This document shows positions 1-64,000 of a stretch of DNA of 64,000 bases, piece after piece (the first letter of the stretch is position 1; the number at the start of each line of letters is the position of its first letter). The stretch spans positions 416,001-480,000 of the forward strand of contig CAVXGK010000001.1 in the NCBI GenBank assembly GCA_963761305.1, read 5' to 3'. Source of the stretch: an uncultured Gemmatimonadaceae bacterium (GTDB lineage Bacteria; Gemmatimonadota; Gemmatimonadetes; Gemmatimonadales; Gemmatimonadaceae). The translations under genes were made by a program, and so were the position numbers. Below the pieces are notes generated by a model. The model worked only from the letters and a program-made list of their open reading frames with translations, had not been told where the DNA came from and made no database searches.

Positions 1-37
1 CGAGCGTGCCGTGGAGGCGGTCTTTGGTGGGTGCCAT
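1..37 (-). CDS. 5' end of probable PadR-family transcriptional regulator (runs off window)
   Basis: ATG at 37 gives MAPTKDRLHGTL..., matching the 'L[QH]GTLD' start of Acidobacteria/Gemmatimonadota PadR proteins; palindrome directly upstream. Confidence 0.6.
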   Translation of the reverse strand, partial: MAPTKDRLHGTL

Positions 38-42
38 TGGGC

Positions 43-94
43 CTAGCCTAGAGGTCTAGGCTAGTATTTATCTCGGAATACCTAGATGTCAAGG
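43..94. promoter_or_regulatory. Palindromic operator pair (PadR-type)
   Basis: Perfect inverted repeat CTAGCCTAGA-GG-TCTAGGCTAG (43-64) and an imperfect second copy CCTAGA-TG-TCAAGG (81-94). Confidence 0.65.
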
Positions 95-138
95 GTCATA
101 GTGCGTGGTCGTGGCTTCCGCTATTGCTTCGCTGGCCG

Positions 139-237
139 GCCTAACGAACGCTGAAGCTGAGAAAGGAGCTATTGATGTTTTGCGGCTGCGCGGCAAAACA
201 CTTATATGTCCTTTGCAGCCTGGCTAACCCGTTACGC
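139..237 (+). mobile_element. Integron attC-like site
   Basis: R'' GCCTAAC (RYYYAAC) at 139, R'-like GTTACGC at 231, inner arms CTGAAGCTG/CAGCCTGG, AAAGGA/TCCTTT, TGTTTTGC/GCAAAACA; 99 bp. Confidence 0.7.
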
Positions 238-253
238 GGCACCTCGAGGATTC

Positions 254-421
254 ATGCGAGAGCACATTGCGATTTCAATGGTGTTGATCGTCGCCAGCAC
301 CCCACTGGCCGCCCAGACCCAAGGGTGTGGGCCGGTACCAGTAGTCGTGACCGTCGCGGACGCATGTGTCTATTTCGGAATTGGCCCAGAGGTTGACGAC
401 CTAGTGCGCCCCGATCGATGA
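254..421 (+). CDS. Short signal-peptide ORF, probable truncated cassette gene
   Basis: GAGGA RBS and ATG right after the attC; hydrophobic N-terminus ending in LAA-Q. Confidence 0.3.
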   Translation: MREHIAISMVLIVASTPLAAQTQGCGPVPVVVTVADACVYFGIGPEVDDLVRPDR

Positions 422-503
422 GGCACCTGGTTCCGTTTCGGGACATGGGCTAGGATCGTGCGTGCTGCGCGCGCACTCTTGTGTGTTCCTTTCCGGAGGG
501 GAT

Positions 504-917
504 ATGAGGAGGATCGCGGTCGTCGGATTCGCTATCTGGCTCGCTGCGACGATCGCGCTTCGCGTGTTCGGCCAGCTTGTGTTTCGTGGTCCCGAGGTGT
601 GGAGAATTCTGGCCGTGTTGCTCGCCTCCGTTCCGTTGATGATCCTGGTCGCGCGGGCGGTCCTCGGCGCCCTGGCCCCCGCTGAGCGAGCGCTGGGATC
701 GATCGCGCTCGTCGCGCCGGGCATGCTACTCGACACGGTCAGCACCATCTGGTTCACGCGTGTCTTCCCAAACATTCGCCCTGATGCGGCAGCGGTGTTC
801 GGCGGCTGGCTCCTCCTGTGCAATGCCGTGGTGCTGCTCACAGCGGCGCTATGGCGCCCGCGAACCACCAGCAGTCACGAGGCGAGACCCGTAGCTGCCC
901 TAGGGAGTCTTAGTTGA
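504..917 (+). CDS. Small 4-TM membrane protein (DUF5367-like)
   Basis: GGAGGG RBS; hydrophobic helices with PGMLLD...VFPN...FGGWLL motif. Confidence 0.7.
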   Translation: MRRIAVVGFAIWLAATIALRVFGQLVFRGPEVWRILAVLLASVPLMILVARAVLGALAPAERALGSIALVAPGMLLDTVSTIWFTRVFPNIRPDAAAVFGGWLLLCNAVVLLTAALWRPRTTSSHEARPVAALGSLS

Positions 918-2447
918 CTTTGTCAGATGTTCGCGTACGGCGTTGAGCACTCGCATAGCGAACGCCGCGCCTGGCTCGCCCCCGAGAGCGGGCACCGGCA
1001 GGTCGGGCGCGACGCCCGCCACTTCGTCCGTTCCGTCCGCGCGGAGTCGCACGCAGTTGGGCACTCGAAAGCGCATTCCCGAGTGGGGCAACCGCGCGAG
1101 CCCGTCGCTGTCCAGGAATCCACAGCCGTCCCCACCCGTCCGCGAGCCCACGACGGTGGCGGCGCGGTTGTTCTGCAACAGAGCGGCGAACATCTCGGCG
1201 GATGAATACGTGCGGCGGTCGGTGAGCACGTAGAGCGGTCCGGTCCACGATCCCCAGAATTCCCCGACCCCCGACGGCCAGTAGAGCTCTTTGGCGATGC
1301 CGGCGTTGGAAACGGCGTGCGGGTCGAGCAGCGCAAGTGGGCCGCCGCTGGAGCCGGCGTCGATGAGGCGCTTGCAGTCGTTGGTCGACCAGCTTCGCCG
1401 CTCACTCCAGACCCAGCTCAGGTCGCACGAGGGTTTCTGAACCTGCTGCCGCCGCGATCGGAACAGGGCGAGCTGCTCGCGCACGACCGGCGATGAAGAA
1501 TCGGCTTTGGCCGCGGCTTCCAGCGCTTCCACTTCCTCCTGCATGTAGGGGGTCGCGGCCGCGGAGTCCCAGCTGATCAGTAACGTCGAAGATCGCAGCG
1601 GATTGGCCGAGAAAAGGCTCGGCGCGATATCGCCCGAATCGTCGCCGCCGGAATTGTTGCCGACGTCGATGATCACGGCGGCTGCGCTGTCGGCGCGAAA
1701 CCGGCCGAGCAGCGCCGCCATCGTGGCGTACCACTGGTGCTCGACGTATTGGTGGAGAACGCCACGACGCATCCGGCCTGTTGGTCCCCAAAACTCATCG
1801 CGCGCCCAGGCCGCCCGACACAGCCCTTGGTCTGCCGTCTCCTCGAACGACGGGATGCGCAAGATTCCGATCGGGTGCGGGTCGCCGCTCGCGCGAATCT
1901 CTCCCGCGCGGAAGGGCGTGTCGATGCCATCGGCGAGCAGCCGGAATCCGGGCAGCTGCTCGAAGACGCGCGAGAATTGCGGGAGACCGTCTGGGGCGAA
2001 TCCCAGTGCGGCGCAGCCCGTCGCTGGATCGGCGCGGTCGTAGGTCGGGTCGGCCGGCCGCGCGACGGAATCCCGCCTCGGAAGCTCCGCCGGCGGTAGC
2101 TCGGAAAAGTGCCCGTCGTGAAATGCGGCAACGAAGTTCTGAATGGCCAGGCGGGCTTCTTCATTGCTCGTCGCCGCGGCCAGGGCGGCCGTGGTTCTTC
2201 GATCGAGCGCCGGAAGGTCGACGCCCCCCTCAGGTGCGGCGAACCAGGCGAGGTTGGAGTACCGTTGCTCCAACACCCGCTTGAAAAACGCATAATCGTC
2301 CCGCCAGGCGCCGCGGTCGAATGGCGCCGCGGGCACCTGCGCGAGCGCGATGGACGCCGCCCCAACGGACAAGCACACCGCTTGGAGGCAGCGCCGGGGC
2401 CAGCGCCATCCGCACCCTTCGCGCCCCCTCGAGTGAACGAATCGCAT
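900..2447 (-). CDS. Secreted S41-family peptidase
   Basis: Signal peptide; DGHF, IIDVGNNSGG, TYSSAEMF, VGSRTGG, GVAPD motifs. Confidence 0.85.
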   Translation of the reverse strand: MRFVHSRGREGCGWRWPRRCLQAVCLSVGAASIALAQVPAAPFDRGAWRDDYAFFKRVLEQRYSNLAWFAAPEGGVDLPALDRRTTAALAAATSNEEARLAIQNFVAAFHDGHFSELPPAELPRRDSVARPADPTYDRADPATGCAALGFAPDGLPQFSRVFEQLPGFRLLADGIDTPFRAGEIRASGDPHPIGILRIPSFEETADQGLCRAAWARDEFWGPTGRMRRGVLHQYVEHQWYATMAALLGRFRADSAAAVIIDVGNNSGGDDSGDIAPSLFSANPLRSSTLLISWDSAAATPYMQEEVEALEAAAKADSSSPVVREQLALFRSRRQQVQKPSCDLSWVWSERRSWSTNDCKRLIDAGSSGGPLALLDPHAVSNAGIAKELYWPSGVGEFWGSWTGPLYVLTDRRTYSSAEMFAALLQNNRAATVVGSRTGGDGCGFLDSDGLARLPHSGMRFRVPNCVRLRADGTDEVAGVAPDLPVPALGGEPGAAFAMRVLNAVREHLTKSTKTP

Positions 2448-2508
2448 GTCGCGGAGTCTAAAGAAGTATCCGCCGCGGCGCTTTCATCCTGCGAACCACT
2501 TTGCACGC

Positions 2509-3270
2509 ATGAAACACATCGACGCGCTCACCCCGCTGAGAGTGACCGACTATCCGGCCCGCGGCGCGATGGCGCCGCACTGGCACGAGGAGCCGTCGCT
2601 CATCGTCGTTGCGGCTGGAACCTACCTGGAGCGCATCGCCGGGCGGGAAGCCGAGCAACGGCGCGGATCCATGTTGCTGTATCCGGCAGGCGCGGTCCAC
2701 TCACAGCGATTCGGTCCGCGTGGCGTTCGCAAGATCGTGTTTTCGCCCGACGCATCGTGTTTGGAGTATCTGCGTGAGCACAACGTCGTGCTCGATCGCC
2801 CGCGATCGGTGAAGCTCGAAGGAACGACGTACTTGGCCGAGCGCGTCATCGCCGAATCGCGCCGGACCGATGCCTTCGCGCCCATGGCACTGGAAGGACT
2901 CACGATGGAGCTGGTCGCCGCCTTCGCTCGTTGGAATGAGGGCCCTCGGCGCCCCACGGCGCCCGGGTGGATCGGCGCCGTCCGTGACGCGGTGGACGAC
3001 GCCACAGCCGAGGCTCCGTCGCTCGCGGCGCTCGGCGAGATGGTCGGCAAGCACCCGGTTCACGTCGCGCGCGAGTTTCGCCGTCAGTTCGGAATCTCAA
3101 TTGGCGAGTTCCGGCGGAGGCGACGACTCGAGCGCGCCGCGGAGCTGCTTCAGAGCCGTATTCCGCTCACGGAAATCGCGTTCACGTGCGGCTTCGCGAG
3201 CCAGTCGCATTTCTGCAGGGCGTTCAAGGCGGCCTACGGAGTGACGCCGTCGCAGCGTCGACGCGGCTAG
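2509..3270 (+). CDS. AraC-family transcriptional regulator
   Basis: Cupin HWHE N-terminus; C-terminal EIAFTCGFASQSHFCRAFK; divergent from the S41 gene. Confidence 0.9.
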   Translation: MKHIDALTPLRVTDYPARGAMAPHWHEEPSLIVVAAGTYLERIAGREAEQRRGSMLLYPAGAVHSQRFGPRGVRKIVFSPDASCLEYLREHNVVLDRPRSVKLEGTTYLAERVIAESRRTDAFAPMALEGLTMELVAAFARWNEGPRRPTAPGWIGAVRDAVDDATAEAPSLAALGEMVGKHPVHVAREFRRQFGISIGEFRRRRRLERAAELLQSRIPLTEIAFTCGFASQSHFCRAFKAAYGVTPSQRRRG

Positions 3271-3789
3271 CATGCAGTGCACGTCGGGCATCTCTCTGTG
3301 ATTCACCCATCGGCCCACGGCGGCGCGGGCAAGACCGTACCAGGCCGGGAAAAATTGTCGACGGAAACTTCTCGGAGGCAGCACGGTTTCACGACCTCGA
3401 CCGCCTCTTCGAGGAGCGTCACGGCAGCATTGACGAGTATCGTCGCGCTAGCACGGTACCCAGCCTACGCGCGGCGCAATGTCGAGACGTGAGAAATTGA
3501 CGCCGGGCCCTCGAGTTCAGGGTCGCCTTCCTCGGGTTGCATGACGTACCACCGACGAAGCGTTCATCGGCGGCGCCGACCATTCGGCGATCGATCGCAA
3601 CGCGAATCGACTTTCTCACCGCGGCACCGATCTACGGCGGGCTCGCCGCAGGAGCGAGTTAGCCCGCCCCGCGCCGCTGGTTGCCGGGTTTCACATCGGG
3701 GCCATCGTGCTTACCGATCAGATCATTCGACGGCCGATAGTCACCCGTGTGGGACGAGGCGCTGATTCCTCCGAGCGCTCCGTGACCCA

Positions 3790-4047
3790 AGTAGCCGGGA
3801 TGTGTTTCACCGACGGCAGCGAGATCGCTGTCCTCAGGTGACGGCTCGGTGGGGCCTCCCCGGCGGCCATCCCGAACCCGGCGAGTCATGGGGTGCCATC
3901 AACGAAGCGCCGCACTACCAGCTGCGCTTCTGGGCGCGCGTTGAGCTACGCACATTCGCGCCGCGGCACGAGATGATGGAGCGCACGCTACGTTCTGCCG
4001 ACCGAGTTCGAAGACAGGCTTGTGGGGAAGTGTCCCATCGCAACTGA
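3790..4047 (+). pseudogene. NUDIX hydrolase remnant
   Basis: Half NUDIX box WGLPGGHPEPGES without the REXXEE part; broken frames upstream. Confidence 0.5.
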
Positions 4048-4108
4048 ACTTCACGCGGTCGCGCTCAAATCGACGTCAAATCTTTGAGATGCGCGCGCGC
4101 CCTTCAGT

Positions 4109-4158
4109 TCGGGGTAGGTTCTCCGCCGTGCGATCAGCGCAAGAACGAGTCGGCTTCG
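4109..4158 (+). repeat. 50-bp dispersed hairpin repeat, copy 1
   Basis: Matches 52768-52817 with 4 mismatches. Confidence 0.8.
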
Positions 4159-4351
4159 GTCGGTTCAAAGCTCAGATGTGGGGCCTTGCGGCAATGTCCT
4201 GGCGCCACGGTCGCCGTGCGCGGGGCGGGTGGTCATTCAATCGACCGCACGAGCGCGGACTAGGCCCGCTCGATGCCAGCATTATGAGATCGTCACTCAA
4301 CGCTCAGGGGCGATGCGGAATAGCGAACGCTAGTCGTACCATTCGCCCTTC

Positions 4352-4849
4352 ATGTACACCATCCGTTGCACGCAGCGTCTCCTCGATCGGCTCGGCAAGC
4401 CCGCGGTCGAGCCGGTAGAACCAACGACGGTCCTCGGCGACTGGTACGCCAACGTCCTGAGCGTTGGCCGCCTGCGGCTCGTGCTGTGCACGAGCGAGCG
4501 CACGCTCCTCACGGTGCTCGTTCCGGCCAAGGACCTCCCCTCGCTGCCCGCGCGGCTTACCGCCGCCGCGGGTCGGATGCTCGCCCGCCTCGACGTTCCT
4601 TCTCGTGAAATCGCGCGTGAAGAGCGCGAGATGAGTTGGCATCAACTGGGGCGCACCGCCAGCCGCCAAATCCTCGGATCGATGAACGACTTCGCGTTTC
4701 TGGCCGAGACGTACATTCGCGACGACGGTCCCGAGGCCGACCTCGATGACATCGCGAGCGCCTTGAACCGTGCGCCCTGTCGGCCCATTCAGTACGATTC
4801 GCCAGAACGGGCCACCCAGGCGATCTTTCGCCGTGACAACATCCTATAG
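4352..4849 (+). CDS. DUF6933-like protein
   Basis: IRCTQRLL...LGDWYAN...SERTLL...GSMNDF pattern. Confidence 0.7.
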   Translation: MYTIRCTQRLLDRLGKPAVEPVEPTTVLGDWYANVLSVGRLRLVLCTSERTLLTVLVPAKDLPSLPARLTAAAGRMLARLDVPSREIAREEREMSWHQLGRTASRQILGSMNDFAFLAETYIRDDGPEADLDDIASALNRAPCRPIQYDSPERATQAIFRRDNIL

Positions 4850-4863
4850 AGGAGTTCTCCATC

Positions 4864-5157
4864 GTGCCCCGTTCCCGCACCCGCCGTCCCCGCGCCGTCT
4901 CGGAATCCGTGATTCCGAAGACAGTTTTCGCCAAGGAAATCGCAACGATTCTCGACGACGAGCAACTTACTCAGACTGAGGCGGCGTACATCATGCGCGA
5001 CGCGCCGTCGCAGATCTCGCTCGTCGTGACGGGAAAGCTGCGCGGCTTCGCCGTCGATCGACTCGTTCGCATGCTGCTCCGTTTGGGCCGTGACGTCGAC
5101 ATCACCACGCGCCCGGCGCGCGGCCGGACGGGCAAGGTGACAGTCAGCCGGCGATAG
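4864..5157 (+). CDS. XRE-family HTH protein (HigA-like/HTH_37)
   Basis: LTQTEAA...SQIS...GKLRGFAVDRLVRML..LGRDVDI. Confidence 0.8.
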   Translation: MPRSRTRRPRAVSESVIPKTVFAKEIATILDDEQLTQTEAAYIMRDAPSQISLVVTGKLRGFAVDRLVRMLLRLGRDVDITTRPARGRTGKVTVSRR

Positions 5158-5164
5158 CGGTCAG

Positions 5165-6168
5165 GTGCGCACGATACGGACGGCAGCCTGTCTCTTGATC
5201 GCCGCGGCGGCGTTGTCGGCGCGCCCCGTCATCGCCCAGTCGATTCGAGTCACCACGGCGGACCTGAACCTTCGCCCGCAGCCGACCACGGCTTCGCACG
5301 CTATCTCCGTCATCCCTGAGGGCGACACAGTGCGTGTCATCCCCGGGCCGGACTCGATCCGTTCAGGCTATTACCACGTGGTGCGGGCGAACGGCGATTC
5401 GGGCTGGGCGTACGGTCACTACCTGCACTCTCCGACCACGGCCGTTGCGGAGAACGTCACGACGACGACCGTTCCGTCGAGCGCAATCTCGCCGAGTTGG
5501 GATAAGAAAGATCCCAACCACGTACCGATGCCGAAGGAGGACACGGCGTCGAAGGTCTGCGCATGGAGCGGGCAGCCGGGGAACACGGAAACGATCGTCG
5601 CCGGCCTCAAGAACCGAACCGACACGGCCGCGGTGTATCACGCCGTGACCTGGGATGCGCTGGCGCATCTTCCTTGGCCGAGGGCGCGACGACGCATCGG
5701 CAACCCTCGGCGGACGGGACACCGGGATGGACGCAGGCGCAGCTCGATTCCATCGCGCCGTATGAGCGCGAGGCCCTCGTCGTCACGGGGTTCGTCGCCA
5801 AGATTCGAAAACAGTCCTCGAACCAGGAGGCCACGAACTGCAAGTGGAACGGCGAGCTGAATACCGATTGGCACATCGAGTTCGTAGGAAACTTCTCCAA
5901 TGGCCAGGTCGAGAGCGAGAAGGAGGCGGTCGTCGTCGAAACAACGCCGAGGTTCAAACGCGTGCACCCGAAATGGGCCAATCTCGAGCAGTTCGCCAAT
6001 CCGGCCCATTCGACGGACTCGGTACGGGTGAGCGGATGGCTGATGCTCGATCCGGAGCACAAGGCGCACCTGGGACTGTATCGTCAGACGTTGTGGGAGA
6101 TTCACCCGATCACGAGACTCGAGGTTTTCCAGAACGGGAAGTGGGTCGATCTCGACAGCCTGCCCTAG
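5165..6168 (+). pseudogene. Secreted SH3b + OB-fold-like (WEIHP motif) protein, frameshifted near 5681
   Basis: Signal peptide and SH3b (LNLRPQP...GWAYGHYL) in one frame; DWHI...VVETTPR...WEIHPIT in another; joined by a one-base indel. Confidence 0.65.
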
Positions 6169-6474
6169 GGCGGCGGGAGCCGACATGGAATCGGCGATCG
6201 GGCTCGATGCCGCACCGGGCGCGCGGTTTCCGCGGGATCGCCTGGCTCGGTTCCGACGAAAGATTAGAGCGATCTAATGTTTGGGCCCATATGAATCCGC
6301 CCCCGCCCCACCCTGGCTCCCTCCCCCGTCCCTCGCCAAGATTTGCTCCCCTTCGCGGCGACGTGCTGACCGTCGGCTGACGCTCGCGCCGAGATTGGGG
6401 GGCGCGGGCACGGAATGCGGCCCGCGGCCAGACAGACGGAACGACTTTCCATGCCTACCGGGGGGAGGGCGCGG

Positions 6475-9400
6475 ATGATCATCCTGAAGACGCTTGGCGC
6501 CGTTTCGATCGAGATCGAGGACGTCGTGTCGGCCTACCGCCGCCAACTCGCCAAGCCGACCCAGTCCTGTACGACGCCTCGCGCATGGCGGCGCTTCGCG
6601 CTCTTGCTCTATCTCGCTGCGGAGCATGGACGCTCGGCGTCGCGAGATCAGCTGACGACCCTGATCTTTCCCGACAAGGCCCCGCCCGCGGATGCGCACT
6701 CGCTTCGCGAGCTGATCTACCAACTGCGACGCGCCGGCGTGCCGATCGTGAGCACTGGGCGCCAATACATAATCGAGTCGCGGTTCGTGCGCGCCGACTA
6801 CGACGAAGCGCTTTCCGCGCCCACGCTCGACGACGAAACGCTGAACGCCATGCTGGGTGGATTCCTTCCCACCGTCACGGCGCCGTGGAGCGAGGCGTAC
6901 ACGGAGTGGCTCGACGCGTGGCGTGCCGCCCGGATCGGCGAGCTCACTCGCCGCACGGTCGTGCAGATCGAGCAGGCTACCCATGCCGGTAGCTGGGAGG
7001 CCGTCGAGCGAGCCGCACGGGCGTGCCTCGGGGTCGATCCGTGGAACGAGACGGCGACGTTCTCGTTGGCCGAGGGTCTCGCCGTGGGTGGATCGAAGGC
7101 CGCCGCATTCCAGCTTCTCGACCGGTACATCGCCGAGGTGGCGCCGCAGTCCGCGGACCTCGCCGGGCGCGCCACGCGCCGCCGGCGCCGCATGAGCGAC
7201 GGGCCGTCGACTACGGTTCTTCGAGGCACAGGCTCCGGCGCCATCGACGACAACGGGGCGGCTTCGCCGCGTCTTATAGGTCGGGCCGGTGAACTGGGTA
7301 CGCTCATCGCCACATTCGATCGCGCCGAAGCCGGCGAGTCCCAATGCTTCGTCGTCGCCGGCGAGGCGGGCATCGGCAAGACTCGGCTCGTCGCCGACTT
7401 TTCGGCGGCCGCGCAGCTGCGTCAGGCGCACGTCGAACGCGTGACCATCCAGCCGCACGATGGCGACCGCCCGATGGGCGCCTTCGTCGACCTCGTTCCC
7501 GGGCTGCTCGAGGCCAACGGCGCGCTCGGCTGCTCCGAGGCGTCGATGGCGGCGCTCAGGAATCTCATCGGCCAGCGAGGCGCGGACGACGCGTCGCCCC
7601 AGACCGCCGGATCCGACGAGCACGAGCAGCGATGGTCGGCCGTGTCACGCGCTGTGGTGGACCTCTGCGACGCGATCGCGTCCGAGCAAACGCTGGTGCT
7701 GGTGATCGAAGACGCCCACTGGCTGGACGCGCTGTCGGCGAACACGATCGGACGCATCGTCGGCACCAAGCGCAAGGCGCGCATTCTGGTCGTCGCCACG
7801 ACGCGCGATCCGCGGCCGCTGGTGCGCGAGATCCGATTGACCGAGCGATGCCAGACCATCTCGCTGGGACAGTTGACGCCCGTCGCGGCGGCCGAGTTGC
7901 TCGACATCGTGCTTCCCATACAGGACCGCCGCGTGCGCGAGGACTGGATCGGCGAATCCCTTCAGTCGCTCAAAGACCGCATCGCCTCGATCTCGGCGGG
8001 CAATCCGCTGTTCTTGATCTCGCTCGCCGCCCACTCGCGCGCCCATCGCGGGCCGTTCGAGGTGCCGGGCACGATCGTCGAGACCTTCGCCCAGCGCATC
8101 GACGCCCTCTCGCACCGAGCGATGACCCTTCTCGCGACGTGCGCCCAGTTGGGGAAGCACAGCACGATCAAGCGTCTCGTGCTTGCCATGGAGATGAAGA
8201 AGCACGCGCTGGTGGAGGCGCTGCTGGAGCTCACCGACAGCGGCCTGGTCCTCCGCGACGCGCAGGCCGCGAACCTCACGCATCCGCTGGTGTCGGAAGC
8301 GCTTCGCACGCGCCTCCACGAACTCGCCCGCCGCGCGGTTGCCGACGCGGTCGCGGGCACGCTGGAGAAGGAAGCCGAAGGCGGCCAGTCGCCGGCTCTG
8401 TGGTGGGACGTAGCCGAGAGCTGGCGTGTGGCGGACAATCCGGAGAAGGCGATCCATGCGCTCAAGCGGTGCGCACAGCATGCCCTCGAGATTGGTCGGC
8501 CGGGGGAGGCGGCGAGAATTCTCTACGAGGCGGCGGCGCTTCCACAGCCGGTAGAATATTTGCTCGAGATGAGCGAAATACTGATTCGCGCCGCCGACGA
8601 AGCCGCCGAATATCCGTTGGTGTTGCGAGGATTCCAATTGCGCCGCCAAGCTCACCCGGCTCCACGACACGACGAAATCGAGGAGCTCGAGTGGAGGGCT
8701 CTACTCGCCCTCGACCATTCGGAGCGACCGTTCGCCCAGAGGCTCCACCAGTGCTTGTTGGCTCAAGAAGCAAGCCCGCGGCATCGGACTGCTGCAGCGA
8801 TAATGCTTCTCAAATGCGCTGACATGTTCGGACGACGGGACCTCGGTCTGTTCGCTACCAAACACGTGTCCGCAAATGACCTCGCTATGGTTGATCCATT
8901 GGTCGCTCTTGAGTTTGAGCTCCTCAAGGCATCCGTGCGAGGGCGCCGCGCCGCCGCTGCAGCCGTTGGACGTAAGATCCTAGAGAAGTCCGCGAGATCG
9001 CTCGAGCCGGCCCCACTTCACCTTCAGCGCAATGCCGCGACGGCGATCCGGCTAGCGGGCGACGCGACGGGCGCTATCGAAGCCTTCGAGGAGCTCTATC
9101 GGAAAGCGGATCGGGGGCGTTCGCCGAAAGCACAGCTCTACTCGTGCCTGCAGCTCTCCTCGACCTATCGAGATCTAGGCGTGGATACGGACGCGGACGT
9201 GTGGCTGAGCCGTGCCATGAGCATCGCCGCGGACTCCGACCATTTGACAACTGACTTTGAATTGGTAGCCGCACGAATCGAGACGGCCATCGGCCACGGT
9301 CATTTTGAGAGGGCAGAGATCGCGATGCGGGAGGGAGACGCCGCGGCGACGTTCTCTGGCGCCATATGCCGGCGCTTCCGCCGCGCCGCTGAGCTGGCGA

Positions 9401-9744
9401 TTCAAGTGGCGGCGGGCCACCGTGGTCAGTCCACGCGTGAACTCGTTCGCGCGATCGCGGACGACGACTTGAGAAGCATGACGGGCATCCGCGAATTTGA
9501 AATCGCGGTCCTGGTTGACGCGCTTGGGCGTCTCGGTCTCGCGGACGACGCTAAGGCAACACTGGCGGCTTACCTTGCAGCGCGAGATGAACTGCGGCCT
9601 CTATCCGCACTCCTTACACGATCCGCGCATGTAGCGGGCTGCGAAGCCCTCACCGAACGGTTCAACCGTTCTTCAGCAGCCAGGTGGCGACAGAGCAAGA
9701 AGAGAAAGCGCGCCCCGGAAGAGGCAATCGAGTTGCAGGCCTAG
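6475..9744 (+). CDS. Large BTAD/SARP-like + STAND AAA ATPase + helical-repeat transcriptional regulator
   Basis: wHTH-like start (LKTLG...LLLYLA...SRDQLTTLIFP), BTAD (ACLGVDPWNE), Walker A GEAGIGKT, Walker B LVIEDAHW, GNPLF, HPLV. Confidence 0.85.
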   Translation: MIILKTLGAVSIEIEDVVSAYRRQLAKPTQSCTTPRAWRRFALLLYLAAEHGRSASRDQLTTLIFPDKAPPADAHSLRELIYQLRRAGVPIVSTGRQYIIESRFVRADYDEALSAPTLDDETLNAMLGGFLPTVTAPWSEAYTEWLDAWRAARIGELTRRTVVQIEQATHAGSWEAVERAARACLGVDPWNETATFSLAEGLAVGGSKAAAFQLLDRYIAEVAPQSADLAGRATRRRRRMSDGPSTTVLRGTGSGAIDDNGAASPRLIGRAGELGTLIATFDRAEAGESQCFVVAGEAGIGKTRLVADFSAAAQLRQAHVERVTIQPHDGDRPMGAFVDLVPGLLEANGALGCSEASMAALRNLIGQRGADDASPQTAGSDEHEQRWSAVSRAVVDLCDAIASEQTLVLVIEDAHWLDALSANTIGRIVGTKRKARILVVATTRDPRPLVREIRLTERCQTISLGQLTPVAAAELLDIVLPIQDRRVREDWIGESLQSLKDRIASISAGNPLFLISLAAHSRAHRGPFEVPGTIVETFAQRIDALSHRAMTLLATCAQLGKHSTIKRLVLAMEMKKHALVEALLELTDSGLVLRDAQAANLTHPLVSEALRTRLHELARRAVADAVAGTLEKEAEGGQSPALWWDVAESWRVADNPEKAIHALKRCAQHALEIGRPGEAARILYEAAALPQPVEYLLEMSEILIRAADEAAEYPLVLRGFQLRRQAHPAPRHDEIEELEWRALLALDHSERPFAQRLHQCLLAQEASPRHRTAAAIMLLKCADMFGRRDLGLFATKHVSANDLAMVDPLVALEFELLKASVRGRRAAAAAVGRKILEKSARSLEPAPLHLQRNAATAIRLAGDATGAIEAFEELYRKADRGRSPKAQLYSCLQLSSTYRDLGVDTDADVWLSRAMSIAADSDHLTTDFELVAARIETAIGHGHFERAEIAMREGDAAATFSGAICRRFRRAAELAIQVAAGHRGQSTRELVRAIADDDLRSMTGIREFEIAVLVDALGRLGLADDAKATLAAYLAARDELRPLSALLTRSAHVAGCEALTERFNRSSAARWRQSKKRKRAPEEAIELQA

Positions 9745-9781
9745 GAATGAGCGCGGGACTCCTCGAATTGCGGTTAGGGCG

Positions 9782-11152
9782 CTACGCGCCCAACCGCAAT
9801 CTGTTCCGCCGCGGGGCGGTTGCACGAGCCGAGCGCGTCGTTAGGACGGCAAGCGACGCAATCGAAGCATCGCTAGCAACCGGCGCGAAAAGGGTGGACC
9901 ATAGCGGGCTCGCAAGCAGGCGATCAGTTATCTCGGGATCGAATTGCGTTGCCCGACAGCGGACAATTTCATTTTTGACCTGAGTCTCGCTAAGCGGCCC
10001 TCGGTATGGCCGCTCTGTGGTCATCGCATCGATAGTGTCAGCGAAGCGTATGATTCTGGCTGCGAGAGGAATGTTGTCCTCGGCCAGCCCCGTCGGGTAA
10101 CCGGTGCCATCCCAATTCTCGTGGTGATGGCGCACGGCGGGGACCAAGGCGCGCAGTTTGGTCATCGTCGCGATAAGGTTCGCGCCGTCGTCAGGATGGT
10201 CGCGAATAATCGCCCATTCTTCGGGCGTCAACTTATCCTGCTTTGAGAGAACTGACGCATACTTCTCATAGATTTTTCCAACGTCATGAAGCAATGCCGC
10301 ACGCCCAATCTCTTCAACTTGTCGGTCAGATAGCCCAATCGCACGGCCGATTGTCGTTGAAAACTGCTGCACCCGACGCGAGTGTCCAGATGTATAGGGA
10401 TCGCGTGCTTCAAGCGACTTGACCATCAGTTCAAGCAACTCCTCGTTGGTTCGCTCAAGGTCCAGATTCGCCTGCTGCACCTGGCGCAGCCCGAGGATCG
10501 GCACCCAGCACGTCGCTGCCGCGATAGCGCCGAATACGGCGTAGACCCATCCGAAGACAAAGACGAGCGGCACAACAAGGAAGTCGAGTCCGATCGTGGC
10601 TCGATGGTTCTCTTGAAGGACGGCCTTGACGCGCCGACCGTTGCTCGTCGCGATGGCGACCGCAACGATGAGGTTGTTTGCAACAAGGGCCAGGGCGAAC
10701 GCGGTGAGCGCTGGCAATCCGGCGACCCGAGTCACGTGCGTCAGGCTGTGTGAATCGGTGATGCTACCTAGTGCAATTCCACCGAGTGCCAGGTAGACCG
10801 CGACGGCAACCAATTCCATTATCGCGTGCGACGAGATGTTCAGCAGCGCTTTAATCGGTGCTCGTCGCTGCCACAGCTCGACAACGGCCTTCACCAGCAC
10901 AACGCAAGCAACGCTTGGCCAAGCGGGTACTACGACAGCAGCCGCAAAATACGGAATGAACCCGATGGACCCGCTTGCAGACGCGGGTAGCAGAAAGGTG
11001 AGCAGTTCGGCTGTAACGGCCAGCGCGCATAGAGCGAGAGCGTCGGAAACCATCGCCTCCGGAACCGATGGCGCATGCAAGTATAGGGCGGCCGTCCCGA
11101 GGACTGCCGCTGCTACAACGCAGCTCACGAACGCTAGGGTTGCTCGACGCAT
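9782..11152 (-). CDS. Membrane-anchored HD-GYP cyclic-dinucleotide phosphodiesterase
   Basis: About 7 hydrophobic N-terminal helices; DPYTSGHS, LLHDVGK, HHHENWDGTGYP, FDP motifs; GAAGGGGGT RBS before ATG at 11152. Confidence 0.9.
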   Translation of the reverse strand: MRRATLAFVSCVVAAAVLGTAALYLHAPSVPEAMVSDALALCALAVTAELLTFLLPASASGSIGFIPYFAAAVVVPAWPSVACVVLVKAVVELWQRRAPIKALLNISSHAIMELVAVAVYLALGGIALGSITDSHSLTHVTRVAGLPALTAFALALVANNLIVAVAIATSNGRRVKAVLQENHRATIGLDFLVVPLVFVFGWVYAVFGAIAAATCWVPILGLRQVQQANLDLERTNEELLELMVKSLEARDPYTSGHSRRVQQFSTTIGRAIGLSDRQVEEIGRAALLHDVGKIYEKYASVLSKQDKLTPEEWAIIRDHPDDGANLIATMTKLRALVPAVRHHHENWDGTGYPTGLAEDNIPLAARIIRFADTIDAMTTERPYRGPLSETQVKNEIVRCRATQFDPEITDRLLASPLWSTLFAPVASDASIASLAVLTTRSARATAPRRNRLRLGA

Positions 11153-11179
11153 AGGAAAACTTCGACCCCCTTCTCTCAC

Positions 11180-11230
11180 CTAAACCCAGGTCACATTCCC
11201 TGCAAACAAGCAAAGCAGGAATGCCAGCAT
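11180..11230 (-). CDS. 16-aa hydrophobic peptide MLAFLLCLFAGNVTWV (absent from ORF track)
   Basis: AAGGGGGTG RBS 6 nt before ATG; TAG stop; sits immediately before the HD-GYP RBS. Confidence 0.7.
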   Translation of the reverse strand: MLAFLLCLFAGNVTWV

Positions 11231-11256
11231 ACGCGTCACCCCCTTGGTACGTCAGT

Positions 11257-11347
11257 CACGGGTTGTTTCCCGTGCTCCAAAGTGAGCTTCGCTCAAATAC
11301 CCTGGACGGAATTGTCCTCCGCTCGTCTTCGCTTTCAGCGAGGGAGG
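11257..11347 (-). promoter_or_regulatory. Structured 5' leader with three hairpins
   Basis: Plus-strand arms CACGGG/CCCGTG (11257-74), TCCA..TGAGC/GCTCA..TGGA (11276-306), CCTCC..TCGCT/AGCGA..GGAGG (11316-47). Confidence 0.5.
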
Positions 11348-11598
11348 GGGTCGTTTTCTAGTTTTTTAAATAGTGAATTATGAGGATGGTGGACGTTCGC
11401 CGCGCTGTGTAACTCGCTCCGCGAACCCGCGCCCAGGACACGCTCTCGCGCCCCGCGCCGGGCTCGATCAGTCTGTCACTCTTCCTCAAGTATCGGCGAA
11501 GCGGTATACCACGCTGTCGACCATGATACGATTCGTTACAGAAACCGCGAGTATTCTACAATTTTGTAAACGACCCGCCGAACCTGCTCGCCCTCAAT

Positions 11599-11670
11599 CC
11601 GGTCCACCGGTCCACCGGTCCACCGGTCCACCGGTCCACCGGTCCACCGGTCCACCGGTCCACCGGTCTA
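11599..11670. repeat. Tandem 8-mer (CCGGTCCA) x9
   Basis: Direct inspection; last unit CCGGTCTA contains the stop codon of the 11668-12504 gene. Confidence 0.95.
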
Positions 11671-12504
11671 CCGATCCAGCCACCGGTTCGTCGCGTCCAG
11701 GATCGCCAGCACGCTCGCCGTCTCGGGACTCTCGCGCACTTCCGCGCTCCCCGTCATCAGCGCCGTCTCGCGGCCGTGCTTCGTCGACACACCGACGAAC
11801 ACGAAATTGCGGTCGAATGCCTCGAGGAAACGGCAGCCCTCCAACCCCAGCACGCGCTCGTCGCCCTCGGCAAGCTTGATCGCCATGAGCGAGGCGCGCG
11901 CGGCGAGCTCGATCCGAAGTCGTTCGTTCTCAATGCCTTCGGCCTCGCCCACGTACGACTCATCGCCTTTTCGCAGGGTCACGCGACACATCACGCCGCG
12001 TGTCCGGGATCTCCTGACTTCAACATCCTCGAAATAGATCCGCCGCTTGTTCAACACAGCGATCGCTTCCACGCTCGCCGGCGTAAACTGTCGCGGTGCA
12101 CTGGACAAAATGGCCGATGCCGGCGCCGAGGGCTTCAGCGGCAATGCCGGCGCGCTCCCGCTGCCGTTGCCATTGCCATTGGCGATGCCGTTGCCGTTCC
12201 CGTTGCGAGAACCCTTCTGGCTCTCGTCCGACGTCGCCACCGAAATCTTCTTGTGCGACACGTGCATGCCGAGATGCGCGATCAACGCGCTCTCCACGTT
12301 TCGAACCGTCTGCTTCGGCGTGACTTCGGTCGTCGTCAGGATGTGAATTTCGTCCACCGCTCCGTTGGGGCTGGCGACGATGCGCGCGGATATCACCCCG
12401 GGCAGCGTGGCCAAAAGCTCCTCGGCGCGCTGAATGGGTAGCACACTACCGGCGATCAGTGACGACTCGGCCGTTGGCGCAGAATTGGTGTTGGGCAGCG
12501 GCAA
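11668..12504 (-). CDS. Conserved hypothetical protein; C-terminus resembles the LeuA allosteric (regulatory) domain
   Basis: N-domain LPGVISARIV...VDEIHIL...PKQTVRNVESAL; low-complexity linker; C-terminal GSAEVRESPETASVLAILDATNR. Confidence 0.75.
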   Translation of the reverse strand: MPLPNTNSAPTAESSLIAGSVLPIQRAEELLATLPGVISARIVASPNGAVDEIHILTTTEVTPKQTVRNVESALIAHLGMHVSHKKISVATSDESQKGSRNGNGNGIANGNGNGSGSAPALPLKPSAPASAILSSAPRQFTPASVEAIAVLNKRRIYFEDVEVRRSRTRGVMCRVTLRKGDESYVGEAEGIENERLRIELAARASLMAIKLAEGDERVLGLEGCRFLEAFDRNFVFVGVSTKHGRETALMTGSAEVRESPETASVLAILDATNRWLDR

Positions 12505-12619
12505 CGCAGTACTCCGGCGTCGAAAAGGCGGGGACTTCCTCGGTAAAGACGACGCGTTCTACGCCGCGTCACGTCCCCCCGGGTAAGTATTGCCCGCATG
12601 GGACCTTAAAGGGGGCGTG

Positions 12620-12729
12620 AACATACCCCTCCTTGACCGATTTTTCAAGCACAACGTGCGCGTCTTAGCACGAATGTGAACAACTCGTTCGCGTACGTGA
12701 ATAACTCGTCGCGAACGTGCATAAGTTCC
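12620..12729 (-). promoter_or_regulatory. Sigma70-type promoter with three upstream direct repeats
   Basis: TTGAAA-17-TATGTT (12648-12620); repeats GTGAACAACTCGT 12676, GTGAATAACTCGT 12697, GTGCATAAGTTCC 12717. Confidence 0.55.
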
Positions 12730-12762
12730 GCACGCACCGCTGAATTTGGATGCTATTGCCCG

Positions 12763-14331
12763 CTACTCGAAGTTCTCTTCGGGCATCCGGTATTCTTTGA
12801 TCTTGCGATACAGGGTTCGCTCGCCGATTCCCAGCATGTCGGCGGCGCGCCGGCGATTGCCGCGCGATTCGCGCAGCGCGAGCTCGATGGCCGCACGTTC
12901 GATCTCGGCCATCGTCATGCCCGGCGTGATGCTGATGATGTTCGGCGGCGGCGGCTGATCGCGCGGCTCGATGCCCGGCACGCTCGGAACGGTTGATACA
13001 CTTGGCACACTCGGCACGCTCCCACCGGGCTGCACTTCGCCGATCCATCCGTCGTTCGGCCGGTGGTCGATGCGACGGCGCAGCTCTTCGACTTGCAGCT
13101 TGAGCTCGAGCAAGCTGCGCACGATGAACTCCAGCTCTCGTCCGCCCGCGGCGGCGGCATCCTGCGCGCGCAGCAATGGGCCGACGTGCACCGGCAACAG
13201 TCGTCCGCCGCCACCCTCCCGGATGTGCCGAGGCAGATCGTTCGGCTCGATCTCGTGATCGGGCGCGAGCACGACCATGCTCTCGATGAGATTGCGCAGC
13301 TCGCGCACGTTCCCCGGCCACGGATACTCGGCCAACCGCTGCATCGCGTCGGCCGAGATGCCGTGAAACTTGCGGTCGTGCTGGGCCGAGTAGTCGGTGA
13401 TGAAGCGGCGCACGAGCATGGGGATGTCTTCGGGACGTTCGCGCAGCGGCGGGAGATAGATGCGGAGAACGTTGAGTCGATAAAACAGATCGGCGCGAAA
13501 GCGCCCGTCGTCCACCAGCTCGCGAATCGGCTGGTTGGTGGCGGCGATCACGCGCACGTTCACCGAGATGGGCGACACGCCGCCGACGCGCATGAACTCG
13601 CGCTCCTCGAGCACGCGCAGGAGCTTGACCTGCGTGGCCGGCGGAATTTCGCCGATCTCGTCGAGAAAGAGCGTTCCCGTATCAGCAAGCTCGAATCTGC
13701 CGAGCCGGCGCTCGGCGGCGCCGGTAAAGGCGCCCTTCTCGTGGCCGAACAACTCGCTCTCGAGGAGGCTCTCCGGCAGCGCGCCCACGTTCTCGGCGAT
13801 GAACGGCTTGCTGCGGCGGTTCGACAGCATGTGGATGGCGCGGGCGACGAGCTCCTTCCCCGTTCCGCTCTCGCCTTCGATGAGCACCGTGCTCGACACG
13901 GGCGCCATCTGCTCGACCTGCACCATCACCTCGCGCATCCCGTCGCTCTCGCCGATGAGCCCCGTGATGCGCTGAAGCCGGCGGCGCTCGAGGATGCGCT
14001 TGAGCCCCGCGACGACTTCGTCGACGTCGATCGGCTTCGTGAATACCTCTATGTACCCGATGGCCCGGAGACGCACGATGAGATCGGGATCGCTCGACTC
14101 GGCCAACCCGACCGACGGCGCGCCGTCCCATAGCTGCTCCTTCACTAGCGACACGGTGAGCGGATCGGTGAGGTCGCCGGTGAATACGAGGACGTCGGGC
14201 TTTGCGCGTCTGATGGACGAGCGGATGTCGTCGAGCGGCGAGACGAGCGCTGTTTCCACGCCATCGCGCTCGAGCACGGCGTTGATGCGGACCGCCGGCT
14301 CGACGTCCTGCAACGTGAGAAGAGCTCTCAT
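12763..14331 (-). CDS. Sigma-54-dependent activator (NtrC/Fis family) with atypical receiver
   Basis: GESGTGKE, ESELFGHEKGAFTGA, LFLDEIGE, WPGNVRELRN, C-terminal Fis HTH. Confidence 0.95.
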   Translation of the reverse strand: MRALLTLQDVEPAVRINAVLERDGVETALVSPLDDIRSSIRRAKPDVLVFTGDLTDPLTVSLVKEQLWDGAPSVGLAESSDPDLIVRLRAIGYIEVFTKPIDVDEVVAGLKRILERRRLQRITGLIGESDGMREVMVQVEQMAPVSSTVLIEGESGTGKELVARAIHMLSNRRSKPFIAENVGALPESLLESELFGHEKGAFTGAAERRLGRFELADTGTLFLDEIGEIPPATQVKLLRVLEEREFMRVGGVSPISVNVRVIAATNQPIRELVDDGRFRADLFYRLNVLRIYLPPLRERPEDIPMLVRRFITDYSAQHDRKFHGISADAMQRLAEYPWPGNVRELRNLIESMVVLAPDHEIEPNDLPRHIREGGGGRLLPVHVGPLLRAQDAAAAGGRELEFIVRSLLELKLQVEELRRRIDHRPNDGWIGEVQPGGSVPSVPSVSTVPSVPGIEPRDQPPPPNIISITPGMTMAEIERAAIELALRESRGNRRRAADMLGIGERTLYRKIKEYRMPEENFE

Positions 14332-14825
14332 CGGCCGGGTGCGGGTGTATGATCGGTCGCGTCACCGCGCAGGATGGCAACCGCGTGGGCGACGATCGGA
14401 TCGAGCGCGGCGAGTCCGTCGCGCACGCCGCTGGTCGAGCCGGGCAGATTCACAATGAGAGTTTTGTGACGGACGCCGGCCACGCCGCGGGCGAGGGCGG
14501 CGCGCGGCATGTCGGTCAGCGACAGCACCCGGATTCGCTCGGCGATCCCGGGCGCTTCGCGATCGAGCACGGCGCGGGTGGCTTCGGGGGTTATGTCGGT
14601 GGGGCTGAGACCGGTGCCGCCGGTGGTAAGGATCAGGTCGGCTTGGTCCTCGTCGGCCCAGGTTGTGAGGGCGTCGACGATCTGGAGGGAGTCGTCGGGG
14701 ACGACGGCCCGCACCGCGAGCTGATAGGCGTGGGCCGAGGCCCACGCTTCTATAGTATCGCCGGACGTGTCGGCACGGTCGCCGAGCGCGGCGGAGGAGG
14801 AGATTGTCAGGATGGCAACCCGCAT
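14328..14825 (-). CDS. mog: MogA/MoaB molybdopterin adenylyltransferase
   Basis: LTIS, DTSG, TTGGTG..PTDITPEA, NLPGS motifs. Confidence 0.9.
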   Translation of the reverse strand: MRVAILTISSSAALGDRADTSGDTIEAWASAHAYQLAVRAVVPDDSLQIVDALTTWADEDQADLILTTGGTGLSPTDITPEATRAVLDREAPGIAERIRVLSLTDMPRAALARGVAGVRHKTLIVNLPGSTSGVRDGLAALDPIVAHAVAILRGDATDHTPAPGR

Positions 14826-14880
14826 CTGCCTAATTTGCGGGCTCTGGGAACGGCGTGAAAGACCAAAGGCGCGAAACTGC

Positions 14881-14938
14881 CGGTAGCCGAGAGCGGGTAG
14901 CCGAGAGCGGGTTCCGAGAGCTGGCAGCCGACAGCTGG
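14881..14938. repeat. Degenerate 14-mer tandem repeat (GGTAGCCGAGAGCG) x~4
   Basis: Direct inspection; intergenic between divergent genes. Confidence 0.8.
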
Positions 14939-15027
14939 TTATCAGTACTTCTAGGACCATAGTCCCGTCGACCAACCACTGTGTGTCTGTCTACGATGTT
15001 CGCGTGTGGCCGACGTTGGGGATTCCG

Positions 15028-17043
15028 ATGCGGATGGTCCTCGCACTTGTGCTCGAGGTCGCGACCGTGGGTTCGGCCGCGGCCCAGCAACAGCCCTCGT
15101 TACAACCGCTGGGCTACTCCAGCACCTGGATCGAGCCCACTGCACCCCAGCACATAGTCGGACCGATCTATTATGTCGGGACCCGTGGGCTCGCCGCATA
15201 TCTCATCACGACGCCGGCCGGCCACATCCTGATCGACGGCGCGCTGCCGCAGTCGGCGGCGGACGTGGCCGCATCGATTCGACAAGCGGGATTCAAACCC
15301 GAAGACATCCGCTGGCTGCTCATCACCCACGCGCGCATCGACGACGCGGGGACGCTGTCGTACTTCAAGGAACTGTCGCACGCGCACGTGGCGGTGATGG
15401 CGGGCGATACAGGTCTCGTCGCGTCGGGCGGGAAGACGGATCTCATCTACGGCACGCAGAGCTCGTTCTACTTCCCGCCCGTCACCGTCGATCGCGTGCT
15501 GCGCGATCGCGACACTGTCTCGCTCGGCAACGTGCGCCTCACGGCTCGGCTCACCGCCGGCTACACGCGCGGCGCGACGACGTGGACCATGACGGTGGGC
15601 GACAGCGGACAGACGTACAACGTCGTGTTCCCTTGCTGCACGCAGGTCGACGCGGCGTCTCGCCTCATGGACCAGCCGACGTATCCAGAGATCACCGACG
15701 ACTATCTGCACACGTTCGCGCTGCTCGACTCGCTCCAGCCGGACATCTGGCTCACGTCCCGAGCAGCCGCGTTCGACTTCGATCGCAAACGCCGAGTCGC
15801 CACGACCGAGGGTGTGGACGCGTGGATCGACCCCAACGGCTATGATCGATGGCTCGCCGGCGAAAAGGGTAAGTACGCCGCGCGCGTGCAGAAGGAGTTG
15901 CGAGCCGAAGCCGGCGGAACGCTCGCCGCGCCGGATCCCTTCTACGACCCGCCCGACTCGGTGCCGCCGCGGCCGGGCATGCTCATTCGCAGCGAAGTAT
16001 TGGCGAATCGTGATATCCCGCCGGGCACGCGGGTGTATCGGATTCTCTACACGACGACGCTCAACGACACGATGCCGGCCGTGGCCAGCGCGACGGTCAT
16101 GGCCCCGCTCAACGCGTCATCCACACCTCGCCCGGTGATCTCGTGGGCGCACGGTTCAGTCGGCATCGCCCCCAAGTGCGCGCCGTCGCTCAGAAAGAAT
16201 CCGATCGACGACGTGCCCGGGCTCGACGAGGTCATCGCCCACGGTTGGGTGCTCGTCGCGCCGGACTACACGGGACTCGGCACTGTCGAACCGAATCCGT
16301 ATCTCATCGGCGAAGGCGAGGCACGCTCGGCGCTCGATGCGGTGCGCGCGGCGCGCCAGATGAGAGGTCTCACTCTCGACCCGCGAACGGTCGTGTGGGG
16401 ACACTCGCAGGGCGGACACGCCGCGCTGTGGGAAGGCATCATCGCGCCGCACTATGCGTCGAACGCGAACGTCATCGGCGTCATCGCCGACTCGCCGCCG
16501 ACCGACATGGGCGCGCTACTCACGATCCACCGCGGCGACCCGATCGAGGCGAGCGTCGGCAGCTTCGTCGCCACCGCATACTCGCGGTTCTATCCAGACG
16601 TCGTGTTCAACCAGATCGTTCGCGCGACCGGCCGCGAGATCGCCCACAAGATGGCCGCGCTCTGCTTCGACGACGACGGCATGCGCGCCGCGCAGCCGCT
16701 GCTCGAAGAGCTCGGCAGTACTCCGCTACTGGCGAACCCGGACAGCGACGGCCTCGGCAACCGCCTGCGCCAAAACGATCCGCGCGGACTCATCACGGTG
16801 CCGCTGTTGATCGTGCAGGGACTGTCGGATCAGATGGTGAGTCCGGAGATCACGAGCCGATACGTCGAAGAGCGATGCCTGGCCGGGCAGAACCTCGAGT
16901 ATCTGACGTTCGTCGGGCTCGATCACTTGACGATCGACGGAGCCGGAACGGCGGTAGGGCCGACGCTCGTGCGATGGACGCAGGATCGGTTGGAGGGCAA
17001 GATGCAGAAGCCGGGGTGCGATCGGAAGACGATCGGGCGATAG
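15028..17043 (+). CDS. Secreted fusion: degenerate subclass B3 metallo-beta-lactamase fold + secretory lipase (LIP)
   Basis: B3 framework (YYVGT.GLAAYLITT..GHILID) with substituted Zn ligands; lipase half WAHG, PDYTGLG, GHSQGG, QGLSD, DH. Confidence 0.85.
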   Translation: MRMVLALVLEVATVGSAAAQQQPSLQPLGYSSTWIEPTAPQHIVGPIYYVGTRGLAAYLITTPAGHILIDGALPQSAADVAASIRQAGFKPEDIRWLLITHARIDDAGTLSYFKELSHAHVAVMAGDTGLVASGGKTDLIYGTQSSFYFPPVTVDRVLRDRDTVSLGNVRLTARLTAGYTRGATTWTMTVGDSGQTYNVVFPCCTQVDAASRLMDQPTYPEITDDYLHTFALLDSLQPDIWLTSRAAAFDFDRKRRVATTEGVDAWIDPNGYDRWLAGEKGKYAARVQKELRAEAGGTLAAPDPFYDPPDSVPPRPGMLIRSEVLANRDIPPGTRVYRILYTTTLNDTMPAVASATVMAPLNASSTPRPVISWAHGSVGIAPKCAPSLRKNPIDDVPGLDEVIAHGWVLVAPDYTGLGTVEPNPYLIGEGEARSALDAVRAARQMRGLTLDPRTVVWGHSQGGHAALWEGIIAPHYASNANVIGVIADSPPTDMGALLTIHRGDPIEASVGSFVATAYSRFYPDVVFNQIVRATGREIAHKMAALCFDDDGMRAAQPLLEELGSTPLLANPDSDGLGNRLRQNDPRGLITVPLLIVQGLSDQMVSPEITSRYVEERCLAGQNLEYLTFVGLDHLTIDGAGTAVGPTLVRWTQDRLEGKMQKPGCDRKTIGR

Positions 17044-17054
17044 CGCCACTGCGG

Positions 17055-18200
17055 TTACAGGTGACTTCCTTCTTTATAGAAGGGCATCTTGACCACTGTT
17101 GCCGGAACTCGCTTGCCGCGTATCTCGACCTCGAATCCAGTTCCCTCTTTGGCGAGCGCGGTAGGGAGATAGCACGTTCCGATCGGAATCCCGAGCGTGG
17201 GGCTCATGGTGCCGCTGCACACGTTGCCGCTCGCGGCGCCCTCGGCGAACACGGCGTATCCGTGCCGCGCGATGTTGCGGTCGCCGAGTGTGAATCCCAT
17301 CAGCTTCTTTGAAAGCCCCTCGGCCTTTTGCCGATTGAGCACGTCGCTGCCGACGAACTCGCCTTTCTTGAGCTTCACCAGCCAGCCGAGATTTGCCTCG
17401 AGCGGTGTGACCGTGTCGTCGATGTCGTTGCCGTAGAGCGCCATTCCCATCTCGAGGCGCAGCGTATCGCGCGCGCCGAGTCCGGCGGGGGTTATGTCGC
17501 CGGCGGCCATGAGGGCGTCCCAGAGACGCGTCGAGTATTGCACGTCGTGGTACAGCTCGAATCCGTCTTCGCCGGTGTAGCCGGTGCGCGAGACGATCAT
17601 CGGCATGCCGGAGACTTTGCCTTCGGCGAAGTGGTAGTAGCCGATCGCCGAGAGATCGACGTCGGTGAGCGGCTGGAGAATTGACGCGGCGGCGGGGCCT
17701 TGAAGGGCGAGCAATCCCATCTGGTCGCTGACGTCTTCCAACTGAACGCCGAATCGCGCGGCGTGACGGGAGATGTGCGCGAAGTCCTTGGCGACGTTGG
17801 ACGCGTTCACGACCATCATCACGCGGTCGGCGAAACGGTAGACGAGGCAGTCGTCTTCGATCGTGCCGCGGTCGTTGAGGATGGTGGAGTAGTGCACCTG
17901 GCCGATCGTGAGCGCGGCGACGTCGTTCGTCGTTACATAGTTGACGAAATCGACTGCCGAGGAACCGGGTCCTCGGATAATGAATTCACCCATGTGCGAG
18001 ACGTCGAATAGTCCGCAGCGTTCGCGGACGGCCTTGTGTTCGACGGTGATGCCGGCGGGATACTGCACCGGCATCTCGTAGCCCGCGAAGGGGACGATCT
18101 TCGCGCCCAGGGCGACGTGTTTTTCGTAGAAGGGCGTGCGCTTGAGCACGCCGGGCTCGGCGTCGTGCGAGGCCGTGGGTGAAGGGGCTGATGTCGTCAT
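17055..18200 (-). CDS. gcvT: Glycine cleavage system aminomethyltransferase
   Basis: FAGYEMPVQY, FDVSHMGE, SRTGYTGEDGFE, GARDTLRLE. Confidence 0.97.
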   Translation of the reverse strand: MTTSAPSPTASHDAEPGVLKRTPFYEKHVALGAKIVPFAGYEMPVQYPAGITVEHKAVRERCGLFDVSHMGEFIIRGPGSSAVDFVNYVTTNDVAALTIGQVHYSTILNDRGTIEDDCLVYRFADRVMMVVNASNVAKDFAHISRHAARFGVQLEDVSDQMGLLALQGPAAASILQPLTDVDLSAIGYYHFAEGKVSGMPMIVSRTGYTGEDGFELYHDVQYSTRLWDALMAAGDITPAGLGARDTLRLEMGMALYGNDIDDTVTPLEANLGWLVKLKKGEFVGSDVLNRQKAEGLSKKLMGFTLGDRNIARHGYAVFAEGAASGNVCSGTMSPTLGIPIGTCYLPTALAKEGTGFEVEIRGKRVPATVVKMPFYKEGSHL

Positions 18201-18351
18201 GAGGGGAATATGGGGCGGGCGTGTCCCCGGGTGAAGGTTGTGGCGGACCGGCGCGGAACAGTCGCAAGACGGCCCGCCGACAACTGTAAGAATCGTGTCC
18301 GGGAACCGGCGATCGGAAAACTTTTTCGGCTCGTCCCCCGTCTAAGCCTCA

Positions 18352-21081
18352 ATGCGACGACTCCTCCTCATTTCGCCGCTCTTTTTTGCGGCCTCGATCG
18401 CCTCGGCCCAGGCGACGATCTCCGCCCAAGCCCCCGCCGAAACGCTCGCCTACGGGCACAAGGTGCCGGTCCCCATGGCGGTCGCCGTGAAGCGGAACGG
18501 GCCGGTGGTCCTCGACGGCAAGCTGGACGAAACGGCGTGGCAGGCGGCGACGCCGATCACCGAGTTCCGCCAGATCGACCCGAACGAAGGCGAGAAAGCG
18601 TCGCAGCGCACGGAAGTGCGCTTTCTGTTCGACGACGATGCGCTCTACGTCGGCGCCAAGATGTACGACACCGAGGGCGGCAAAGGCGTCATGACGCGCC
18701 TCGTGCGGCGCGACGCGACATTCGACTCGGACTACCTCGAGCTGGTGATCGACAGCTATCACGATCATTTGAGCCGAGCATTCTTTGATTTGAATCCGTC
18801 GGGGTCGAAGGGCGACAATATCGGGATCGGGACGTCGTGCTGTGACGCGTCGTGGGATCCTATATGGGAAGGCGTGACCCACATCGACGAAGACGGCTGG
18901 ACGGCGGAGATTCGCATTCCGTACAGCCAACTGCGCTTTCCACGGGCCGAGCTGCAGACGTGGGGGTTGCAGGTGCGGCGCTTCATCAAGCGCAACAACG
19001 AGCAGGATCAGTGGTCGTGGTGGGGCAAGACCGACGCCGGCGGTCCGCCGCGGTTCGGGCATCTCACCGGCATGCAGATCCCCGCATCCACTGGACACCT
19101 CGAGCTGCTGCCCTACGTCGTGACCAAGTCGTCGGCCGTCGCGACGGCGTCGGGCGATCCGTTCGACACGCACGGCCGTCCGACGCTGCGGGCGGGGCTC
19201 GACCTCAAGGATCGTTTGACGTCGAACCTCACACTCGACGCGACCTTCAATCCGGATTTCGGGCAGGTCGAGGTCGATCCGGCGGTGCTCAACCTGTCGG
19301 CGTTCGAGACGTTCTACCAGGAGAAGCGCCCGTTCTTCGTCGAGGGCTCGCAGGTGTTCGACTTCGGCAGCGCGGGTTGCAATTTCTGTAGCAACGCCGA
19401 GTTCATGAGCGCGTTCTATTCACGCCGCGTGGGACGCGCGCCGACGGGCGCGTCGCTGGCCACCGACCCAAACCTCTACGCCGACGTTCCTGACGCCACC
19501 ACCATACTCGGCGCGGGCAAGATCACCGGACGAACGTCGAGCGGATACACGATCGGTCTGCTCGATGCGCTCACGGGTCAGGCGAACGCACGGATCGAGA
19601 CGTTGACGGGCGCGCGAGGCAAGCAGGAAGTCGAGCCGCTGGCGAACTACTTCGTGGCCCGCGTCAAGCACGACTACGACGACGGGAATCTCGTCGTCGG
19701 CGCTGTGGCGAGCGGCATTCAGCGCAACATCGACACGACCTTCGCGCCGCTTCTCGCGCGCCACGCCGAGATGTACGGCAACGACATTTATTACACGTGG
19801 AAGCAGCAGATGTACGCGTTCCAGGCGTCGGCCGCGGTGACGAACGTGTCGGGGACGCCGCAGGAGATTCTGCTGCGCGAGGAGTCGAGCGCGCGGTATC
19901 TGCAACGGCCGGATCGCGGCGCGGGGTCCGGCGGGTTCCTGTCCAATCGACTCGATTCGAGCGCCACGTCGATGGGCGGAGCCGGCGCCTATGCGCGCGT
20001 GTCGAAGCAGACCGGCGATTGGTTCGGCGAGCTTCAGACCAACATCCGCACGCCCGGCTACGAGACCAACGACTACGCGTTCCAGCAGCGCGCCGACTAC
20101 ATCTGGTTCAACGGCAATATCGGCCACATGTGGACGAAGCCGACGAACTGGTATCGTCAGATCGTCACGATCGCCGGCGGGCAGGACCAACACAACTTCG
20201 AGGGCGATCGTACGCAGCAGCAACTGCACGCGTACTGGTCGGAGACGACGCCACAGTTCTGGAACGTGACGGTCTTCGGGATCCACCGACCGGCGGTGTT
20301 GGACGACAAGGCATTGCGAGGCGGACCGGATGTGCTCGACCCGCGCGCCGAGTACGCCGAGCTCGACGTCTCGAGCGACTCGCGCACGAAGCTGATCGGT
20401 AACGCGAGCATCAGCCGCTACTCCGACGCGGGCGGGACCCTGACGCCAGCAATGTCGCTGAGCGCGACGTACAGGCCCGCGTCGAACATCAGCATGTCGC
20501 TCGGCCCCTCATGGAATCCCGCACGCACGCCGACGCAATACGTGCAGGCGATCGCTGACACGACGGCGAAAGCGTTTTATGGAACGAGATACGTTGTCTC
20601 GTCTCTGCGGCAGCGGACGCTCGCTCTCGACACACGATTGAACGTGACGTTCTCGCCGACGATGACACTCGAGCTGTACATGCAACCGTTCTTCGCGGCC
20701 GGACATTACTACGACTTCAAGGAGTACGTCGGGCCGCGCACCGACATCACCGCGACCTACGGCCGAGACCGAGGCACGATCGCGGCGACGCGAGATGCGA
20801 CCGGAACGATCTCGACCTATACCATAGATCCGGACGGCACCGGGCCGGCCGCGCCGTTCACGATCGGCAATCCCGATTTCACCGAACAGTCGCTGCGCGG
20901 CAACGCTGTGTTCCGGTGGGAATATCGGCCGGGCTCCGTGCTGTACGTGGCGTGGACGCAGTCGCGGCTCAACGACACGGCGTTCGGCGATCTGGAGTTC
21001 GAGCGCGACCGGAGCGCGCTGCTCGCCACTCGGCCTGACAACATCCTGCTCGTCAAAGCCAGTTGGTGGTTGCCGAGGTAA
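18352..21081 (+). CDS. CBM9-like + DUF5916 outer-membrane protein
   Basis: Signal peptide; LDGKLDE..W, WTAEIRIPYSQLRF, NPDFGQVEVD, EKRPFFVEG. Confidence 0.85.
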   Translation: MRRLLLISPLFFAASIASAQATISAQAPAETLAYGHKVPVPMAVAVKRNGPVVLDGKLDETAWQAATPITEFRQIDPNEGEKASQRTEVRFLFDDDALYVGAKMYDTEGGKGVMTRLVRRDATFDSDYLELVIDSYHDHLSRAFFDLNPSGSKGDNIGIGTSCCDASWDPIWEGVTHIDEDGWTAEIRIPYSQLRFPRAELQTWGLQVRRFIKRNNEQDQWSWWGKTDAGGPPRFGHLTGMQIPASTGHLELLPYVVTKSSAVATASGDPFDTHGRPTLRAGLDLKDRLTSNLTLDATFNPDFGQVEVDPAVLNLSAFETFYQEKRPFFVEGSQVFDFGSAGCNFCSNAEFMSAFYSRRVGRAPTGASLATDPNLYADVPDATTILGAGKITGRTSSGYTIGLLDALTGQANARIETLTGARGKQEVEPLANYFVARVKHDYDDGNLVVGAVASGIQRNIDTTFAPLLARHAEMYGNDIYYTWKQQMYAFQASAAVTNVSGTPQEILLREESSARYLQRPDRGAGSGGFLSNRLDSSATSMGGAGAYARVSKQTGDWFGELQTNIRTPGYETNDYAFQQRADYIWFNGNIGHMWTKPTNWYRQIVTIAGGQDQHNFEGDRTQQQLHAYWSETTPQFWNVTVFGIHRPAVLDDKALRGGPDVLDPRAEYAELDVSSDSRTKLIGNASISRYSDAGGTLTPAMSLSATYRPASNISMSLGPSWNPARTPTQYVQAIADTTAKAFYGTRYVVSSLRQRTLALDTRLNVTFSPTMTLELYMQPFFAAGHYYDFKEYVGPRTDITATYGRDRGTIAATRDATGTISTYTIDPDGTGPAAPFTIGNPDFTEQSLRGNAVFRWEYRPGSVLYVAWTQSRLNDTAFGDLEFERDRSALLATRPDNILLVKASWWLPR

Positions 21082-21115
21082 ATCGCCGGCTCTCGGGACT
21101 CGGCGAATCTACGCG

Positions 21116-22429
21116 TCAACGCAGAAAACGAATTGCCGCGACCAAGTCTCCCGAATCGAACGGCTTGCAGAGAAACGCGTTGCAGCCGGCGTCGATGGCG
21201 GCCGTTCGGGTGCCCGGCGTCGCGTCGGCGCTGATCGCGATCACCGGCACGCGACTACCGGCGGCACGGATCGAGCGCGTGGCGTCCAGGCCGTTCATTG
21301 ACGGCATGAGCAGGTCCATCACGACGACATCGAACTTGGATTGCTCCGCCAGCGCGATGGCCTCGCGCCCATTGGCCGCATATTGGAGGTGAGCGCCCTC
21401 GAGTCCCAGCGCGCGACCGATCGCCACCCGCAAATCGGCGTGGTCCTCGGCAAGAAGAACCTGGAGACCGACGAGGGTTGGCGCCGCGGCCGGCACGCGA
21501 TCCGAGTCGCGGGAAGACGCGCGATTCTCCTCCGCGACTCGCGCGACAGGCGCGCCGATCGTGATCCTGAACGTCGTGCCGCGGCCAACTTCGCTCGCGA
21601 CCAGCTCGAGGGAACCGCCCAATTGCTCGGCAAGCCGGCGAGAGAGGGCGAGGCCGAGTCCCGTTCCGCCGTGCACCCGCGCCACCGCGTCCGCCTGACC
21701 GAACGGCTCGAACAGGCTCGCTATCTGATCGGGCGGGATACCGATGCCTGTATCCGCCACGTCGATCCTCAGACGCTCGCCGTCGGCCGCATGATGAATC
21801 CCCAGCGAGATTCGAATTTCACCGGACGACGTAAACTTCACGGCGTTGGCGATCACGTTCACAAGAATCTGACGCAGTCGCAACCGGTCCGTCGAAATCA
21901 TCGTCGACGACCCCATCTCGAACTCGATCCGGACGGCGACTCCTTTCGCGCGAGCGTCCTGCTCGAGGCTTCGGACGACTTCCTGCACGAGCTCCAGCGG
22001 CGAGACGGGCTCGCGCGTGAGCACGATCCGGTCCGCCTCGATGCGCGAGAGATCGAGCACGTTGGCGACGAGTGAGAGCAGCGCCTGGCAATTTGCGCGG
22101 AGCCTCGACATGAGGTCGGCACGGTCGGCGTCGCTGAGACGATCGTGGACGAGCAAGTCGGCGATGCCGAGGATGGATGCGATCGGCGTGCGAATCTCGT
22201 GGCTCGCCGTGCGCAGAAAGGCCGTCTTGGCCTGGCTCGCGCGCGCGTTCGCCCAGCGGAGCTCGTCCGCCAGGACGTTGATGCCATAGGCGATCGCGTC
22301 CAACTCGTCGCGTGACGGCGAGAGCGGGATCATCTCCGTCTCGTCGCCCGCGGCCATCCGCTCCAATCGCTCCAACAGCGCCGGGAGTCGTCGTGCGTCG
22401 AGCACCGGCGTCGGCCTCGAACCGATCAA
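21116..22429 (-). CDS. Cytoplasmic hybrid histidine kinase/response regulator
   Basis: SHEIRTP H-box, NAVKFT, DTGIGI, GTGLGL; receiver with VVMDLLMP. Confidence 0.92.
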   Translation of the reverse strand: MIGSRPTPVLDARRLPALLERLERMAAGDETEMIPLSPSRDELDAIAYGINVLADELRWANARASQAKTAFLRTASHEIRTPIASILGIADLLVHDRLSDADRADLMSRLRANCQALLSLVANVLDLSRIEADRIVLTREPVSPLELVQEVVRSLEQDARAKGVAVRIEFEMGSSTMISTDRLRLRQILVNVIANAVKFTSSGEIRISLGIHHAADGERLRIDVADTGIGIPPDQIASLFEPFGQADAVARVHGGTGLGLALSRRLAEQLGGSLELVASEVGRGTTFRITIGAPVARVAEENRASSRDSDRVPAAAPTLVGLQVLLAEDHADLRVAIGRALGLEGAHLQYAANGREAIALAEQSKFDVVVMDLLMPSMNGLDATRSIRAAGSRVPVIAISADATPGTRTAAIDAGCNAFLCKPFDSGDLVAAIRFLR

Positions 22430-22803
22430 GCGATATGCTCCCTCAACCAGCGTGTCGCCTCGTCGGCGTTGGTGAACAGTCGCGTCGGGATGCCAGCGCG
22501 GGCCACGCGAAAATAGACGTTCCCCATCATCCGGCCAAGGGGAGTCGCGTCGACGAGAAGGCCGAGTGCGGTGAATCCATCGACCAGGACCTGGCCCGAA
22601 TAGTAGTGTCGCACTTGCGCGTCGAGCGGTTGGCCGCCGCGAATGTCGATGAGGAGCGGCCTCCGTTGTCCTCCGCGCGTCGCCAGCGCGGCCGCCAGGT
22701 TTTCCTTCGCGTTGTCGAGCGTCTGTTTCGCCGTCGGCTGAATCCAGACCGTGAGCACGCCGTCGTCGCCAAGCGCCACACGTGCCGTCTTCGTTTCACG
22801 CAT
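22426..22803 (-). CDS. Small STAS/SEC14-like protein coupled to the kinase
   Basis: PLLIDIR...VRHYY...PTRLFTN.DEA..WL; 4-nt overlap with kinase start. Confidence 0.7.
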   Translation of the reverse strand: MRETKTARVALGDDGVLTVWIQPTAKQTLDNAKENLAAALATRGGQRRPLLIDIRGGQPLDAQVRHYYSGQVLVDGFTALGLLVDATPLGRMMGNVYFRVARAGIPTRLFTNADEATRWLREHIA

Positions 22804-22985
22804 CCGATCGATGCTTGATTCAGTGAGAGTGGTGGGGGCCAGCGGGGGAGGAGGACCAGCTCGCGTCCAAATAGACAACGGCCATGCGGCGCCCGAAAGA
22901 AGCGGCGACGTCGGCACCGTCAGCCGCCAATGTTGCGTCGGCCTGTTCAGGCCGCCACACTTCAGGCGTCCCCCTCTCCCACAAA

Positions 22986-25580
22986 ATGCGACTTCGACTT
23001 CTCTTGGCCGCCGCGGCCCTCGCCGCAGCGTGCAGCAAGCCCGCGCCGGCCCCAGCGCCAACCCCGGCGCCGACCCAGCCGACCAATCCGAACGCCGGCC
23101 GCGGCGGTCCGCCGCCCGGCAATCCGCAATTGCCGGGCGGCCTGCCGGCAGGCTTGGATAGCCTCGCCGGCCGCGGCGGAATCACGCCGCCGACTCCCGC
23201 GCCGCGGCCGTACAATCGCGTGATCACGGCCGAGGCGAAGACGCGGGTGGGGATGTTCAAGGTGCACAGAGTTGGCGATCGGCTGTATTTCGAGATTCCT
23301 AAAAAGGAGCTCGACAAGGACGAGCTGGTCGTCGGCCGTCTGGCGCGGGCAGCGGCGGGGAATCAGACGCCGGGACCGGGCAATCCGGGCTTCGGCGACT
23401 ACGCCGGCGACGAGTTCGGGTCGCGGACGTTGCGTTGGGATCGCGCCAGCAATCGCGTCATTCTTCGCTCGCCGTCGTACGCGATCAGCGCCGACACCGG
23501 CGCGGCGGTGTTTCGCTCGGTGCAGAACTCGAACTACGCGCCGATCATCGCGACGTTCAACGTCGAGGCGTACGGGCCGGACAGCGCGCCGGTCATCGAC
23601 GTCACACGACTCTTCACGACGAGCATTCCTGAGTTCGCGGCGATTCGCGGTGCGCTCGACCCGACGCGCTCGTACGTCGAGCGCGACATCGCGTTCCCGG
23701 ACAACATCGAGATCGAAGCCACGCAGACCGGTACGCCCACCCCCACGCCGACGCTCGGCGCTCCGGTCATCCTCGGCATCGCCCCGCGTCCGGCGCAGAG
23801 CGTGATCGCGCACTGGAGCATCGTGCGTCTGCCCGAGCATCCGATGAAGCCGCGCTACGCCGACGAACGCACCGGATTCTTCACCGTCGGCACGGTGGAC
23901 TTCAGCACGAGCGACCAGGTCGCGAAGCGCAAGCGATACATCACGCGCTGGCGGCTCGAATGCTCGGACCGCAAGCAGGGCAATCTCTGCTATCCGAAAC
24001 AGCCGATCGTCTATTACGTCGATCCGGATACGCCAGACGCGTGGAAGCCGTGGATTCGGAAGGCGATTCTCGACTGGCAGCCGGCGTTCGAGGCCGCGGG
24101 CTTCAAGGACGGCATCATTCCCGGCGACGTGCCGGCGAACGATCCGGATTGGTCGCCGGAAGACATCCGCCACACGATGGTGCGGTGGCTGCCGTCGACG
24201 GTCGAGAACTCGGTCGGTCCGAGCGTGCAGGATCCGCGCACGGGTGAGACACTCAATGGCTCGTCGATGATCTTCCACAATCTCATCGAGCTGATGGAGT
24301 TCTGGTATTTCACGCAGGCCTCACAGGTCGACGTGCGCGCCCGCACGATCCCCTTCCCCGACTCGCTCATGGGCAGGCTGCTCGAGTGGGGCGTGGCGCA
24401 CGAGATCGGCCACACGCTCGGCCTCCAGCACGACCAGATCGGCAGCTCGACGTATCCCGCCGACTCGATGCGGAGCCCGAGCTGGAACAAGGCGATGGGC
24501 CACAGTCCGAGCATCATGGACTACTCGCGCATGAACTACGTCGCGCAGCCCGAGGACCACGTCGCGCTCGACGACCTGCTCCCGCGCGTGGGCCCGTGGG
24601 ACAAGTATTCGATCATGTGGGGCTATAAGGAAATCTCGAACGCCCGCACGCCGGAAGACGAGCGCGCCACGCTGGAGAAGTGGTCGGACATGCAGGACTC
24701 GATTCCGTGGTACCGCTTCTCGGCCGGGAATCCGTTCGGCGGGTATGGGACGCTCAGCGAGGCGGTGGGTGACGGCGATCCGGTGAAGTCCACCGGGCTC
24801 GGGTTCAAGAACATCGCCCGCGTCATGAACTACGTCGCCAGCGCCGGTACGCGTCCGGGCGATGACAATACGCTGTTGCAGAATCTCTACGATCGCACGG
24901 TCGGGCAGTGGGCAACCGAGGCTGCCCATCCCGCGACGATGATCGGCGGCGGGACGGTCGTCTACAAGTCCGGAACGCAGAAGGGCAGCGTGTTCACGGC
25001 CATCTCCAAGCCGCGCCAGCAGGCGGCGATGCGATTCCTCAACGACAGTGTGTTCACGACGCCGACGTATCTGATTCGCCCCGACATCGCGGCGCGCATC
25101 GAACCGGGCGGGATGCTGACGCGCATCGGCAGCGCACAGAACCGCGTGCTCGCCCAGGTGCTCGTGGACCAACGGCTCAACTTCCTGCTCGACGGCGAGG
25201 CGACGGCCAAGAACCAGAGCGACGTCTACACGCTGGCCGACATGCTCGACGACCTGCAGCGAGGGATTTGGTCCGAGCTGTGGAATCCCGCGCCGAAGAT
25301 CGACCCGTACCGGCGCGCGCTGCAGGACAACTATTTGACGCAGATGAACGCCAAGCTGAATCCGTCAGCCGCGCAACTGGCGCAGATTCAGCAGCTTCAG
25401 GCGCTCGGGATCACGATCTCGCCGTTGGCGGAGGACGCGCGTTCGGAGATTCGGGGCGAGGTGGTGGCGCTGCGAGACAAAGTGCGCGCGGCCGAGGCGC
25501 GGACGACGGACCGCGAGACGAAGTTGCACCTGGCGGGGGTGGATCATCGGATTGGGGACATACTCGATCCCAGGCGATAG
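22986..25580 (+). CDS. Lipoprotein zinc metalloprotease (DUF5117/DUF4953, EcxA-like)
   Basis: Lipobox [21 protein letters not shown] Met-turn. Confidence 0.9.
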
Positions 25581-25605
25581 TCGAACAACTGACGGCGTAA
25601 CGGGT

Positions 25606-25709
25606 GAAGGGCGCAACGGCCGAAGGGCGCAACGGCCGAAGAGCGCAACGGCCGAAGAGCGCAACGGCCGAAGGGCGCGACGGCCAAAGAGCGCAACGGC
25701 CGAAGAGCG
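25606..25709 (+). repeat. 16-mer tandem array (GAAGRGCGCAACGGCC) x6.5
   Basis: Direct inspection. Confidence 0.95.
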
Positions 25710-25792
25710 GTAACTTCGAGACGGCGGCAAGGGCGTAGCAACCGGCCGCCCGTGCCGTGGCGTCGGAGTCGCCGCCTCTTCGAGGTTGGCGT

Positions 25793-25995
25793 CGTTTGGC
25801 CGTTGCGCCGTTTGGCCGTTGCGCCGTTTGGCCGTTGCGCCGTTTGGCCGTTGCGCCGTTTGGCCGTTGCGCCGTTTGGCCGTTGCGCCGTTTGGCCGTT
25901 GCGCCGTTTGGCCGTTGCGCCGTTTGGCCGTTGCGCCGTTTGGCCGTTGCGCCGTTTGGCCGTTGCGCCGTTTGGCCGTTGCGCCGTTTGCCGTT
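25793..25995 (-). repeat. 16-mer tandem array (CGTTTGGCCGTTGCGC) x12 + partial, inverted relative to the previous array
   Basis: Twelve identical units; reverse complement shares GCGCAACGGCC with the first array. Confidence 0.95.
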
Positions 25996-26015
25996 AAAGC
26001 AGCTGATATATAATC

Positions 26016-26753
26016 ATGTCGATCGATCGCCCCATTCTGTCTGTTTCGATCTTGGCCGTGGGCCTCGCGCTCGGCGGCCTGCTCGCCGGCAACGGCTTCG
26101 CGCGCGCGCGAGCGGCTGACCGGTACGTCACGGTCAAGGGTGTGTCCGAACGCGAGGTGCGGGCCGATCTGGCGATTTGGCCGCTCCACCTCGTGGGTGC
26201 GGACAACGATCTGGCGGCGGCGAACGGGAAGCTCAGTACGAGCATCGGCGGCGTGCGCGCGTTCCTCGTCCGGCATGGGATCGACACGAGCCAGATCCAG
26301 ATGACCGAGTTTTCGGCGACCGACGCGTACGCGAATCAATTCATGTCGGACCGAAAGCCCGCCAACCGGTACATCGTTCATCAGACCGTGCTGGTGCGGT
26401 CCAATCGTCCCGATCAGGTGCTCGCGGCAAGCCAGCAGATCAGTGAGCTGGCGGCGGTCGGCGTGGTGATCTCGTCCGGCGAGGGTGAGGGCGGCGATCG
26501 TGGGGGACCGACGTTCGTCTTCACGCAGCTCAACAAGCTCAAGCCGGAGATGATCGCCGACGCGACGGCGCGGGCGCGTGAGGCGGCGACACAGTTCGCG
26601 CGCGACTCGCACAGCGACCTCGGCGCGATTCGTCAGGCGAATCAGGGGGTGTTCGAGATCCTGCCGCGCGACGAGGCGCCGGGGATCAGCGAGTCGAGCC
26701 AGATCGCGAAGGTCGTTCGGGTGGTGTCGACGATCGACTACTACCTGAGATAG
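26016..26753 (+). CDS. SIMPL-domain (DUF541) periplasmic protein
   Basis: VTVKGVSEREVRADLAIWP, LNKLKPEMI, ANQGVFEI, KVVRVVSTIDYYL. Confidence 0.9.
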   Translation: MSIDRPILSVSILAVGLALGGLLAGNGFARARAADRYVTVKGVSEREVRADLAIWPLHLVGADNDLAAANGKLSTSIGGVRAFLVRHGIDTSQIQMTEFSATDAYANQFMSDRKPANRYIVHQTVLVRSNRPDQVLAASQQISELAAVGVVISSGEGEGGDRGGPTFVFTQLNKLKPEMIADATARAREAATQFARDSHSDLGAIRQANQGVFEILPRDEAPGISESSQIAKVVRVVSTIDYYLR

Positions 26754-26839
26754 GATCCGTCGCCAGGATCCTTTTGGTCGGTACGGAGTACATCGCGCCG
26801 TGGCTGGCTCCCCCCCGACCTTCACGATGAGAGGTTAGT

Positions 26840-27244
26840 GTGGCGCGAAGTCTCACCAGTGTTTGCGGCCTGGCGTTGGCATTGGCATTGACCGGGTGGA
26901 CCACGGCGTGCGGCGGCGCCGGCGGATCGGCGGTCACCGAAACGAACACTCCGCAACCGACGGCCATCAGGCTCGACTCATCGGCCATCACCGTCGCCGT
27001 GGGCGCGAGTCATCCGCTGGTCGTGACGGTGACCGGCGCGGGCGGCATGGTCCTCACGAAAGCGCCCGTCTCATGGAATACGCTCAACGGCACGATCGCG
27101 TCGGTGTCCCAGAGCGGCGTCGTCCACGGAGTGTCCGCCGGTATGACCCAGGTTACCGTTGTATCGGGCCCGACGATCGCGCTCACGATCGTCAGAGTCG
27201 TCCCCACGCCGTCCGCCGCCCGGGTGTCGTTTGCGGTGAGGTAG
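26840..27244 (+). CDS. Ig-like (Big_2) lipoprotein
   Basis: Lipobox TAC; VSW....IASVSQSGVVHGVSAG.T. Confidence 0.7.
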   Translation: MARSLTSVCGLALALALTGWTTACGGAGGSAVTETNTPQPTAIRLDSSAITVAVGASHPLVVTVTGAGGMVLTKAPVSWNTLNGTIASVSQSGVVHGVSAGMTQVTVVSGPTIALTIVRVVPTPSAARVSFAVR

Positions 27245-27286
27245 CGCACGTTTCATCGCGGTGGGTTTGCGTATCTTGAGATCCTG

Positions 27287-27646
27287 ATGAGAATCTCGGC
27301 TGTTGTCGTCGCGGTTACGGCCGTCGTCGGTGGCTGTAGCAAGACCACTGCGCCGAAGACCGAGTCGTCCATTGACTGCGCCGTCGGTGAAGTCCGCGCT
27401 TCACCGGCCGAGGCGACGCTGCACCCGGGCGACACGGTTGGCGTACACGCCATTGTCTCGTTCTGCCCCGGCGACCCGCTTACACCGACGTTCCTCTGGC
27501 GATCGAGCGACACGAGCGTCGCGATCGTGGACTCGGTGGCGGGCCTCGCTCGGGCAAAGAGCGCCGGCAGAGCAACGCTCGTCGCCGCCGCTACGGTCAA
27601 TCCGCAAATCAGCGTGGCGACGGTGCTGACGGTCGTGCCGCAGTAG
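27287..27646 (+). CDS. Ig-like (Big_2) lipoprotein
   Basis: Lipobox VGGC; WRSSDTSVAIVD..GLARAKSAG. Confidence 0.75.
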   Translation: MRISAVVVAVTAVVGGCSKTTAPKTESSIDCAVGEVRASPAEATLHPGDTVGVHAIVSFCPGDPLTPTFLWRSSDTSVAIVDSVAGLARAKSAGRATLVAAATVNPQISVATVLTVVPQ

Positions 27647-27680
27647 CCACGGCTGTCCTGATTCTTTGCACAAGCGTGCG

Positions 27681-28254
27681 GTGAACATCGAGGTTGTACC
27701 CGAAGACTCCCGGTCGCTCGCGTCGTACGCGTCGATCACTATCGCATATCCAGTCGACTCGACGCTCGACGTAGACGTCTTGGAGGCCAGCGGCGGTTCG
27801 CACCTCGAGTCGCGACCGGTCGATCGCCCGTATCTCAAGGACTACGACGCGTACGCCGGCAACAGCCCGCTCGACTGGCCAGCTCGGTTCAACGTCTCGG
27901 CGTGGGGGTTGTTTGGTGCCTTCATGGACGGTCGGCGTGTCGGCGGCGCGGCCGTCGCGAATCGTGATCCCGGCGTCGATCTTGTCGGCGCCGACGATGA
28001 TGTCGGCCATCCTATTCGATCTACGAGTCGACCCAGCGGCGCGGCGCAGCGGTGTCGGCAGCGCCTTGCTTCGCGCCGCCGAAGCGTGGGCGAAGACCCG
28101 CGGTCTCCGTCGACTCATCGTCGAGACGCAGCACGTCAACGTGCCAGCCTGTCGTTTCTACGCCAAGCACGGATTCACGCTGGACGCCGTGAATCGGGGC
28201 GCGTATCGTGACTTGCCTAACGAGATTCAACTCCTCTGGCGCCGCGACGTGTAG
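27681..28254 (+). pseudogene. GNAT acetyltransferase (SatA-like), frameshift near 28005
   Basis: PYLKDYD N-half and AILFDLRV..RRSGVG..VETQ.VNVPACRFY C-half join on removing one G. Confidence 0.8.
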
Positions 28255-28273
28255 TGATCCTCGAAAGGACGTT

Positions 28274-28798
28274 ATGGACTTCGACTTGACGAACGGCATC
28301 GCGGTTCTCGAGCGCACGCCGGCGACGGTGCGCGCGATGCTCGACGGACTTCCGGCGGCATGGATCGACGCGGACGAGGGGCCGGACACGTGGAGCCCGT
28401 ACGTCATCGTCGGCCATCTCATCCAGGGCGAGCGGAGCGATTGGATTCCGCGCGCGAAAATCATTCTCGCGCAGGGGCCGCAGCGGCGATTCGAACCCTT
28501 TGACCGAAACGCGCAATTCCGTGAAAGCGAGGGGAAGTCGCTTGCTCAATTGCTCGATGAATTCACGCGACTGCGCGTGGAAAATCTCGCAACGCTCGCC
28601 GATTGGAACATCACCGATCGAGAGCTCGCGCTCGAGGGAGAGCACCCGGCGTTCGGGCTCGTCACGCTTCGCCAATTGCTCGCCACCTGGGTCGTCCACG
28701 ACCTCGGGCACATCGCACAGGCGGCGCGCGTGATGGCGAAGCAGTACAAGAGTGCGATCGGGCCGTGGCGGGCGTATCTTCCCGTCGTGGACAGGTAG
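28274..28798 (+). CDS. DinB-family protein
   Basis: LERTP, TWSPY.IVGHL, WVVHDLGH. Confidence 0.9.
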   Translation: MDFDLTNGIAVLERTPATVRAMLDGLPAAWIDADEGPDTWSPYVIVGHLIQGERSDWIPRAKIILAQGPQRRFEPFDRNAQFRESEGKSLAQLLDEFTRLRVENLATLADWNITDRELALEGEHPAFGLVTLRQLLATWVVHDLGHIAQAARVMAKQYKSAIGPWRAYLPVVDR

Positions 28799-28826
28799 AC
28801 GGGTGGACCGGTGGACCGGTGGACCG
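28794..28826 (+). repeat. 8-mer GGTGGACC array x4 starting at stop codon
   Basis: Direct inspection. Confidence 0.9.
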
Positions 28827-28857
28827 CCAAACGGCGCGACAGCGAGGAGAGCCTCAC

Positions 28858-30588
28858 ATGAGCAAGCGTCAGAGCCGTAGGGAGTTCATGGGGTTGGCGG
28901 CGGCGAGTGCGGCGGGGATCCTCACTCGGCCGACATTTGGCGACGCGCATCCGTTCACGGCGGCGCCCTTCTCTCTCGCGGCAGATCCGGATCTGCTCGT
29001 CGTCAACGCGAAGGTCTATACGATGGACCCGGCGGCGCCGCGCGCCGAGGCGTTTTCGATCAGCGGTGGGAGGATCGTCGCGGTCGGCAGCAGTGCCGAC
29101 ATTCGCGGGCTGGCGCGCAAAGGCACGCAGACGTTCGACGCCAAAGGCATGACGATCGTGCCAGGCTTCACCGACTGCCACAACCACGCCGGCGGGACGA
29201 CGCTTCTATATGAAGTCCTCGTCGGGAATCCGTTCGAGGTCGAGTTCGTCACCATCGACAGCATCGTCGAGAAGCTCCGCGCCAAGGCGCAGCAAACGCC
29301 GGCCGGCACGTGGGTCGACGGCTACTTCTTCGACGACACGAAGCTCAAGGACAAGCGGCCGCTCAACGCGCACGATCTGGATCGAGTCTCTACCGAACAT
29401 CCCGTCGTCGTGCATCATCGCGGCGGACACACGTCGTTCTACAACACGCACGCGCTCCAGCTGGCGAAGCTCGACCGCGGCACGCCGAATCCGGCGGGCG
29501 GCACGTTCGACCGCGACGAGAACGGCGACTTGAATGGCCGCGTGACCGATCGGGCGCGCAACGTGTTCAACGGCGTCGGCAATCGGCCGAAGTTCACGCC
29601 GGAACAAGCCGAGCAGCGCGGGCGAGACGGCATCGCCCACATCTCCAAACAGTTCGTCCGCTACGGGTTGACGAGCGTGCATCACGAGGGCGGTGATCTC
29701 GCCGCCATCCAGCAGGTGCGCGCGCGCGGCGAGCTGCTGCATCGCGTGAGCTATGAATCGGACGGCCGAGTGCTCGAGTCGATGATCAACGGCGGCATCA
29801 TGACCGGGTTCGGCGACGAGTGGATCAAACTCGGCGCGACGTCCGAGCGCACGGTGGACGGATCGTTCTCCGAGCGCACGATGGCGCTCAGCGTTCCCTA
29901 CCCCGGCTCGCAGTCGGGTTACAAGGGGAACATCACCGAAACGCAGGACGACCTCAACGCGTGGATCGAGCGCGTGCATCGCGCCGGCATTCAGGTCAAC
30001 TGCCACGCCAACGGCGACGTGGCGATCGACATGTTTCTCACCGCGGTCGAGCGTGCGCAGAAGGCGTTTCCGCGTGCCGATGCGCGCCCCAAGATCACGC
30101 ACTGCACGCTCATCAACGACGACCTCGTGCGTCGCATCAAGGCACTCGGCGCCGTGCCGGCGATGTTCACGACGTACGCGTATTACAACTCCGACAAGTT
30201 CGTGTTCTACGGCGAAGACCTGATGAAGCGGAGCATGGCGTATCGCACGATGCTCGACGCGGGCGTCGCTGTGGCGGCCGGGTCGGATTTCTCACCCGGA
30301 CCGTTCGCGCCGCTCATGGGCATTCAGGGGATGGTGACGCGCACGGGATGGGACGGAAAGACGTGGGGCGCGAATCAGCGCATCACCGTGGACGAAGCGA
30401 TCCGGGTGAACACGATGAACGGCGCGTACAACTCGCACGAGGAATCGCTCAAGGGCTCGATCACGGCGGGTAAGCTCGGAGATTTCGTCGTGTTGGCGGA
30501 GGATCCTCACACGGTGAGCCCGGAGAAGATCAAGGATATTCAGATTGTGAGGACGGTGGTGGGGGGAGCGACAGTTTATCAGGGGTAG
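28858..30588 (+). CDS. Tat-exported amidohydrolase (Amidohydro_3/YtcJ-like)
   Basis: SRREF Tat motif; PGFTDCHNH, HANGD, GSDF, GKLGDFVVL. Confidence 0.9.
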   Translation: MSKRQSRREFMGLAAASAAGILTRPTFGDAHPFTAAPFSLAADPDLLVVNAKVYTMDPAAPRAEAFSISGGRIVAVGSSADIRGLARKGTQTFDAKGMTIVPGFTDCHNHAGGTTLLYEVLVGNPFEVEFVTIDSIVEKLRAKAQQTPAGTWVDGYFFDDTKLKDKRPLNAHDLDRVSTEHPVVVHHRGGHTSFYNTHALQLAKLDRGTPNPAGGTFDRDENGDLNGRVTDRARNVFNGVGNRPKFTPEQAEQRGRDGIAHISKQFVRYGLTSVHHEGGDLAAIQQVRARGELLHRVSYESDGRVLESMINGGIMTGFGDEWIKLGATSERTVDGSFSERTMALSVPYPGSQSGYKGNITETQDDLNAWIERVHRAGIQVNCHANGDVAIDMFLTAVERAQKAFPRADARPKITHCTLINDDLVRRIKALGAVPAMFTTYAYYNSDKFVFYGEDLMKRSMAYRTMLDAGVAVAAGSDFSPGPFAPLMGIQGMVTRTGWDGKTWGANQRITVDEAIRVNTMNGAYNSHEESLKGSITAGKLGDFVVLAEDPHTVSPEKIKDIQIVRTVVGGATVYQG

Positions 30589-30617
30589 ACCGGTGGACCG
30601 GTGGACCGGTGGACCGG
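30584..30617 (+). repeat. 8-mer GGTGGACC array x4 starting at stop codon
   Basis: Direct inspection. Confidence 0.9.
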
Positions 30618-30641
30618 AACGGCAAGAAGCGAGGTGATTGC

Positions 30642-31118
30642 ATGCGTCGAATCCAATTCGTAGTCCCCGCACTAGCGGTACTCACGAGCGCCGCGAATGT
30701 GGGAGCGCAGGATGTGGAGCGGGCGGCGGTGATCGCGACGGTGCAGAAAGTGTTCGATGCGATGCGGACGCGTGACACGGCGTTGCTCAGTGTCGCGTTC
30801 GACACGACGGCGCGGCTGGTCGGGGTTCGGACGCGAGACAACACGATCTCGCTGACGACACCGGCGGCGTTCGGAGCAGCGCTGACGCGCGCGCCGGCGG
30901 GGGATGTGTGGAACGAGCGCATCTTCGACCCCGAAGTGCGGATCGATGGCGACCTAGCGCAGGTGTGGGCGTACTACACGTTCCACCGCAACAAGGAATT
31001 CACGCACTGCGGCGTCGACGCATTCATGCTCAGAAAACTCGGCACGCAATGGAAGATCACGCAGCTGTCGGACTCGCGTCGGACGACCGGCTGCACGCAT
31101 ACGGAGCCTCCGGGTTGA
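30642..31118 (+). CDS. Secreted NTF2/SnoaL-like protein
   Basis: Signal peptide; WNERI..PEVRIDGDLAQVW..Y.F....HCGVDAF. Confidence 0.85.
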   Translation: MRRIQFVVPALAVLTSAANVGAQDVERAAVIATVQKVFDAMRTRDTALLSVAFDTTARLVGVRTRDNTISLTTPAAFGAALTRAPAGDVWNERIFDPEVRIDGDLAQVWAYYTFHRNKEFTHCGVDAFMLRKLGTQWKITQLSDSRRTTGCTHTEPPG

Positions 31119-31768
31119 CGACGGCGGGAAAGCAGCCGGCGCGAAAGGGAGTCACGGCGGGGAGTCTTCTCTTCTGGCCGCTCCGGCCGTTCTGGCGACT
31201 CATGTTGCGCGTGATTCCCGCGCCGGACCCGTGGGAGCGGATCGGATACCGCGTTCCGCCGCGCAGGTTCGGCCCCGGTTCTTCGCACGGCTTCGAGTGG
31301 TACTTCGAGGGCGAGAGCACCGTGGCGGTCTCGAACGTCGACGACATCGTCGACTGGCTGCTCGGCTGCGAGTACGTGTCGGACCCCGACCTGTTTCGCG
31401 TCGACGACTACTGGCAGCACCCTCAGACGTTCGAGCAGATCCGTCGCGGCGACTGCGAGGATCACGCGCTCTGGGCATGGCGCAAGCTCATCGAGCTCGG
31501 CTACGACGCGGAGCTCGTCGCGGGGCGTTGCCTGCCGTGGACGCCGGGCGTCGAGGGCAACGACCGCACGCACGCATGGGTGATGTTTCGTCGCGATGGC
31601 GAGTCGTTCGTCTTCGAGGCGACGAGCAAAGTCAGAGAGCGCGTGGTTCGGCCGCTGGCCGAGGTGACGTCGGCATATCGCCCGGAGATCGGTGTGGATC
31701 GCCATCGCAAGAGCTTCGCCTTCGGCGGTGTCCTGGTCACGATGCGCGAGCGAGAGTTCGCGCGATGA
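31115..31768 (+). CDS. Transglutaminase-like cysteine peptidase
   Basis: DYWQHP..F...GDCEDHA, HAWV, FE triad pattern; start uncertain. Confidence 0.75.
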   Translation: MTTAGKQPARKGVTAGSLLFWPLRPFWRLMLRVIPAPDPWERIGYRVPPRRFGPGSSHGFEWYFEGESTVAVSNVDDIVDWLLGCEYVSDPDLFRVDDYWQHPQTFEQIRRGDCEDHALWAWRKLIELGYDAELVAGRCLPWTPGVEGNDRTHAWVMFRRDGESFVFEATSKVRERVVRPLAEVTSAYRPEIGVDRHRKSFAFGGVLVTMREREFAR

Positions 31769-32229
31769 CGATGACAGGCTGCCACGAGTGTGGCGCGTCG
31801 TATGCGAGCGATGACGATTCGTGCGCGGCACGCTTCGAGCGGCTGCTCGCACTCGACCACTCGCGACAAGAGCCATGGGGAAGCCGGCACGGGCAGGCAT
31901 TCGCCGCGTTCGCCCTGCAGCACCCGCAGCGATTCGCGACGTCGCTCGATCATGCGTGGTCGGCCCTCCATCGCATCTACGTCACTGGCGACCGGCCGAG
32001 CTTCGTCTTCGAGCGATTGCGATCGAGTCGCGGCAGCGTGCCGAGTGACTGGACTGTGCCGGCGCGGACGTCGATGCCGGTCGGCAGGCCATCGCTGACG
32101 ATCGCCGACCTCGATACCTTCGACGCAAAGACCTACGCCGAGCGTCTCGACGCGTGGTGTCGGGCGACGCTGGGGATGTGGGGCGCGCACGAACCCTCCG
32201 CGCTTCCAGCGGAGGGAGCCCGGCCGTGA
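31765..32229 (+). CDS. DUF5946-like protein
   Basis: CxEC N-terminus, H....AFALQHP; ATGA coupling. Confidence 0.65.
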   Translation: MTMTGCHECGASYASDDDSCAARFERLLALDHSRQEPWGSRHGQAFAAFALQHPQRFATSLDHAWSALHRIYVTGDRPSFVFERLRSSRGSVPSDWTVPARTSMPVGRPSLTIADLDTFDAKTYAERLDAWCRATLGMWGAHEPSALPAEGARP

Positions 32230-32651
32230 CCGAATACACAACGATGGTCGTCATCGACGCGCCGCCGGAGCGCGTGTGGCAGATCTTGACCGACGCGAGC
32301 GGATATCAAGAGTGGAATCCGGAGATCATCGGCGTCGAAGGACGCATGGCACTTGGCGAGCGAATCGTCGCCCGTGTGCGGCTGGGCGACGGAGCGCTGC
32401 GACGGGTGCCAATGAAGGTGACGCGATTCGAGACGCCGTCGCGCATGGAATGGGTCGGCGGGATGCCGCTCGGACTGTTCGTTGGGCGGCGGACGTTCAC
32501 GGTGACGCCGCGTGCCGGCGGTTGCGAGTTTCGGCTGCATCTCGAGATGAGCGGATTGCTATCGGGGCTCGTCGTCAAGTCGGTTGGAGATCGACAGCCG
32601 GAAGTAGACAGTTTTTCGGCAGCGCTCAAGCGCCGAGCTGAGGCTGGCTGA
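32226..32651 (+). CDS. SRPBCC-domain protein
   Basis: IDAPPERVWQILTD...EWNP; ALKRRAE. Confidence 0.85.
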   Translation: MTEYTTMVVIDAPPERVWQILTDASGYQEWNPEIIGVEGRMALGERIVARVRLGDGALRRVPMKVTRFETPSRMEWVGGMPLGLFVGRRTFTVTPRAGGCEFRLHLEMSGLLSGLVVKSVGDRQPEVDSFSAALKRRAEAG

Positions 32652-32667
32652 CTGCGCGCTTTCCGCT

Positions 32668-34272
32668 CTACCTGAGCCGGACTCTCGCGAGGTGAATCCC
32701 CTTCGCGTCGCGCATCGAGAGATACACGACTTTCCCTTTCCCGAATCCGACGAGAGTGTAGCCGGGCGGAACTTGAAGACGATCGCTCAAGTCGCCTTGC
32801 TTGTTGATCACATCGTACACGGGACCGCCGGGCACCGGCTTCGCGGGATTCGTGCGAACCCAGAGGTTGCCGTCGGCATCGGCGCGCGCGGCGCCGGCGA
32901 CGAACGGCGGGCGATAGTCTGGGAGCTCGTCGGGCGGAACGACGAATAGCTCGCGAATCGTCGGCGGTGGTGGTGCGACGCCGCCGGTCACGACGATCGG
33001 CGACGGAATGCACGACGGCGTTCCACCCTGTGGTCCGGGCGCACCCGGGAAAGCCGGACCGCCAGCCAGAATCGGTGCGCCCGCTACCGGCGCCGCGCCG
33101 GGAGCGGGAGTCGACGACGCGATCATCTTCGGCTCTTCACCGGCGGCGCACGAATAGATGTAGTTCGGGGGGAACGTCACGCCGGGTGGAAGCTTCCAAT
33201 CCTTCGACAGCCCGTTCTGCGGCACGAACTTGTCGGGAACCTTGAAATCCTTCGGGTAGGGTTTCTCGTACATGTTCGTCCAGCGGATCATCGCCGCGAC
33301 GTAGGTGCCCATCTGCGAGCGACGATTGGCGTCCTTCACCGAGTCGACGAATTTCTGCTTGTCGTCGTCGCCGAGACGCTGCCAGTCGAATGGCACCTTG
33401 GGCGACGACGTCCACGAGCCGTCGGGCTGGTGATAGTCGATCCGATAGTCTCGGCCGCGCAGGAAGGCGACCGAGCCGGTGGGCAGCACGGCCCACTCGT
33501 CGGTCGTCGGCAGCGGGTTCGTCATCACCGTGAGGGACAGGAACCCTTCAGCCGATTGATGAATCTGATAGTCGACTTTTGGAATCTTGACGGCGCCGAG
33601 CGTGTCGAGCTTGCGGGTGTCGAGATCGATGGCGACGATGAAGGCCGAGTCCGGGGGCGACGGGAAGTACGGGACGCCCGCCGGCGGCGCGACCTTCGGC
33701 GGCCCCGGACGCGCCGAGATGCGGTAGATGACGCGACCGCGCCCGTCGGTCGCCGGCCAGCCGAAGTTGCCGGTCGTGTTGGTGTACGAGAAGATGTCGT
33801 CCGGGCTCCACGCCGAGCGGACGCGGACGATGTGGGCGGTCGGGTCGAGAATGAGCGCGGCGTACGACGCGGGGTCGACGAACAGCATCGAGTCGGCGCG
33901 ATACGGGATGAGCATTCCGGGCCGCGTGCCGTACGTGTTGGCGACTTCGGCCAGCGAGTCGAGCACGACCTCGACCGTCTTGAGCGTCGTGTCCATCAAC
34001 ACGAGCCGGCGACGGACGCCGTCGTTCACCAGCACGCGCCCGTCGGCGAGCTCCAACACGCTGGTGATGGCGCCGATGTCTTCGGTGGAGACGGCGGACG
34101 CGGTCGAGATGCGTCGGACCGGCGGGCCGATCATCGCCCTGTGCGTCGTGTCGGGCGGCGGCGCGATGGCCGGTTTACGCGCTGAGTCAGATTGGGCGGC
34201 GAGGAACGACGGCGCCGTGAGCGTGGCGGCGATGGCGATGGCCGCAATGCGCGACGAGTGTGTCGTGTTCAT
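32668..34272 (-). CDS. Secreted hypothetical protein, probable beta-propeller
   Basis: Signal peptide at ATG 34272 overlapping upstream stop; ELADGRVLVND, DEWAV, ADADGNLWV. Confidence 0.7.
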   Translation of the reverse strand: MNTTHSSRIAAIAIAATLTAPSFLAAQSDSARKPAIAPPPDTTHRAMIGPPVRRISTASAVSTEDIGAITSVLELADGRVLVNDGVRRRLVLMDTTLKTVEVVLDSLAEVANTYGTRPGMLIPYRADSMLFVDPASYAALILDPTAHIVRVRSAWSPDDIFSYTNTTGNFGWPATDGRGRVIYRISARPGPPKVAPPAGVPYFPSPPDSAFIVAIDLDTRKLDTLGAVKIPKVDYQIHQSAEGFLSLTVMTNPLPTTDEWAVLPTGSVAFLRGRDYRIDYHQPDGSWTSSPKVPFDWQRLGDDDKQKFVDSVKDANRRSQMGTYVAAMIRWTNMYEKPYPKDFKVPDKFVPQNGLSKDWKLPPGVTFPPNYIYSCAAGEEPKMIASSTPAPGAAPVAGAPILAGGPAFPGAPGPQGGTPSCIPSPIVVTGGVAPPPPTIRELFVVPPDELPDYRPPFVAGAARADADGNLWVRTNPAKPVPGGPVYDVINKQGDLSDRLQVPPGYTLVGFGKGKVVYLSMRDAKGIHLARVRLR

Positions 34273-37200
34273 CGTGAAATACTCACGGCGACAAAGTCCG
34301 CTCCGCCGCCGCCGACAAAGATCGGCGCGCCGAAGATGGGCGAAATCCCTCCCACGTACAGCGAGGTGCCATCGCGCACCGAGGCGAGATACAGTGGGTC
34401 GAGCGAGTTGAGTGTGAGTTGCGGGAGCTTTCGCAGCTGGTCCGGCGTGAGCAGTCCACGAATCGTCGGCGCGAGAGAGGAGATCATCCCGATTTGGGCG
34501 CGACGCGCGAAGATGAAGCGATCGAACGCCTCGCCTTCGTTGTAGCGCTCGGGAAGACGGGCGAGATAGCGCGCGACGGGCGCCCACAGCGAATCGCAGC
34601 GATAGGTGTAGCGGCGGTTCATCGCCGCCAGGCTGTCCGCCTGCACGACGGTGAGATGCAGCGAATCCTGCTGCCGGATGATGACCGACATCGGATTCGA
34701 GATGCTGTTCACGCCGACGAGCCGAAAGAGCTGCTCCGGCGTGCGCGAGCCGGGCAGCGTACGGCCGACGCCGAGCTGCATGCCGAGCGTCTGCCGCTCG
34801 CGCATCTCGCCGACGTCCACGCGAACCTGCGTCGTGAACACGACCGGCGAACGCAGCACGACGAGCGCCGGGCTCGTGGCTCCGAAGCGCTGGTTCACCT
34901 GGTAGTTGTACCGATTGGTCGTCGGGTCGAAACCATGGACGTAGAGCAGGCTCGGGTCCGGCGCGTACGTCTGTCCCCATCCCTTGAGGTGACCCGAACC
35001 GTTGAGCGCGAGGTCCGCCGCACCCAGCGGATTGTTGAGCGAGAACGAGACGTTGGCGCGCTGCGGCATGCGGAACTTGGCGCGGTCGAGCTGCAGCTGA
35101 ATGTTCGCCGTGGAGCTCCACGGAGTGCCGCAGCTGTTGCGCGACGCGATGTGGCCGAGCTGTGCCTCGAGACAATCGCGCGTCCCGCCGGTGGCGTTGT
35201 CGAGCAACTGCCGCATCCCGTTCGACAGCGCCGTGTCGGCGACCGTGTTGGGATTGTAGATGAACGCGCGGTCGTTGCTGTAGCCGTCGCCGTTCACGTC
35301 GCCGGCGATCATGGGCGTGAACTTGTTTCCCGAACGGAATTGCCCATTCCACGTGATCGCCGCGGCGTTGAACAAGTTGTAGCGAAGGTTGTAGCTGATC
35401 TGGTGCGGACCGGCGCCGTTCGTCGCCCAGACGACGTCGAGCGGATTGCCCGCCGTGTTCGAGAAGCCGGAGACCTGCTCTCGCGTGTGGAGATAGGTGT
35501 ACGTCGCCGACCAGGTGAACTTGGTGGGGCCGTGCGGCACGGGCGCGAACGACACCTGGATCTGCGACGAGCGCGACTGGAGATCCGAGCGGATCTCGTT
35601 CACGTGCGTGTAGGACGACGTGACGCGCGCGTCGCCCGGGGCGATCGTGCCGGTGGTCGGCACGATGTCGGCCGCCTGCGCGTATACGGGCCGCCCGTCG
35701 TCGAGCGTGAACTGTTGCGCCGGTTTGAAGTTGAGGTCGAACGTGCGCTGCTGATTCAGGTTGAGCGAGTACGTGCCCGCGAGCCCGAGCGAGTAGCGGC
35801 CGTCGAGGATGCTGCCGTTCCACGAGGTGTTGGCGCGCACCGAGCGCGGCGCGTGATAGTCGTGCGAGATGAGGTAGACGTTCGGCGCCGTGACGGCGAA
35901 CGGAGTGCCCAGCGTACCGTCGGCGCACGTGGTCGGGACGGAGCCGGGGTCGTTCTCATACGCTGACCAATTCGGAATCGGTGCCGCCGGTCCGACGCAC
36001 GTGATCTGCTGCGCACCCGAGGCGAGTCCCGTGTTGTCGAGCGCCGAGCCGATGAGACCGACGCTCGGATTGTTGCTGTATACGCCGATGTTGGCCCGCA
36101 GCACTGCGCGCGGGGCCCGCTGCGCGCCGGTAAAGGCGAAGATCTCCGGCGCCTCGCCAAGTGTTTTCTGGAAGCCGATGCGCGGACTGATGGCGATCGG
36201 CGACGGGACATGGTCGTTGCGCACGCCGAACACGCGGTCGACGTCGGGGTTGTAGAGCGGCGTCGTGGCGTAGTGGGCGCCGTCGACGCGCAGGCCGTAT
36301 TGAATCTGAAGATCCTGCGTGCGCCGGTATGAATCGCCTAGCGACGCGCCGGCCAGGAACAGATTGATCGAGCGGTCGTACGCCGTGAGGTTGCGCGTGA
36401 ACGACGCCGGCGCACCGTTGGCGAGATCGGAGAGCGAATTGAACGTGAACGTGCCCAGCCGGTTGGCCGACTGGTTGATCGACGACCCGTTGTAGTTGAA
36501 CTCCGTCTCCAGCTTGAGCCGGTGCTTGTTCGCGTTGTCGAACCAGGAAAGTACGTTCTGGACGCCGGCGTTGGTGGATTGCGACGTGGAGCTGAGCGAC
36601 TGGCTGCCGCCGAACGTGAGGTTCGACACGCCGCTGGCGCCGTCGGGAAGGTCGGAGCTGACGCGCACGTTGCCGGCCGGCAGCGTCAGGTAGGGCGTCC
36701 CGTAGTTGCGCGACACGCTCATCGTCGCCTGCGACTCGCTGAGCGTGTTGCCGATGTATCCGCTGTGGCGGCCTTGCAGGCCGCCGGTCCAACTGATTCG
36801 GTCGCCGCTCGCCGACGCCAGCGACGTCGCGCCGCCGAACGCCGGATTCTGCCGCGACCAATTCGCGTTGTAGGTGAGACCGACCGACTGCCCGCTGCTG
36901 GACGTCGGCGGTGAAAACGTCACATTGCCGAAGAGCGAGCCGTTGTCGCTGAGCCGCGTCGGGTGCAGACCGCCAGCGGTCGTCGACAGCCCGCGCTGCG
37001 CCAGAATGCCGAGCAGATTCTTCACCGAATCAGCGGCGACGCCGGCAGTGAGGAATCCCAGCGGCGTCGTATTGAGCAGGGTCGCGTTGTCGCGCATCTG
37101 GCGGCCAAGTTGATACGACAAACTATAGAACGACCGGTTGTAGCTGATCGGCCCGGAGAACACGCCGCCCAACGAGAGATTCGTGTACTCGGTGCCGATC

Positions 37201-38036
37201 GCCTGCGCCGCACGATCCGTCCACTCGAGCGTGGGCGAGTTGAACACGAAGCTCGTGCCGCGCGTGCGGAAGTTCGACCCTGACGAGGCGGTGAGATTGA
37301 AATTCCCGCCGCTGAACCCGCCGCGAGACACGTCGAGCGTGGACGTCGACAGCGACGACGAGACCTGCGCGTCGCGTGGCAGGTTGCTCGAGTTGAACGA
37401 CTGCCCGTTCATCGTCGTCGTGTTTTGATCGGCGCCGAGTCCGAGGACGGAGAACCCGTCGGGCTGTCCGTCGAGTCCGGGGATGAGCGTCACGCCGGGG
37501 AGCGATGCGGCCATCGACGCCAGGTCGCCCTGGAGTTCGGGCGGCAGGTTGGAGTTGGTGACCGTCTGCTCGCTGCCGCTCACATCGGGCGTCTGGTTGT
37601 TGCGATTTATGCGTTGCTGATTCGACGCGGTGGCCACGACGGTGTCCAACTGCACGACGGCGAGTCGAGCGTCGGCGATCAAGACATCCTCGTCGGCCAC
37701 CTGCTTGATCTCGAACTGCTTGAACGCGTAGCCGATGAGCGAGAAGCCCATGATATAGTCGTGCGGGCCGCCGGCGAACGCGATCTGGTAGCCCCCATCC
37801 CGGTTCGTCCGCGCCTCGCGCGTGACGTTGCCGGGGATCGACGTGGCGGTGACGCGCACGTTCAGGAGCGGCAGGCCTTCCACCGTGAGCACGCGTCCGC
37901 GAATGACGTCGGTCTGCGCGGCGGCGTGCGACGCGCTGACGCCGAGTCCGGCCGCAGCGAAGAACGCACAAGACAAAAGGCGACGGGTGCAGCGAGCAAC
38001 GACCATCGGGATCCGACGCATCGAGCCCCCGGACAT
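34269..38036 (-). CDS. TonB-dependent-receptor-like (Oar-type) outer-membrane protein with C-terminal helical extension
   Basis: Signal peptide, carboxypeptidase-regulatory-like N-domain, plug-like region, YGLRVD, SPRIGF, GDVNGDG..ND. Confidence 0.75.
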   Translation of the reverse strand: MSGGSMRRIPMVVARCTRRLLSCAFFAAAGLGVSASHAAAQTDVIRGRVLTVEGLPLLNVRVTATSIPGNVTREARTNRDGGYQIAFAGGPHDYIMGFSLIGYAFKQFEIKQVADEDVLIADARLAVVQLDTVVATASNQQRINRNNQTPDVSGSEQTVTNSNLPPELQGDLASMAASLPGVTLIPGLDGQPDGFSVLGLGADQNTTTMNGQSFNSSNLPRDAQVSSSLSTSTLDVSRGGFSGGNFNLTASSGSNFRTRGTSFVFNSPTLEWTDRAAQAIGTEYTNLSLGGVFSGPISYNRSFYSLSYQLGRQMRDNATLLNTTPLGFLTAGVAADSVKNLLGILAQRGLSTTAGGLHPTRLSDNGSLFGNVTFSPPTSSSGQSVGLTYNANWSRQNPAFGGATSLASASGDRISWTGGLQGRHSGYIGNTLSESQATMSVSRNYGTPYLTLPAGNVRVSSDLPDGASGVSNLTFGGSQSLSSTSQSTNAGVQNVLSWFDNANKHRLKLETEFNYNGSSINQSANRLGTFTFNSLSDLANGAPASFTRNLTAYDRSINLFLAGASLGDSYRRTQDLQIQYGLRVDGAHYATTPLYNPDVDRVFGVRNDHVPSPIAISPRIGFQKTLGEAPEIFAFTGAQRAPRAVLRANIGVYSNNPSVGLIGSALDNTGLASGAQQITCVGPAAPIPNWSAYENDPGSVPTTCADGTLGTPFAVTAPNVYLISHDYHAPRSVRANTSWNGSILDGRYSLGLAGTYSLNLNQQRTFDLNFKPAQQFTLDDGRPVYAQAADIVPTTGTIAPGDARVTSSYTHVNEIRSDLQSRSSQIQVSFAPVPHGPTKFTWSATYTYLHTREQVSGFSNTAGNPLDVVWATNGAGPHQISYNLRYNLFNAAAITWNGQFRSGNKFTPMIAGDVNGDGYSNDRAFIYNPNTVADTALSNGMRQLLDNATGGTRDCLEAQLGHIASRNSCGTPWSSTANIQLQLDRAKFRMPQRANVSFSLNNPLGAADLALNGSGHLKGWGQTYAPDPSLLYVHGFDPTTNRYNYQVNQRFGATSPALVVLRSPVVFTTQVRVDVGEMRERQTLGMQLGVGRTLPGSRTPEQLFRLVGVNSISNPMSVIIRQQDSLHLTVVQADSLAAMNRRYTYRCDSLWAPVARYLARLPERYNEGEAFDRFIFARRAQIGMISSLAPTIRGLLTPDQLRKLPQLTLNSLDPLYLASVRDGTSLYVGGISPIFGAPIFVGGGGADFVAVSISR

Positions 38037-38223
38037 TTCAGGGTGGGTGAGCCACGCTACGAACGCCCGGCGAGCGGGTCAAGGCGTTCGTTCAGTCGTC
38101 GGCCCATCTTTAATCAAGTGCTAATGCGAGGTCCCTATGGCCGGGGTCGTCGCATGTCACTTGATAGCGTTGGACACGTGGCGACGGAGTTTCGTTGCTC
38201 CGTCGCGCGATCGACTCGGCCTC

Positions 38224-39435
38224 TTACGGCCAGCGAATGGGGGCGGGTGTCAGGTGCGGGACGATCGTGCCGTCGCCGAGTCCGCCGTCGGAGTTGTCGC
38301 CCCAGCAGTAGACGGCGTGGCCCGTAACGACGCCGCAGGTGTACCCGGTGCCGCTGGAAATGCTGAGGAAGGTCAGGCCGCCGGCGACGGCCGTGGGCGC
38401 GGAGCGGTGGTCCGTGCTTCCGTCTCCGATCGCGCCGAAGTTGTAGCCCCAGCAGTAGCCGGCGCCGGACACGGTTACGCCACACATCGTCTCGTACCCG
38501 GCCGAGAGACTCTGAAACGTCAGGTCACCGGAGACGGCCACCGGCGACGGTCGGCGTATCAGGCCGTCGGACGTGCCGCTCGAGCCGTCGCCGACGGTGC
38601 CGTAGAAGTTGTCGCCCCAACAGTAGGCTTTGCCGGCCGACGTGAGACCGCAGACTGTATGACCGCCGCCGACGAGGCTCTCGAACGTGAGGTCCCCTGA
38701 AACGGCGACGGGCGTCTGGCTCGTCCTGCTGTTGCCATCGCCGAGCTGGCCGGAGTTGCCGAGCCCCCAGCAAAACGCGGAGCCGGTGGTGGCGAGGCCG
38801 CAGGTGTAATCGGCGCCGGCGACGATGCTCTGGAAGCTGAGGCTCGGGGCAGCGGCAGTCGGAACGAGATGGCCGCCCGTCGAGCCGTCGCCGAACGCCC
38901 CGTTGGCGCTGAATCCCCAGCAGTAGGCCGCGCCGCCCGTCGTGACGCCGCACGTGTGACCGTCGCCGATGGCGAGGTCCTTGAACGCGAGGCCGCCGGC
39001 CACCGGCGTCGGGTTCGTGTGGTCCGTCGTCGTGCCATCGCCCAACTGTCCTCGGTCGTTCTCACCCCAGCAGTACGCCGCGCCGGTGGTGGACAACGCG
39101 CAGGAAATCTCAGCGGCTTTGGAGACGAAGACTCGCTGGAACGTGACGTTGGTTCCGGCCGAGATCGGCGTCGGCGCCAGGATCGGCGTGTCGCCGGTCT
39201 GCGGCTGGCCGGCGACGATGTACCCCCAGCAGTACGCCGCGCCGGTCGTCGAGACCGCGCACGTGTGCTCCGCCGCCGTTATCGACGCGATCGCCGGCGG
39301 AGTGCCGTCCCCCGTCTGCGGTTGCGACGGATTCAGATCCGTCGCCGTCGGACTGCACGCCGGTGAGAGAACACCGAGCGTCAGTGCCAGGACCGCCGAC
39401 TTTCGGCGGAACGAGTGCAACAAAGAGTAAACCAT
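38224..39435 (-). CDS. RCC1-repeat lipoprotein
   Basis: Seven repeats of HTC..T..G.AYCWG.N..GQLGDG. Confidence 0.92.
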   Translation of the reverse strand: MVYSLLHSFRRKSAVLALTLGVLSPACSPTATDLNPSQPQTGDGTPPAIASITAAEHTCAVSTTGAAYCWGYIVAGQPQTGDTPILAPTPISAGTNVTFQRVFVSKAAEISCALSTTGAAYCWGENDRGQLGDGTTTDHTNPTPVAGGLAFKDLAIGDGHTCGVTTGGAAYCWGFSANGAFGDGSTGGHLVPTAAAPSLSFQSIVAGADYTCGLATTGSAFCWGLGNSGQLGDGNSRTSQTPVAVSGDLTFESLVGGGHTVCGLTSAGKAYCWGDNFYGTVGDGSSGTSDGLIRRPSPVAVSGDLTFQSLSAGYETMCGVTVSGAGYCWGYNFGAIGDGSTDHRSAPTAVAGGLTFLSISSGTGYTCGVVTGHAVYCWGDNSDGGLGDGTIVPHLTPAPIRWP

Positions 39436-39647
39436 TGTCTGCGTTTTCAGCCTGAGCCGAGGTCTAGGGCAGACCTCCGCCCAGACTGAATACGCAGCCA
39501 CTCTAGTGAGCTGGACATCCTCCGCAGTTTCCCGGTCCACCGGTTCACCCGTTCGCCGCGGCGTCGGGCCGTGGCGCGCCTTCGTGCCGGACGATCTACG
39601 TCACGTGCGGTAGATTCGCGGCCTCGTGCTCGTCAAGGTCGACACGC

Positions 39648-40337
39648 TCACGCCGTAGCCACTCCACGAAACACGGCGTCGTACTCGGCCAAATGACGGT
39701 CGAGGTGGCGCCGGCGGTATTGCATGATCGACCGCGGATGCTCGACGCACCGCACTTCGCGGAAGAACTCGTGGCGAGCGTTGAGCTCTTCCATCACGCG
39801 AAAATTCTTGCCCTTGCCGATTACTATCGCGCGATCGGTGCGCCCGCCAATCGCGATCTGCCGCCGGATCGACGCCACGATGAACGGCTCCGTCGCGCGC
39901 ACGAGGGCCGGCACGTCGTAGTAGTTGAGGTTCACGCCGCCGCGCGTGAAGCCGAGCGGGCACATGGCGGTGAGAAAGAAGCGGCGATAGAACTCGCGCA
40001 CGCCGAACGAGCGGTTGATGAAGTCGTAGATGAAGATCGACGACAGCTCCCGTTTGCGCTGCAAGTCGTTGGCGACGCCGCAGAAGTCGGCGAGCGCCAC
40101 GGGGTCGGTGAAGGTGATGCCGGTGATGCCGGCGCCGAAGCGGCCGGGATTGATCCCGAAGACGAGCGTACGCGGATGGTTGTCGGCGAAGTAGTCGTCG
40201 AGGAAGGCGCGGACGTACGCCATCACTCGCTGATTCTTGTAGGGATTCATCACGACGACGCCGCGCGGCACCTTCGGCGCGTCGAGATCGCGATAGAAGC
40301 GCAGCGCGCGCGACGCGAACGTCGTGGCGCTTTTCAT
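39648..40337 (-). CDS. Uracil-DNA glycosylase superfamily (SMUG2/DUF4918-like)
   Basis: GINPGRFGAG.TGI.FTDP, ELSS.F, PLGF, EHPR. Confidence 0.85.
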   Translation of the reverse strand: MKSATTFASRALRFYRDLDAPKVPRGVVVMNPYKNQRVMAYVRAFLDDYFADNHPRTLVFGINPGRFGAGITGITFTDPVALADFCGVANDLQRKRELSSIFIYDFINRSFGVREFYRRFFLTAMCPLGFTRGGVNLNYYDVPALVRATEPFIVASIRRQIAIGGRTDRAIVIGKGKNFRVMEELNARHEFFREVRCVEHPRSIMQYRRRHLDRHLAEYDAVFRGVATA

Positions 40338-41431
40338 CCCGCGCTGAGTCGCTTGGCCAATCGGTCGCGCAAAATCCGGAAAAACGTCTGCAGGTCGGCG
40401 AACGTCACGTGCGGATCGTTGTTGTAGTCGACGAGTGGGGCGTCGTAGTGCTTCTTGGCGAGTGAATCGACGAGCTGCCGTGCTTCGCGCATCGCCGGCC
40501 CCGTTTTGTTCCATTCGCCGATCATTTCCTCCGACGCGCGCTTGAATGCACAGAAGATGCCGACGGTTTTCTGATCTGCAGGGCACTTCTGGCCGTCCGC
40601 CTTGTTCCATTTGTCGGGAGCGCCGAGGATGTCGCGGGCTCGATCAACGATCTGGATATCGACGGCCGTGAGCGGATCCGGCACCGGCGGACACACGGGC
40701 AGCGGCGGAAGCGGCTTGTCCGGACCGCCGGTCATTCTCGACAACGCCTCGGCGAAGATCGAACGGACGTCGGAGAGTTTCGTCGTCGAGTCGTTGTTGT
40801 AGCCCATCAGCCGGTGCTCGTAGTTGCGTCCGACCGTTCGCCCCTCGATCACGACGCGGACGGTTTCCATGGCGGGGCGACGATGGTGAGCGCCGCACGC
40901 CGCCAGCTCGGAGGCTCTCTGCAGGGCGCAGTAGATGCTCCACGTCTCCTCCGACGCGGGACATCGCCGGTTGTCGGCGCGGTTCCACACGTCCACCGAC
41001 GACAGCAATGCGTCCGCGCGGCGCACGATCTCTCGATCGAGGTCGTTGGGCGGAACCGTCGCTGAGGTGTCGACGTCGAACGCGAGCAAGGTTGGCGTGG
41101 CGCGATACGCGCTCACGGCGTACCAACCATCCGCGGTGCGGAGAACGCCTGTCGCGGACGGCGCATATGACTCCAACTCGACGTCGCGGGTCGAGCTGTC
41201 TTCGCCAGTGATGTTGCCAGCCCATACCGCCGTCGGATCAGCGTCTTTGCGCCAGCGCCCACTGGTGATCGCCTTCGTCGGTTTGAGACGGAGCTTGGAC
41301 GGCTGGCCGAGCAAGCGGCAGGATCCTTCCCACCGGTGGACGAGCTTGTTTGCCTCGTGAAGCTCGCAGTGGGCCGGGGGCGCCGATGCGCTCACGGCCA
41401 CGAGGACGACCATCATGGCACTGGCTAGCAT
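40334..41431 (-). CDS. Secreted protein with two tandem DUF6197-like domains
   Basis: Internal duplication WN(R/K)AD..CP...IxCA..RA...PAM...R...L..YNND. Confidence 0.7.
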   Translation of the reverse strand: MLASAMMVVLVAVSASAPPAHCELHEANKLVHRWEGSCRLLGQPSKLRLKPTKAITSGRWRKDADPTAVWAGNITGEDSSTRDVELESYAPSATGVLRTADGWYAVSAYRATPTLLAFDVDTSATVPPNDLDREIVRRADALLSSVDVWNRADNRRCPASEETWSIYCALQRASELAACGAHHRRPAMETVRVVIEGRTVGRNYEHRLMGYNNDSTTKLSDVRSIFAEALSRMTGGPDKPLPPLPVCPPVPDPLTAVDIQIVDRARDILGAPDKWNKADGQKCPADQKTVGIFCAFKRASEEMIGEWNKTGPAMREARQLVDSLAKKHYDAPLVDYNNDPHVTFADLQTFFRILRDRLAKRLSAG

Positions 41432-41732
41432 GTTGACTCGCAGGGAGATAGTCCGAGTACCAGAGACACGCTAGTCGGCCAGTTCGTTCGCCCCCCCGCC
41501 GATCACGCGTCCGAAATCGCCAGCAAGAGTCCGGCGATTTGGGCGGCGCCGGAGATCAACTCGATCAACGTAATTCTCTCGTTCGACGTCGTGAACGGGA
41601 AGACCAGCGGGTCTACGGAGACTGCGCGGGATCGCCGTACGGAACTGCGGCCAAACGGCTAGTCGTGGTCGCGACGAAAGCGGTTTGACGCGGCGGCGTT
41701 GACTCGGACGGGCGCAGGTTCGAAGTTGGCGC

Positions 41733-42167
41733 GTGCCCGCCGAGCTTACGTTTCGCTTCCTGATCGACGGCCCGCCCGCGTCGCATGACTTCGTCGACGC
41801 AACGGTGGGTGTGTCGTGCCGAGGATTTGCCGGCGCGTCGCGGTTCACGATCGCCCGCCGCGACCTCGCCGCGTTTTCACGCGACGTGACCGCGCTAGCG
41901 CAGGGCGACGCCGACATCGCGCAGCTCCTCGGCGGCTGGGACGCGGCCGCCGAGCGCTTGCGGTTGCGCGTGATGCGTGCGGGGACGACGGGATCGTTCG
42001 CGGTGAGCATCCGCATCGCGAACACCGGACCGCGCGGCGATCAGTGGGATCGCGTCGAGACGCAGTTCATCTGCGCGGGCGACGCGCTGGCGTCGTTCGC
42101 CGACACTCTCGCGTCCGGCGAACACACCTCCGTCCAGCTACTCGGTGACGCTGAATCGGCGGCGTGA
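41733..42167 (+). CDS. Hypothetical protein
   Basis: Fills the gap between genes with plausible composition. Confidence 0.5.
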   Translation: MPAELTFRFLIDGPPASHDFVDATVGVSCRGFAGASRFTIARRDLAAFSRDVTALAQGDADIAQLLGGWDAAAERLRLRVMRAGTTGSFAVSIRIANTGPRGDQWDRVETQFICAGDALASFADTLASGEHTSVQLLGDAESAA

Positions 42168-42196
42168 CGCCGAGTCGCTCCGCGTTCACGACACGT

Positions 42197-42940
42197 TCAC
42201 GACACGAGCGTTTTCTCGAACAGATTCAACAGCGTGCGCCAGTGCCGCTCGGTCTGCGCTTGGTCGTGCACGGGCGTGTCGGCCGGCACCCAGCCGTGTC
42301 GCGCCGGATACGTCTCGACGACATGATCGACGCCCGCGTCGGTGAGCGCTTGGCCCAGGCGTTCCTTCTGCGCGTCGTCGAACCCCGTGTCCTCGATCGC
42401 GCCGGCAACGTACACCCGCGCCTTCATGTCCGGAGCCAGAAGGTGCGGGCTGTTCGGATCGTCGTTGGCAAGACCGCTGGCGTGATACGACGCCGCCGCG
42501 GCGATCGAACCGGGGAACGTCCCGGCCGCGGCGAGTGACAGACGGCCGCCCATGCAGTATCCCGTGGTCCCGATCTTCGCGTCGCGCACTTTGGGATGGC
42601 TCGACAGATGCGCAAGGAACGCCTTCGTATCGCGCATGATGTTCGGAATGCTGGCCGCCGGCAGGACGCGAGTCATCAAGTCCTTTCGCATGTCGGGATC
42701 CGAAAAGAGCAGCCTCGGATCGACCGGCGTGAAGTCCACGCGATAGAACAGGTTCGGCAGCAGCACGACATATCCCGCGTCGGCGAGTGTCTGCGCCATG
42801 TCGAACATCGCCGGCCGATACCCGATGCCGTCCATGTACATCAACACGCCCGGCCACGGCCCCGCGCCCGCCGACGGCTCGAACACGCTCGCCGGACAAC
42901 TCCCGTCTTCGGTCTCGATCTGAACTTCACGCCTGTTCAT
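42197..42940 (-). CDS. Dienelactone hydrolase family
   Basis: GYCMGG nucleophile, ED, HGW. Confidence 0.92.
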   Translation of the reverse strand: MNRREVQIETEDGSCPASVFEPSAGAGPWPGVLMYMDGIGYRPAMFDMAQTLADAGYVVLLPNLFYRVDFTPVDPRLLFSDPDMRKDLMTRVLPAASIPNIMRDTKAFLAHLSSHPKVRDAKIGTTGYCMGGRLSLAAAGTFPGSIAAAASYHASGLANDDPNSPHLLAPDMKARVYVAGAIEDTGFDDAQKERLGQALTDAGVDHVVETYPARHGWVPADTPVHDQAQTERHWRTLLNLFEKTLVS

Positions 42941-42984
42941 CTAGGATTCCTCGTCGTTGTCGTTCCGGTCCACTGGGCCACTCG

Positions 42985-44595
42985 TCATTCCACCATCACT
43001 TCCACCTCACCCGCTGGCGTCCCGCGTCGCAACAGAATTACGAGCGGCAATCCCATCACGAACAGCGCGGTGACCAGCAGGAACACATGGTTGTACGCGA
43101 GCACCGCCGCCTGACGACCGATCAAACCGTCCATGAGATGTATCGCTTGCTGCGTCGCCGTGTAGTGGTCGGCCCCTTTGCTCTGCATCGCGCTCGTGAG
43201 ACCGTGCATCCACGCAGCCCCCATCTTCGACGCGCCGGCGTCCTCGGAGAGCATCGCGTGATAGCGCACCGTGCTCGTGTTGAGCGTCGTCGCCGCGATG
43301 GCGATGCCGACGCTTCCCATCACCTGACGCACGACGTTGTATAGTCCCGCCGCCGCGGTCATTCGCGCGTTCGGGATCGTCGACAGCGCCGCGGTGCTCA
43401 GCGCGACGAAGACGAGACTGAATCCGACCCCCTGCCACACTTGCGGCCAGAAAAGATCCCAATAGCCGACCTGCGTCGTGAGCTTCGCCATGCCGTGAAA
43501 TCCGAAAGCCGCCACGACCAGTCCACTCCCGACGAGTATGCGAGGTCCGAGACGATTGTAGAATCGACCGCCGATCGGCATCAACACGGCCATCGCCAGA
43601 CTGCGCGGCATCAGGGTGAATCCCGATTGCATCGCGTTGTATCCCAGGAGCCGCTGTAGAAACACCGGCAGCAGAAACAAGCTCCCGTTGAGCGCCAGAC
43701 CGAGCACTCCGCCGATGGCCGTGGCCGAGCTGAACGAGAGGTTGGCGAGGATGCGGAGGTTGACCGCCGGTTTTTCCACCGTGAGTTCGCGCCAGAGAAA
43801 CAGAATCATCCCGAACGTGGCGATCAGCGCCAGCCGAATGACGTAACCGGATTGAAACCAGTCGTGTCGTTCTCCTTCCTCGAGCAGCAGTTGCAGCGAG
43901 CCGAGCCCGACGACGAGCAGCCCGAGCCCCGGCCAATCGATGTACCCCTTTTCCCGCACGAGGTACGGCGGGTCCTCGATGTATCGCGACAGCAGAATCA
44001 ACGTGACGACGCCGACCGGCACGTTGATGTAGAAGATCCATGGCCACGAATATTGGTCCGTAATCCAACCGCCGAGCGTCGGGCCGAACGCGGGCGCGAG
44101 CACGGCGCCGAGTCCGTAGAGGCCCATCGCCATGCCCTGCTCTTCCGCCGGAAAGCTCTCGCGAAGAATCGCCTGTGAGACGGTCAGTAGCACGCCACCG
44201 CCGAATCCCTGCACGATGCGAAAGACGATCATCGTCGGCAGCGTCCGCGCGAGACCGCAGGCCATGGAGGCGAGCGTGAAAATGACGACGCTCGCCATGT
44301 AGAAGTTCTTGCGGCCAAAGCGCGACGAGAGCAATCCGGTGATCGGCATGACGATCACCTGCGCGAGGATGTACGCGGTGACGACCCACGTGATCTCCTC
44401 GATCGTCGCGCCGAGGTTGCCGGACATGTCCGGCAGCGCGACGTTGACGATGCTCGAATCGAGAACCGCCATGATCGTGGCGGTGAGGACGGCGCCCGCG
44501 ATGACCCATTTGTGCGGTGGAACGCGTGCCCCTTCGTCGCGCACGGCGCGCGGGCGCGTGTAGGCGCCGACGACGGGCCGAGATGCGGTGGTCAT
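42985..44595 (-). CDS. DHA2 (EmrB/QacA) MFS efflux permease
   Basis: LDSSIVNVALP, WVVTAY, GPTLGGWITD..SWPWIFYINVP; 14-TM pattern. Confidence 0.93.
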   Translation of the reverse strand: MTTASRPVVGAYTRPRAVRDEGARVPPHKWVIAGAVLTATIMAVLDSSIVNVALPDMSGNLGATIEEITWVVTAYILAQVIVMPITGLLSSRFGRKNFYMASVVIFTLASMACGLARTLPTMIVFRIVQGFGGGVLLTVSQAILRESFPAEEQGMAMGLYGLGAVLAPAFGPTLGGWITDQYSWPWIFYINVPVGVVTLILLSRYIEDPPYLVREKGYIDWPGLGLLVVGLGSLQLLLEEGERHDWFQSGYVIRLALIATFGMILFLWRELTVEKPAVNLRILANLSFSSATAIGGVLGLALNGSLFLLPVFLQRLLGYNAMQSGFTLMPRSLAMAVLMPIGGRFYNRLGPRILVGSGLVVAAFGFHGMAKLTTQVGYWDLFWPQVWQGVGFSLVFVALSTAALSTIPNARMTAAAGLYNVVRQVMGSVGIAIAATTLNTSTVRYHAMLSEDAGASKMGAAWMHGLTSAMQSKGADHYTATQQAIHLMDGLIGRQAAVLAYNHVFLLVTALFVMGLPLVILLRRGTPAGEVEVMVE

Positions 44596-45260
44596 CGGCG
44601 CTCCGTGGGGCCGCGTGCCGGTTTGGCGGGTCGGAGGCTGGCGATCAGCATGTCCACGGCCGCGTCGATCAGTCGCTCACGGTCGATCGCCACACCGGGC
44701 ACCGATTCGGCGTAACGCTGCCACGCGAACTGCGCGAGCACCCCAACCAGCGCCACGCGCGCTGTGACTTCGGCGTCCGCATCTCGGCGAAACTCACCGC
44801 TCTCCTGCCCTTCGACGATGAGCGACTCGACGACATTCCACCACCGCATTGGACCGGTGGCGACCCAGCGGCGATAGACCTCGGGCGCTTCGTGCGCGAT
44901 CGAGTGCAGGAGCAGGAGCACGTCGCGCCGCACGGAATCGTCGCCGCCGAACGCGCTGTGAAAGAGCACGCGCAGCCGCGCCGACGACGACCCGTGCTCG
45001 TTCTCGAGCGCCGCCTCGAGCCGTCCGAACGCGCGGAGCTGGTGATGCTCGAGCGCGCTCGACAAAAGATCTTCCTTGTTCGTGAAGTAGTGATAGACCG
45101 CGCCCTTGGTCACCCCGGCCGCCGCCGCGACTTCTTCGATGCTGGCGTTGCGGTACCCGCGCGCCGCGAAGACGCGGAGTGCGGCATCGAGCAGCTCGCC
45201 GGGTCGTTCAGCGGGGCGGCGTTCCCAACGGATGTGCTTGGTCTTGGTACCGGGCATCAA
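44592..45260 (-). CDS. TetR/AcrR regulator
   Basis: LLDAALRVFA.RGY...SIEEVA..AGVTKGAVYHYF. Confidence 0.93.
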   Translation of the reverse strand: MMPGTKTKHIRWERRPAERPGELLDAALRVFAARGYRNASIEEVAAAAGVTKGAVYHYFTNKEDLLSSALEHHQLRAFGRLEAALENEHGSSSARLRVLFHSAFGGDDSVRRDVLLLLHSIAHEAPEVYRRWVATGPMRWWNVVESLIVEGQESGEFRRDADAEVTARVALVGVLAQFAWQRYAESVPGVAIDRERLIDAAVDMLIASLRPAKPARGPTERR

Positions 45261-45289
45261 ACGGTGACTTTAAGGGCTCGCCAAGTAAT

Positions 45290-45303
45290 ATACTCGCCAG
45301 TAT
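45290..45303. promoter_or_regulatory. Probable TetR operator
   Basis: Palindrome ATACT-CGCC-AGTAT 30 bp upstream of tetR. Confidence 0.6.
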
Positions 45304-45504
45304 GTAATTCCGCGACGAGCGAACCTGGCTCCCTTTTCGAGTCCGACTTCTACCTCTCAGCCCTCGAAGTCGGTGGCGCGTATCCAATCGGGTCGCGAAA
45401 CGCAACCCCTTCTCACCACGACAAATCCAGCGTCGGCGCTAGGCTAATCGCGGCCCACGTGATAAGCTTGGCGCCACCCACTCATATGAAGAGGGTTCGC
45501 CCAG

Positions 45505-46809
45505 GTGACTGAGGCAGCACGGGTCGTCCAACGCGAAGTCCGCTATGCCCCGCCGGAGAAACAACCCTCCGTCAAATCGGGTCGCTGGTGGCAGTTGACG
45601 CTTGGAATCATTTGCATGTCAATGATCGCCAACCTGCAGTACGGTTGGACGCTCTTCGTCAATCCGATCCACGACAAACACGGGTGGAGCATTTCCGAGA
45701 TCCAATTCGCGTTCTCGGTATTCGTCGTCGTTGAGACCTGGCTCGTGCCCTTCGAGGGTTACCTCGTCGACAAGATCGGCCCCAAGATGGTGGGTGTTGT
45801 CGCCGGGGTGATGGTCGCGCTGGCGTGGGTGATCAACGCCTACGCCACTTCTCTCGGGATGCTGTATCTCGGTGCGGCCGTCGGCGGCGTCGGCGCAGGC
45901 GCGGTCTACGGCGCGTGCGTCGGCAACGCGCTCAAGTGGTTCCCGGACCGGCGCGGGTTGGCGTCCGGTCTCACCGCGATGGGCTTCGGTGCCGGCTCGG
46001 CGCTGACGGTCTTTCCGATCGCCAACATGATCAAGTCGGAAGGCTACGAGGCGACCTTCTTCAAGTTCGGCATCGCGCAGGGCGTTGTCGTGTTCTTGGT
46101 GAGCTGGTTCCTCAAGTCGCCCGACGCGGCGACCCAGGCGTCGCTCCCGGCGGCGCCGAGTACCGGAAAGTTCAAGGCGGCCGCGCGCGAATTCACGCCG
46201 ATGGAAACGCTTCGCACCCCGGTGTTCTGGGTGCTGTACCTGATGTTCATGCTCACGGCGACGGGCGGATTGATCTGGACTGCGCAACTCGCGCCGATCG
46301 CCAGAGACATGGGCGTCGACAAAGCGCCGGTCGCGCTCATGGGTATCACGCTCGCCGCGCTGCCGTTCGCGCTGGCGATGAACCGCGTGCTCAACGGCGT
46401 GAGCCGACCGTTCTTCGGCTGGATGTCCGATCACCTCGGCCGCGAACGCACGATGTTCATGGCGTTCGCGCTCGAGGCCGTGTTCATCGTGCTTCTCAGC
46501 CCGTTCGGTTCGAACCCCGTGCTGTTCGTGATTCTGAGCGGGCTCGTCTTCTTCGCGTACGGCGAGATCTACAGTCTCTTTCCGGCGATCTGCGGCGACA
46601 TCTACGGCCGCACGTTCGCGTCGGCGAACGCGGGTCTCCTCTACACGGCCAAGGGTGCGGCGTCGCTGCTCGTGTTCGTGGCGAGCATCGTCGCCGCGCG
46701 CATGGGCGACTGGCACATCGTGTTCATCGCGTGCGGCGTCATGAACCTCGTCGCGGCGATCCTCGCGGGTGGCGTTCTCAAACGCCTCCGCGAACGCACC
46801 ATCAAGTGA
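45505..46809 (+). CDS. oxlT: Oxalate/formate antiporter family MFS transporter
   Basis: MIANLQYGWTLFV, GNALKWFPDRRGLA, NGVSRPFFGW.SD, GEIYSLFP, LYTAKG. Confidence 0.9.
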   Translation: MTEAARVVQREVRYAPPEKQPSVKSGRWWQLTLGIICMSMIANLQYGWTLFVNPIHDKHGWSISEIQFAFSVFVVVETWLVPFEGYLVDKIGPKMVGVVAGVMVALAWVINAYATSLGMLYLGAAVGGVGAGAVYGACVGNALKWFPDRRGLASGLTAMGFGAGSALTVFPIANMIKSEGYEATFFKFGIAQGVVVFLVSWFLKSPDAATQASLPAAPSTGKFKAAAREFTPMETLRTPVFWVLYLMFMLTATGGLIWTAQLAPIARDMGVDKAPVALMGITLAALPFALAMNRVLNGVSRPFFGWMSDHLGRERTMFMAFALEAVFIVLLSPFGSNPVLFVILSGLVFFAYGEIYSLFPAICGDIYGRTFASANAGLLYTAKGAASLLVFVASIVAARMGDWHIVFIACGVMNLVAAILAGGVLKRLRERTIK

Positions 46810-46828
46810 GCTCGCGAGGCACGCGCAC

Positions 46829-47836
46829 GTGAAGATCGCGGTCGTCGGCGCCGGAGCAATCGGCGGATACGTGGGCGGATGGCTCGCCGCGGCCGGCGAG
46901 GACGTGACCTTCATCGCGCGCGGCGCCAATCTCGACGCGATTCGCAAGTGCGGCATGCGCGTCATCGGCGAAGACGGACTCGAAATCGTCGCCAGCACGG
47001 TCGCCGCGCATCAAAGAACAGCCGACGCCGGTGTGCAGGATCTCGTCATCCTCGCCGTGAAGGCGCATCAAGTCGCGGCCATCGCCGGCGATCTCTACGC
47101 GCTCTGCGGTGACGACACGACGATCCTCACGATGCAGAATGGGATTCCGTGGTGGTACTTCCACAAACAGGGCGGACCGTTCGAGGGCCGTCCCGTGAAC
47201 TCCGCCGATCCCGACGGCTCGATCGGCCAGACGATCAACCCCGGTCGCGTCGTCGGCTCGATCGTCTACCCAGCCGCGGTGCTCCAGTCGCCCGGCGTTG
47301 TGCGCGTCGTCGAAGGCAAGCGCTTCACACTCGGCGAGCCCGACGGATCGACGTCCGACCGCGCGCTCGCGATCTCCGCCGCGTTCACGCGCGCCGGCTT
47401 CAAGGCGCCGATCACGAGCGACATCCGCGGCGAGATCTGGCTCAAGGTGTGGGGCAACCTGAGCTTCAATCCGATCAGCGCGCTGTCGCACGCGACGCTC
47501 ATCGATCTGCTCCAGTTTCCGCTCACGCGCCAACTGAGCATCGACATGATGCGCGAGGCGGAGACGATCGCCAACAAACTCGGCGTCACGCTGCGCGTGA
47601 GCATCGACAAGCGGATCGCCGGCGCCGAAAAAGTCGGCGCGCACAAGACGTCGATGTTGCAGGACGTGGAGGCCGGCCGCGCGCTCGAGCTCGAGGCGCT
47701 GGTCGGTGCGATCGTCGAGCTCGGCCGTCTCACCGACACGCCGACGCCGCACATCGACGCCGTATACGCGTGCGCGAGCCTGCTCGGCAAGACATTGTCG
47801 GACCAGCGCGGACGTCTTGCCGTCGCTAGGATGTGA
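46829..47836 (+). CDS. Ketopantoate-reductase-like protein (PanE2-type; probable oxalyl-CoA reductase)
   Basis: GAGAIGG, MQNGIPWWYF, W.KVWGNLSFNPISAL, HKTSMLQD; operon context. Confidence 0.8.
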   Translation: MKIAVVGAGAIGGYVGGWLAAAGEDVTFIARGANLDAIRKCGMRVIGEDGLEIVASTVAAHQRTADAGVQDLVILAVKAHQVAAIAGDLYALCGDDTTILTMQNGIPWWYFHKQGGPFEGRPVNSADPDGSIGQTINPGRVVGSIVYPAAVLQSPGVVRVVEGKRFTLGEPDGSTSDRALAISAAFTRAGFKAPITSDIRGEIWLKVWGNLSFNPISALSHATLIDLLQFPLTRQLSIDMMREAETIANKLGVTLRVSIDKRIAGAEKVGAHKTSMLQDVEAGRALELEALVGAIVELGRLTDTPTPHIDAVYACASLLGKTLSDQRGRLAVARM

Positions 47837-47870
47837 AAGAGTCGAGTCACAACGAGGGAGTGAAAGAGGA

Positions 47871-49416
47871 ATGAGTTCGACGATTCAGGATCTATTGAAG
47901 GCTGGCCGTGACGACGCGACGGCGCTGAGCTCGCCGGGTGGAGTGCCGCTGACGTATCGCGCGCTGCGCGCGCACGTCGCCGAGATCGGCCGAGCGCTGA
48001 ATGCGCACGGCATCGGCGCCGGCGATCGCGTCGCCATCGTGCTCGACAACGGGCCGGAGATGGCCGCCGCGTTTCTGAGCATCGGCTCGGCCGCGACCGC
48101 GGCGCCGCTCAACCCGACCTACCGCGCGGAGGAATTCGAGTTCTACCTCACGGATCTCAACGCCAAGCTGTTGATCGTGGCCGAGGGCAAGGACTCGCCG
48201 GCGGTTGGCGTGGCGGAGAAGCTGGGCGTTCCGATCGCGCGACTCGTGCCCCAGCCGGAGAAAGGCGCCGGCACATTTTCGCTTGAATTTGAGGACGCCG
48301 CGCCCCGCAGACCGCACTCGTCCCAGGTCTCCGCACCCCGCACCCCGCGCTCCGCCACTCCGGACGACATCGCGTTGGTTCTGCATACGTCGGGCACGAC
48401 CTCTCGTCCGAAAATCGTACCGCTCGCGCACAAGAACATCGCGGCCTCGGCGTCGAACATTCGGAATACGCTCGCGCTGACGTCCGAAGATCGCGGCCTC
48501 GTCATCATGCCGCTCTTCCACATCCACGGCCTGATCGCCGCGCTTTCGGCGCCGCTCTCCGCCGGCGGCGAAGTCTGTTGCTCGCCCGGATTCAACGCGC
48601 TCAAATTTTTCTCGTGGTTCAGCGAGGTGCGGCCGACGTGGTACACCGGCGTGCCGACGATGCACCAGGCGATTCTCCTCCGCGCCGCGAACAATCCCGA
48701 TTCGCTGCGCGCGCCATCGCCTGCGTCTCATCCGTTCGTCGTCGTCCGCGCTACCACTGACCGTAATCGCCGAGTTGGAGCGGGTGTTCGCGGTGCCGGT
48801 GATCGAGGCGTATGGGATGACTGAAGCGACGCATCAGATGGCGAGCAATCCGCTGCCGCCGAACACGCGCAAGCCCGGCACGGTGGGTCCGTCGGGCGGC
48901 CCCGAGATTCGCGTCGTCGACACGACCGGCACGTCGGTGCCGCCCGGCACGCCGGGCGAGATCGTGATTCGCGGACCGAACGTCATGCGCGAGTACGAGA
49001 ACAATCCCAGGGCGAACGCCGACGCGTTTTATGACGGCTGGTTTCGCACCGGCGATCAGGGCGTGATGGACGAGGATGGGTACGTCGCCATCACCGGGCG
49101 CTTGAAGGAGATCATCAACCGCGGCGGTGAGAAGATTTCGCCGCGCGAGGTGGACGAGATCATCATGGAGCATCCCGCCGTGCACCAGTGCGTGACGTTC
49201 GCGATGCCGCACGAGATGCTCGGCGAAGAGGTGGCGGCGGCGATCGTGCTGAAGCAGGGGAAGGAAGCGACCGACCGCGAGCTGCGCGATTTCGCGTCGT
49301 CGCGGTTGGCGCCGTTCAAGGTGCCGAAGAAGATTCTCATTCTCACGGAGATTCCGGTGGGCGCAACGGGCAAGTTGCAGCGCATCGGTCTCGCACAGAA
49401 ACTGGGGTTGTCGTGA
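47871..49416 (+). pseudogene. Acyl-CoA synthetase, probable oxalate-CoA ligase; frameshift near 48708
   Basis: [45 protein letters not shown]; halves join with a one-base indel. Confidence 0.85.
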
Positions 49417-50600
49417 TGGCGACTGCACAGAAGACACAGGCGGCCGGCGCGGCCGGCGCGGCCAGCGCGCCGGCTCCTATAGATCCGCCTGAGCGCCTGC
49501 TCATGGGTCCGGGTCCGAGCAATCCGGATCCGCGCGTGCTCGAGGCGATGACCGCGAATCCCGTCGGCCATCTCGATCCATATTTCGTCAAGGTGATGGA
49601 CGAGACGATGGACGCGTTGCGCAAGGTCTATCGCACGACCAACCATCACACGATTCCGATTTCCGCCACCGGCTCGGCGGGCTTGGAGTCGATCACGCTC
49701 AACTTGCTCGAGCCGGGCGACGAGGCGATCGTCGTCGTCAACGGCTATTTCGGCGCGCGACTGGCCGAGATGGCGCGGCGCGCCGGAGCGAACGTGCGAG
49801 TGCTCGAGTCGCCGCCGGGCGAGGTCGCCGATCCCGCGGCGGTGGACAAGCTCCTGCGCGAGAAAGCGGCCAATCTCGTCGCCTTCGTTCACGTCGAGAC
49901 GACCACGGGCGCGCGCCAGCCGATCGAGCCGATGGTCGAAGTCGCGCGCAAGCACGGCGCACTCGTCGCCATGGATTGCGTGACGTCGCTCGGTGGTCTC
50001 CCGCTCGACATCGACACGCTCGGTGTGGATGCGGCAGGCAGCTGCAGCCAGAAATGCATCGGCGCACCGCCGGGACTCGCGCCGATCACCGTCGGCCCGC
50101 GCGCCATGGCCAAGGTCCGCGCGCGAAAGGCCAAGCCGCAGACCTGGTACTTCGACTACGCGTTGCTCTTTCAGTACTGGGGCGAGGAAAGCGCGTCGCG
50201 CACGCGCGCATTCCACCACACCGCGCCCATCGCGAGTATCTACGGCTTTCACGAAGCGCTGCGGATCGTTCTCGAGGAAGGACTCGACGCGCGCCACGCG
50301 CGGCACGAGTCGGCGCACGATGTGTTGGTGCGCGGCCTCGAGCGCCTCGGCCTGTCGCTCTTCACACCGGCCGCGAATCGCTGCGCGACGATCAACCTGG
50401 TTTCGGCCCCGGCTGGAATCGACGAAGCCAAGCTCCGTCGCCGGCTGCTCGACATGGGCGTCGAGATGGGCGGCGGCCTCGGCACACTGGCCGGCAAAGT
50501 GTGGCGTATCGGCGTGATGGGCTACAACGCGGTGCCGGCGCGCGTCGAGAAATTCCTGGGCGCGTTGGAAGAGGCGTTGCGCACGGAGGGTTGGAAATAG
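49416..50600 (+). CDS. Alanine/serine-glyoxylate aminotransferase (class V PLP)
   Basis: LLMGPGPS, VHVETTTG, SCSQKCIGAPPG, WRIGVMG; TGATG coupling. Confidence 0.92.
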   Translation: MATAQKTQAAGAAGAASAPAPIDPPERLLMGPGPSNPDPRVLEAMTANPVGHLDPYFVKVMDETMDALRKVYRTTNHHTIPISATGSAGLESITLNLLEPGDEAIVVVNGYFGARLAEMARRAGANVRVLESPPGEVADPAAVDKLLREKAANLVAFVHVETTTGARQPIEPMVEVARKHGALVAMDCVTSLGGLPLDIDTLGVDAAGSCSQKCIGAPPGLAPITVGPRAMAKVRARKAKPQTWYFDYALLFQYWGEESASRTRAFHHTAPIASIYGFHEALRIVLEEGLDARHARHESAHDVLVRGLERLGLSLFTPAANRCATINLVSAPAGIDEAKLRRRLLDMGVEMGGGLGTLAGKVWRIGVMGYNAVPARVEKFLGALEEALRTEGWK

Positions 50601-50660
50601 TCTGTACCGGGCGCGTGAAAACGGCGATGGAGATGTAGCGACGCGGGATGAGATTGGAGC

Positions 50661-50762
50661 ATGCTCCCTCTCGTCCCGCAGTCGCATCTGGACGCCTCGC
50701 CCGATCCGGCGAAATCGCTCCGACTGATGGAGATCGTGCGGCGCGCGATGCGAGAACGCGCA
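50661..50762 (+). pseudogene. intI: Integron integrase N-terminal remnant
   Basis: GGAG RBS; ...SPDPAKSLRLMEIVRRAMRER resembles the IntI first helix (RLLDxVRxxxRxR) and breaks off before YSxRTE. Confidence 0.55.
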
Positions 50763-50769
50763 ACGACCT

Positions 50770-51000
50770 CTAGCCGGAAGCCAGCTGCGGCGCGGCAGCG
50801 CCGATCATGCGCGCCAACCCCTTCTCCGCAATCTTCGCCCATTGCCAGCTGACCGTCAGCCGCAGCGGGGCGCGCAAGCCAGCCGTCGTACATACGAGGC
50901 TCACGTCGCATCCCGGCGCTTCCTCAGTCTCCGCCCTACACTCCCAAACTCGACCTTCTTCGTCAGTCACTCGGCGCGATGACATCGTCGGCGTCTCCAT
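50770..51000 (-). CDS. Small hypothetical protein
   Basis: RRVTDEEGRVWEC...LRLTV..QW pattern. Confidence 0.55.
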   Translation of the reverse strand: METPTMSSRRVTDEEGRVWECRAETEEAPGCDVSLVCTTAGLRAPLRLTVSWQWAKIAEKGLARMIGAAAPQLASG

Positions 51001-51270
51001 AGGTTGGGCCGCGAACCGCGGCACAGTAGATGGATGGCGCGAACCGTATGGACGTAACCGATCATCGACATCATGTGAGAGGCGTTGCTGGTCCCAGGTG
51101 AGCTTCGTCACGCCCCGGCTGCGCGCCATCACGGCGGTCGTTGCCAAACCCGCCGAAGGTGCCATCTGGTTCTCTGCCGTTGGGCGATTGGGCGGTCGGC
51201 CGGCCGTACAAAGACTGAATCATTCGCCGGCTCCAAGCGTCGAGTGGCGCTTGCCCGACCATCGGCTATC

Positions 51271-51340
51271 ATCCAACCTTCGGCTCCAGACTCTTTCTGA
51301 TTCTCGCACCACAACGTCGCTGTAGAACGTGGCGTTAGGT
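51271..51340 (+). mobile_element. Degenerate attC-like site
   Basis: ATCCAAC (RYYYAAC) ... CGCTG ... GTTAGGT (GTTRRRY), 70 bp. Confidence 0.5.
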
Positions 51341-51429
51341 CGCACTCTGACGGGAGCGGTCGTGAAGGTCACTGTGGCTTGCATTCTCGCCGGTACAAAG
51401 TCGTGGCGTTCGTTCTTGGTCGCACCGTG

Positions 51430-51978
51430 ATGGCAAGCCTCACCGCCGCATCCCGCGTCATCGTCTGCGGCGGCCTACTCGCGTGCGCGTCGTCAGACCT
51501 TCCGACCGGTCTCGGGCCGGTGCCCGACGGTTCGCTCGTGACCGATGCCACAGCGTATGTGGCCGAACCGATCGCCGGGGCTGGCCAACCCGTTCAATAT
51601 CAGTTCGCGGTGATCGCGCGGTTCGAGAATCGCAGTGCGTCCCCCGTGTACCTCGGCCGCTGCTTCCCGAATTCTCCTCAACCGATGTATTCGATCATTG
51701 CGGCCGACAGCTCGGCGATCGTGTCCGCATACGAGCCGTACTGGGGATGCGTGGCTCACAACAACCAGTTCGAGATCCTACCGGGCGCTGTCCGCGTCGA
51801 CACCTTTCTGGTTCACGGGCCGAATGCGTTCGACGAAGTCAAACAGCAAGGGATCGGCGTGACGAATGGAGTGTTCCGGCTGTTCCTCTTTGTCGGCGCT
51901 GCTCCAGGAGACGTGCCTCCGCCTGCTCCCGGCTCATTGGGAATCTCGAACGCGTTCATCGTCCGTACGGCGAACTAG
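51430..51978 (+). CDS. Hypothetical lipoprotein (cassette-like)
   Basis: Lipobox LLAC; follows attC-like site. Confidence 0.65.
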   Translation: MASLTAASRVIVCGGLLACASSDLPTGLGPVPDGSLVTDATAYVAEPIAGAGQPVQYQFAVIARFENRSASPVYLGRCFPNSPQPMYSIIAADSSAIVSAYEPYWGCVAHNNQFEILPGAVRVDTFLVHGPNAFDEVKQQGIGVTNGVFRLFLFVGAAPGDVPPPAPGSLGISNAFIVRTAN

Positions 51979-52017
51979 CTCGCGCGACGATGCCGACAGG
52001 GTCCGCAACCTGACAAG

Positions 52018-52776
52018 TTGACACAGGATTTCTACGACCAGCTCGCGCCGTACTACCACCTCCTGTATCCCGACTGGGAGGCGAGTATCGTGCGCCAGAG
52101 CCGCGGCCTCGCTGCCGTGCTCAGTGAGTTCGGTGTCCCGACCGGGAGCGTGATCCTCGATGCCGCGTGTGGCATCGGGACGCAGGCGCTGGGCCTCGCG
52201 CAACTTGGCTATCGAGTCACCGCGTCCGATCTGTCTCCTGGGGCGATCGCTCGGGCGCGAGTGGAAGCGAGCGAACGCCGGCTCCCGATTTCGTTCGCGG
52301 TCGCCGATCTGCGGCGTCTCTCGCAACGACTCCCGCCTGGTTTCGCCGCCGTCCTTGCCTGCGACAACGCGATTCCGCATTTGCTGTCCGATGATGAGAT
52401 TCGTACCGCGTTCACCGAGTGCCGGCGCGTGCTCGCGCCGGGCGGAGTCTTCCTCGTTTCAGTGCGCGACTATGCGGCGATCGAGCGCCGAACGCCCGAT
52501 CGCCGACCCTATGGAGCCCGCACGGAGGGCGGCTGCGAGTACACCGCAGAGCAAATCTGGACGTGGGACGGCGATCAGTACGATCTCGCGCTGCGTCTCA
52601 CCGAACGATGCGGCGCAACGGCGCCGATCGTGCACGAATTTCATAGTCGTTACTATGCCGTAGCGTTGCCCACGTTGGAGCGGCTGCTCGGTGAGGCAGG
52701 GTTTGGCTCCGTGGTGCGACGCGACGAGCACTTCTTTCAACCGTTGCTCGTTTGCAAGGACCGCGGCTCGGGATAG
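52018..52776 (+). CDS. Class I SAM-dependent methyltransferase
   Basis: ILDAACGIGTQ, SDLS, ADLR, DNAIPHL, LAPGG. Confidence 0.9.
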   Translation: MTQDFYDQLAPYYHLLYPDWEASIVRQSRGLAAVLSEFGVPTGSVILDAACGIGTQALGLAQLGYRVTASDLSPGAIARARVEASERRLPISFAVADLRRLSQRLPPGFAAVLACDNAIPHLLSDDEIRTAFTECRRVLAPGGVFLVSVRDYAAIERRTPDRRPYGARTEGGCEYTAEQIWTWDGDQYDLALRLTERCGATAPIVHEFHSRYYAVALPTLERLLGEAGFGSVVRRDEHFFQPLLVCKDRGSG

Positions 52777-52817
52777 GTTCTTCGCCGTGCGATCGGCGCG
52801 AGAACGAGTCGGCTTCG
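52768..52817 (+). repeat. 50-bp dispersed hairpin repeat, copy 2
   Basis: Matches 4109-4158; arms GTTCT.CGCCG/CGGCG..AGAAC. Confidence 0.8.
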
Positions 52818-52887
52818 CGCCAGCCCGCGCGTTGAGACCGTTGACAGGGCGTTTCGCGTTCTAGCATCTCGTTGATCGGAGGCGTGC

Positions 52888-53421
52888 ATGTTCGTCCGGG
52901 TGCTTTCGCTCGCGATCGCAGCCTTTGCTCCAGCCACATCGCGCCCTCTCGTGCGCTGCGAAATCGGCACCGGCGCCACTACTCCGCTGCCGCCGGACTC
53001 CGTCCTTGCCTCCCGCCTCATCGCCGATGCGGCCGTCATCGTTCGTGCCCGAGCTGTCGAGGCGGACAGCTCAGCCTCATTCGGCGCGACCGTCTCGGCG
53101 GCACGCGTGCGTTTCGAGCGCCTCGAGATCCTCAAGGCGACCGACTCGCTCCCGCGCTTCCTCATGGTGAATCCTGCCGCTCTCATCGATGAGGATGAAT
53201 TCAATCCGCAGCCGGTGCCATACGCGACCGTTCGCCCTTCGGGGCGCCGGGGAACGTGCTACGCGACCACGTATCGGCGAGGCGCTGAATACCTCCTGTT
53301 CATGAGTCGCCAGCCGGACGGAATCCTGACACCGTATTGGGCGCCGTTGATGCCCACCAATGAACAGCTTCACGGCGGCGCGGACCCGTGGCTGCTGTGG
53401 GTGCGCGCGCATCGGCGCTAA
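52888..53421 (+). CDS. Secreted hypothetical protein
   Basis: GGAGG RBS, signal peptide, G.C....Y..GAEYLLF. Confidence 0.7.
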   Translation: MFVRVLSLAIAAFAPATSRPLVRCEIGTGATTPLPPDSVLASRLIADAAVIVRARAVEADSSASFGATVSAARVRFERLEILKATDSLPRFLMVNPAALIDEDEFNPQPVPYATVRPSGRRGTCYATTYRRGAEYLLFMSRQPDGILTPYWAPLMPTNEQLHGGADPWLLWVRAHRR

Positions 53422-53436
53422 CGAGCGATCGGTCGG

Positions 53437-53643
53437 GCCCGGGCGCGCGAGTGCCTTGGCGCATACCTGTTCACGTACAGTTTCCAGGCTCGCCCGTTCT
53501 ACGAACGCGCCGGGTATCGGGCGTTCGGCGAACTTCCCGACCATCCGCCCGGCCAGACGAAGTACTATCTCGCCAAGCGGTTCGTGGAGGGAGTCCCGCC
53601 TGCGGCATCGAACGCTCGAGCTGCCAGGCGCCGCATCCAGTAG
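53437..53643 (+). pseudogene. C-terminal GNAT remnant
   Basis: Translates ...GAYLFTYSFQARPFYERAGY..FGELPDHPPG..KYYLAKR with no 5' half. Confidence 0.75.
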
Positions 53644-53770
53644 TCGCGGTCGCCTACGCTGGCGCTCGAGCCACGTCTGCCGCCGCCCGAGCGAACATGT
53701 TGCATATCCGAGTCACTGCGGCTAACGCCACGCCGCTGCGAAACAAGCGCTGCAGAGACGGGAGTCGTCA

Positions 53771-54217
53771 ATGAGCAACGTCCAAATCGAACAGAAGAGC
53801 TACGAGATGCCCCCGCGAGACGGGATCAGCATTGCGCATTTTCTCACCGTGAAGGACATCGAGCGATCGGCTCGCTACTACGAGACAGTCTTCGGCGCTC
53901 GGATTCTGAGCCTCGGCGACGGCAACGCGCCTGCGTATCTTCAGCTCGCCAATATCTGGATGATTCTGAACGTCGGCGGCGGGCCGACGCCGGATAAGCC
54001 CACGGTAACGCTCGGCGTCCCCGATCCGGATCACATAAGCAGCTTCATGAATTTCCGGGTTGCGGATATTCAAAGCTGTTATGAGTTATGGAAGAGCCGA
54101 GGGGCCGAGTTCATCACGGAACCGATCCCCAAGTACGGCGAGACGCGCTGCTACATCCGCGATCCCGACGGGTATCTGATCGAGGTCGGACAGAGCACCG
54201 ACCTCACGTACGGCTGA
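53771..54217 (+). CDS. VOC/glyoxalase family protein
   Basis: HFLTV.DIERSARYY; CYIRDPDGYLIEV. Confidence 0.9.
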   Translation: MSNVQIEQKSYEMPPRDGISIAHFLTVKDIERSARYYETVFGARILSLGDGNAPAYLQLANIWMILNVGGGPTPDKPTVTLGVPDPDHISSFMNFRVADIQSCYELWKSRGAEFITEPIPKYGETRCYIRDPDGYLIEVGQSTDLTYG

Positions 54218-54725
54218 CGCCCGAGCCCCCCGACTGGTTCCGCTTCTCGCGGTCGGTGAGCTCGGCCTTGGCGGTGTCCCCGCGGATCTCCGGCACTTCT
54301 CGCCTTGCCGCTCGCCTGGCCACCGCGAGCGAACCAGAGGCGCAGGCCGCGGAAGCAAGGGCGAGCGTGGGGGCAACCGCCAGCACGTCTCCCCAACCAA
54401 GCGACGCGAGTTTGGCGAAGAGGGCCGACAGCAGAAGACCGCCCATGGCACCCCACGCCGCAAAGCGCGGGAGCGACATCTGATCGAATCTTCGACGGCC
54501 CTCGGTCAGCACGAGAACTCCGGAGAATGTGACTCCGGCAATGAGGCCAAGTACACCGAAGATGAGCGGGAATGGGGCGTCGGCATTGAAGCCAAACACC
54601 CAACGCGGCACGAGGCCCACGGCGGACCATGCTGCTGCCCACGTGACACCCATCCCGAATGCCCCGCGAATGCGTCGCAGCCAATCCCGCACCGTCACCC
54701 CGACCGTAGCGCCCAGTCTCTGCAA
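54204..54725 (-). CDS. Hypothetical 4-TM membrane protein
   Basis: Hydrophobic helices; start uncertain. Confidence 0.7.
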   Translation of the reverse strand: MQRLGATVGVTVRDWLRRIRGAFGMGVTWAAAWSAVGLVPRWVFGFNADAPFPLIFGVLGLIAGVTFSGVLVLTEGRRRFDQMSLPRFAAWGAMGGLLLSALFAKLASLGWGDVLAVAPTLALASAACASGSLAVARRAARREVPEIRGDTAKAELTDREKRNQSGGSGVSRT

Positions 54726-54786
54726 GCGCTGGGCGTCAAGTTCTTTGTGACGTAAAGTACCCTCTCAGGCGGTCGGGATTCAAGCG

Positions 54787-54890
54787 CGAACATCGAAACG
54801 CTGAAGCTGGCGTGGGACCTTTATTGATTGCTCGCCGCGCCGGATTTTATTTTGACTCGTGGGGAGCCTCGCTCGGGGTAGCCCGCAACA
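54787..54890 (+). mobile_element. Eroded attC-like site
   Basis: AACGCTGAAGCTG and TATTGAT shared with the 139 site; TATTTTGACTCG close to the 55346 site. Confidence 0.4.
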
Positions 54891-54897
54891 TCTGGCT

Positions 54898-55335
54898 ATG
54901 TACACCATTCGTCCCGCGACCACCGCCGACGCGGCCTTCCTCTACGAACTGCATGTCTCCGCCATGCGCGCCGTCATTACCGCGACGTGGGGATGGGACG
55001 AGCCCTGGCAACAGCGGCATTTCGCCGCGCGATTCGCGCCGGAGACGATCCAAATCATCCAGGTTGCCGGCGAGTCCGCGGGCATGCTCGAACTCGAGAA
55101 CAGCCAGACGGAGTTCTTCGTTGGCAACTTGAAGCTCCTGCCGGCTGTACAAGGCCGTGGGCTTGGAACTGCCGTATTGCGCGACGTCCTCGCCATCGCG
55201 ACTCAGGAGAACCTGCGTGTATGACTGCAGGTCCTCGAGGCCAACCTACGTGCGCGGCGCTTCTACGAGCGGCTCGGCTTCGTCGTCACAGGCGGCGTCT
55301 CGCCCCACATCCAGATGTCGGCTTCGGTGCGCTGA
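54898..55335 (+). pseudogene. GNAT acetyltransferase with in-frame TGA at 55222-55224
   Basis: QGRGLGT motif, then after the stop the same frame continues LQVLEAN.RARRFYERLGF. Confidence 0.8.
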
Positions 55336-55345
55336 ACAGCGCGGC

Positions 55346-55447
55346 GCCTAAACGAGCTCTGGAGCTGGAAAGCGATCTGCGGTTGTTGCGCGGCCTCAGG
55401 CCGCGCTTCTTATTTGACTCGCTTGCAGCCCAGCTGACGCGTCGTGC
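55346..55447 (+). mobile_element. Degenerate attC-like site
   Basis: GCCTAAAC start; GCTG/CAGC, AAGCGA/TCGCTT arms; central hairpin GCGCGGCCT-C-AGGCCGCGC. Confidence 0.6.
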
Positions 55448-55474
55448 CGGGCCCCGTCTCGACGGAGAAATGAC

Positions 55475-55960
55475 ATGGTCAAGCCGTCAAAGAACACGAT
55501 TTGCCTCTGGTACAATGGCGGCGCCGAGGAAGCGGCGAGGTTTTACGCCAAGACGTTTCCCGATTCGTCCGTTGGCGCCGTGCACCGTGCGCCGGGCGAC
55601 TTTCCGTCGGGAAAGAAAGGGGACGTGTTGACCGTCGAGTTTACCGTGATGGGCATACCGTGTCTCGGACTCAACGGGGGGCCGGCGTTCAAGCACAACG
55701 AAGCGTTCTCGTTCCAGGTCGCAACCGCTGACCAGGCCGAAACGGATCGCTATTGGAACGCGATTGTCGGTAACGGCGGCGAGGAAAGCGCGTGCGGCTG
55801 GTGCAAGGACAGATGGGGCTTGTCGTGGCAGATCACGCCGATCGCGCTGACGAAAGCGATCACCGATCCCAATCCCGCTGCCGCCAAGCGCGCGTTCGAC
55901 GCGATGATGCCGATGAAAAAGATCGACATCGCCGTAATCGAAGCGGCGCGTCGCGGCTGA
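55475..55960 (+). CDS. PhnB-like VOC protein (3-demethylubiquinone methyltransferase-like family)
   Basis: CLWY, LNGGP.F, CGWCKDRWGLSWQI. Confidence 0.92.
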   Translation: MVKPSKNTICLWYNGGAEEAARFYAKTFPDSSVGAVHRAPGDFPSGKKGDVLTVEFTVMGIPCLGLNGGPAFKHNEAFSFQVATADQAETDRYWNAIVGNGGEESACGWCKDRWGLSWQITPIALTKAITDPNPAAAKRAFDAMMPMKKIDIAVIEAARRG

Positions 55961-56007
55961 ATGTGCGAACGTTGTGCGCTCGCGTCAGGCCGATGCATTT
56001 GGCTTCG

Positions 56008-56421
56008 ATGAGAATCGCAGTCTTAGGTAGCTTCCTCGCTGCCACGGGCGGTGCGTTGGCGTGCACGCGCCACGTTCCGCTCTCCAGTCCCTCGACCAGC
56101 CTGGCGCTTCGGATCGTCGACTCGAGCCGTACCGGCGCGGCGCTTGTCGCGGTACGCCTCCGGTTGATCGGGCCCCTCCCGCTGACGGACACCGTTGCCT
56201 GCAGCGACTCGACCAGACAAGCCGTTCTGTGGTTGGCAAGCGTGCGGCCCGGGCGCTACCAGCTCGTCCTGAACCGGATCGGATACGAAGGTCGGTCGGT
56301 ACTGGTCGACGTGGCCCAACGACAGACCGACACGGTCACCGTCGGCTTGAGGTTTCTCACGCGTGATCTCGAAGAAAGAGTTCGAACGTCGCCGACCAGC
56401 CCTCGCTGCCGCACGGCCTAG
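56008..56421 (+). CDS. Lipoprotein with carboxypeptidase-regulatory-like domain
   Basis: ALAC lipobox; VRPGRYQL...RIGY. Confidence 0.55.
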   Translation: MRIAVLGSFLAATGGALACTRHVPLSSPSTSLALRIVDSSRTGAALVAVRLRLIGPLPLTDTVACSDSTRQAVLWLASVRPGRYQLVLNRIGYEGRSVLVDVAQRQTDTVTVGLRFLTRDLEERVRTSPTSPRCRTA

Positions 56422-56472
56422 CGAACGTTGACGCCGCTAAACGAACGATTGGGGGATGATCCCCGACCTTCA

Positions 56473-57360
56473 ATGCGCACTTCACCGGCGAACGCGGTGC
56501 TCGTCACAGGGGCGACGGGGCGTGTGGGACGCCTCGTCGTCGACGAGCTTCTCCGTGCCGGCGTGCCCGTGCGCGCGCTCACGCGTCGGCCGGAACTGGC
56601 GGCACTTCCCGCCGGCGTCGAAGTCGTAGCGGGAGATCTCACCGTTCCCGCGTCGCTCGATGCCGCCTTGCACGGAGTTGAATCAGCATTCCTCGTCTGG
56701 ACTGCGCCGCTGGCCAGCGCCGCGGCGGCCGTCGCGCGGTTCGCGGCGCATCACTCAGAACAGCCTCGGCGCGTGGTCTATCTCTCGGCGCCACACCAAA
56801 CGCCGCACCCGTTCTTCCAACAACCGAACCCGTTGCGCGATCTTCACGCCGGGGTCGAGCGCTTGCTCGCCGACGCCACGCTCGACACCGTTGTCCTCCG
56901 GCCGGGGATGTTCGCCTCGAACGCGCTTCACTGGTGGGCACCGCAGATTCGGAATGGCGACGTGGTGCGCTGGCCGTACGGTGCCGCCGAGACGGCACCG
57001 GTCGATGAGCGCGACATCGCCGCCGTGGCCGCGCGCGCGCTGCTCGACGTGCGACACGCCGGCGGCGACTACGTGCTGACGGGCCCAGAGTCTCTCAGCC
57101 AGGCGGCACAGGTACATGCGATCGGCGACGCCATCGGCCGACCATTGCGATTCGATGAGCGGACGCCAGACGAGTTCCGTAAAACGGCTGCGGCGTGGCC
57201 GGCCGCCGCGGAGATGCTGCTGTCCGCGTGGCAGGCGACGCTCGCACATCCGGCGTTCGTGACATCCGCGATTCAAGAGATTCTCGAATCACCTCCACGA
57301 ACCTTCTTCCAATGGGCCGCCGACAACGCGGCAGCATTCAGCGGCCCCGCGCGCAGCTAA
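56473..57360 (+). CDS. NmrA-like NAD(P)H-binding protein
   Basis: VLVTGATGRVG, LRPGMFASN, PVDERDIAAV, LTGPESL. Confidence 0.9.
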   Translation: MRTSPANAVLVTGATGRVGRLVVDELLRAGVPVRALTRRPELAALPAGVEVVAGDLTVPASLDAALHGVESAFLVWTAPLASAAAAVARFAAHHSEQPRRVVYLSAPHQTPHPFFQQPNPLRDLHAGVERLLADATLDTVVLRPGMFASNALHWWAPQIRNGDVVRWPYGAAETAPVDERDIAAVAARALLDVRHAGGDYVLTGPESLSQAAQVHAIGDAIGRPLRFDERTPDEFRKTAAAWPAAAEMLLSAWQATLAHPAFVTSAIQEILESPPRTFFQWAADNAAAFSGPARS

Positions 57361-57375
57361 CGATCGTTGCAATTC

Positions 57376-57405
57376 GTCTACCGGTCTACCGGTCTACCGG
57401 TCCAC
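57376..57405 (-). repeat. 8-mer GGTAGACC/GGTGGACC array
   Basis: Direct inspection; just downstream of the minus-strand gene's stop. Confidence 0.85.
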
Positions 57406-57413
57406 CACCGGAC

Positions 57414-58493
57414 TCAGGGCGATCGGTACGTCAACGCCAGAACGGCAAAGCCGGTCGCGGCGTCGCTCATGAAATTCGCCGCGGCGGTCGTAGGATCACG
57501 TTGGCGATTGAGCGACGTCGCGGTCCACTTCCCGGTTGCGCGATCCTGGTGTTCTGTGAGCCACACGAGTGCACGCGCGAGATGCGGCTCGTTGATCGCT
57601 GAGCCGGCGCGTTGCAGCGCGAACGCCGCGACGCCGGTCGCGTACCCGTCGCTGAGCGTATCCAGGGTCGTTCCGTCGGTTCGTTTCCAATCGCCGAGCC
57701 GACCGAGCGCCCACCCACCGTCGGCATTCTGCGTGGCGAGCAGTGAAGCCACGATCGCACGGCGTTCATCAGTCGTGAGCAGGTCGGGCAGCGCCGAGCC
57801 GGCCCAGAGCAGCACCGCGCGATTGAACACGCTCTGCGACGCGACGTCCTGACGGAGAAACGTGCGCAGCGCGCCGACGCGATCTTGAATGTCCGAGCGT
57901 GACGCGTAGCCGCCGGGCTCGGTTCCGACGGCGACCGCGGCCAGTGTCGCGCCGAAGTACGCTGCGTCGTCGGCTTCCCAGGGCTCGAGATGGAAGTTGA
58001 GCCACGCCCACGAACCCGCCGGCTTTCCGCGCCGGAACTGCAACGCCCACAAGTTGTCGAACGCGGTGCGCGCCTCGTCGCTCGGTTTGCCGGCGGCGGC
58101 GTCGCGGGTCGCGAGGACCAGCGCATTCAATACCGCCTCGGTGCCGCGCGACTCGCTCGTCTTCGGCAGGCCGTTGGTCTGATCCGGATAGAAGGGCTCG
58201 ACGTCGCGCCACATCACCACACGCTTCACGACGTCGTCCATGAGTTTGTGTTCGGGGCTCGTCGGCTCGGGTTCGCCGAGCGCAGCCCGCAGCGACGGAC
58301 GGGCGAGCGCGTACGGCAGCGCGGTGTGACACGACACGCAAGCGGTCTGATGATCACGCGCCGCGTTGGGCCACGCCGACCACCACGTCTGGCGCGCGTC
58401 GAGATACGCCGCGGCGCCGCGCATGTCCCATCCCTGCGCAGTCGCGGCGCGAGCGATCACAGTTAGCGCAAGAATGCCGGCGGTAGGTCGCAT
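57414..58493 (-). CDS. Secreted prenyltransferase/squalene-cyclase-repeat protein with CxxCH
   Basis: Signal peptide, CVSCH, QW-like repeats QNADGGW, HQD..TGKW. Confidence 0.75.
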   Translation of the reverse strand: MRPTAGILALTVIARAATAQGWDMRGAAAYLDARQTWWSAWPNAARDHQTACVSCHTALPYALARPSLRAALGEPEPTSPEHKLMDDVVKRVVMWRDVEPFYPDQTNGLPKTSESRGTEAVLNALVLATRDAAAGKPSDEARTAFDNLWALQFRRGKPAGSWAWLNFHLEPWEADDAAYFGATLAAVAVGTEPGGYASRSDIQDRVGALRTFLRQDVASQSVFNRAVLLWAGSALPDLLTTDERRAIVASLLATQNADGGWALGRLGDWKRTDGTTLDTLSDGYATGVAAFALQRAGSAINEPHLARALVWLTEHQDRATGKWTATSLNRQRDPTTAAANFMSDAATGFAVLALTYRSP

Positions 58494-58606
58494 GGCTGCA
58501 TAGCATGCGCGACCCGCGTTCGCTCGACAAGGCCCTCACAACACGAAATTGTGACACGGCCCGCGGCGGGCTTTCTGCGGAGGACTACATTCAGTGATGC
58601 GTCGAC

Positions 58607-59428
58607 GTGAGCCTCGGGGGGGGCGTGTCTGACCACTTGAACCCGTCGCACCAGGAGGCAGGGTCGTCGCGCGCTCGCGCCACCGTTACGCAGCGGATTC
58701 GCGCGTGGCTCGGCCGGCGCCTGGTCGACCGGCTGCGCTGGACCGACGGTCCCGTGCACGTCGCCTACCACCCCGACGTCGCGTACGAGAGAGACGAGCT
58801 CCCGGAGTTCCGCGCGCTGTACGAGTCGTGGATCGCCGGCAACCGGCGGTGCAACGGCGGCGATCTCACGCGCCTGTACGCCTTCATCCTCAACATCAAG
58901 CAATGCCTCGCCGACGGCGTGGCGGGCGACTTCGCCGAGGTCGGCGTGTGGCGCGGCAACTCGGCCGCGACGCTCGCGCACTTCGCCGCGCGACACGACC
59001 GGCATCTCTATCTCTTCGACACGTTCACCGGGTTCGACGCGCGCGATCTTCGCGACATCGACGGCCATCGCGCGGCCGAGTTCGAGAACACGTCGCTCGA
59101 CGCCGTGCGGCGAGTCGTCGGCAACGACGCGCACACCACGTACGTGCCCGGGTATTTTCCTGAGTCGGTGACACAGGCCGCGGAGCGCGCTACCTACGCC
59201 ATCGTGCACGTCGACTGCGATCTGTATGCGCCGACCAAGGCGGCGCTTGATTTCTTCTATCCTCGCATGCCGCGCGGCGGGATCTTCTTTCTCCACGACT
59301 ACGCGTCGGGAGTCTGGCCCGGCGTGACGTGCGCGATCGACGAGTTTCGCGCCGCGACCGGTGAGTCGCTCGTGCTCTTGCCGGACAAATCCGGCACGAC
59401 GATCATCCGCAAGACGCGATCGACATGA
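58607..59428 (+). CDS. TylF/MycF-family O-methyltransferase
   Basis: GDFAEVGVWRG, FDTFTGF, GYFPES, HVDCDLY, HDY. Confidence 0.9.
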   Translation: MSLGGGVSDHLNPSHQEAGSSRARATVTQRIRAWLGRRLVDRLRWTDGPVHVAYHPDVAYERDELPEFRALYESWIAGNRRCNGGDLTRLYAFILNIKQCLADGVAGDFAEVGVWRGNSAATLAHFAARHDRHLYLFDTFTGFDARDLRDIDGHRAAEFENTSLDAVRRVVGNDAHTTYVPGYFPESVTQAAERATYAIVHVDCDLYAPTKAALDFFYPRMPRGGIFFLHDYASGVWPGVTCAIDEFRAATGESLVLLPDKSGTTIIRKTRST

Positions 59429-59489
59429 CGACACGCCGTCGAACGTGTCACCCAATGAACGCTGATGCGTTGACCGTTCAGGAGTGCAG

Positions 59490-59840
59490 ATGATTTGTCG
59501 CGTGTGGCACGGATGGACCAGTCATGCAAATGCCGACAAATATGAGAGCCTTCTGCGCGAGGAAGTCTTCCGCGGAATCGCCGGCCGCTCGATCGCCGGC
59601 TATCACGGCATCGAGCTGCTTCGGCGAGCGTCGGGCGACGAAGTGGAGTTCGTGACGATGATGTGGTTCGAGTCGCTCGACGCGGTGCGGACGTTTGCGG
59701 GGCCAACGTACGAGCAAGCGGTCGTGCCACCGGCCGCCCGTGCCGTTCTGAGCCGCTTCGATGCACGATCGGCCCACTACGAAGTCAGAGTCCCGCGCGA
59801 AGCGCCGGCACCGATCGCGCGAGAGGCTGCCGGACCGTGA
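59490..59840 (+). CDS. ABM-like (dimeric alpha-beta barrel) protein
   Basis: RVWHGWT, EFVT.MWFESLDAV..FAG..YE.AVVP. Confidence 0.85.
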   Translation: MICRVWHGWTSHANADKYESLLREEVFRGIAGRSIAGYHGIELLRRASGDEVEFVTMMWFESLDAVRTFAGPTYEQAVVPPAARAVLSRFDARSAHYEVRVPREAPAPIAREAAGP

Positions 59841-59873
59841 CCACTATTGGGCCGGCCACTTCGGCGCAGCGCC

Positions 59874-61496
59874 TCAAGAGGTCTGCTCCCGCTGCCGCTC
59901 CGCCTCTTCCAGCCACTGCACCATTTTCTCGTCCTTCGCCGCGTACCGTGCCCACCCCTTCGCGGTGGCGTTCCAACGATAGTCTTTGATGCTCATGTCG
60001 ATGCCGCGGTCGATGAGGAATCGCATCGACTCGTAGTTCCCCGGATTTTCGCCGGTCCCGACCTGTCCCACCAGCTCGTGCAGGATGCTCGCCGGCTCGT
60101 GCGAACTCCACCTGGTGTTGATGTCCGCCCCGTGCGCGAGGAGGAAGTCCGCCACCTCGAACTGGCGGTTGATGACGGACCACGCGAGCGCCGTGTCGAG
60201 AACCGCCTGCACACGCGACGTGCTCCACGCGTAGTCAATTCCCGTGTGTGTGTTGTAGGGGAAGTGATGGTCGAGATCGCCCAGCGCCGGCGAACCTGAT
60301 TTATCGAACCACTGTTTCACGCGCGCGAGGTTCCCCATGGCTGCCGCATGCGGCAGATCGTCCGGCAATGGCCAGATGCGAGTGAGGAGCGGGATGAGGT
60401 GCAGCCTCGCGTAGGTGATCGCGAATTCGATGGCCCCCGACGGCTGCGGCGGCTGGCGTCTGCCAACCGCGGGATCGAGATCGAGAAGGGCCTCGATGAA
60501 TTCGCCGCGATCCCGCATCGTGGCCCGCTCAATGAGTCCCGCTTGAAACGGCGCATTCGCTTCGCCAAGCAGCCACGTCTCGCGTTTCAGCCGGCTGACG
60601 AACGCCGTCAGATCGCCATCCTCGATCGCGCGCATGACCTGGTCCATGAGTAAGGCCTGCCATGGTCCGTTCGGCGCCGCGTGCGCGAAGTCGAGCGTTC
60701 GGTTTCCGATGAAGTACCTGACGAATGCGGGGCGTCCAACGCTTTCGTCGACGTGCGTGCCGAGCTCGGGATCGAGAGCGATGGCCCGGTCGAGGAGGAG
60801 GGACGCGACGGTCTCATGGTGAAATCGGCACGCGCACACGAACGCGTCGTTGACGACGGTCAAATCGCTTCCCTCTCGAGCGAGAGATGCGCGAACCGCG
60901 TCGAGATCACCAAGCGCCGAAAAGAATTTGAGCGTGTGCGGAAGCAAACCCTTCCGGCGAAACAGCTCGAGCATTCCCCTGGCGCGCGATGCGAGAATTC
61001 CGTCGCAGACGACGGGCATCACTACCGCGCCGGCGCCGATCAACAGTTCCGCGCACGCCGCGCGCGTGAACGCCTGTTCTCTGTTCGCGTCGAACGCATC
61101 GCCGTACGCACCCGTGGCCATTCCCAGCAGACCGCCGTCGCCGGCCTGACCGGTCCACGAAAGCAGCGCCGGATGTTCGGCCAGCAGTTGCTTCATGCCC
61201 TCGACATCGTTGTCGTGAATGGCGCGTCGAGCCTGTGCGACCGCCGACTCCAGACCGCTGCCGAGTCGTTCGCTCACCGCGGCCTGGAGATCTTGCCATC
61301 CGGGGTAGCCGTACTCACGCGCGATCACCAGTTGCGCGTTGCGCTGCGTGAGCGGCAGGCCGAGGGTTGGCAGATGCGCCCGGGCACGCGCGAGCGCACC
61401 GGCGTCACCGGCCGCGATGTCTCGCGCGAGTTTCTTCGCTTGTTTCTTGAGGGACTCGAGCGACGGGCGAGCGGGGAGCGACTTCGACGCACTCAT
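59874..61496 (-). CDS. Ankyrin-repeat protein with N-terminal LPARPSLExLKKQAK...AREYG.xW domain
   Basis: AAAGGAGG RBS; ankyrin motifs LPHAAAMGN, ADFLLAHGADIN, FLIDRGID. Confidence 0.85.
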   Translation of the reverse strand: MSASKSLPARPSLESLKKQAKKLARDIAAGDAGALARARAHLPTLGLPLTQRNAQLVIAREYGYPGWQDLQAAVSERLGSGLESAVAQARRAIHDNDVEGMKQLLAEHPALLSWTGQAGDGGLLGMATGAYGDAFDANREQAFTRAACAELLIGAGAVVMPVVCDGILASRARGMLELFRRKGLLPHTLKFFSALGDLDAVRASLAREGSDLTVVNDAFVCACRFHHETVASLLLDRAIALDPELGTHVDESVGRPAFVRYFIGNRTLDFAHAAPNGPWQALLMDQVMRAIEDGDLTAFVSRLKRETWLLGEANAPFQAGLIERATMRDRGEFIEALLDLDPAVGRRQPPQPSGAIEFAITYARLHLIPLLTRIWPLPDDLPHAAAMGNLARVKQWFDKSGSPALGDLDHHFPYNTHTGIDYAWSTSRVQAVLDTALAWSVINRQFEVADFLLAHGADINTRWSSHEPASILHELVGQVGTGENPGNYESMRFLIDRGIDMSIKDYRWNATAKGWARYAAKDEKMVQWLEEAERQREQTS

Positions 61497-61501
61497 GGCA
61501 G

Positions 61502-61619
61502 CCTCCTTTCATGAATCGCCTGTGCCCCGCTGAAGCCAGGCTGAAAGAAGGTGCACAACGCACGCGACTTTGAAACCAATCAGGTGGGAATTATTCCCTT
61601 GCCGCGGGTTGGTGGCGCC
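61502..61619 (-). ncRNA. Candidate cis-regulatory structured leader RNA
   Basis: Nested stems CAAC/GTTG, CGCGGC/GTCGCG, GGGAA/TTCCC, GCCTG/CAGGC; CCTTCTTTCA pairs with TGAAAGGAGG (RBS). Confidence 0.6.
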
Positions 61620-61638
61620 CTGTCAGCGCGCTGCCCGC

Positions 61639-61667
61639 AGTATCGAACGACGCGGCTTCGATGTCAA
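61639..61667 (-). promoter_or_regulatory. Sigma70-type promoter
   Basis: TTGACA-17-GATACT. Confidence 0.65.
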
Positions 61668-61817
61668 CGCCGGCCGCGCGCGGCGACCAAGGCTGAGCCG
61701 GCAAGCCGTGCTCGACGCGTTGCGCGGTCTGCGGCTGCGCATCCTAATTGTAGGTCGCTCGCACGTCAGCTCGCGGCGGCAACACCGATCGGTGAACGTC
61801 GAACGGGGGATGACAGA

Positions 61818-62198
61818 GTGCTAACATCCGAAAAGCTTGTCGCGTTTGGCGCCACGACCGACGGAGCTCGGGCCATCGCGTTCTACGGCGACGTGCTCGG
61901 CCTGGCGATCCGGTCCGACGATGAATTCGCCGTGGTCTTCGATGCCGGCGGCACCGAGCTGCGTCTGCAAAAGGTGGAGCGCTTCTCTCCCCATCCCTTC
62001 ACCGCCCTGGGTTGGCAAGTCGCGGACATCGGTCAGGTGGTCAGTCGCCTCGTCGCGGCAGGGGTCGAGCCGGAACGGTACGCATGGATGGAACAGGACG
62101 CGCGCGGGATCTGGTCGGCACCGAGCGGCGCGCGCGTGGCGTGGTTCACGGATCCGGATGGCAACTTGCTCTCCGTCGCGCAATACCCGTCTGGCTAA
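61818..62198 (+). CDS. VOC/glyoxalase family protein
   Basis: FYGDVLGL; VAWFTDPDGNLLS. Confidence 0.88.
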   Translation: MLTSEKLVAFGATTDGARAIAFYGDVLGLAIRSDDEFAVVFDAGGTELRLQKVERFSPHPFTALGWQVADIGQVVSRLVAAGVEPERYAWMEQDARGIWSAPSGARVAWFTDPDGNLLSVAQYPSG

Positions 62199-62257
62199 CG
62201 ACGCTGGACGTCACAGAGACCGATCAATACAGCGCAGTCAAGCGAGGTACATCGCAA

Positions 62258-62644
62258 ATGGCCAGCCTCAAGACGCATCCTCGAGTGACATCGTTCGCTC
62301 CCCAGTTCCTGGTCGATGACCTGGCGCGTTCGATGGACTACTACCGGAAGCTCGGGTTCACGTTCGGCGAGCCATGGGAAGGGTTCTACGCGATTGGAGA
62401 GCTGGACGGCTTGGAACTTCATCTGAAGGAAGCACCGAAGAACGACGCCGACCGCCGCTGGAGTCGCGAACATGAACATCTCGACGCCGCGGGCGGCGTG
62501 GATGGCATCGGCGCCTTCTACGAGCGCTGTGTGGCGAAGGGCGTGGCGATTCTCAGACCGCTCACCGCGACGGAGTGGGGCACCAAGGACTTCTACATCG
62601 AGGATCCGGACGGCTATGTCATCTCGTTCGGCGGCCGTGAGTAG
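62258..62644 (+). CDS. VOC/bleomycin-resistance-like protein
   Basis: VDDLARSMDYY..LGF; WGTKDFYIEDPDGY. Confidence 0.88.
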   Translation: MASLKTHPRVTSFAPQFLVDDLARSMDYYRKLGFTFGEPWEGFYAIGELDGLELHLKEAPKNDADRRWSREHEHLDAAGGVDGIGAFYERCVAKGVAILRPLTATEWGTKDFYIEDPDGYVISFGGRE

Positions 62645-62704
62645 CGTTCGTTAAACCCCGTACTCTTTTTCGCTCCGCGACCTGCCCTGAGGGGCGAACG
62701 AGCG

Positions 62705-63991
62705 TCAGCTCATCCGCACGACTGATTTCGGGGTTGAGAGCGAGCGTTGCCGAACGGCGGGCTGGCGAGTCGCGGCGGCCTGCTGGAGCGACGCCTCCCA
62801 CACGTCCGTCACGCGGTCCCAGGTGTAACGCGAGAGCACTTTGGCGCGCCCTCGCGCGCCGAACTTCGCGCGCTTCGCCGGATCGGCGAGCAGATCGAGA
62901 ATCTTCGCGGCGAGATCCGGCGCGTCGAATGGCTTCGCCGTCCATCCGTCGACGCCGGAATCGATGATGCAGCGCGTCGACGCGATGTCGGCGCCGATCA
63001 CCGGCTTGCCGCACATCCACGCCTCGATCATCACGAGCCCGAAGGCTTCCTCCGACGACGGCAGCGCGAGCAGGTCGCACGCGTCCATGATCGACGGGCC
63101 GTCCGCGTCCGGAAAATCGTCGATCAGCACGACCCTGGACCGTTCGTCCTCGGAGAGGGCCGCCAGCATCGCGGTAACGTTCGCGTCACGATGCGCGCTC
63201 TGGCCGGCCATCAGTAGGACGGCGTTGGGCGCGTGGCGCCACACCGTTGGCATCGCTTCGATCAGTGTGGGCACGCCCTTCATCGAGTCCTGCCGGCCGA
63301 CGAAACCGACGACTGGTCGGTCGCCGATGTCGTAGCGCGCGCGAATGCTCTCTCCATTGCGGCCTTCGAACCGCCCCGGATCAACGCCGGCGCCGGCAAC
63401 GGCAACGTCGCGTCCGCCGCGCGCTTCGACGAAATCGCGCTCAGCCTCCGTGCAAACGATCACACCGTCACAGTCGCCGAGCATGCGCTTGTACGTGTGA
63501 TTGAACGCCCACTCTCGTTCGATGTGGAGAATCGGAACCGCCACGCGCGGCGTGCGACGCAGGAATCGCGGCGGGCACACCCAATACGACAGGGCAAAGA
63601 CCCAATTCACGGCCGTGATCACGTCGACCTCGAGCTTGGCCAGCGGAGGCACCATGCCCAATCCGCTCGGCGGTTGCATCGGCCAAAGATCTCTTCCGAA
63701 GAACCAGGAAGACGTGCGCCATCCGCCGGGGCGATCGAGCCACCAGCGATGCAGACGGTGAAGACGCGAGTTCATCGGCCTCACGCGGACGATGCGCACA
63801 CCGTTCAATGTCTCGGTCGGCGGCAGCCCTGCGCCGCGGGGCGAGAGGAAGTCACGCATCGTCGCGCAATCGAATGTGAGCACGGTCACGTCGTGCCCGC
63901 GCGCCGCCAACCGCTCGGAGACGGATTGCAGCATTCGCTCGGCGCCGCCGACGAGTGGTGCGTACGCCGGAGAGACATGTGCGATGCTCAA
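62705..63991 (-). CDS. Glycosyltransferase family 4
   Basis: GGAE, RGHDVTV, FVGR...KG, EAFGLVMIEAW. Confidence 0.92.
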   Translation of the reverse strand: MSIAHVSPAYAPLVGGAERMLQSVSERLAARGHDVTVLTFDCATMRDFLSPRGAGLPPTETLNGVRIVRVRPMNSRLHRLHRWWLDRPGGWRTSSWFFGRDLWPMQPPSGLGMVPPLAKLEVDVITAVNWVFALSYWVCPPRFLRRTPRVAVPILHIEREWAFNHTYKRMLGDCDGVIVCTEAERDFVEARGGRDVAVAGAGVDPGRFEGRNGESIRARYDIGDRPVVGFVGRQDSMKGVPTLIEAMPTVWRHAPNAVLLMAGQSAHRDANVTAMLAALSEDERSRVVLIDDFPDADGPSIMDACDLLALPSSEEAFGLVMIEAWMCGKPVIGADIASTRCIIDSGVDGWTAKPFDAPDLAAKILDLLADPAKRAKFGARGRAKVLSRYTWDRVTDVWEASLQQAAATRQPAVRQRSLSTPKSVVRMS

Positions 63992-64000
63992 CGGGCGCGC

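Follow-up and report, generated by a model that had tools for sequence, protein, structure and literature searches.

A module of three parts was found in Gemmatimonadota, Armatimonadota, Bacillota and Actinomycetota: a two-domain protein (hyp), a folded RNA that encloses the gene of a hydrophobic micropeptide, and a membrane HD-GYP protein with a MASE9-type sensor domain. The micropeptide is probably the missing partner of the enzyme's orphan sensor. The window is the whole stretch of DNA analysed (64,000 nucleotides from an uncultured Gemmatimonadaceae bacterium). To our knowledge, the signals of most membrane c-di-GMP enzymes are not known; the module offers a named candidate ligand for MASE9 and a predicted pocket in which two asparagines are invariant. 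The module was not found described in the literature searched, of which the supplements were partly covered and a motif listed there could be missed.

Table 1. Features of the module and of the adjacent regulator gene in the window.
Feature	Position	Strand	Basis
hyp gene (two-domain protein, 278 aa), candidate RNA binder	11668..12504	-	ORF
Structured RNA, whole element, peptide ORF inside	about 11155..11360	-	fold z, covariation in relatives
P1 5′ arm (GACCCCC...)	11338..11352	-	predicted fold
Three AGCG(G/A)A repeats (11327-34, 11317-24, 11287-94)	11287..11334	-	
Hairpin P3 (11254-76) and peptide ribosome-binding site (11233-45)	11233..11276	-	
Micropeptide MLAFLLCLFAGNVTWV, 16 codons then stop	11180..11230	-	ORF, conserved
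P1 3′ arm, overlaps the ribosome-binding site of the HD-GYP gene	11164..11179	-	
Membrane HD-GYP phosphodiesterase (predicted), MASE9-like N-terminal domain, ECF S-component fold	9782..11152	-	HD_5 115.6 bits
Convergent STAND-type ATPase regulator, lineage-restricted accessory	6415..9744	+	AAA_16 67 bits; synteny counts

The coordinates given to the three minus-strand genes in a preliminary description of this DNA were borne out, as was the interval of 37 bp between the stop of the HD-GYP gene and the stop (9744) of the plus-strand ATPase gene. The peptide has the ribosome-binding site of its own that had been claimed for it (MLAFLLCLFAGNVTWV is preceded by AAGGGGGTGA), and the HD and GYP motifs are indeed intact: GHS, LHDVGK, HHENWDGTGYPTGL and DTIDAM are found in the gene, and the HD, HHExxDGxGYP and DxxDAM motifs are all present in the protein. 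The folded RNA that encloses the peptide ORF had been overlooked.

Judged by its conservation, the 16-codon ORF is a genuine gene. A conserved small ORF had been expected upstream of HD-GYP homologues; a short hydrophobic ORF led by a Shine-Dalgarno sequence, with upstream repeats, was found in the same place in 30/31, 39/47 and 66/70 loci (three groups of loci, each locus with at least 450 nt downstream). A TGG within the last 18 nt of the ORF is in frame 66 times out of 77. The proposed G-x(2-3)-W end is typical (W in the last five residues of 62 of the 68 distinct Gemmatimonadota peptides) but not universal (30/65 elsewhere). Several actinomycetotal loci keep the RNA motif and have an absent or odd hydrophobic peptide. 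Readthrough from the peptide into HD-GYP was considered and rejected: the shared reading frame is not conserved.

The element is a candidate new class of structured RNA. A long-range helix, P1, clamps both ends, and three to six AGCG(G/A)A repeats and hairpins lie 5′ of the ribosome-binding site. The window element has an RNA fold z of -4.5 (0/200 shuffles equally good), and covariation among relatives is strong. A search for P1 by whole-region duplexfold was too permissive and an ungapped helix score was used instead; this score chose another pairing in a few loci including that of the window, for which P1 was therefore taken from the predicted fold. The predicted fold engages the ribosome-binding site of the peptide in a helix with an arm that lies upstream; in a single-helix test, pairing that sequesters this site exceeded the 95th percentile of shuffles in only 5/67 and 18/66 loci. 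Model R1 contains no base pairs. No Rfam match over the element was obtained in 20 + 17 loci at gathering and E-value thresholds, and the search with the window gave chance matches only. An 8-nt tandem repeat 3′ of hyp was rejected as part of the module, since it occurs genome-wide. Multi-site RNA control is exemplified by TRAP and CsrA. The likeness is several short single-stranded motif copies near a ribosome-binding site; unlike these systems, the motif here is AGCG(G/A)A and the binding protein is a candidate only.

The hyp protein represents an unannotated family: no Pfam or NCBIfam model matched it, and an ESM Atlas search returned hypothetical clusters only. The LeuA-regulatory character ascribed to this 'EIHI' protein is upheld by its predicted structure (AF2 model, pLDDT 79), in which the C-terminal half (residues 154-277) has a LeuA/CimA regulatory fold (Foldseek E 7e-5 against LeuA; Z 9.7, rmsd 3.4, 110 aligned residues against the CimA regulatory domain). 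In LeuA and CimA, this domain binds an amino acid at the dimer interface. The N-terminal domain (residues 20-95) is alpha/beta; its matches to the CDF C-terminal domain and to BolA-like structures (Z 7-8.7) have no diagnostic value. Two observations count against hyp as the RNA binder: neither domain is basic (pI 6.0 and 6.9), and paralogues of hyp without the RNA element occur at loci L055, L056, L064 and L066.

The sensor of the window scores 16.6-19.4 bits against MASE9 (PF20972), under the cut-off of 24.3; 64 of 83 aligned homologues match at E<=0.01, and 4/11 HD-GYP homologues of other phyla score above the cut-off. According to its AF2 model (pLDDT 93.5), the sensor has an ECF S-component fold, with a six-helix core and a lid hairpin. 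The top 14 VIA matches are all ECF S-components (Z 9.7-13.9; next unrelated match 7.5); Foldseek also places S-components first, but at E>=0.014. Judged by its N-terminus, hairpin, H4-H5 loop and H6-H7 loop, all rich in K/R, the sensor would have its lid side, together with the invariant N105 and N159, facing the cytoplasm; the pocket side is thus predicted to be cytoplasmic. The sensor shares its fold with NikM/CbiM, RibU, BioY, FolT and ThiT (Z up to 13.9); unlike these S-components, it is fused to an enzyme and predicted to be inverted in the membrane. No ECF module was present among recurrent neighbours (neighbour clustering). The available text of the MASE9 paper (10.1101/2021.11.05.467447) proposes in-membrane binding of a ligand that is not known. 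Thermotoga maritima TM1467 and Streptomyces venezuelae HdgA and HdgB share the membrane domain family, the 8-segment topology and the HD-GYP output; the parts of the MASE9-HD-GYP literature that were accessible say nothing of a peptide, an RNA, a partner protein or an S-component fold, and the domain of the window lies under the MASE9 cut-off.

The suggestion that similar genes flank membrane HD-GYP genes in other phyla was supported for the trio of hyp, RNA-peptide unit and MASE9-type HD-GYP, in tandem, divergent or separated layouts (separated: L333). That the linkage persists through such rearrangements speaks for the three parts forming one module. In a protein-blind scan of metagenomes with a DNA pattern, 14 of 80 matches adjoin hyp and/or the sensor, the peptide being called in 13; the same scan of viral contigs gave 0/17 matches with hyp, sensor or HD-GYP. 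Cultured carriers (Desulfosporosinus, Geosporobacter, Caloranaerobacter, Symbiobacterium) make the module testable. A second HD-GYP gene lies in tandem at many loci of Bacillota and Actinomycetota.

Among 33 close Gemmatimonadota pairs, peptide distance follows that of the sensor (rho 0.82) but not that of hyp (0.27). The partial correlation of peptide and sensor given hyp is 0.21 in Gemmatimonadota and 0.50 in other phyla (0/300 permutations); that of peptide and HD domain given hyp in Gemmatimonadota is also 0.21. With disjoint pairs, tail and sensor distances give rho 0.72 (22 pairs), and in other phyla 0.25, not significant (9 pairs). The signal at the H6-H7 loop was chosen post hoc among 14 segments. 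Within the genus, identity is 42-53% for the sensor (frameshifted L031 aside), 68-97% for hyp and 74-82% for the HD domain. The genes of peptide and sensor are neighbours, so that the correlation is also what their joint transfer or a relaxation common to both would give.

The preferred reading, to which about an even chance is given, is that the RNA gates synthesis of the micropeptide and that the peptide, by binding to the sensor on its intracellular side, modulates the hydrolysis of c-di-GMP. In the comparison among loci, P1 closes the RNA at both ends, and single-stranded AGCG(G/A)A sites occur in several copies next to the peptide ribosome-binding site. A protein on these sites, most likely hyp with its LeuA-type domain sensing a metabolite, would set the amount of peptide. 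The hydrophobic peptide would insert into the inner membrane and dock, by its short aromatic tail, in the pocket of the MASE9 S-component fold on the cytoplasmic side. Hydrolysis of c-di-GMP is an established activity of HD-GYP domains; by analogy, the catalytic domain would have it too, and peptide binding would switch it, so that peptide supply becomes c-di-GMP level. In Gemmatimonadota, P1 would in addition mask the HD-GYP ribosome-binding site, which may couple enzyme synthesis to translation of the peptide. A more elaborate relay is advanced tentatively and is, as a whole, rather unlikely: a LeuA-like metabolite sensor binds the AGCG(G/A)A repeats on a dedicated micro-mRNA and thereby licenses a strain-specific peptide, the cognate ligand of a c-di-GMP phosphodiesterase whose fused receptor is an S-component in inverted orientation. 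If true, c-di-GMP would receive a peptide input of the lock-and-key kind in four or more phyla, and MASE9 would be de-orphaned; the module would be near categorically new if hyp-RNA and peptide-sensor binding both hold. MgrB, which acts on PhoQ, and SafA are small membrane proteins that modulate sensors. They resemble the module in the link of a short hydrophobic ORF to a membrane signalling protein; unlike them, the micropeptide has a c-di-GMP enzyme as candidate target, its gene lies within a structured RNA and its sequence co-diverges with the sensor.

The peptide could instead be a product without target of a cis-acting leader ORF, a ribosome that translates it or stalls (at the Trp codon, or at the C-terminal prolines of Armatimonadota peptides) opening P1 and thus freeing the HD-GYP ribosome-binding site or blocking termination. 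This reading is unlikely, without being negligible. Where P1 is strong in Gemmatimonadota (40 loci), its 3′ arm ends at a median of 21 nt past the peptide stop, and in 24 of them no more than 14 nt separate it from the HD-GYP start. In other phyla, 11/26 loci have a T-rich run after P1. The leader diverges far less than the peptide does (median distances 0.08 and 0.62); mgtQ, an intercistronic short ORF near a helix that occludes ribosome binding at the next gene, is a precedent in the available part of its description (PMC8092293). However, P1 is that near the downstream start in only 1/26 loci of other phyla, the hydrophobic core, small-residue hinge and aromatic tail of the peptide are kept across phyla, and peptide divergence follows the sensor. 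In addition, one RNA-peptide unit in G115 lies behind hyp with no HD-GYP downstream. Compared with mgtQ as described there, the RNA is multi-helical with repeated motifs, and the physical character of the peptide is conserved.

A secreted pheromone for quorum or kin sensing, exported as a precursor, cut down to the aromatic tail and detected by MASE9 in strain-specific pairs, is distinctly improbable. Peptides of Bacillota, Actinomycetota and Armatimonadota do have a basic N-terminus, a hydrophobic core and an L-A/S-G-G-A hinge; their resemblance to signal peptides, by which the tail would be outside, speaks against the preferred reading. Against a pheromone, the predicted pocket side is cytoplasmic, and most Gemmatimonadota peptides lack the basic N-terminus. 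The similarity to Phr/NprX signal regions is weak and far under cut-off. Five close relatives have a nearly identical 20-residue peptide N-terminus followed by four different tails, and the cassette has a low GC3, both in keeping with a pheromone; the variable tails also speak for the preferred reading. So is a dedicated membrane protein, DUF5317, encoded 3′ of HD-GYP in 39-42 of 94 loci (Bacillota, Actinomycetota, Armatimonadota); however, it was not found in the 41 Gemmatimonadales genomes searched, and neighbour clustering revealed no recurrent exporter or peptidase. DUF5317 had been considered, by eye, as a signal-peptidase-II-like protease (two aspartates), which was not supported (hhalign probability 2.6%); it has no PDB relative, and an Atlas search was blank. 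ComS, in the available part of the source (PMC5295010), resembles the micropeptide as a short precursor whose C-terminal tail bears Trp; it is processed into a short C-terminal pheromone. Unlike ComS/XIP-ComR as described there, the core module has no Rgg/ComR-type receptor or Opp, and its candidate receptor is a membrane phosphodiesterase. Neighbour clustering showed no TPR-type cytoplasmic receptor of the ComRS, Rgg-SHP or Phr kind adjoining the core locus, and peptide-family matches were all far under cut-off.

The regulator had been labelled BTAD-STAND-helical-repeat and assigned a feedback loop. The STAND part of the label holds, the ATPase motifs being present (AAA_16 match; Walker A GEAGIGKT at 316); the Trans_reg_C match is weak and no BTAD or TPR model of Pfam matched at E<=0.1. 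The loop is not general: a convergent STAND gene was found in 22/23, 22/25 and 4/10 Gemmatimonadota loci and in 0/63 loci of the other three phyla, where the flank extended only at least 2 kb past the HD start and the profile was built from Gemmatimonadota. From this distribution, the regulator is mainly a Gemmatimonadales add-on, not a core feedback loop. That it closes a loop, as receptor of the peptide or by recognising the AGCG repeats at the DNA level, is very improbable. The convergent gene in 44/48 Gemmatimonadales loci, the fast-diverging C-terminal third of the protein, the GC3 of the last third (0.67), close to that of the HD-GYP gene (0.65; neighbours 0.81-0.85), and a different, MalT-like STAND downstream in 8 actinobacterial loci agree with it; against it, repeats and peptide are kept in the other phyla, and the repeats are located in hairpin loops whose stems covary.

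Folding of the element as single-stranded DNA, as a priming signal or REP-like sequence, is hardly credible. Similar GAGCG(A/G)AGCG words do occur in repeated extragenic elements and small viral contigs, and the element is presumably comparable to the hexamers of plasmid single-strand origins and to GNA mini-hairpins. However, the fold is better as RNA (z -4.5) than as DNA (z -2.9), G-U substitutions are many, and the variable base of the repeat is not free, being a purine in 166 of 171 tandem sites. The element is single copy in its own genome and always on the sense strand of the peptide.

By sequence comparison, the peptide ORF is a real micro-gene, and it lies within a structured RNA. Together they form a module with the gene of an unknown 278-aa protein (hyp) and that of a membrane HD-GYP protein with a MASE9-type domain (sensor). 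All coordinates of the preliminary description were reproduced on re-reading. Hyp matches no model of Pfam or NCBIfam; a close homologue carries the label Gemmatimonadaceae in its source record. The membrane protein, called HD-GYP, does carry the complete HD-GYP motif set; its match to MASE9 is below threshold. The convergent gene, proposed to encode a BTAD-STAND-repeat regulator, encodes a STAND-type ATPase; BTAD and TPR had no match in Pfam/NCBIfam.

Coordinates of the module and of neighbouring features (window positions, or positions in the homologous locus, L, or genome, G, named)
Feature	Position	Strand	Remark
STAND gene	6415-9744	+	convergent
HD-GYP (sensor) gene	9782-11152	-	
Shared frame of HD-GYP gene and peptide ORF	11152-11182		only TAG between
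RNA element	~11155-11360	-	
Peptide ORF	11180-11230	-	16 codons
8-nt unit	11605-11668		8 tandem copies, immediately 3' of hyp stop
hyp	11668-12504	-	
Excisionase-type HTH plus receiver gene	L043:3559-4155		between hyp and RNA
BldD-like gene	L270:3-659		immediately 3' of hyp
raiA RNA; c-di-GMP-I riboswitch (L165)	L165:1190-1727; L180:869-1178		upstream of module
Stand-alone paralogue of hyp C-terminal (LeuA-like) domain	G000:C2:1638550-1638927		

The DNA 3' of hyp homologues was analysed in relatives and, for Armatimonadota, Bacillota and Actinomycetota, in 80 named genomes (the best 80 of 588 confirmed). An automatic filter retained hydrophobic ORFs led by an SD sequence with at least two AGCG(G/A)A repeats upstream, in loci with at least 450 nt downstream. 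The conserved small ORF that had been predicted was found in 30/31, 39/47 and 66/70 loci of three groups. Among the misses are five hyp paralogues that lack the element, one ORF that runs on and some loci whose peptide is seen by eye; a few automatic picks have a doubtful start. HD-GYP comes next after hyp/peptide, as proposed, in 24/25, 37/42 and 67/67 loci with at least 1900 nt. Peptides range from 14 to 47 aa, and a TGG close to their end is in frame in 66/77. Those of Gemmatimonadota are hydrophobic with a W-bearing tail; those of other phyla have an MK/MR start, a hydrophobic core, an AGGA-like hinge and a short aromatic tail. Proline runs following an aromatic residue end the peptides of Armatimonadota and some others (L111-L122, L150, L157), a possible ribosome-stalling end.

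In 121 genomes of the phylum, a search with a sequence-only model of 41 leaders gave 74 places (E<=1e-4), training loci included. When the unpublished genome G089 is left out, 69/73 places are directly 3' of a full-length hyp; the remaining four sit at the ends of contigs, immediately 5' of HD-GYP and STAND genes. A protein-blind pattern scan of metagenomes gave more than 120 matches in all; 14 of the 80 listed loci have hyp and/or sensor beside (peptide called in 13), and the remaining 66 have neither. The tallies 93/121, 73/121 and 48/151 include unpublished genomes. The trio had been suspected in other phyla too, and it does recur in Armatimonadota, Bacillota and Actinomycetota loci. Among the latter, many have hyp in divergent orientation to the unit of RNA, peptide and sensor, and BldD-like or DUF5317 genes follow hyp; in genome G115 the units are apart. 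DUF5317 is next in 39-42 of 94 loci of these three phyla, whereas a search of 41 Gemmatimonadales genomes did not find it.

Within the genus, the 110 nt 5' of the peptide start are far better conserved than the peptide. An arm about 120 nt upstream pairs with one just past the peptide stop (helix P1), with a median score of 32.5 vs 21 for shuffles and also for cross-group pairs; the score exceeds the shuffle 95th percentile in 93/138 loci. RNAalifold (24 loci, one family) predicts P1, a hairpin whose loop reads UAGCGR and two helices in which the peptide ribosome-binding region is paired. In these four helices 90% of cells are paired (slid controls, ~52%); both sides change in 16/29 pairs, a level reached by 0/500 shuffles, figures that are inflated by related sequences. 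Helix P2 is invariant throughout. Leaders hold 4.1 AGCG on average, vs 0.3 on the opposite strand and 0.7 in shuffles, and the next base is a purine in 500/568 cases. Rfam has no match to the element. Masking of the RBS may not be general, as a single-helix test for it was passed by only 5/67 and 18/66 loci. Alignment A12 (L140 and related loci) offers a candidate two-state switch: there the UAGCGG hairpin has a 3' arm that can pair instead with the RBS-to-start-codon segment.

Peptide and sensor appear to change together. Within-genus identity is 42-53% for the sensor (frameshifted L031 set aside) vs 68-97% for hyp, 74-82% for the HD domain and 87-97% for an NtrC-like neighbour. Both the HD-GYP gene and the final third of the STAND gene show a fall in GC3, to 0.65-0.68. 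Over 33 close pairs, the distance between peptides tracks that between sensors (rho 0.82 vs 0.27 for hyp distance); tail and sensor give 0.72 (22 disjoint pairs) vs 0.25 in other phyla (9 disjoint pairs). In the H6-H7 loop, predicted to be cytoplasmic, 0-2 of 18 sites differ in two identical-peptide pairs and 8/18 in five different-tail pairs; its rank among 14 segments (second and first in two groups) is post hoc. Linkage alone could account for much of this co-variation.

The modelled sensor domain (AF2, pLDDT 93.5) was compared with 48,161 chains; the top 14 are ECF S-components (Z 9.7-13.9), the best being NikM-like 4m5c (191 residues, rmsd 3.6), and Foldseek also places S-components first, weakly. 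N105 and N159 are invariant. H7-H8 appears as a single helix in the simplified secondary structure; the topology of eight segments is therefore taken from charge bias and the MASE9 paper. Models agree with the label LeuA-regulatory-like: the hyp C-domain is predicted to have the LeuA/CimA regulatory fold. Its N-domain, of a common alpha/beta fold, has only middling matches.

An even chance is given to an RNA-gated micropeptide: the RNA element would gate its synthesis, hyp being the likely RNA-binding gate, and the peptide would bind the sensor from the cytoplasmic side and, once bound, tune c-di-GMP hydrolysis by HD-GYP. Conservation, covariation in the RNA, linkage and the predicted folds are what the comparisons show; every binding event, the ligand of hyp and the direction in which regulation works are inferred. 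A leader ORF acting only in cis, of the mgtQ kind (PMC8092293), is somewhat unlikely. A role in cis does not preclude one in trans, and in Gemmatimonadota both probably occur.

Across 83 homologues of the sensor, K/R are concentrated in four places, namely the N-terminus, the hairpin, and the loops H4-H5 and H6-H7; the lid side is therefore predicted to be cytoplasmic. ECF S-components have their lid side outside. A secreted pheromone, as from ComS (PMC5295010), is unlikely. A feedback loop through the STAND regulator is highly improbable and, as a general feature, was not borne out: the convergent gene is present in 22/23, 22/25 and 4/10 Gemmatimonadota loci vs 0/63 elsewhere. A single-stranded DNA structure is hardly credible; for the window copy, the folding z is -4.5 when treated as RNA vs -2.9 when treated as DNA.

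MASE9-HD-GYP proteins are already described, with ligand unknown, in the available text of 10.1101/2021.11.05.467447. According to that of PMC6205966, HdgA/HdgB mutants have no developmental phenotype, and its authors suspect an absent activating signal. No description of the module was found in the literature searched (including the main text of PMC11109978 and one supplement of PMC8632094), most subscription papers being outside reach.

The BldD-like gene is also found in L352, L355, L356 and L360, all Actinomycetota loci of divergent layout; BldD itself is an effector of c-di-GMP. The raiA RNA is found in Bacillota/Actinomycetota, where a ribosome hibernation gene is upstream of the module in 36/94 loci; L165 also has a c-di-GMP-I riboswitch upstream. 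The HTH-receiver insertion is shared by relatives of L043 (some genera). Contigs often break right at the RNA element (L330, L331, L332, L334), perhaps because the cassette downstream varies between strains. Arrays of the 8-nt unit (at least 3 copies) number 27 in the same genome and are missing from homologous loci of relatives. The frame shared by HD-GYP gene and peptide ORF is likewise found in L008, not in most relatives. Nearly all relatives have the stand-alone hyp paralogue, and it lacks the RNA element. The word GAGCG(G/A)AGCG also occurs in a repeated extragenic element unrelated to the module (14/80 metagenome hits; e.g. L208, L216, L217, L237, L243, L255).
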